Assembly: GCF_006345805.1 (NCBI RefSeq)
Contig: NW_021835887.1
Span: forward strand, 1 to 37,878
Direction of reading: 5' to 3'
DNA: 37,878 nt
Source: Octopus sinensis
Lineage: Eukaryota
Numbering within the stretch: the first letter of the stretch is position 1; each line of letters starts with the position of its first letter. A program made the translations under genes and the position numbers. The notes below the pieces were generated by a model, which was not told where the DNA came from, made no database searches, and was given only the letters and a program-made list of their open reading frames with translations. Of the stretch, positions 1 to 37,878 are shown piece by piece.

Positions 1-235
1 AGAAGACAACTAGCTAGATAGATAGACAGGAAGGAAAGAACATAGCGCAAAATAGATTTCCAGAGAAACGCATTGAAATCAAATTAGGGAACCGCAGGCG
101 CATATGTAGATGTCATACCTGTAATAACGTGTCTGTTTATAGATTTATGTAAATATAAGTTTGTGTGTATTTATGTAAAAATATGTTTGTGTAAATGTAT
201 ACGCGTTACAGCGTGTTTATTTGAATAAGAGTGTA

Positions 236-498
236 CGAGGTCTGATCGAAATTTATCGAGACTGTTTCTATACGAAAGTACCCAGGGTGAAGCCGCTTAG
301 CACAGATTGACCTTGAACTCAGTCGCGCATGCGTAATAAGTTATGACATTCCCTTTTAGTTTCGTTGTTTATTGTAGTGCTTCAAGGTAAAGTGTGTGGA
401 GTGTGGTCGTCTCACCACAGCACAGAGGTTTCATCAGTGACCATGGCAGAAAAATATGTGGCTGTGTGTGCATGCGTGCGTGAGTGTGTGCGTGAATG

Positions 499-529
<31 letters not shown>

Positions 530-811
530 TGTGTGTGTGTGTCCATAGAAAGAGACAAGGTTTGAAGATTATTACGGCCAAGAAACTTTCCAAAAATCAC
601 ATCCCACTTGAGCCAATTTGAACAAGATTTCAAGACGCCGGAGAAATCGAGAATGCGACGAGGCAGCTGCACGCTCCCTCAAAAACAAGGAATTCCAGGA
701 ATACTTCCATCAATAGAAACGACGCTGAATAAAGCGGGTGGCTTCAGAAGAGGACTAACTACCCAGTTGATATGTGTTGTGGTTTTCTTTTTATAGCACC
801 AGTCCCGATAT
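236..811 (+). mobile_element. Internally deleted mariner-type DNA transposon remnant
   Basis: TA followed by CGAGGTCTGATCGAAATTTATCGAGACTG at 236; partial inverted copy CAGTCCCGATA near 800-810. Interior reads like the transposase N-terminus (ACGGCCAAGAAACTTTCCAAAAA, ~TAKETFQK with a frameshift) and C-terminus (RFQDAGEIENATRQLH...EFQEYFHQ*KRR*). A (GT)n tract lies inside. Confidence 0.65.
464..542. repeat. (GT)n microsatellite
   Basis: Direct reading. Confidence 0.95.
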
Positions 812-1145
812 TCAAATAGTTGTTTGTACATGTGTATCGATATGCACTCATTAGGTAGATGACCAAGGTTTTATATCACAGGGTGTTTATAATATATCAC
901 ATTGAATGTTGGTAGTGAAGTGTTTATAAGATATCAGATAGATGATATAATATTTATGTAGGATATGTGCTATACTGGATTGAAGTCGATACGTTAGTAG
1001 TGCGTGTTTTAATGATTCCAAGCTCAGTTTGTAATAGTGATATGTTGGTTAACTATATGTTGATTGATAGGGATTGTCATGACTGGAATGTCTATTATTA
1101 TGTCTTATAAATCTGGACTGACTTCATCCTAAATATTGATTTCAA

Positions 1146-1358
1146 ATTTCAAATTTTGGCATAAGATCAGCAATTTCGACGGAAGGGGTAACTCGATTAC
1201 ATTGACCCCAGTTTTCAACTGGTATTTATTTTATCGACTCCGAAAGGATGAAAGGCAAAGTCGACTTCGGCGGAATTTGAACTTAGACCATAAAGGCGGA
1301 CATAATGCCGCTAAGCATTTTGTGCAGCGTGCTAACGATTCAGCCAGCTCGTCGCCTT
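1146..1358 (-). mobile_element. SINE family B copy
   Basis: Reverse complement of the element at 21323-21535 (GGATGAAAGGCAAAGTCGAC core, GCTAAGCATTT, CCAGCTCGTCGCCTT head). Confidence 0.9.
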
Positions 1359-1600
1359 AAAAGCATTCTAGATAATAACAAAGCAAGATCGACAACAGAC
1401 ACCCCTGCACCCCACGAGACTGGGACCATCACATCCCTGTTAACGTTCTGCTTAAACTGTCGCAAGGAATTATGTACAAGAAAGGCAAGAACAGGTGGAG
1501 CAAAGGGTTTGTAAAGGGCCCACGTTTTGCGAAGGAATATCTGGGAGACGTGCTTAATTCCCTAGCATTTAAACCGGTCGCACATAGCAGTTTCAAAACA

Positions 1601-1659
1601 CAGTCTCTGATGAAACTACTTGCCTGGCAAATAAAACACCAGCGCTGTATCTAAGACTG
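1601..1659 (+). ncRNA. Possible decayed type I hammerhead ribozyme
   Basis: CAGTCT-CTGATGA ... TA-AGACTG gives a perfect 6-bp stem I; palindrome CAGCGCTG in stem III position; but GAAA box reads TAAAAC. Confidence 0.35.
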
Positions 1660-1954
1660 CGACCAGCACTCCTGAATAGGAACTCAGTGCTGTTAATAAC
1701 AGTATCATTGAAAAATTCACTGAGGAATATTTCCTCAACTGTTGTTATGGGTATTTAACCTCAAGTCTCTTGTAGATATATGAACGAAGACATGACAGTC
1801 GTGCCAATAGCGTCTTTTTCTAAAGCAGTGTATCTAGAACTAAATCAATTTGTGCCCTTTTCATTAGAAGACAGTGAGTGTGTGACATAAAAAGGGATTG
1901 GGTTACTACCTTCAGATTGGCTCCTTTTATATTCTAGGTCAGAATACCTATAAT

Positions 1955-2500
1955 TCTGTGAGCAAAGCTAGAAAAGCTAACGAGGACCATTTTCTGAGTT
2001 TCCTGATAGAAACGTTAACAACATTGCCCTATTATTTATGGGTCACTACAGAAGGGTTATAAAGAGGAACCTACTTCCTGTGAGCCAGGATAGAAGGTAT
2101 AAAACCAAGAACTTCTTTTCTGTAGGCCAAGATATAAGGGTTACAAATGCAACCCTATTTTTTGCAGCCTAAGATAGAAGAGCTAAGAATTATAACCTAC
2201 TTTCTTTAAGCCAAGATAGAAGGGCTCACAAGGAGAATTTGAGGGCTTTCTGTGAGTCAATATAGAAGGGTTCGATCTATTTTGTTGGGGTCAGTATAGA
2301 ACACATTTTTGAGGGCCAAGATAAAATGGCTACGACCAGGAGCATATTCTATGTGATTCAAAATAAAAGAGTTACAAATGTGACCTTATTTTGTGTACGT
2401 TTAGGACAGAAGGGCTACAAGGAAATCACATATTATTGATCAATAGAAAAAGGTTAACAATATGACCGTAATTTCTGGGGACACCAGCTGGAAGGGCAAA
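1955..2500. repeat. Degenerate minisatellite, ~42-bp unit
   Basis: Units starting near 2040, 2082, 2124, 2166, 2208 share (G)AGCCAAGATAGAAGGGTTACAAA...CCTATTTTCTGT; more diverged units on both sides. Confidence 0.8.
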
Positions 2501-2673
2501 CAAACTAAACATACAATGTGTTGTGTGTTATCGCCACCAACCTAGAATGGACTTCGTATTCAATGACATGAAATATATGGCTTCATAATTCCCAGAAGCG
2601 TCATAATTCTTGTGATTACTATTCCAGACTTTGATTTGTTCAGTTTAACATAGAGATTTACATTGTTAGCAGC

Positions 2674-2830
2674 CGTGGTGGAAATGGTGGTGGTGATTGT
2701 GGTGGTGGTGAAAATGGTGGTGGTGGTGATGGTGGTGGTGGTGGTGGTGGTGGTGGTGGTGGTGGTGGTGGTGGTGGTGGCGGTAGTAGTTGAGCTGGTA
2801 GAGTGGATGAGGGTGCTGAGATGGAGGTGG
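2674..2830. repeat. (GGT)n microsatellite
   Basis: Direct reading; source of poly-Pro/His/Val ORFs. Confidence 0.95.
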
Positions 2831-3059
2831 AGATGTTATGAATGATAGTGAGGCTGAAGCTATATATGCGCACATATGGGTATATACACAGCATATGCCT
2901 ACATATACATATATATACACGGACACACACACACGTACATACATATACGATCATTTGTATATATATATACACAGACACACGTACACACATGTATGTTGAC
3001 ATAGGCTGGCGGGGGAGGGAAGGAGGTTGTGTCGACAGATGCAGCAGTTGTTGATTTGG

Positions 3060-3330
3060 CAGTGGTTGTGGTGGTGCAATTGTGAGGGATAATGTTGTGT
3101 TGGTGGTAGTGGTTCTGAGATGGCAGAGGTAGAAGTGGTGGTGGTGGTGGTGGTGGTGGCGGCGGTGGTGATGGTGTGGTGGTTGGTGGTAGAGGAGTGG
3201 TGGTGGTGGTGGTGGTGGCGGCGGTGGTGATGGTAGTGGTGGTGGTGGTAGAAGTGGTGGTGGTGGTGGTGGTGGTGGCGGCGGTGGTGATGGTAGTGGT
3301 GGTGGTGGTAGAAGTTGTGGTGGTGGTGGT
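3060..3330. repeat. (GGT)n-derived array with ~60-bp higher-order period
   Basis: GTAGAAG(TGG)nCGGCGGTGGTGATGGT recurs at about 3129, 3188, 3248 and partially 3308. Confidence 0.9.
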
Positions 3331-3537
3331 TGCTCGTAATTTCGTTCATGTCATAGCACCGCTACTTAAACGTCGGGCATTATCGAATCCGTCAGAGTGT
3401 GAGTTCCATTTCCGGTTCGGAATCATTTCCCTCGCGTCATTAACGTGATTGAGTACAGCATGAACATCACAACATCACACCTTTACTTTCAACTTTACAC
3501 TGCTGTTTGAACGGTTATTTGTTGCTCACAACACTGC

Positions 3538-3745
3538 ATATACATGAGTGTGTGTATGTGTTTGTGTGTATATGTGAATACATACACACATATATATATG
3601 TACATATATATATATATGTACATATATATATATATACACACATACACATATATATATACCCATGCATGTAGATATTTGGTTGGGTGTATGCGGACTATAT
3701 ATATATATATGGGCATATGTACAAGCGTCTGTTTGTATGCATGCG

Positions 3746-3821
<76 letters not shown>

Positions 3822-3830
3822 GTGTGTGTG
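3538..3830. repeat. Compound (TA)n/(CA)n/(GT)n microsatellite
   Basis: Direct reading. Confidence 0.9.
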
Positions 3831-3926
3831 CAGCAGTCTTCATTATAACAACATCGACCAATAGTCAACTTGGGGGCGCTTTTATTTCATCCGGTTCTCT
3901 GACTTAACTATTTGTGTAGGTGTTTG

Positions 3927-4111
3927 ACTACTACTACTACTACTACTACTAATAATAATAATATAATAATAATAATAATAATAATACTACTACTACTGTT
4001 ACTACTACTACTACTGCTACTACTACTACTACTGCTACTACTACTACATCTACTACTACTTCTACTACTATTGCTACTACTACTATTGTTGATACTTACT
4101 ACTTACTACTA

Positions 4112-4157
<46 letters not shown>

Positions 4158-4216
4158 GACTAATACTACTACTACTATTTATGTAGGTGTTTGTCTACTA
4201 CTACTACTACTACTGT

Positions 4217-4249
<33 letters not shown>

Positions 4250-4281
4250 TACTACTACTACTACTACTTCTACTACTATTG

Positions 4282-4326
<45 letters not shown>

Positions 4327-4686
4327 TTGCTTTTACTACTACTACTATTACTATTGCTTTTACTACTACTACTACAACTATTGCTTCTACTACTACTATT
4401 ACTACTACTATTGCTACTACTATACTACTACTACTACTACTACTACTACTACAACTACTACTATCACTAAAACTATTACTACTAACATTCCTACCACCAC
4501 TATTACTATTACCGTCATTAACACTACTAATACTATCTCTACCATTATTAGTATTACCCTACTATTCTACGACACCTACTATAATACAACAACCGTTATT
4601 ACTATTGCTAAAACTACCACTAATACCACCACCAACAACAACAACACTATTATTACTACTATTCCTACTGTAGCTTCGACTACTTT

Positions 4687-4734
<48 letters not shown>

Positions 4735-4765
4735 AATTACTACTACTGCTGCTGCTACTACTACA
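3927..4765. repeat. Compound trinucleotide array (ACT)n/(AAT)n/(GCT)n
   Basis: Direct reading; source of poly-Thr/Tyr/Leu ORFs. Confidence 0.95.
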
Positions 4766-5863
4766 TCCTATATACATAAGTTAAAATATGCATAATTTAT
4801 ATATTTATACACTCATCTACGTATATTAATACATGCATACATGCATACATACAAACATATATACATACATTAATACCTGCGCACACACATGTATACATAC
4901 ATGCACCTATACATACATACATGCATACATACATGTGTACACATCGACATATGTTACAATGTCAGTGATTAACAGCTAATTACATCATAATAGCTACAAT
5001 GGTAGAACAGGAACCGGATATAGTTTTAATAGCCAACATTAGGAACGCATTACCACCACCACCACCACCATCATCATCCCCACCACCGAAGCCACTACTA
5101 TCCCCACCACCGACACCCTCACCACTATCACCACTATCACGAAACGAGTATTAATGTTGTCCTTATTCCTTTCCTTGTACAGTAACAGAGCTGGGCAGTA
5201 GCGGGAGCATAGCAATCATGAAGAAAAAACACCAAAACTTACGCAGTTTCTAGATGATATACACACCAGAAATTATTTGAACCAGAAATTGCAGGAGCTA
5301 CTTAACGATGTTGAGAAGTCTTTCTCTTCGCGGTGACAAGGTCATTCACTTACTTAACAATACCTTTGCGTTATCAATGTATATGTTAGAGTTACAAGCG
5401 TTTTGTCCCTTAAACTGTATGATCTATGTGTGTTGTTCGATGTAACAATGGATCGTTATAAAGCAGTTCATAATTGAAATGGTTTGTCGTGGGCAACAGG
5501 GAAAGTAAATATTTCGGTCAGTAACATTTGTTAAAGTTTACATGTTTTCTGGTGACACTGAGGCAGGTAGAGAAAGGCGGAAAGAGTTATAGAAGGAAAG
5601 AGAAAGAAAATGGTGTAGAATAAAGAGGAATAAAAGAATAAAGAAAAAGGTAGGGAAATCAAAAGGTATTTCATGTTAGGCAACGATCAAAGAGGAGAAA
5701 TAATCAAAAGAACGATGGCTAATATGAAAAACGAAGACGGAAATGAGGTCAGGAGAATTGGGGGACTACGAGATAAAGGAGCGAAACATTCATTAACTCT
5801 CTTTAAGACATGATAAAGGAATATTTCTGATTTAATTGATTGACTAATCTAGTAAGGTAATTA

Positions 5864-6731
5864 CGAGGGTAATCCTAAAAGTAAGGTCTCCAAAACTATT
5901 TAGAAATCACAGAAACTTTTATTGTCAATGATGTTTACATCATTTGAAAGTTTGAACATTTATCTATTTTTCCTACATAATTGCCATTTCGGTCGATGCA
6001 TTTTTGTACGCGCTGGGGGCAGTTTTTGTATGAACATGTCTTACCAGCTCACCGCCAGTTTGTTGAGGGAGCGTTGGACCTCATCTTCAACAGTGTCGTC
6101 GTTGCTGAATCGCGTTCCGGCCAAATGTTTTTCAACTTAGGGAACAGGTAGTAGTCACTGGGTGCCAAGTCCGGACTATAAGGTGGGTCGCCGTTTATGG
6201 TCTTCTGTGAGCATTCGTGGGACCCATCTTGAACACTTTTCCGATATTGCAACTTTTCCCTCAAAACCCTATGAATGGTGCTTCGGGAAACCTCAGGAAC
6301 CAAAATGCGGAGATCATCAAGAGTGATCCGCCGATTTTCATACAGGATTTGCTCAACCTTCGCGACTGGTTCGTCGGAAATTAAGGGTCGGCCGCTTCTT
6401 TCTTCGTCATGAATTTCAGTACAACCAGCTGCAAACTCCCTACACCATTTGCCAACGTTTTTGACATCCATGCACCACTCGTCATACACTTCCGTTAATT
6501 GGCGATGAATTTCTATCGGTTTAATGCCTTTTGCGTTCAAAAACCGAACTTCACACTCGGCGGTAACGTCAGCCGGGAGCTCCATCCGATACTACTGCCA
6601 AGCCAAGACTGAGCGTGGCAGTGAGGTGCGCGTAGGGGCAGGCTCAGGCGCATGCACACCAAACAGAACAGTGTTGCCAATAGCCGCACGCATAGTTTCC
6701 CTGCGTCCCCAGAATTTTAAAGACCTTACTT
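5864..6731 (-). mobile_element. Mariner element, internally deleted, non-autonomous
   Basis: TA+CGAGGGTAATCCTAAAAGTAAGGTCT at 5864; inner 11 nt of the opposite TIR (AGACCTTACTT) at 6721-6731; transposase remnant inside. Confidence 0.9.
6049..6585 (-). pseudogene. Mariner transposase pseudogene
   Basis: HTH region (IEIHRQLTEVY, DEERSGRP, ENRRIT), WVPR motif in a shifted frame (KCSRWVPRMLTEDHKR), then a jump straight to PPYSPDLAPSDYYLFPKLK; the first two catalytic Asp regions are missing. Confidence 0.92.
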
Positions 6732-7597
6732 CTGTTATGGAAGGATTTAAAGACAGAAAATAAATATACGATATTATATACAATGAGGTCTCAAGTACGG
6801 AACTCTTCATGAACTGTTTCCAACGCATCTGTGACTATGATTACAATTATTCTAAGAGATCTGATAACACTTGAAATGACGGCAATTCAACTTCGACTTA
6901 GGCTTTCAAATAACAGTCAACAGCCACTTCAAAGACGACAATATCGATATTTTCACAAATACAGCACGAACCAGTATTAAAACACAACAAGCCACGTCAC
7001 ATTTTATCAAACTACGCCACGCCACTTTGTATTACTTCGAACTATGTTATTTCAAGCAATACTCATGAAATACAAAAACTGCCCTTCATTTGGTTCTTGA
7101 ACATCCAGAATTGGGATTTGATTTAAAAGCATTTGGGTTGCTAATTCTAACAGGTAAAGCTTAGCTGATTCACGACATCTTGGTTGGCGGTTTTCAGACG
7201 ATGGCTGAGATCAAGGGTAGGGGGTAAATGACATTCGCTCCGTTAATTTTACATCGAGTTAAGAACTTTGGGACAAAATTAGCCAACAGTTGGAACAATA
7301 GAATGATTGCATTACAAGGGTTAATTCTCATCCGCCCTTAACCTCTGATCAAACACCACCAGGGCATACAGTCATTATAGATGTTTTATAGTCATGATAT
7401 TTAGTTCTGTTTAGCTTTGGGCCAAACGCCCAATTAGCCATCTGCAGGAGCTAGCTTGAAAGGTCGCATGGAGTGCGATTTTAAGCTAGTATATATACAT
7501 ATATATATATGTATATAATTGGTAAAGAGGACAACAAACGTTAAGGCAAGGCTAACATATCAAGTCACATACGTTGTCATTATTAGAAAAAATCAAA

Positions 7598-7653
7598 GTC
7601 CTACAGCTGTTTCTGGAATATCCCAGAGTATGGAATATTCCATCATCAGAGAC
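7598..7653 (-). ncRNA. Minimal type I hammerhead ribozyme (Penelope-like element type)
   Basis: Minus strand: GTCT CTGATGA TGGAATATTCCA-TACTC-TGGGATATTCCA GAAAC AGCT GTA GGAC; complete core, 12-bp stem II, palindromic stem III, 4-bp stem I. Confidence 0.85.
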
Positions 7654-7749
7654 AAATAGGGAAATGAGAAGGGCACAGATTAATGAAATGACAGCACTTA
7701 CCTAGCGTACCTAACCGTTTAGATCACTTGTGAACTAAACCCTCATACT

Positions 7750-8136
<387 letters not shown>

Positions 8137-8369
8137 TCTGAGTGGAGTAAATGTAGGTTTAATAGCTTCAAACATACAATATAAGCTGAAAGACAACAGC
8201 CAGGACCCTGCTAAATTAGTTTTAGACACCACCACATTCCAAGACTAATCACGTGTCTTGTCATAGTTCGTGTTGAATAACATTTATATAGATTTTGGTA
8301 AAACGGATTGGATGAGAAGATGACTGGTAAAAAGGCTGGATGGAGACAGGATGTGAATGGGGGCTAGTG

Positions 8370-8830
8370 GGACCGATGGAAGGGTGGGTGAACGGATCGA
8401 TGGATGGAAGGATGGATGGATGGATGGATGGATGGATAAATGCATGGATGACTGAATAAAAAAAGAGAGGGAGAAAACAAACGAGGGATCGATAGTTAGA
8501 GGAATTGATCGATCTACGTTAAATTAGATGGTGGCTTCAATGGTTTGATCTGTATCAATAGACGTCTTGATGGCATTTTGGATCGGTGAATGGAGGGCAT
8601 AAGTATCGATCTAAAGATGAATGAGTGAGGAATGGATCGGTAGGAAGATGGATGAATGGATGGATGGATGAATGGCTAGATGGATGGATCGATGGATGGC
8701 TAGATGGATGGATCGATGGATGGACGGTGGTGATGGAAGTTTATGAAGAAATGTTTCGATGGTTGGGTAAACAAATAAATGGGGTGATTGATCCATTGGT
8801 CGATTGAGCGATTGATCAATGGGTTCGTGG
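8370..8830. repeat. Degenerate (GGAT)n repeat
   Basis: Pure runs at 8400-8450 and 8647-8725 with decayed flanks. Confidence 0.8.
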
Positions 8831-9089
8831 AGGGATCTCTACAGCTTCTTCTGTGCTAATGCGCGGAAACAAGCCCCCACAACCTCTCAGCTACTGAACT
8901 CTGAAATGAAACCTTCATTCTAGCTACCGTTTCTCTAACGTTTATCATTTCTTAAAACGCGTTCACACATACATACACACACATACATACATAAAAATAC
9001 GTTTATAGGTATTTGTGTGAGAGTTTGTGTGCCCATACACACACACACACGTATATAATATATATATATATATATATATACATATATAT

Positions 9090-9227
9090 AGTTTTATGAG
9101 CTTAGATTTTATAAGCGATCACCGTGACCGTGCACGACTAAAGAAAATAGTCTGATAATGCGAAATATAAGCTATTTCCTTCAGTCATTGCGCGGTGATC
9201 ACTTATAAGCCTTAGCTTATAAAATAC
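9090..9227. mobile_element. Probable MITE / fold-back element with ~35-bp imperfect inverted ends
   Basis: TTTTATGAGCTTAGATTTTATAAGCGATCACCGTG versus CGCGGTGATCACTTATAAGCCTTAGCTTATAAAA (reverse-complement match with several mismatches). Confidence 0.55.
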
Positions 9228-9285
9228 AAATATTATTGACGAAATTGTTGTAAAAATTAATGTTGCTCATCAGACAGCATCGCAA

Positions 9286-9318
<33 letters not shown>

Positions 9319-9549
9319 TATATATATATATATATTATATATATATACACAACACACACATATATGAGCATAGACCTAATACATACATAGATACATAGAC
9401 ACATACACACACAACAATGGAATAAATCGTCTGTTGTTAAACCTGAAGAGAAATTGCTTCCACCAGATTTTCAGTGGCCATGGTATTCTGTATTGCATGA
9501 TGGCGTCCCTAGGATTTCGTCACAATTCTAGGACAAGAGAAATGCGCTC

Positions 9550-9692
9550 GCGTGCGTGTGTGTCAGTGTGTGCATATGTGTGTGCGCGTTCGTGTGAGTA
9601 TACGTGTGTATATGTATGGCTGTATGTGTGTATGTTTGTACGTGTGTATGCATGTGTGTGCGTGTGCGTGCACGCGTATGTGTGTCTTTGTT

Positions 9693-9723
<31 letters not shown>

Positions 9724-9765
9724 TGTGTGTGTGTGTGTGTTAGTGTGTGTTGTGTGCGCGTGCGT
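9550..9765. repeat. Degenerate (GT)n microsatellite
   Basis: Direct reading. Confidence 0.9.
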
Positions 9766-10068
9766 AATATCGATCACCCAAAGGTTTGACTAATGTAAAT
9801 AATGGTATATAGTTGAGTGAATACTCTACAAATATCGGCTGTTTGATCTTCTACTAATGAGCGAAATCAATAATATTTATAATGATTACCAAAATAATCC
9901 TGACGACGACAAAGATCTGGTTTCTACGAAACAACAAAGAAACCCGCGCCACAGAAGGAACTGGTTATCACGTGACATACGTGACATGATGTCACCGTCG
10001 CGAGAGATGTGTGACTAGAGATTGTGAAAGTGATTTGCTAAAATTGATCAGAAAAATAGACAGTACTA

Positions 10069-10244
10069 GGCGCAGGAGTGGCTGTGTGGTAAGTAGCTTG
10101 CTTACCAACCACATGGTTCCGGGTTCAGTCCCACAGCGTGGCACCTTGGGCAAGTGTCTTCTACTATAGCTCGGGCCGACGAAAGCCTTGTGGTGGATTT
10201 GGTTAACGGAAACTGAAAGAAGCCCGTCGTATATATAATTATAT

Positions 10245-10305
<61 letters not shown>

Positions 10306-10541
10306 CAGTGTGTGTGTATGTGTGTGTGTGTGTGTGTGTGTTTGTGTGTCTGTGTTTGTCCCCCCAGCATCGCTTGACAACCGATGCTGGTTTATTTACG
10401 TCCCCGTCATCTAGCGGTTCGGCAAGGGAGACCGATAGAATAAGTACTAGGCTTACAAAGAATAAGTCCTGGTGTCGATTTGCTCGACAAAAGGTGGTGC
10501 TCCAGCACGGCCGCGGTCAAATGACTGAAGCAGGTAAAAGA
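10069..10541 (+). mobile_element. tRNA-derived SINE family A, full length
   Basis: Head GGCGCAGGAGTGGCTGTGTGGTAAG (A box) ... GGGTTCAGTCCC (B box); internal (TA)n(GT)n; near-identical to 10828-11305. Confidence 0.92.
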
Positions 10542-10827
10542 CCAAAAAATGAAACCTCATATAGTCGTTTGACTTAACAGAAATAGCAACCAAATTTTGC
10601 ACAATTAAAAGTCTGCTCTTATGGAGGATACAGTAATATTGCCTGAGGTAAACTACTTCTGAACAAATGGGATAGCAATGGTAAGATTGTTTATGATCAT
10701 AGATCAAGGTCTAAAAGATGCAACAATAATGATCAGACTTCAAACAATGAAAGCGTAAAGCTTAACAGTAATACTCGCCACCATTTTACATATGATAAAG
10801 ACACTTTATAAAATGCAAACATACATA

Positions 10828-10999
10828 GGCGCAGGAGTGGCTGTGTGGTAAGTAGCTTGCTAACCAACCACATGGTTTGCGGGTTCAGTCCCACTGCGTG
10901 GCATCTTGGGCAAGTGTCTTCGGCTATAGCCCCGGGCGACGACAATGCCTTGTGAGTGGATTGGTAGACGGAAACTGAAAGAAGCATGTCGTATATATG

Positions 11000-11093
<94 letters not shown>

Positions 11094-11305
11094 TGAGTCT
11101 GTGTTTGTCCCCTAGCATTGCTTGACAACCGATGCTGATGTGTTTACGTCCCCATCACTTAGCGGTTCGGCAAAAGAGACGGATCGAATAAGTACTGGGC
11201 TTACAAAGAATAAGTCCCGGGGTCGATTTGCTCGACTAAAGGCGGTGCTCCAGCATGGCCGCAGTCAAATGACTGAAACAAGTAAAAGAGTAAAAGAGCA
11301 AAGAG
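10828..11305 (+). mobile_element. tRNA-derived SINE family A, full length
   Basis: Same head, body and internal microsatellite as 10069-10541; short repeated tail GTAAAAGA. Confidence 0.92.
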
Positions 11306-11376
11306 AAAACACATCAACGCGAGGACGTGTAACAAGTATAGTGTTAGTGGACGCTCAGGGAAGAAAAGAAAGAAGG

Positions 11377-11416
11377 ATGACTTAACGTTTCGAGCGGAGC
11401 TCTTCGTCAGAAACAT
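11377..11416 (-). ncRNA. Minimal type I hammerhead ribozyme (Penelope-like element type)
   Basis: Minus strand: ATGTTT CTGACGA A GAGC-TCC-GCTC GAAACGTT AAGTCAT; both core boxes, 4-bp stem II, loopless palindromic stem III (AACGTT), imperfect stem I. Confidence 0.7.
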
Positions 11417-12828
11417 AGAAAAAGGAAAGGCCCAAGGAAGGGAAGACGGGGGAAGAAAATCGCCAACGATTCACACGCGGTCACATAGTGAAGTTCTTTC
11501 AAAGACAGGAGAGTGCAAGAGAAGAGACAGACAGAAACAGAGAGATAGATAGACAGAAAACTACCTCGGGTGTTGTCAGCTAAATTCTGAATCACAGGTT
11601 CAGCGATCAGCAGCCGAGGTCGCCTAGCTGTAAGTAAACGTCAGTCCACATGCTTGAATAGTATCACAAGTGATATAGGTAAGAGCAATATAAAATCCAC
11701 AACTGGTCTGCTACTTCATAATGCCGGCTCAAATTCCAACTACGGATCTATGAAATTAATGAGACACACCCCTATTCATTCTCCACTTTGGCGGTGGCGG
11801 GTCGATACTCGTTTCACATTCAAACGCTGCCAGTTTTTATCCCGAGAGCGAACCGTATTTGGCATGGGTCTTCTATTGTGAGTTTTAAAATCATAGAAGT
11901 TTGGTTAGCCATAAATTCTGGGTATCAAATGAAATCTCTTCATATGAATACCACTTGAGGTTTGAACTCTTACCTTTGTCAGAGACAATGCCACATTAAT
12001 TCTACTGGATAATCATGTAAAAGGTACACTCGCGTATGGGGTACTTCCTCGCGTTTCTGAACAATACCCACAGACATTTAAATAGAAAGGAGGTGGCCTG
12101 TAATTAGAAAAATCCAGCCTTATCACACAAGGTGTTGCCATGATTCTGTTTAAGGTGTACATTAAGAGTACCTCTGAATGCGAAGAATTAATCTATTCCT
12201 TGCATTATAACTAAACGGGTATGCTTGTATATGTGTGTATATACATGTCTGCATGTGTGAGGAATATGGGTGTGTATATCTCTTAGTATGTATAAAGCAT
12301 ATGCATATGTATGGCTATAAATAAACACACACACACACATATACACACACACACGTATGTATCTGGTTATGTATGTGCATGTTATTATGTATATGTACTT
12401 TTTCATGTCCATCTGCGAGTATACATGAAAGTGTGCGTGCGTGCGCGCGTGTGTGTGTGTGTGTTTGATTGTCGTTTTGTGGGTTACAGAGCGCCGGACT
12501 ACATGTATTACATTGTTCAGTTTCATCCCTCTAGTTTCTGAGATCAAATCCCGCAGAGGTCAACTTTGGCTATCATCCCACGGGCTCCATAACCTGTGTT
12601 GGGCACAGCTACAGAGCCTATCAACAATAGTCGTAACGTAAATTAGTAAAAACACTCTGTCAAGACAAAATGGTGAGCAGGCACGGAGCTGCCCCAGCAT
12701 GGCCGCAGCTTTCTAGCTGAAACTAGTAAAAAGAGAAAAGGAAGCACGTGTGTGAATGTATAGGTGTGAGTTTATAAATGTATGTCTGAACATAAATGCG
12801 TGAGATTGTGTATGTATATATGTATGTG

Positions 12829-13045
12829 GGGGTTTGTGGCTTAGTGGTTAGGGAGTTGGACTCATGATCGTAAAGTTGTGTGTTCGATTCTTTGACCAGG
12901 CAAACCACTTCATTCCACTTTACCCCAGTCCATTCAGCAGGCAAAAGTGAGTCACCGCGAGACTGGTTGGCGTCGTCCTATCTAGGACGTAAGTATTTAG
13001 CCACAGAATCAGGGAAACCGGCTCTATGACTCGGGTAGGACCTTT
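12829..13045 (+). mobile_element. tRNA-derived SINE family C copy (diverged)
   Basis: GTGGCTTAGTGGTTAGG A box, GTTCGATTC B box; body TGGCGTCGTCC...GGGAAACCGGCTCTATGA similar to 31560-31812. Confidence 0.75.
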
Positions 13046-13081
13046 GGATAAGAATTTATATATATGAATATATGTATATGT

Positions 13082-13357
13082 GAAGGCGCGTGGTTAGAGT
13101 GTTGAATTCACGAATTAACGATCGACGGTTCGATTCCAGAACAGAGCAGCGTGTTGTTTTTCTTGAGCAGAACACTTTCTTTTACGTTGTTCCATTCCCT
13201 TCAGCTTCCTATGATCAAACCTACAACGGAGCAGCCTTCAAATCGGAGGCAACGTTGGCCTACACAACAGTATCGCATCATTCTAAACCTAAAACGATGC
13301 AAAGCGCATTGTGATCAGCGATATATAACAACACATGATAGTCTTGCGCTCACATGA
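13082..13357 (+). mobile_element. tRNA-derived SINE related to family C, different 3' part
   Basis: GTGGTTAGAGTGTTG...GGTTCGATTCC...GTTGTTTTTCTTGAGCAGAACACTT matches the family C head at 31560; 3' boundary approximate. Confidence 0.65.
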
Positions 13358-13380
13358 TGTATACATATATATATATATAT

Positions 13381-13523
13381 GCGCAGGTGTAGCTGTGTGG
13401 TAAGAAGCTTGCTTCCCAACCACATGGTTTCTGGTTCAGTCCCGCTGCGTGACAGCTATTTTGGCCTCGGGCCGACCAAAGCCTTGTGTTTGGATTTGGT
13501 AGACGGAAACCGAAAGAACCTCG

Positions 13524-13574
<51 letters not shown>

Positions 13575-13710
13575 ACGCACACACACACATGTGCGTGTAT
13601 GTGTGTATTTGTGTGTGTGTGTCTGTGTCTGTGTTTGTCCCCCACTATTGCTTGACAACCGGTGATGGTGTGTTTATGGCCCCGTAAATTAGCAATTCCG
13701 TCAAAGAGTC
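13381..13710 (+). mobile_element. SINE family A copy, 3'-truncated
   Basis: GCGCAGGTGTAGCTGTGTGGTAAG head, internal (TA)n(GT)n, similarity to 10069 stops abruptly at 13710. Confidence 0.85.
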
Positions 13711-14075
13711 TGTTGTGATGTGGGTGTTTTCCACAGTTGTAATGTGTGGTCGCTGTTATGACTGTAGGTGTCGTATTTACTCTAGAAGCCATGATATTTT
13801 CTTGGTATTGGATACAGTGTATCTCTTCTATACCAGAATGGTAACACACCACTTCGGCTGTCGTGCTATCGCTGATAGCTCTGCAAGACACCGACTTTGA
13901 ACCGTCTATCTTGACTGTCACTCGAACTCGACTATAACACGTAAATGACACTTAACCCCAACCGAGAACTCGTACAACGACTCTACAACGACTGACACAC
14001 CACTCTCTGCACTGGGTGATCTCGTCTCACTCTGTAGTGGCTGTCCTGTGGAAGGGGTGTATCATTTCCACTACA
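13711..14075. mobile_element. Probable solo LTR
   Basis: 365-bp complex segment bounded by TGTTGTG ... CACTACA (TG..CA with short inverted termini), starting exactly where the SINE A copy is cut; no TSD seen. Confidence 0.5.
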
Positions 14076-14077
14076 AT

Positions 14078-14111
<34 letters not shown>

Positions 14112-14859
14112 TAGACTCTTCATTAACGTTAATTATTGATGTTAATGAAAATCATTTGAGACTAATATTTATACGTTCATTAACGTTGAAGTCTTTCTTT
14201 GTCAATTAGTTTATTATGCCAGTTCATTCTGAAGAATTATTTTCGCATCACCACTTTACGTTTCACGACCAACTATCTCGTGTGTGTGTGTGTGTGTGGT
14301 GTGTGATGCAGCTGTGCCTGCCTGCCTGTCTGCGTGTACACAGTGTCATTTTATATTGCAAAACTACAAACAAAAATTTTTTTAGAAATCAATACTCAGA
14401 CCAAATCCTTAATATATCGTTTATAGTTCTGATAAGCATTTCGGTAATTCAAGAATTCGTGTCCTTGGGAAAAACTTGAGGCAGAAGTCTCCAAACTGTA
14501 TGTCGTTTCTCTTTACAATGTCAACAATTTGTAGGGGCATCGCGTAATTAAGTCGGTTCGGAAGAATTTTAAACGACTGTTTCAGCTGTGGAATATATTT
14601 AAAACTCTGACGATTCTCTTGCACATAAGTAGACATGCGATTTGTGACACGTGAAATGAAGTTTAATTGCCATGAGAATTGAATAAATGTGTCAGGAAAG
14701 CGTTTTGGTTTTCAAAAGTGTGATGCGAATGTGAAAAGTCTGAAAGTCTCTGCGTCAATGATTGCTCCAAGAGAATCCTTTGGGTAATCAAAAGACAAGA
14801 ATTTAAGAGCGTAATTGCGACAATTTTCTCACTCGATGTATTCTTGATTTATATTTACA

Positions 14860-15520
<661 letters not shown>

Positions 15521-15660
15521 GTATAAAATAATGGTTTCGTTTTACTCTTTTTTTTCTATTTGAATTGGCGCGAAAGAGAAAAAAAAAACACGACCTTCTT
15601 ACAACAACAGAGTAAAAGCAGATTTCAAATCTTTTCACAAAGTATGCAAAACAATCGTTA

Positions 15661-15715
<55 letters not shown>

Positions 15716-15718
<3 letters not shown>

Positions 15719-15929
15719 TCAAATATTGTGGCACAGGAGCCACCAGTTTTCGAGGGGATGGGAAATCGATTATAACGACTTCAGTACACGACTGGTACTT
15801 ATTATATTGACCCCAAAGGATGAAAGGCAAAGTCGACCTCGACGAGTTTCATCTCAGTACGTGACGACGGACCAAGTGCCGCTAAGCCTTTTGTCCGTCG
15901 TGGTCACGATTCTGCAAGTTGGTCGCCTT
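15716..15929 (-). mobile_element. SINE family B copy
   Basis: GGATGAAAGGCAAAGTCGACCTCG core; (AAT)n at 15664-15714 at its tail end. Confidence 0.9.
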
Positions 15930-15974
15930 CTAAAATAATAATAATAATTATTATTATTATTATTATTATTATTA

Positions 15975-16183
15975 TAATCCTTTCTTTTGGAGGCACAAGG
16001 CCTCGAATTTGTGTGGAGGGGAATAGTCGATTACATCGACTCCAGTGTTTAACTGGTACTTGCTTTATCGACTCTGAAGAACAAGTCGACCTCGGCGGGA
16101 TTTGAATCCAGAACGTAACGACGGACGAAATGTCGCTAAGCATTTTGCCCGGCGTGTTACCGATTCTGCCAGCTCGCCACCTT
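15975..16183 (-). mobile_element. SINE family B copy
   Basis: GGCACAAGGCC...AAGTCGACCTCGGCGGGATTTGAA...CTGCCAGCTCGCCACCTT; flanked by (AAT)n/(ATT)n. Confidence 0.9.
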
Positions 16184-16184
16184 A

Positions 16185-16244
<60 letters not shown>

Positions 16245-16919
16245 GTAATAACAATAGTAGTAGTAGTAGTAATAATAATAATATGTAGTAATAATAATAA
16301 CAGGAAGAGGAAGAAGAAAACTTCTGAAGGAACAGTCCTTACTGTATAAATTTTTTTTTTTATTATTTCCTGTCCAAGGTAGGTAATGATATATCATCCA
16401 AATTATCAACAGTACCCCATGATCACTAGGGGGCGCAAAAATATTATCTTCAGTTTAACATATATCTTTTTTATATTCTTTTCGAATTTCATGTTTCAGT
16501 TTGGGGTTTTTTCTTTTGAAAATTTTTCAAAACTTTTTTTTTCATTCAGTTGGTTTCACATTCGCTTTCGTTTTCGCGTTTCATTGTTGTTGTTGTTGTT
16601 GTTGTTGTGTTGTTATCGACGTTTTGGTGTTGTTGTACTGTTTGTTTTCCTCCTCCATTTTTTCTTTTTTTTATCAATTTTTCATGCATTTTGGGTTTGT
16701 TGAATATTGTTTTTTATTCATTTATTTGTGTACTCTGCTGATTTTGTTGTTGGTTTTTTTTTATATTTCCGTCAAAAAATATGTCTTTTGAATTATTAGA
16801 TCGTTGTATTTCTATCGTTTCTTCTTTTCATTTTGTTTCTTTTTTCGATTTGTTTTTTGCAGTGATATTTTTTCTTTTTTGGACATTGGTGTGGTTTTGC
16901 AATGATTCTCTGTCTACGA

Positions 16920-16958
16920 ACATATGTATACATGTATATATATATACATATACATATC

Positions 16959-17016
<58 letters not shown>

Positions 17017-17160
17017 CATATATGTATATATATGTATATATATATATGTATGTATATATATATATATAATATATAATATATCTATATATATATTTACATA
17101 TGTAAATATGAATAATGAATATGTATATATATATACATACCTATATGCATATATATTATA

Positions 17161-17200
<40 letters not shown>

Positions 17201-17220
17201 TATATAAGTATGTATATACA
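16920..17220. repeat. (TA)n microsatellite region
   Basis: Direct reading. Confidence 0.9.
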
Positions 17221-17358
17221 CAAGCAAGTATGTAAATTCAAAACATGGTGTTGCTCGTATACCAAAGGTTGAGCGGTATGCCTTTTTATCGAAACCGAGA
17301 AAATCTCCCCAATCTGTCACTCAGAGTTTTACGGTACAATTCTTCGAACACTGGTGAT

Positions 17359-17407
17359 CACAATTGTCTGACGAACGGCAACGTGAAACCATTAGTAACA
17401 GTTTGTG
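17359..17407 (+). ncRNA. Type I hammerhead ribozyme
   Basis: CACAATTGT CTGACGA ACG-GCAA-CGT GAAAC CATTA GTA ACAGTTTGTG; complete core, 3-bp stem II with GNRA loop, 2-bp stem III, 6+3-bp stem I. Confidence 0.8.
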
Positions 17408-17451
17408 AAGATATTTTCAGCTTTAATTAAACGTAAATATATATATATACA

Positions 17452-17490
<39 letters not shown>

Positions 17491-17644
17491 TGTTCTATTT
17501 GTATCTTTAATAGTATCTCTGTATGAGGATGCATGTAGAAAAAAATTACCTTTCTGCCTACTTGTTTTTTGATAAATTTAGTTTACGTTTTCTTAAAGTT
17601 ATTTTAATATTTTATCATGTTTCATTTCTTTGAAAACTTCAGGA

Positions 17645-17705
17645 TTGTGTGTACATGTGCGGAGTGCATGTGTCTGAGTGTCTGAGTGTGGTGTGTGTGT
17701 GTTGT

Positions 17706-17737
<32 letters not shown>

Positions 17738-17866
17738 GTGTGTGTATCTGTGTTTTTGTGAGCGCATGCGTGCATGTGTGAAGAATTTTGTATGAATCTA
17801 TGTATATTTCAGTGTAAATGTATCATATACATACGTATAAACAAACGCATATACATATATATATAT

Positions 17867-17908
<42 letters not shown>

Positions 17909-18631
17909 CATATATATGTATCTATATATATATAATATATATTATATATATAATATATATATATATAATATCATATATATATATACATATATATGTGTAT
18001 ATATATATATGAGTGTTTATTGTGAACTTTTTGATTGTACAAATTTATGTATGTCTGTATATCATTATATGTGAGCGAATGTGTATATATACATGCACAA
18101 ATTTATGCATGCAGAGTCGAAGGCGTAAATATGATTGTCTATACACATAATATATATATACAATATGTATATTTTTTACCTTTTTCACCTATGTATAGAA
18201 CGCCCTTGTGTTCATAGATATGTGCTTGGTTAAGATGTATGTCCGCACGCCTCGTGCTTTCCTCTGAGAATGTACGTATGTTGTATGCGTGTAGGCTTTG
18301 CAATATATATATATAATGTATATATGTATACGCATGTCGGCATATATGTATACATGTATGCGTACATGTGCTTGCCTATGTATGTGAAATGTACGCATAC
18401 ACATATATATGTATATCTATATATGTATTTTTGAATGTATAAATATATGCATATGTATATGTACACACATATATGCATATATATATATATACATATACAT
18501 ATATCCTTATATATATATATGCATACATATAAGTACATAGATGTACACATACATACATATATATCACACATATATACGTATATGTATATGAGTGAGTATG
18601 TGTTTGTATATATATATTATAAATATACATA

Positions 18632-18676
<45 letters not shown>

Positions 18677-18760
18677 TGTATATATATATATATAAATATA
18701 TATAATATAGTTGTTATATATATTATAGTTGTATATATGTATATATATATACATACACAA
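17645..18760. repeat. Compound (GT)n/(TA)n/(TACA)n low-complexity region
   Basis: Direct reading. Confidence 0.85.
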
Positions 18761-18861
18761 AGCTATTACATTCTACGACTGATGATGATGTCCACAAACA
18801 ATGGTGAGTGTGATAAACTTTTGTCTTTCACGTTCTTTATTCCATCCTAAGACGTTTCACA

Positions 18862-18960
18862 TTGCTGCTGCTCCTTCTGTTACTGCTTCACCTGTAGTCG
18901 ATGCTGCTGCTGCTGCTGCCCCTGCTTCTCATTCTGCTGCTGCTGCCGGTGCTGCTGCGG
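18862..18960. repeat. Degenerate (GCT)n/(CAG)n tract, probably within the Maf 3' UTR
   Basis: Several GCT runs about 350-450 bp downstream of the Maf stop; UTR extent is inference. Confidence 0.6.
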
Positions 18961-19112
18961 CTCCCCGTGCATTCCATGTCTTTGAAAATGAGATGCTTTC
19001 TGCATTAATCATCATTTATGATTGCAATAACAATGATAATAATTTCTTTATTAGTTCACGATTTGTCTTTGTTGCTGTTGTTGTTGTATCTTTTTTGTAT
19101 TGTTTTTTTTTT

Positions 19113-19127
19113 ATTTTTGCTGACTCA
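19113..19127 (+). promoter_or_regulatory. MARE-like site (AT-rich flank + TGCTGACTCA)
   Basis: ATTTTTGCTGACTCA: first 10 nt of the T-MARE TGCTGACTCAGCA with a 5' AT-rich extension. Confidence 0.35.
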
Positions 19128-19304
19128 ATTGTTTCAGAAATATTATTATTATTATTATCCATAACATTATTCATCATTATTTAATTTTTTTTCTTTTTCA
19201 TATATAATTGCTGTCAATTACTCTCTGTCTTTTCTCCTCAATAATTCCTTCATATATATAATATAATATATTTATTTATTTATTAATTTGTTTTATTTAT
19301 TTAT

Positions 19305-20102
19305 CTATTCAGTTAGTGGACTTGGTGAACTGGATAACGAACTATCTCGTTTCCTTTGTAGCCGCTCATAGCAGTCTTTATAATAGTCTCTCTCACGTGT
19401 AACCAGTCCAATTTGGCGTTGTATCACCGACAACTGTTGCTGCAAAGATTTGTTCGTCCGCTCCAACTCGTTTCGCTGTTGCATGCGCTTTGAACGACAG
19501 TTTTGGGCGTAACCCCTATTTTTCAGCGTTCTACGTTTCTGTTTCAAACGGCTCACTTCGTCCTTCGGAAACCCGTGTAGCCGCTTGTTGAGGTCACGTA
19601 CCGGCAGCGATACCAGTTCGTCATCATTGAGCTCACATTTGGCGAGATCGGGCGACGATCGCGCTTTGAAGCTCCTTTTTATACACACTGATGATGATGA
19701 TGCGGACGTTGATGATGATATGGACGAAGTGCTGTTTTTCCTTGACTGGCTTCTACTGCTTCCCATATTCGGATTCGGTGAGGAGTTGCTTAGAAACAAA
19801 TCTAACACTCCGTTCTGAGATATGTCATGATTGCTGTGTGTGTTTGTGAACCAGTAGATTTCCTCCATGAAGTTTTTCACGGGTGGCTGCAAGCTGGTCA
19901 CGTCCGGAGACGCGGATGACATGCTCGACTCTCCATCATCGGGACTGGTCGGTGCCGATTGGGAGCACTCCGATATATTACTACAGCATGTACTTGAGAA
20001 ACGATCCTTGTCGGATTCCATTTTAATTACTGGTACCATCTCCAGTTGTTCCAGATCAAAATCTGTGATATATTCATCTGTCAGATGCTGTGTCGACTCC
20101 AT
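19305..20102 (-). CDS. maf: Large Maf family bZIP transcription factor (c-Maf/MafA/MafB/NRL/traffic jam group), 265 aa, no intron in CDS
   Basis: Extended homology region + basic region [49 protein letters not shown] followed by a zipper ending RERDYYK..ERL; large-Maf N-terminal motifs EYITDFDL (cf. EYVNDFDL) and MEEIYWF (cf. LEDLYWM). First ATG at 20102; the ORF track's 20117 start is a TTG. Confidence 0.97.
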
Positions 20103-20146
20103 TGAGTAAAGTAACAAGATTCACACCTTCCTCTTCTTCTTTGGAT

Positions 20147-20196
20147 CTGGGTCACCGTCAGACAATGCCGGAAAAGAAAGAAAAAAAAGAGAAAAT
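20147..20196 (-). promoter_or_regulatory. Candidate 3' splice acceptor of a Maf 5'-leader intron
   Basis: Minus strand: ~25-nt pyrimidine tract TTTTCTCTTTTTTTTCTTTCTTTTCC, first downstream AG is CCCAG|ATCC at 20148-20147, 44 nt before the ATG. Confidence 0.55.
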
Positions 20197-20211
20197 ATAT
20201 AAATACATATA

Positions 20212-20464
20212 TAGATATAATATAATATAATATAATATAATATAATATAATATAATATAATATAATATAGTATAGTACAGTATGATGTAATATATATTAT
20301 ATTGACCCCAAAATTAAAATTACCCTTAACAAAATTAGATTCCCAATTAGATATAATATAATATAATATAATATAATATAATTATAGTATAGTACAGTAT
20401 GATGTAATATATATTATATTGACCCCTAAATTAAAATTACCCTTAACAAAATTAGATTCCCAAT
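20212..20464. repeat. Recent tandem duplication (20212-20347 / 20348-20464) containing (TATAA)n
   Basis: ~82-bp unique part TATAGTATAGTACAG...TTAGATTCCCAAT present twice with one substitution; pentamer repeat number differs. Confidence 0.93.
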
Positions 20465-20497
20465 GAAGAACAATCACGCATTTTCAATATAAGACAT

Positions 20498-20545
20498 GGA
20501 CAGAAAGACAGACACACAAACAGACAGATAGAAAGATAGACAGAC

Positions 20546-20602
<57 letters not shown>

Positions 20603-20621
20603 TAGATAGATAGATAGATAG
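20498..20621. repeat. (GACA)n/(GATA)n microsatellite
   Basis: Direct reading. Confidence 0.95.
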
Positions 20622-21322
20622 TGGCAGAGTTTGGTTTAGAACCAAGGGTCGGATGAAATACTTTTATTTTTCATAAAATGAACTCAAATCGTCTTTTACA
20701 AAATAGTTTCCGTGAGTTTACTGTGTTTGCTAAGGTTACAATGCTTTTTAAAAGTTTGAAATTAAGATACAGTTCTTGACCCTACACGTAAACTAATCCG
20801 TTACTGATCGGTTTTATACCAAATATTGCTGCCTGTGCTGGTCCCATTGAGACTCAGTGGTTTGAAGCCAGTGATCATCGGGATAAGATACTTCTAACAA
20901 ACTTTGAATTGCATTGCAATAATAGTTTCTTTTTTGTTTGTTTTTTTCTAATTGAGAGATTCGAATTTTGGTTGAGGAAATGTATCACAGGATTTCATAA
21001 AATGGTTAACTTGCTGTACAAGATTTGTTTAATAAACTCAAACGCTCTCCTATTGTTAAATCCTTCAAGATCTTAACACTTTCAGATTACTTTTACCTTG
21101 ACATAATGGAGTCATAGAATAGGCAGAACTGCCGAGTTTCTCGTAAGTTACATGACGGACTTTCTACCAGATATTTAATTTCTTGAATGTGTAATCGACA
21201 TTGGATTGCAGTCGTAAAAAAATGACTTCCAGTAAAAGAAAAGGGTGAAAACGTATGAAATATTTCTGTTCCAAAATGTTCAGAAGGAAACTCGTATCAG
21301 TTATATTCATGATATAAAGCTA

Positions 21323-21535
21323 AGGCGGCGAACTGGCAGAAATGTTAGCACGCCGGACGAAATGCTTAGCGGTGTTTCGTCTGTCTTTACGTTCTGAGTT
21401 CAAATTCCGCTGAGGTCGACTTTACCTTTCATCCTTTCGGCGTCGATAAATTAAGTACCAGTTGCGTACTGGGGTCGATCTAATCGACTGCCCCCATCCC
21501 CAAAAATTTCGGGCCTTGTGCCTACAGTAGAAACG
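21323..21535 (+). mobile_element. SINE family B, full length, with 12-bp TSD
   Basis: Head AGGCGGCGAACTGGCAGAAATGTTAG, B box GAGTTCAAATTCC, core GTCGACTTTACCTTTCATCCTTTCGG; GATATAAAGCTA at 21311-21322 and 21536-21547. Confidence 0.93.
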
Positions 21536-21967
21536 GATATAAAGCTATTGACTATTTACATTTGATTATTCCGGTCCAGATGTTCCATATAATAATGACG
21601 GGATCGAATCACTTTGTAAAATTTTAAAATAAAATGAAGGAAAAACTAGACTAATTTAGAGCACCAATGCCATAAATATAATAATGGGAATTTAATAAGC
21701 TATATGATAAGATATATGGTATGATAGAAAATAATACAATTTATATTTAATTTTATATGGCGATATTTAAATAATATTAGCTTTACATTAATATTCTATA
21801 TGTACCCACTTGTAATAAGAGAAGATTTAAGAGCGAAATTCTGTAACAGATGTATGCACAGTCCTTCTCTGAAGTTGTGTGCGAAACAGCACTTTAGCAT
21901 ATCAATAAATAGTTATAAATTAGTTATAGCTGTTTTATGAAACCCGGTTAAACATATGTTTATTTTA

Positions 21968-23191
21968 TTAGGTTGGGAAAAAGTCCTGTCACATTTTATT
22001 AATTTGAAGGTACTTTATCAATACTTGCGATAAAATAAGCATTAATTTTTACCTTCTAACCGTTCTTTTTCTTTCTCTCTACGCAGATTACTTTATAGTG
22101 TTGTGGTTCAATTCGTATTGATTTTACCCGTTTAAAATGAATTTATATCAAACCCATAAATGACACAGCTTACTGAATGAATTCAAAAGGACACTTCAGT
22201 AATGGAAGCGGCAAGAAATATTCGTTTTGTCTATGGAAACGAAGCTTTTAGTATGCGGAGATGCCGGCATGGTTTGGTCAGTTTCTCCCTGGAAATTTTT
22301 CTGTCTACCAAGTTCTCACAATATGGAGATATCTGAAAACCGTAGTCGAGGAAAATCCATAGCAAACGGTACAGGAAATATCAGATCGGTTCAATTCAAG
22401 TCACACTTCGATCATAAAGCATTTTCGTGAGCTACGAAAAGTCTAAACTTTGTCAATGGATCATTCATCAACTAACTGCTTCTCAGTTTAATGAAAAAAG
22501 TTGCCCCCTGTTTGTCATTGAACTTATTCTGGATACAAATCATCGCAAAAGATGTGAAGCGGATTTTCTATAACCATGCCCAACCGAAACCACAATGGTT
22601 TAGCTCGCAATACAGAAGGAGAATCCACGCCGCCCAAAGCATGACTACACATAAAAAATAAAGTTATGCTCTACGTTTGCTGGGATGTGAAAAGTGTCGT
22701 CTGTCATGAAGTGCTAGATCAAAACGAAGCAGTTAATGTAGAGAAGTATTGTCGTCTCTTCGAAGCATGGCACAAAAATTTGCAGAAAAAGTGAGCATCC
22801 ATCGGTGTTTTGGAAAATTGTGTTGCTCTCACTCGTTAATGTAAGACACATATTGACTCAGGAAAAGATTAATACGGAAGTTGGGCTCTGACCTCCTTAC
22901 TCTCCAGACTTTCCTTCATCAGACGACTATCTTTCCAGATCATTGCAACTTTATTTAGAAGGAATGTAGGTCATTAATTATGAAGGCGTTAAAAGTAATA
23001 TTGACTGTTTCTTTACTTCGAAACCGACAGAATTCTAAGCCCGGAAAATCAACGATTTATCAAATAGATGTCATCGATAGTGAAGCGAAATAAAAATAAT
23101 ATCTTGATTGAACATATCAATTAAGACCAAAGATGGGTGGGTTTTTTTATTTCCCCTCATTAATTTCGGCAGGACTTTTATTCCAGCCTAG
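21968..23191 (+). mobile_element. Near full-length, heavily decayed mariner element
   Basis: TA+TTAGGTTGGGAAAAAGTCCTGTC and GGCAGGACTTTTATTCCAGCCTAG as imperfect TIRs; remnants IIAKDVKRIFYNH (~IVTGDEKW), KVMLYVCWD, PPYSPDFPSSDDYLSRSL. Confidence 0.88.
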
Positions 23192-23466
23192 CAGAATTTA
23201 ATTGCAACATACAGTGGGTGGATGGTGGTGGTCGTGGTGGGATATTTTAGGAAGAAATACAGTAACGAAAAGGTAAGCTTTCAATGGAAAATAATGGTTT
23301 TCAATAAAGTTTTGAACACTCAAGTATTAATAGAGTCGAATAGGGTGAACAGGCGATGTGGTGAAAGCATGAGTTTTCAGTTTGTTTGTTTGTTGTTGTT
23401 TTTTTAGTGAGGGGTCCAGGGATATTGAGGATTGACGTGTTAGCTCATACACCTGGAGAGCAGTCC

Positions 23467-23575
23467 GATGGATAGATAGATAGAGAGAGAGAGAGATAGA
23501 GAGCGAGAGAGAGATAGATAGATAGAGAGAGAGGGGGTAGATAGATAGATAGACAGATAGATAGATAGATAGATA
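23467..23575. repeat. (GATA)n/(GA)n microsatellite
   Basis: Direct reading. Confidence 0.9.
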
Positions 23576-23748
23576 GGCAAGACAATGATAAGAAATGTGT
23601 AGTATTCACACTTGAGCTGCTACTACAGTCGCTGAGTTGCAAATACTAAAATTTATATAATACATTCCGAAACGTATGTGTGTGTGAGTCTATATGTGTA
23701 CTTGTGTGTGTGTTATTGCGAATGTGTCTGTATACACATACATACACA

Positions 23749-23796
<48 letters not shown>

Positions 23797-23814
23797 TACA
23801 TATATATATATATA

Positions 23815-23945
23815 CAGGGTGTTCCAAAAAAATGTATACAGATAGTGGTTCGGCAAAAGAGAACGATAGAATAAGTACTAGGCTTACAAAGAATAACAAA
23901 TTTACAATTATTTAAGGTGTGTATACATTTTTTGGGGACACCCTG
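23815..23945. mobile_element. 131-bp Tc1/mariner-type MITE with an internal SINE A fragment
   Basis: 26-bp TIRs CAGGGTGTTCCAAAAAAATGTATACA / TGTATACATTTTTTGGGGACACCCTG (2 mismatches), TA on both sides; 23843-23896 matches SINE A body. Confidence 0.88.
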
Positions 23946-23989
23946 TATATATATATATATATGCATGCATACATACATACATACATACA

Positions 23990-24020
<31 letters not shown>

Positions 24021-24404
24021 GATGTAAGAATACATATGCATGTATGTATGTATATATGTACCTATACTATCGGCTTGTATATGCGTGTTGTTATGTATGT
24101 GTATGCATATGGTTGTGTGCTTCCGTATATGCGCATGTATTTATGTATATGTCTATGTATAACGTGCGTACTTGTATCTGTGTATCTCAGCCACTGTGTG
24201 TGTGTGTGTTATAAGCAGTGATGGCGGATTGCATGGACGCCATGTGTGCATACAGGAAGTAGTTTTCAAGGGACCACAATCTGAAGTGGGTTCATTAAGA
24301 CCTAATGATGGGAGCAGTTAATTAGCAGATTAATTAAAACTGCACGCAAGTTATTTAATTACAAAGTGACGATCTGCTGAGTGTTATTAAGTTCATATAC
24401 CGAC

Positions 24405-24687
24405 ATATATGTGAATGTATACATGCATATACATATGTGTATGTATATATATATATATGTATATCATATATATATGCATGTGTATGTATGCATGTGTGTA
24501 TATGTATGTTTGTATGATTGTATGTATATACAGTATATTTCTCATACGTAATTTCAATTCTATAAAGTTTTAAGCTCTATGATATATGTGTGTGATATAT
24601 ATGTGTGCGTATATATATGAGTATGTGTATCAATGTATATATATATATGTATGTATATATATATACATATATATACGCATATGTATA

Positions 24688-24727
<40 letters not shown>

Positions 24728-24852
24728 ATATATATATAATATGTATGTATATATATAAAAATATATATGTATGTATATATATTATATATATATATGTATA
24801 TATAGATAGATAGATAGATATATAATATTATATATATATATATATATATATT
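24405..24852. repeat. (TA)n/(TG)n low-complexity region
   Basis: Direct reading. Confidence 0.85.
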
Positions 24853-24855
24853 ACT

Positions 24856-25016
24856 ACGAGCATTTTTCAGTTTCCGTCTACCAAATCTACTAACAAACTT
24901 TTGGCCGGCCCGAGGTTTAAGTAGAAGACACTCACCCAAGGTGCCACGCAATTGGACTGAACCTGGAACCATGTGGTTGGGAAGCAAGATCCTTACCACA
25001 CAGCCACTTCTGCGCC
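24856..25016 (-). mobile_element. SINE family A, 5' half
   Basis: Reverse complement of family A head (CTTACCACACAGCCACTTCTGCGCC) up to the internal microsatellite. Confidence 0.88.
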
Positions 25017-25065
25017 TATATATACTTACACACACCACACACACACACACAACACACACACACAC

Positions 25066-25134
<69 letters not shown>

Positions 25135-25170
25135 TGCATGCATGGTTAGATAGATAGATAGATAGATAGG

Positions 25171-25204
<34 letters not shown>

Positions 25205-25652
25205 TAGATGATAGATAGATAGATAGATAGATAGATAGAAGCATCTCATTAGTATGCTGAGAATTAAATAGACAAGCAATCAAACAGTTGGTTCAACTTT
25301 CACAACTACTGATTTTCCCAACGGTTGTAGAATTAACACGTGTCTCCCTGGTTGATCAGCAAAAGTTCCTGGCTGCTGCTTATAGATTCAAATATGGCGG
25401 TTTTTCGTTGAATTGAGAAGGAAATTACTGCAGTATACTGCCTGACTCCCCGTCTAATAGTTTGACAAATATTATGTCATGTGTTATGTCACGTGGTATG
25501 ATAAACGCCGAGCGATTCCAGTATCTTAGATTCAGAGATATTATTTTATTGTTTGTTGTTTCTTAGGTTTTTTTTATGGGTTGTTTTGGATCCAAATAGT
25601 CTTAGATGTTCGGGCATGTCTCCACTACAGATTTTTCGCAACAATAACAATA

Positions 25653-25882
25653 ATATTTCTTTCTACGTTAAGCATAAAGCCTGAAACTGGGGTGGTTGGG
25701 GGATAGTCGGGTACATCAACCGCATTATTCTGAGTAGATGAAATAACTAGTAGTTATTTGATCTACTCTTCGTGTAGATGAGCGGCAAAGTCGACGACGG
25801 CGACATATGAACTCAGAACGTAAAGACAAACGAAATACCACGAAGCATTGTACCCGACATACTAACAGTTCTGCCAGCTCGC
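25653..25882 (-). mobile_element. SINE family B copy (diverged)
   Basis: GGCAAAGTCGAC...GAACTCAGAACGTAAAGAC...TTCTGCCAGCTCG. Confidence 0.8.
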
Positions 25883-25914
25883 AACTTTGTCCCCACCCTT
25901 AATAATAACAATAA

Positions 25915-26133
25915 TAATCCTTTGTACTAAAGGCACAGTGCTTGATATTTTGTGGGGGAGGGGACTAGTCGATTACATCGAGCTCAGTGTTTGACTGGTA
26001 CTTAAATTATCGACCCCGAATGGATGAGAGCAAAGTCGACCACGGTGGAATTTGAACTAGGAACGAATCGACGGGCGAAATACTGCTAAGCAATTTGTCC
26101 AACGTGCTGACGATTCTGCCAGCTCACAGCCTT
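25915..26133 (-). mobile_element. SINE family B copy
   Basis: GGATGAGAGCAAAGTCGACCACGGTGGAATTTGAACT...GATTCTGCCAGCTCACAGCCTT; followed by (AAT)n 26138-26250. Confidence 0.88.
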
Positions 26134-26148
26134 CATATAATAATAATA

Positions 26149-26200
<52 letters not shown>

Positions 26201-26373
26201 CAGAATTAGTAATAATAATAGTAATAGTAATAATAGTAATAATAATAATGATGATGACACATATACGTGTATATTGTATTTCATATATATATATATATAT
26301 GTGTGTGTGTGTACCTCTAGTATTATATATGTGTGTATACACATATATATATATTTATACAGATAAAGAACGG

Positions 26374-26445
26374 GATAGACAGACAGGCAGATAGATTAGA
26401 TATATAGATAGATGCAGATAGATAGATAGATAGATAGATAGATAG

Positions 26446-26490
<45 letters not shown>
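26374..26490. repeat. (GATA)n microsatellite
   Basis: Direct reading. Confidence 0.9.
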
Positions 26491-28944
26491 GCCCTAAGGG
26501 AGGAAGACAAAGAGAGATGTAGGCGCGCATATACGTTACAGAATTGATTGGCATTATTTCGTCGTTGGTCGACTGTATTTCAGAGGCACTAACTTAACCA
26601 TCTCTTCTGGGTCTAGGGAGTGTCTAGAAAGAAGATTTAGCCCCATGTACCCTTACCACGCTTCCTCTCAGGAATACGCCATGAAGGAAATATAAGTCAA
26701 TTTGTTGGCAGCATCTGTGAGGGCTGCAGAGGACGCCAGATATTGGTTAAGTGTATCTGTACACATATCCTTTTGGGTCTACGCCTCTAGAGTTTCTTTC
26801 CTTAACGCTCAATAAATTATTCCACAAGGTCGCTGGAATTTATAATTATCAAGGCCATAGTTTGTACAAAACCAGTCCCACTTTCTCATCCTTCCGGCTT
26901 GTATTGGCTCTTTTGCAATAAGTGACGCAAACCCAGGCGTTATAAGGTTAAGGGATTTGCATAGAGTTACCTTCTATTAGATGAGCTGCGAAAGAGCTGA
27001 AGAGTATCATTTACTCTGGGTCCCGTGCGGTGTCTGGGAGTGACATTATTCCAGAGGAAACGTTGCATAAACAACACCAACAACGATAAAACATTGTGTT
27101 GTTTATTACGTGTAAATGAGCGGAGCGATAAGAAGATATCGATAAAGACTGGATTCGTTGCGAATGGACTATTCCACGAAAAGCTCTTGGAGGTGGTGCC
27201 TCTGCACGACATCGATCTACTGAAGCTAAACACAATTAAATGAATGTCACTTGGAATAAATATATATATTTTGTTATATTAGATCAGCGATTACCAGCCT
27301 AATGTCCACAAATTCATGTTGGTTCACAGAGGTAGGTTTTAAGGTCCGTGAGTTGTGTACAAAACATTAAAAGGCTGTAGTTTAAAGCACATAATTACGA
27401 TATTTGCGGTTCGGAAGACGCACTGTTTTGTAAAAAAGAAATCGCTTTGAATATGACCATGAATCTTTCACGATGCTAGTTGAGTAGTTATCTCTATGGT
27501 TTTGTACTCGGGTACCGAGAGCTGGTAGGTGGTCACCATTGTGGGAAGGCATGATCACGATATAGTTTGAATGATTGCAGGACAGTTAAAGCTAAGACAC
27601 AGTGTTGTGTACTACAATAAAAAATACCCGGTAGTAAGCCACCCAGTGGGTGGCCATTGTCGGATGGTTTCACATAAGTAATCCGCTGGTTTGCCTGCAA
27701 ACTTTGTCTGATAACAAGCGCTGAGAGTTGCCCGTTCATGTAAATAAGGGTTTGATAAATATAAAATATCCTGTCTTCAGAATTACATTTCCAAAATCAG
27801 GGTTCGGCGTCCACGATGCAGCGTCTGCCATGCCGCAATATACGAGACTCAGTTATACATAATTATTCAATTGATTATAGCTTCCGATTGAAAAAACGAG
27901 CTTGCTAGCTAATAAAGTCGACAGGCATTTTAAAAGCCTGGGGTCCACGAAGAAATTGGTTTAATATAAAGCGAGTTCTTGATAGCAAAAGATTTTGGAA
28001 AATCTGTATTAGCTGTATGAATCTGCCGGTATTGTCATAGATTTAGCGAAGTAACCTGCTTCCAGTTCTCTCAGTTGCATAGAATGTAGGTTTCTACATC
28101 ATTTAGTGATGTTGTCTGCAACAGATTAGCATCCAATCCACTGCAATAATCGCCTTGGATTAAATGTCTAAGATTTGATCTTTTTTACTCTTTTTAGTCT
28201 TGGAGACGCAATTATCACTTTTGTTTAACTCAACGGCTGCATGACTTGTTTAGTTAATTGCATATGGGCTATCGTGAACAATAGCGTCGATACCTATAAT
28301 GTCCCAAAGGAGAGCTATTCATTGTTTCAGTATATTTATAAAAGCCAGAGTAGCAAGGGAGTGTCTGTGTAATTCGAGCGTAATAAATACCAAACAAGGG
28401 ACTTGAATTCAGAAAATAAAGAACAGAAACAGTCGTTATACACGCATACACACACGCACACGCACGGACGAACTGACAGACAGACAGATAGATAGATGTA
28501 TATGTATATGCTATAAATGTATATGTTTACATATACTGTCGCAAACACATGCACACAGACGCATACAAACATACACACACACACACATATATATCTGTGT
28601 GTGTGTATAAATATATATATGTATATATATATTTATTATATAGAAGGATTGAGTACCTTATTTACTGTGGTTAACCCCGACTCAACCCGGGACCTACATA
28701 TGTATATATATATATAATATATATATATACACATACATACACACATATGCACTTACGTAGAGGCATACACACGTACTAATAAAAGTATATGTCATATATT
28801 TAGGGTCTGCGAGATAAGTTTTACAAGGCGGAGCAAAACAACCTTTGGGGTTCCGGATTGGAAGTGGGGTCCTCAAAGCTAAAGGAGCTGACATACAGAT
28901 ACATATATGTGAAGTTACACACACACACGCGACAGCTATATTAT

Positions 28945-29175
28945 TACTCTACCAAGGCTCAGAGAACCAGTCACTCGGCCTCCACGGCGCATGAATGATC
29001 GATATAAAAGCATTTTCTCTAACAAAGTGCCAGTCTATCGTAGGATTACTTGTTCACAGCCGAGAGGACGGACTGGAGCAACGCGAAAGGCAGTATTTTG
29101 CTCAAGAATACATCGCATCCCAGGCCTGCGAATCGAAACCAAAAGCAACACCCTAAAAGTTAACACCATAGTGCT
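28945..29175 (-). mobile_element. Diverged SINE related to family C
   Basis: TTTTGCTCAAGAATACATCGC...GAATCGAAACC is the reverse complement of the family C head; ends approximate. Confidence 0.55.
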
Positions 29176-29194
29176 AAATATATGTGTATATATA

Positions 29195-29228
<34 letters not shown>

Positions 29229-29428
29229 TTAGAGTGAGATAGAGAGATGGAGAGAGAAAAAGAGCGTGACAGACAGGACAGACAGACAGGGTGACTAATA
29301 CATAGGCCCGATTATTTTACTCATACTATATTTTTTAACCTCTAGAAGAAAAGTATAATTTCATCTTTATATGTGTGAGAGTATTATTATTCATGTATAT
29401 ATATATATATATATGCACATGTATATAT

Positions 29429-29474
<46 letters not shown>

Positions 29475-30374
29475 ATATTATATATATATACATGTGCATA
29501 CACACAAGCACACACATATGCATATAAACAGGAAGACAAAAACAGATAGATAGACAGACAGAGAGACAAGCAGACAAACAGACAGGCAGAGAGACAGTAG
29601 AGAGAAGCTATATACAGTTGTGGAAATCAGCTGCCCAGCGTATGTTAATCTAAAGCTACAGACAAGCGAAAACGAAAACACGTTTGCGAAATTATTGAGC
29701 AATTTACAGTTACTCTACCCGGGTAACAAGTTCAGGTTTACAAATTCAAGTTTCTGTAATTGTTGAGGCACTGCAATATGTGACCAACTGACTAAGCACC
29801 AGTTTTGAGAAATTAAGCTTCTCAAAACTAGAAAGGAGAAGCTAATTGAAAGCTTAGAGATTCGAGTAATCAATAAGACTATAAAAATTTGCAAAACTTT
29901 GCAAAAGTCTAGCGTTTAAGTATACACGTGCGCGTCAAGCCGTGCAACTGTATGCTTGAGAATCCATACATAAAGCAAAACATATAAATCTGCACAGGCA
30001 CTGACAACAAATACTGCACACATACACACAGACATGCACAAATATCCTGCTGCGGTTGTGGAAATGTCAATGCAAGCCTTCGACCTAGGTTAGAAATCGG
30101 CACTTTCTCCATTGGCAAGAAATCTTGAAAAAAAATTAATAATAACATAATACATGGCATATATGAAAGGAATTCCCCGAAATTATAAGGATCCAAAGTG
30201 GATACATAAAAAGAAAGGGGAATATTTAGGAGAAGGAAACTGAAAGGGTTGGAATATTATGTAGGTCTTATATGAGTTAAGGAATGCGCAGAGGTTTCGT
30301 CGTTCTCATTGATGGGTGGTCCCAGACAGTCTGGTGCTGTGGTGCACGTGGCCGAAATTGGCACTCTTTTGGTC

Positions 30375-30608
30375 CCAGTTGATCCGATCAATGGAACAGC
30401 ATGCTCGTGAAATTAGCATGCAAGTGGTCCGAGCACTCTACAGAAACTTGTACCCTTAACGTAGTTCTCAGGGAGATTCAGCTTGTCACACTCTGTGTCA
30501 CACTGAATCTCCCCGAGAACTACGTTAAGGGTACACGTGTCTGTGGAGTGCTCAGCCACTTGCACGTTAATTTCACGAGCAGGCTGTTCCATTGATCGGA
30601 TCAGCTGG
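30375..30608. repeat. Long inverted repeat: ~107-bp arms, 21-nt spacer
   Basis: 30375-30481 is the reverse complement of 30503-30608 with about 10 differences. Confidence 0.95.
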
Positions 30609-30979
30609 AACACTCGCCGTCGTACATGTATCAATTACGTGTATGCCTATGCATATGTGTGTGTGTGCAGAAATACATCAGTGTATGTCTGTACATGTGA
30701 GTATACACACACACACACACACACAGAAGAGGAGGGAGTGAGGCAGAGAAAGAGAACGGACTCTCCTGTCGTAGACGAAAATGAGCGTTTCGAATTTCCT
30801 TGATGAACAACCTGCGCAGAGAATGTGCTAATAGGAATCAAATATTCACTTCCTCTATCAAATCGACTTTACTTCTGGTGTGCCACATGTCAGGTGTTCA
30901 AGTAATCGCAAAACAACGTAAGATGAAGTATCTTGCTCGAGAACAGGAATCTTGAAGTTGTATGACATGCTAACCATAT

Positions 30980-31025
30980 TATAATAATAATAATAACAAT
31001 AATAATAATAATAATAATGATAATA

Positions 31026-31067
<42 letters not shown>
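30980..31067. repeat. (AAT)n microsatellite
   Basis: Direct reading. Confidence 0.95.
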
Positions 31068-31068
<1 letters not shown>

Positions 31069-31559
31069 TAATTCGTTTATTGGCCACAAGGGCCAACAAA
31101 GATCAATTATAACATTTAGGGACAAAATACAGGACGAAAGTTACAAAGGGTTTTGTAATAACATTGAATAATACATTAGGAATGAGAACCCAGATTTGAA
31201 ATTTCCCCAAGACACCTGATGAAGGCTGTGGAGGGTAACAAAGAAGATGAGGACAAATATCCGTCAAATGTAAATAATGTAAATAATGTAAATGATTCCT
31301 CATTTCTTAAATATAGAATTACACATGCACAGCATTGAATGTGTGACTACAAATACCCAGGATCTCAGCTGCATCAAAACTTAATAGTAAAGTACACATA
31401 AAAATAATTAAGACAATATATTCTAATTCCTTAAAATTGATGATCGAATTGCAGATTTTAATTACAATCGTTTAAGCCTGTTACATTAAACCTAGTAACG
31501 CCCTCGTGCGTACACGTCTTGCGATGTCGTATCATATATATCGTTCATGTGTGTGTGTT

Positions 31560-31812
31560 GGGGTGTGTGGCATAGTGGTTAGGGTGGTGGATTCATAATC
31601 GTAAGATTGTGGTTTCAATTCCTGGACCGATCGACGCGTTGTGTTCTTGAGCAAAACACTTCCTTTCATGTTGCTCAAGTCCGCACAGCCGGCAAAAAGG
31701 AGTTAAACCCTGAGAGGGACTGGCGTCCCGTCCAGTGGAGAATATATACACCATTGAAACCGGGAAACCTTATGAGTCGGTAGAACTGGAGACTGTAACT
31801 TTACTCTTTACC
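31560..31812 (+). mobile_element. tRNA-derived SINE family C
   Basis: GTGGCATAGTGGTTAGG A box, GGTTTCAATTCC B box, GTGTTCTTGAGCAAAACACTT, GACTGGCGTCCCGTCCAG, short TTTACTC tail. Confidence 0.8.
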
Positions 31813-31857
31813 TATATGTGTATGTGTATATAATATATCTATATATATATATATACA

Positions 31858-32146
31858 TGGAGGCAGCGGACTCGCGGTCGGAGGATCGCGGTTTCGATTC
31901 CCAAACCGGGCGTTGTGTATGTTTATTAAGCAAAAACGCCTAAAAGCTCCACGAGGCTCCGGCAGGGGATGGTGGTGACCCCTGTTGTACTCTTTCGCCC
32001 CAACTTTCTCTCACTGTCTCTTCCTGTTTCTTGAGTAACGCCGCGATGGACTGGCGTCCTGTCCAGCTGGGGGAGAACATATATGCCACAGAAACCGGGC
32101 CCATGAGCCTGTCTAGGCTTGAAAAGGGCGTATAAATAATAAATAA
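31858..32146 (+). mobile_element. tRNA-derived SINE, family C-related variant
   Basis: GGTTTCGATTCCC B box; shares GACTGGCGTCCTGTCCAG...GAAACCGGG with 31560-31812; AAATAAT tail. Confidence 0.75.
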
Positions 32147-32367
32147 TATTTCTTCCATGTATGCTTGTGTGGGGGGGGGCTGTGTGTGCGTGTGTGTGTG
32201 TGTGTGTGGTGGTGTATGTGTGTGTGTGTTGCTCAGGCATAGTAGTGCCAATAAACTAGTGTTAGAACTCAATACACACATGCTTCAGAGAAAGGAATTA
32301 GTTGAATACAGAGTGTGATAAGAGATTATATTAAAGACAAGGGGACAAGAAATTATGTAATGAATTT

Positions 32368-32426
32368 CATTAGCTTACAGCTGTTTCTGCAATTAGCTGC
32401 AATGCGCTCATAGATCAGAGCTTATG
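32368..32426 (-). ncRNA. Decayed type I hammerhead ribozyme
   Basis: Minus strand: CATAAGCT CTGA[TCTA]TGA GCGCAT TGCAG-CTAA-TTGCA GAAAC AGCT GTA AGCTAATG; 7/8-bp stem I, same stem III as 7598-7653, 4-nt insertion in the first core box. Confidence 0.6.
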
Positions 32427-32878
32427 TATTATGCTATAGCTTCGTCGAATGTATATAGAGTGAGAGAGAGATAACAAAATAGAGAGAGAGACAGAAATAG
32501 AGACAGACAGTTAGACAGACAGATTGACAAACAGACAGACAGTGAATTAAATTGTATTGATGAAGCCCCTGATCCGTTATAAATATTGCTGAACTTATCA
32601 TCTGCAAACTTCTCATCTGCTGTGAGATTGACAGTCAGTATTGATGAAATGGGTTGGGTTCGGAATATGAAGCCATCGCCAGCTAAGGACACAGTCCAAC
32701 TGCTGACCTTGGTCGGGGGAATTCGATTAGTGGGAGGTCAGCTGAAGGAATGGTGTTACAACAGCCAGTCGCGAACGGCGACGAAAGAACTTTGACTAAA
32801 CAAGCTGACTAATTAATTGACTGATTTAATGATTAACCAGACAATGGATTAGTCAATTGGGTAAACGTTGACGAATTG

Positions 32879-32899
32879 AATAATAATATAATAATAATA

Positions 32900-32940
<41 letters not shown>

Positions 32941-32963
32941 GTAATAATAACAATAATAATAAC

Positions 32964-33007
<44 letters not shown>

Positions 33008-33017
33008 TAATAATAAT
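32879..33017. repeat. (AAT)n microsatellite at SINE B tail
   Basis: Direct reading. Confidence 0.95.
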
Positions 33018-33216
33018 GGTTTCAAATTTTGCCACAAGGGCAGCCATTTTGAGGGAGGAGGTGTGTCGATTACAGTGTTTCACTTAATTTATTGACTCCG
33101 AAAGGAAGAAAGGTAAAGTCGACCTCGGCGGAATTTGAACTAAGAATGTAGCGACGGATGAAATTCTGCTAAGTATGTTCTCTTACGTGCTAGCGATTCC
33201 GCCTGCTCGTCGCCTT
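33018..33216 (-). mobile_element. SINE family B copy
   Basis: AAAGGTAAAGTCGACCTCGGCGGAATTTGAACT...GCTCGTCGCCTT. Confidence 0.9.
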
Positions 33217-33767
33217 ACTACAAACGAATAAAAATAAAATAGTAAAATATTACCAGCACGTGTATTTATTATCGACATAATGACCCTCCCGAGATAAATA
33301 ACTAAAGAATGAATGAAAGAACGAAAGAAAACGAGAAAGAAAGAAAGAAAGAAAGAAAAAGAGTTTATGAGAGAAAGGGAATGTTCAATAAGTGCTATGA
33401 TGGTGGTGTAGAGTGATGTTTAGCTTGATCAACCCTGTCTGAGCAGACATGTAATCAAAAATGTACCAGGCGTGACCATCATCCCTATAATTAAAACGAT
33501 ATAGTACTATTTGAGGGAGGCGTAGCTACTATTTCTGGAAGGCCATCTGACCACATAAAGGCTCCGTCGCTGAATCGGTTTCGTCATCGATATTGTTCTT
33601 GTTGTTTAGATATTTTTAGCTCCAGGTAAATCTTTACATCAAATTTTAAATGACGTTCCAGCTGTGACCACCACATAAAGGTTCTAGTAAAGGTTACCAG
33701 CGTTTATTGATGTATCATTGAATGCGTGTTAGTCTTTGTGTGTATGTGTTTGTGTGCGATCACTTGT

Positions 33768-34160
33768 GAGGGTAAGGTAGGGAATTTGCTTCTCAACCAC
33801 ATGGTTCCGGGTTCAGTCCCACTGCTTGGCACCTTGAGCAAGTGCCGTCTGCTATAGCCTCAAACCGACCGAAACGTTGTGAGTGAATTTGGTCGACGGA
33901 AACCGAAAGAAGTCCATCGAATATATGTAGGTGTGTGAGAGAGAGAGAAAAAAAGAGAGTGAGTGAGTGTATGTGTATGTAAGTGTGTCTGTGTGTGCGT
34001 GACAGCCGGTGCTGGTTTGTTTACGTTCCCGTAGCTTAGTTGTTCAGGAAAAGAGAGGCAAAATAAGTACCAAGCTTAGAAAAACACCGGATTGGGGTCC
34101 ACTAAACCCTTCGTGGCAGTGCCCCTGCATGGCCACAGTCCAGTGACTGAAGCAAGAAAG
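33768..34160 (+). mobile_element. SINE family A copy (diverged)
   Basis: AACCACATGGTTCCGGGTTCAGTCCCACTG...GACGGAAACCGAAAGAAG...GCATGGCCACAGTCCAGTGACTGAAGC. Confidence 0.85.
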
Positions 34161-34179
34161 ATTTGTTTTTCAAATAAGA

Positions 34180-34635
34180 TATACATGTATGTATGTTTGT
34201 GTGTCTACGCGTGTCTGCGTACGTGTGTGAGTGTGAGTGTGTCTGTATGTATGTATGCGTGTATGTATGTACGTATGTACGTATGTATGCATGCCTGCAT
34301 GTACTATGCATGTATGTATGTATGTATGTATGTATGTTTGTATGTATGTGTGTATGTATGTATGTTTGTATGTGTGTACGTATGTATGTATCTATGTACG
34401 TAGAACGTATATACGTGTATATGTATGCCTGCATGTACTATGCATATGTGTATGTATGTATGTTTGTATGTATGTATGTATGTTTGTATGTATGTTTCTA
34501 CGTACGTACGTATGTATGCATGTATGCATGAATTATGTTTGTAAGTATGCATGCACGTATTGTGTATGTATTATGCATGTATGTATACACACACACGTAA
34601 GCACACTTGTGTCTGTGTGCGCGTATGCATGTATG
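34180..34635. repeat. Degenerate (GTAT)n repeat
   Basis: Direct reading. Confidence 0.9.
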
Positions 34636-35124
34636 GTACAAAATTTTCCACTTTCCAACACACACTTTCTCTCCCCCCCACACACACACACTCACACACA
34701 GACACAAACACACAAACACTTTTATTATCTTTCTTATTATCTTCTGATCTTTCTATCTCTCAGCCCTTCGGTTTGTTTACAATCTAGACACACCTGTCCC
34801 TCTGCCTGTCCTATCAGCTCCTCACATCTGTTACTCTGTCAGTCTGCCTCTCTCTCCAACTGTTCGTCTCTATGCATTTCCTCTTTCTTTATCTGTCTGT
34901 GTGTCAGTCTACATCTACCTGTCAGTCTCTAACATGTGTCTATGCCTTTCAAAATCCATCTCTCCTTTCCTCTCTTGGTCTCTCCCCCTCATTCTCTTTC
35001 TTTCTCTCTCTCTACCTCTCTCTCTCCCTCTACCTCTCTCTCTCTAGAGAGGACGCTCTCCCTCTTTCTCTGCTGATTTGCATATTTTTCATACTTTTTA
35101 TCGGCACAAGTTAAGATTTGAAAA

Positions 35125-35420
35125 ATATATATATAATATATATATGCATGTATGTATGTATGTATGTATGTATGTATGTATGTATGTATGTATGTATGTG
35201 TATTTATAAGTATATATATATATATATATTTACATACATACATACATGCATGCATGCATGCATGCATGCATACATACAACATACATACATACATACATAC
35301 ATACATACTACATACATACGTACATACATACATACATACATACATACATACATACATACATACATACATACGTACATACATATAGATATATATGCATACA
35401 TATATGTATATATATATATG
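35125..35420. repeat. (GTAT)n followed by its complement (CATA)n
   Basis: Direct reading; self-complementary arrangement about 35210. Confidence 0.9.
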
Positions 35421-36637
35421 TTGTGCGTGCAGTTCAAGCTAGTTTCCAGAAAGTTGAAGACGTTGTTTTTCAATGAATTATGTTGTAGTTGTAACAGTAA
35501 AATGAAGCGTTGCTGTCACCAGTGCCATGTTCTTTGTCTTGAATGCGTTAGCAAACATTTCATACCGTGCCTGCAATTCCATATTAACTCCGTTAATATC
35601 GACTTGCTGACAATAGCTGTTTTTCTATTCATTCTTTGTGTAGGGTTGTTATATGATATTTCGCAGTTAAACATAAATTACTCTATTTTTGAAGTATTAT
35701 TGAATAGGTGCCGTTCTATCCCTGTAGCAAATGCGATGCCGATAACCTCTTGCTGATCTTTCTTTTACTAAATTTACCTCGAATGAGCAGTGTAATGCTT
35801 TCATGGTGACCGTGTTATAAAATGTAAGCATACCAGTACAATTAGCTCTTAAATTAGTTTCCTATAGAATTAATGTAAGGCAACATAGCATCTCCATTTC
35901 GTTGCAAGTATAGTGAGCTGACACATGATGCACCGACTCATGCAATTGTTATTCAAGGGACATGATTCAGCGTTTCGACAAATGCTTTAAGTTCATCGTT
36001 ATATCCTGTAAATTGACAAATAGCAACAGGTACCAAGTTTGTATCTAACTTCAAGTTGTGCATGATTGTTTCCTGAACGTGTCAGCTGTGCATTCACTCC
36101 AGCTGTTGGAAATCATCATGGTGTCGTCCAATACAGTCCTACGCTACTATTGTTGTCCATCTGCTCTGGTTTACTCTAAAGAAAAATGTCTATAATTTCA
36201 AACGCAGCACGCTATATCTTCTCAATGAAACGTTTAAAATGTCCCTATTCATTGCTATTAATTATAAGTATGCATGTAGATCGTGCTTTAGTTTTGAGAC
36301 TAGGTGCAAAGTGAATGGTTATATGGAAGAGATTTTCTAAGATACATAAATAATAATCTACAATGTTAAATTCTATAAAACAGCAATTCCCAATCTCTTT
36401 AAATCGGCCTATGACAAAAGCTGATATTTACTTGTACTCATCTTCTTTTGCTGATTGTCAAGTCTAGTTCGCTTTGCCCTGGAATAAACAGCCTACAGTT
36501 CAGAGTGTAGTTTACATTGATTTCAGATCTTTGGGTGTAATGTATGCATTTTTCTTAGTTATTCCGTTAGTTTTCTTTTTAAACGCAGTGTGGGTACTTT
36601 TTATCTGATTATATATGTTAATATTCCTGTATAAATA

Positions 36638-36870
36638 GGACTGCGAGCTAGCAGAATCGTTAGCACACCGGGTGAAATGCTTAGCGGTATTTCGTCTACC
36701 GTTACGTTGTGAGTTCAAATTCCTCCGAGTTCGACAGTGCCTTTCATCCTTTCGGGGTCGATTAAATAAGTACTAGTTACGCACTGGGGCTGATGTAATC
36801 TACTTAATCCCTTTGTCTGTCCTTATTTGTCCCCTCTACGTTTAGCCCCCTGTGGGCAATAAAGAAATAA
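36638..36870 (+). mobile_element. SINE family B variant with different 3' end
   Basis: GCGAGCTAGCAGAATCGTTAGCAC...GAGTTCAAATTCC...GCCTTTCATCCTTTCGGGGTCGAT; tail CAATAAAGAAATAA. Confidence 0.88.
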
Positions 36871-37230
36871 ATATTCTTGTATTGTGGTATTTTTAGAGAA
36901 TTTTACTGTGCAGTGCAGTAAGTTATTATGTGTGATATAAATTCTACAGGTATTTGACATAACTAACACGCCCCAAAGCTCAATAGGAGAAACTCCAGGG
37001 TTAATTCCCAGATGAAATGATGTGTGTGTGTGTGTGTATATAGAGATAAAAACTTGTCATCAAATGATATTAGATAAATACTTACACCAAGTGCACAAGC
37101 GAATAAGCAGACTCTTTCATGGCTATTCAACTGTTCACAGAGCTGACACAAGCACAACCAGGCAGGCATCCATAATTACTTCAAGACCATAACAACATAC
37201 AACTCACCACGTATATCAATATCATAAATA

Positions 37231-37510
37231 ATGCGCAAGATAAGTGAGAGGAAAGCAGAACCGTGGGCGAAGGAGGTTGGGTGTAGAGGATTTGCAGGGC
37301 TCACTGCGATGAGCAAGATCCAGGCTTTGGGTGTGGCTGGATGTGATATGAAGTGGCTCGCTGAGTCGGATTTGTGGAGAAGAGCGTGGAGAATATTGTG
37401 TAGGGTATTCGAATGTAGTGCTAGGCAGGTAGGGGTCGGAGGTACCGTAATTCAAGGACCGAAACAGCGATGAGAACTAGTAGAGTGCTGAAGATGTTCC
37501 AGTGTCGGTA
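37231..37510 (+). mobile_element. 3' remnant of a non-LTR retrotransposon with restriction-like endonuclease (HERO-like)
   Basis: ORF 37231-37473 contains EVGCRGFAG...ALGVAG, which I recognise as the C-terminal end of the restriction-like endonuclease region of HERO-type elements; recognition from memory, no RT domain visible. Confidence 0.6.
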
Positions 37511-37544
37511 TCCAGGGACTACGCAGTAAATATATTGTGGGTAT

Positions 37545-37658
37545 TTGTGTGTGTGTGTGTGTGTGTGTGTATAAAAGTGAGAGATAGACAGACAGACAAA
37601 TCAATAGCTAGATAGATAGATAAATTGATAATCAGATAGATAGACAGATAGATCTACT

Positions 37659-37708
<50 letters not shown>

Positions 37709-37878
37709 GTATATATATATATAATATATATATATCATATATATATAAATATATATATATTATATACCAAATATATGGGGAGAGAAGAGAGAGAAAAGTA
37801 GAGAAATAGAGAAGAGTGAGAGATAAATATACAAATATGTGTGTGTGTACGTATGTATGTGTGTGTGTGTGCGCGTGT
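37545..37878. repeat. Compound (GT)n/(GATA)n/(CT)n/(TA)n microsatellites
   Basis: Direct reading. Confidence 0.9.

Follow-up and report, generated by a model that had tools for sequence, protein, structure and literature searches.

An exact PKKKRKV-stop reading ahead of an octopus large-Maf gene is probably a chance product of a purine-rich leader

The window (the whole stretch of DNA analysed, 37,878 bases) is an entire contig of an octopus genome of 2.72 Gb in 13,516 contigs. Its minus strand carries a large-Maf bZIP coding sequence of 265 aa plus a TAG stop (19305..20102). The ORF matches Pfam bZIP_Maf (PF03131; E 2.4e-29, residues 158-249) and includes, in a stretch of 13 residues, the N-terminal acidic DFDL motif of Maf that is kept across cephalopods; both the domain and the motif of a large Maf bZIP protein are present. 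Orthologues are named MafA-like in the sources, and the protein is identical at 264 of 265 positions to Octopus bimaculoides MafA (XP_014782317.1) and at 95% to an Argonauta hians protein. The start Met (20102) is invariant across 9 aligned cephalopod sequences, and all five of the unextended cephalopod forms (XP_014782317.1, Argonauta hians, Acanthosepion pharaonis, P0003 and P0004) begin at it. Maf has a basic region of its own (a run of 21 residues). Such a region is carried by bZIP proteins, and Maf has no apparent need of an added import signal.

The contig is AT-rich, with 77 tandem-repeat rows within 18000-37878 alone, and a TGATGA microsatellite was found at 19685-19720. Directly 5' of the Maf leader lies a tandem repeat of a 117-bp unit (20235-20464; 2.0 copies, 98% identity), flanked by (ATATA)n and by an (AGAT)25 microsatellite (20522-20621). 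In the presumed 3' flank of Maf, on the opposite strand, a 127-aa ORF (18801-19184, plus strand) is Ala-rich via (GCT)n; it is without a Pfam match and is probably repeat-generated. Another ORF, of 178 aa (6049-6585, minus strand), has a transposase-like N-terminus and reached an E of 4.1e-07 with Pfam HTH_32 (30.9 bits, just below the 33.7-bit cut-off); this is probably a degraded DNA-transposon copy.

By direct reading, the minus strand from 20168 to 20100 encodes, in a single frame, ALSDGDPDPKKKRKV*ILLLYS-M (codons GCA TTG TCT GAC GGT GAC CCA GAT CCA AAG AAG AAG AGG AAG GTG TGA ATC TTG TTA CTT TAC TCA ATG). The peptide PKKKRKV is read from 21 nt of this stretch (CCA AAG AAG AAG AGG AAG GTG, 20124..20144), begins 14 codons 5' of the Maf ATG (20102-20100) and shares its frame. 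An in-frame TGA (20121..20123), 6 codons 5' of the Maf ATG, closes the leader frame, and an 18-nt spacer without ATG, ATCTTGTTACTTTACTCA (20103..20120), separates the two. The presence of the PKKKRKV-stop string in the DNA is confirmed, and the initial annotation had every one of these coordinates right, including the Maf frame and the distance of 2 nt between the Pro codon and a candidate splice acceptor. That acceptor is a predicted 3' splice-site AG (20147..20148, minus strand), the first AG after 82 AG-free nt and the first downstream of an uninterrupted 26-nt pyrimidine run (20170..20195). Immediately following it is a purine-rich tract of AAG/AGG repeats, ATCCAAAGAAGAAGAGGAAGGTG (20124..20146), which includes the PKKKRKV codons, has purines at 19 of 23 positions and is a possible exonic splicing enhancer; its run of GAR-type purine repeats is AAGAAGAAGAGGAAGG.

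The monopartite nuclear localization signal (NLS) of SV40 large-T antigen is PKKKRKV, and the consensus for such signals is K-K/R-X-K/R. The basic cluster of the octopus leader agrees with this consensus and is an exact copy of PKKKRKV. As an exact sequence, the 24-mer with GAT in front occurs once in the genome, and the flagged stretch together with its 211-base surroundings is single copy. Within the single window, the one match to PKKKRKV compares with none in 100 shuffles and with an expectation of 5.8e-5 from base composition.

In the genome as a whole, the degenerate pattern CCN AAR AAR AAR MGN AAR GTN was found at 17 sites and a reversed-pattern control at 69. Given that MGN also includes the Ser codons AGT and AGC, four of the 17 were dropped, leaving 13 sites in 2.72 Gb that encode PKKKRKV, against 4.2 expected from base composition. 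The open frames around the other 12 are 16-112 codons long, and most of these sites look non-coding. PKKKRKV 21-mers occur genome-wide at about the rate that composition predicts and are not rare, and poly-Lys is encoded in one frame of any AAG run. Among these sites, one (L008; G000:C12:78703852-78704471, minus strand) has the motif as ...NSESPPKKKRKVEERKKEKKEEMKKQW... within a 64-codon open frame and differs from most of the other 11 in having the look of a real basic exon from a nuclear protein.

The initial annotation had listed a vector or synthetic artefact among its four explanations. According to this explanation, an engineered NLS tag would have entered the DNA through a vector, a synthetic construct or an assembly error. 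DPKKKRKV is a unit of commercial NLS tags, and AGATCC resembles a BglII/BamHI fusion scar. A set of 98 sampled words of 19305-20200 was sought in sequencing runs. At least half of the words were contained in 19 of the 24 runs listed (four runs at 1.00, two at 0.97 and thirteen at 0.94). Three of these 19 were flagged as possible assembly sources; the other 16 bear three organism labels, and one of the runs without a source flag (X2) contained every sampled word. On either side lie ordinary octopus microsatellite DNA and the Maf gene; another octopod has a diverged homologue of the stretch, and a collection of 72,556 plasmid records gave no match (this collection is not a vector library and is a weak substitute for VecScreen). 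The vector or synthetic tag was rejected on its presence in runs of several studies under three organism labels and on the octopod homologue; this explanation is refuted in practice, its likelihood being close to nil, and the stretch is natural DNA.

The initial annotation had also stated that no in-frame ATG lies nearby, and this held: none was found in the 86 open codons upstream of PKKKRKV in contiguous DNA. Between 20230 and 20103 there is one ATG, out of frame (20208-20206). The sole near-cognate start candidate for the 15-codon frame that ends at the TGA is an in-frame TTG (20163..20165, minus strand), a candidate from sequence alone whose use is unsupported. Apart from Maf, the only ATG-started ORF of at least 25 aa overlapping 20050-20250 is an 80-aa plus-strand frame (19867-20109), which lies antisense inside the Maf coding sequence and stops short of PKKKRKV. 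A search of 19000-21500 against Rfam returned no family. The local RNA fold around the leader is ordinary (157 nt, z = 0.29, with 115 of 200 shuffles folding as well), and no stable duplex was found in it around the UGA.

These results bear on the proposal of a spliced upstream ORF (uORF) that ends in the stretch, in which an AUG in an upstream exon would open a frame for a short peptide ending in DPKKKRKV, or for a uORF that damps Maf translation. The frame is indeed free of stops as far as the candidate acceptor and ends 18 nt ahead of the Maf AUG, and regulatory uORFs are common in bZIP mRNAs, GCN4, ATF4 and C/EBP being examples. Spliced-looking cuttlefish Maf leaders, which are described below, have an in-frame upstream ATG (MYIIK...), but their upstream frame runs into Maf and provides no uORF end. 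Considering also that the contiguous sequence of the window has no start codon and that neither the stop (TGG in a related octopod) nor the peptide is conserved, we regard a uORF as very unlikely. Among the matches listed in a literature search on PKKKRKV and upstream open reading frames, the titles and abstract openings mention no natural leader-encoded NLS.

The comparison with other cephalopods was made first of all within the 90% cluster of this Maf, which has four members. One of them, P0123, is a 299-aa protein of another octopod (three Logan contigs, of up to 1198 nt). Its ORF call starts at an upstream ATG and therefore includes the homologous leader in translation. This leader is MYWYPFSFLLSFPVLSDAEPDLKKRKVWISWLYS-MEST..., or, written with its preceding residues, YPFS-FLLSFPVLSDAEPD-LKKRKVWISWLYS-M. 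In place of PKKKRKV-stop it has PDLKKRKV-W: Leu replaces the Pro of the motif, there is one Lys codon fewer, and TGG is found where the window has TGA. Flanking leader residues differ as well (A to V, G to A, D to E, L to S and L to W). With the stop/W column included, the window and P0123 disagree in 11 of 33 leader columns, as compared with 2 of 265 positions of Maf. A Fisher test on this contrast, which took TGA as W and so counted 10 of 33, gave p = 4e-9. By this alignment, the leader evolves far faster than the protein, like non-coding DNA. The two indels that separate these octopods both preserve the frame, and the lost AAG unit is as expected of repeat slippage. At most one or two of the at least ten implied base changes are A to G; the difference from P0123 is therefore species divergence and not editing.

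In cuttlefish, a cluster whose named member is Acanthosepion pharaonis supplied five leader-spanning ORFs (...HKHAYNIFIA(S/R)KQLELILS(S/G)A-MDST), and the basic cluster is absent from the leader in all five. No shorter partial ORFs covering the leader were found in other species. PKKKRKV is not conserved in the sequences compared (LKKRKV-W in P0123, no basic cluster in cuttlefish), nor is the stop that would end a uORF, and the exact motif with its stop appears to be confined to this lineage. The initial annotation had proposed a spliced NLS micropeptide or a Maf extended by read-through or editing, and had itself named lack of conservation of the peptide among the findings that would count against them; on this point both lose ground.

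The cuttlefish leaders share the 26 codons before the ATG and then take two forms, MLTYTHTFVYYQ (P0002) and MYIIK (P0126, P0128, P0129 and P0131). From their sequences, these look like unspliced and spliced versions of a 5'-UTR intron. The spliced-looking form has an in-frame upstream ATG that runs into Maf. At the other end of the gene, P0126, P0127, P0129 and P0131 continue beyond the annotated end as ...SSLTE, W, ANR..., while P0124, P0128 and P0002 stop at ...SSLTE; the W at this cuttlefish Maf stop may mark stop-loss A-to-I editing or a polymorphism. The same stop change in the window (Maf TAG, 19307-19305) would add W-I-N-K alone.

The leader frame is otherwise open in the window, is fully open in P0123 and is open in the cuttlefish transcripts with an in-frame upstream ATG. 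Open in-frame leaders in three lineages were considered as a coding signal, and this was rejected, since no stop codon can occur within a pyrimidine run or an AAG repeat and since the protein collection, by retaining the longest ORF, is biased towards such forms.

A further explanation is that the stretch forms a conditional, NLS-bearing N-terminal extension of Maf, begun at an AUG in an upstream exon or at the in-frame UUG (20165-20163), with the UGA passed by editing to UGG or by read-through. The second route is disfavoured, since a UGA with A as the next base is not known to be leaky. The identity of the frame with that of Maf, the TGG at the UGA codon in the related octopod, where the frame is continuous, and the W read at the Maf stop in some cuttlefish ORFs would all suit such an extension, and stop-loss editing exists in coleoids, where UAG-to-UGG changes are recognised in transcriptomes (PMC8382921). 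Against it, contiguous DNA offers no AUG and no upstream ORF to be joined or extended, no stable local duplex surrounds the UGA (z = 0.29), the extension evolves about as fast as unconstrained sequence (11/33 compared with 2/265), and the cephalopod forms all conserve the Met at 20102 as their start. We hold an extended Maf to be highly improbable. Equally doubtful is the more specific idea that the leader UGA acts as a gate, by which a Maf isoform begun upstream would gain a 21-residue NLS extension only on UGA-to-UGG editing or read-through; on this idea the TGG of the sister octopod would be the gate hard-wired open, and the in-frame upstream AUG of cuttlefish mRNAs leads into Maf. Were the peptide reading true, a cephalopod would offer a rare case in which RNA editing or a leader-encoded peptide switches the nuclear import of a transcription factor.

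The purine tract could instead act at the RNA level, the NLS reading being a by-product. As an exonic splicing enhancer, its AAG/AGG repeats beside a weakly placed 3' splice site might recruit SR or Tra2-type proteins and help to define the Maf coding exon. The composition of the tract (19/23 purines, GAR-type repeats, beginning 1 nt past the candidate acceptor) is consistent with this, as is the order of a 26-nt pyrimidine run and then the first AG after 82 AG-free nt, although the run ends 22 nt before the AG and does not adjoin it. The core AAG AAG AGG AAG GTG is kept as KKRKV in P0123 between changed flanks, but five unchanged codons amid about 30% change are not significant (about 0.17 by our arithmetic). 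Each of the thirteen runs at 0.94, 11 of which are guessed to be RNA, is without 6 of the 98 words, while DNA runs are at 1.00; if the missing words are those of the upstream end, an RNA boundary would lie near 20147 +/- 9. The same word share, however, would equally suit transcription that begins near 20166, with TATA-like strings upstream. One of the cuttlefish leader forms ends ...FVYYQ, which as judged from its translation would fit a ...YAG acceptor, but cuttlefish are without a purine tract at the matching place, and the P0123 contig continues through the supposed intron end, meaning that it is DNA or unspliced RNA. The word share and the cuttlefish forms are both weak hints that fit a 5'-UTR intron ending at 20147. 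Overall, an enhancer function is possible but unlikely. Under either model, a 5'-UTR intron or a transcription start, the flagged stretch is leader without an AUG.

Chance production from a purine-rich tract was another of the four explanations that the initial annotation had offered, and it is the one favoured by non-conservation, base rate and composition. The exactness of the seven-residue match, with its preceding Asp, in frame with a transcription factor and 14 codons ahead of its start (5.8e-5 per window), weighs against chance. So do the openness of the leader frame in octopods and cuttlefish, the two octopod indels being both in frame, the documented stop-loss editing of coleoids and the W at the stop of some cuttlefish Maf ORFs. 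On the other side are the missing in-frame start on contiguous DNA, the missing conservation in the octopod and cuttlefish, the conserved Maf Met, the base rate, the composition, and the lack of an Rfam, fold or opposite-strand feature. The chance reading is favoured because the sister octopod has a different version of the stretch and cuttlefish have none. In our judgement, PKKKRKV-stop is likely to be what a fast-evolving, purine-rich stretch of AAG repeats spells by chance, without being translated, in the non-coding leader of this large-Maf gene.

As a chance reading, the stretch would lie within the mature 5' leader, which would begin at a 3' splice site (20147/20146) or where transcription starts close by. 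The first AUG to be reached by a scanning ribosome would then be the conserved one of Maf (20102), so that Maf would be made without an extension. The locus is of use for calibration: an AAG microsatellite in a non-coding leader can give rise to a textbook motif, exact and in frame, beside a start codon, and a single related sequence was enough to show that PKKKRKV-stop is not maintained.

The features of the octopus leader can be set beside four known systems. With the uORFs of GCN4, ATF4 and C/EBP it shares a short frame ending just 5' of a bZIP main AUG; it differs from them in having no in-frame AUG in 20103-20230 and in that its stop is TGG in P0123. With purine-rich (GAR)n exonic splicing enhancers it shares AAG/AGG repeats, 19/23 purines and a place after a candidate 3' splice site, but the octopus tract could equally be a neutral trinucleotide microsatellite. 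As in the stop-loss A-to-I recoding of coleoids (PMC8382921), the octopus UGA would become UGG (Trp) if its last A were edited, joining two frames; it differs in having neither a local duplex nor an upstream ORF to join. Finally, the leader gives the same seven-residue string as the NLS of SV40 large-T antigen when it is read in the Maf frame, whereas the octopus copy is without a start codon on contiguous DNA, is not conserved, and occurs in its genome at about the rate of chance.
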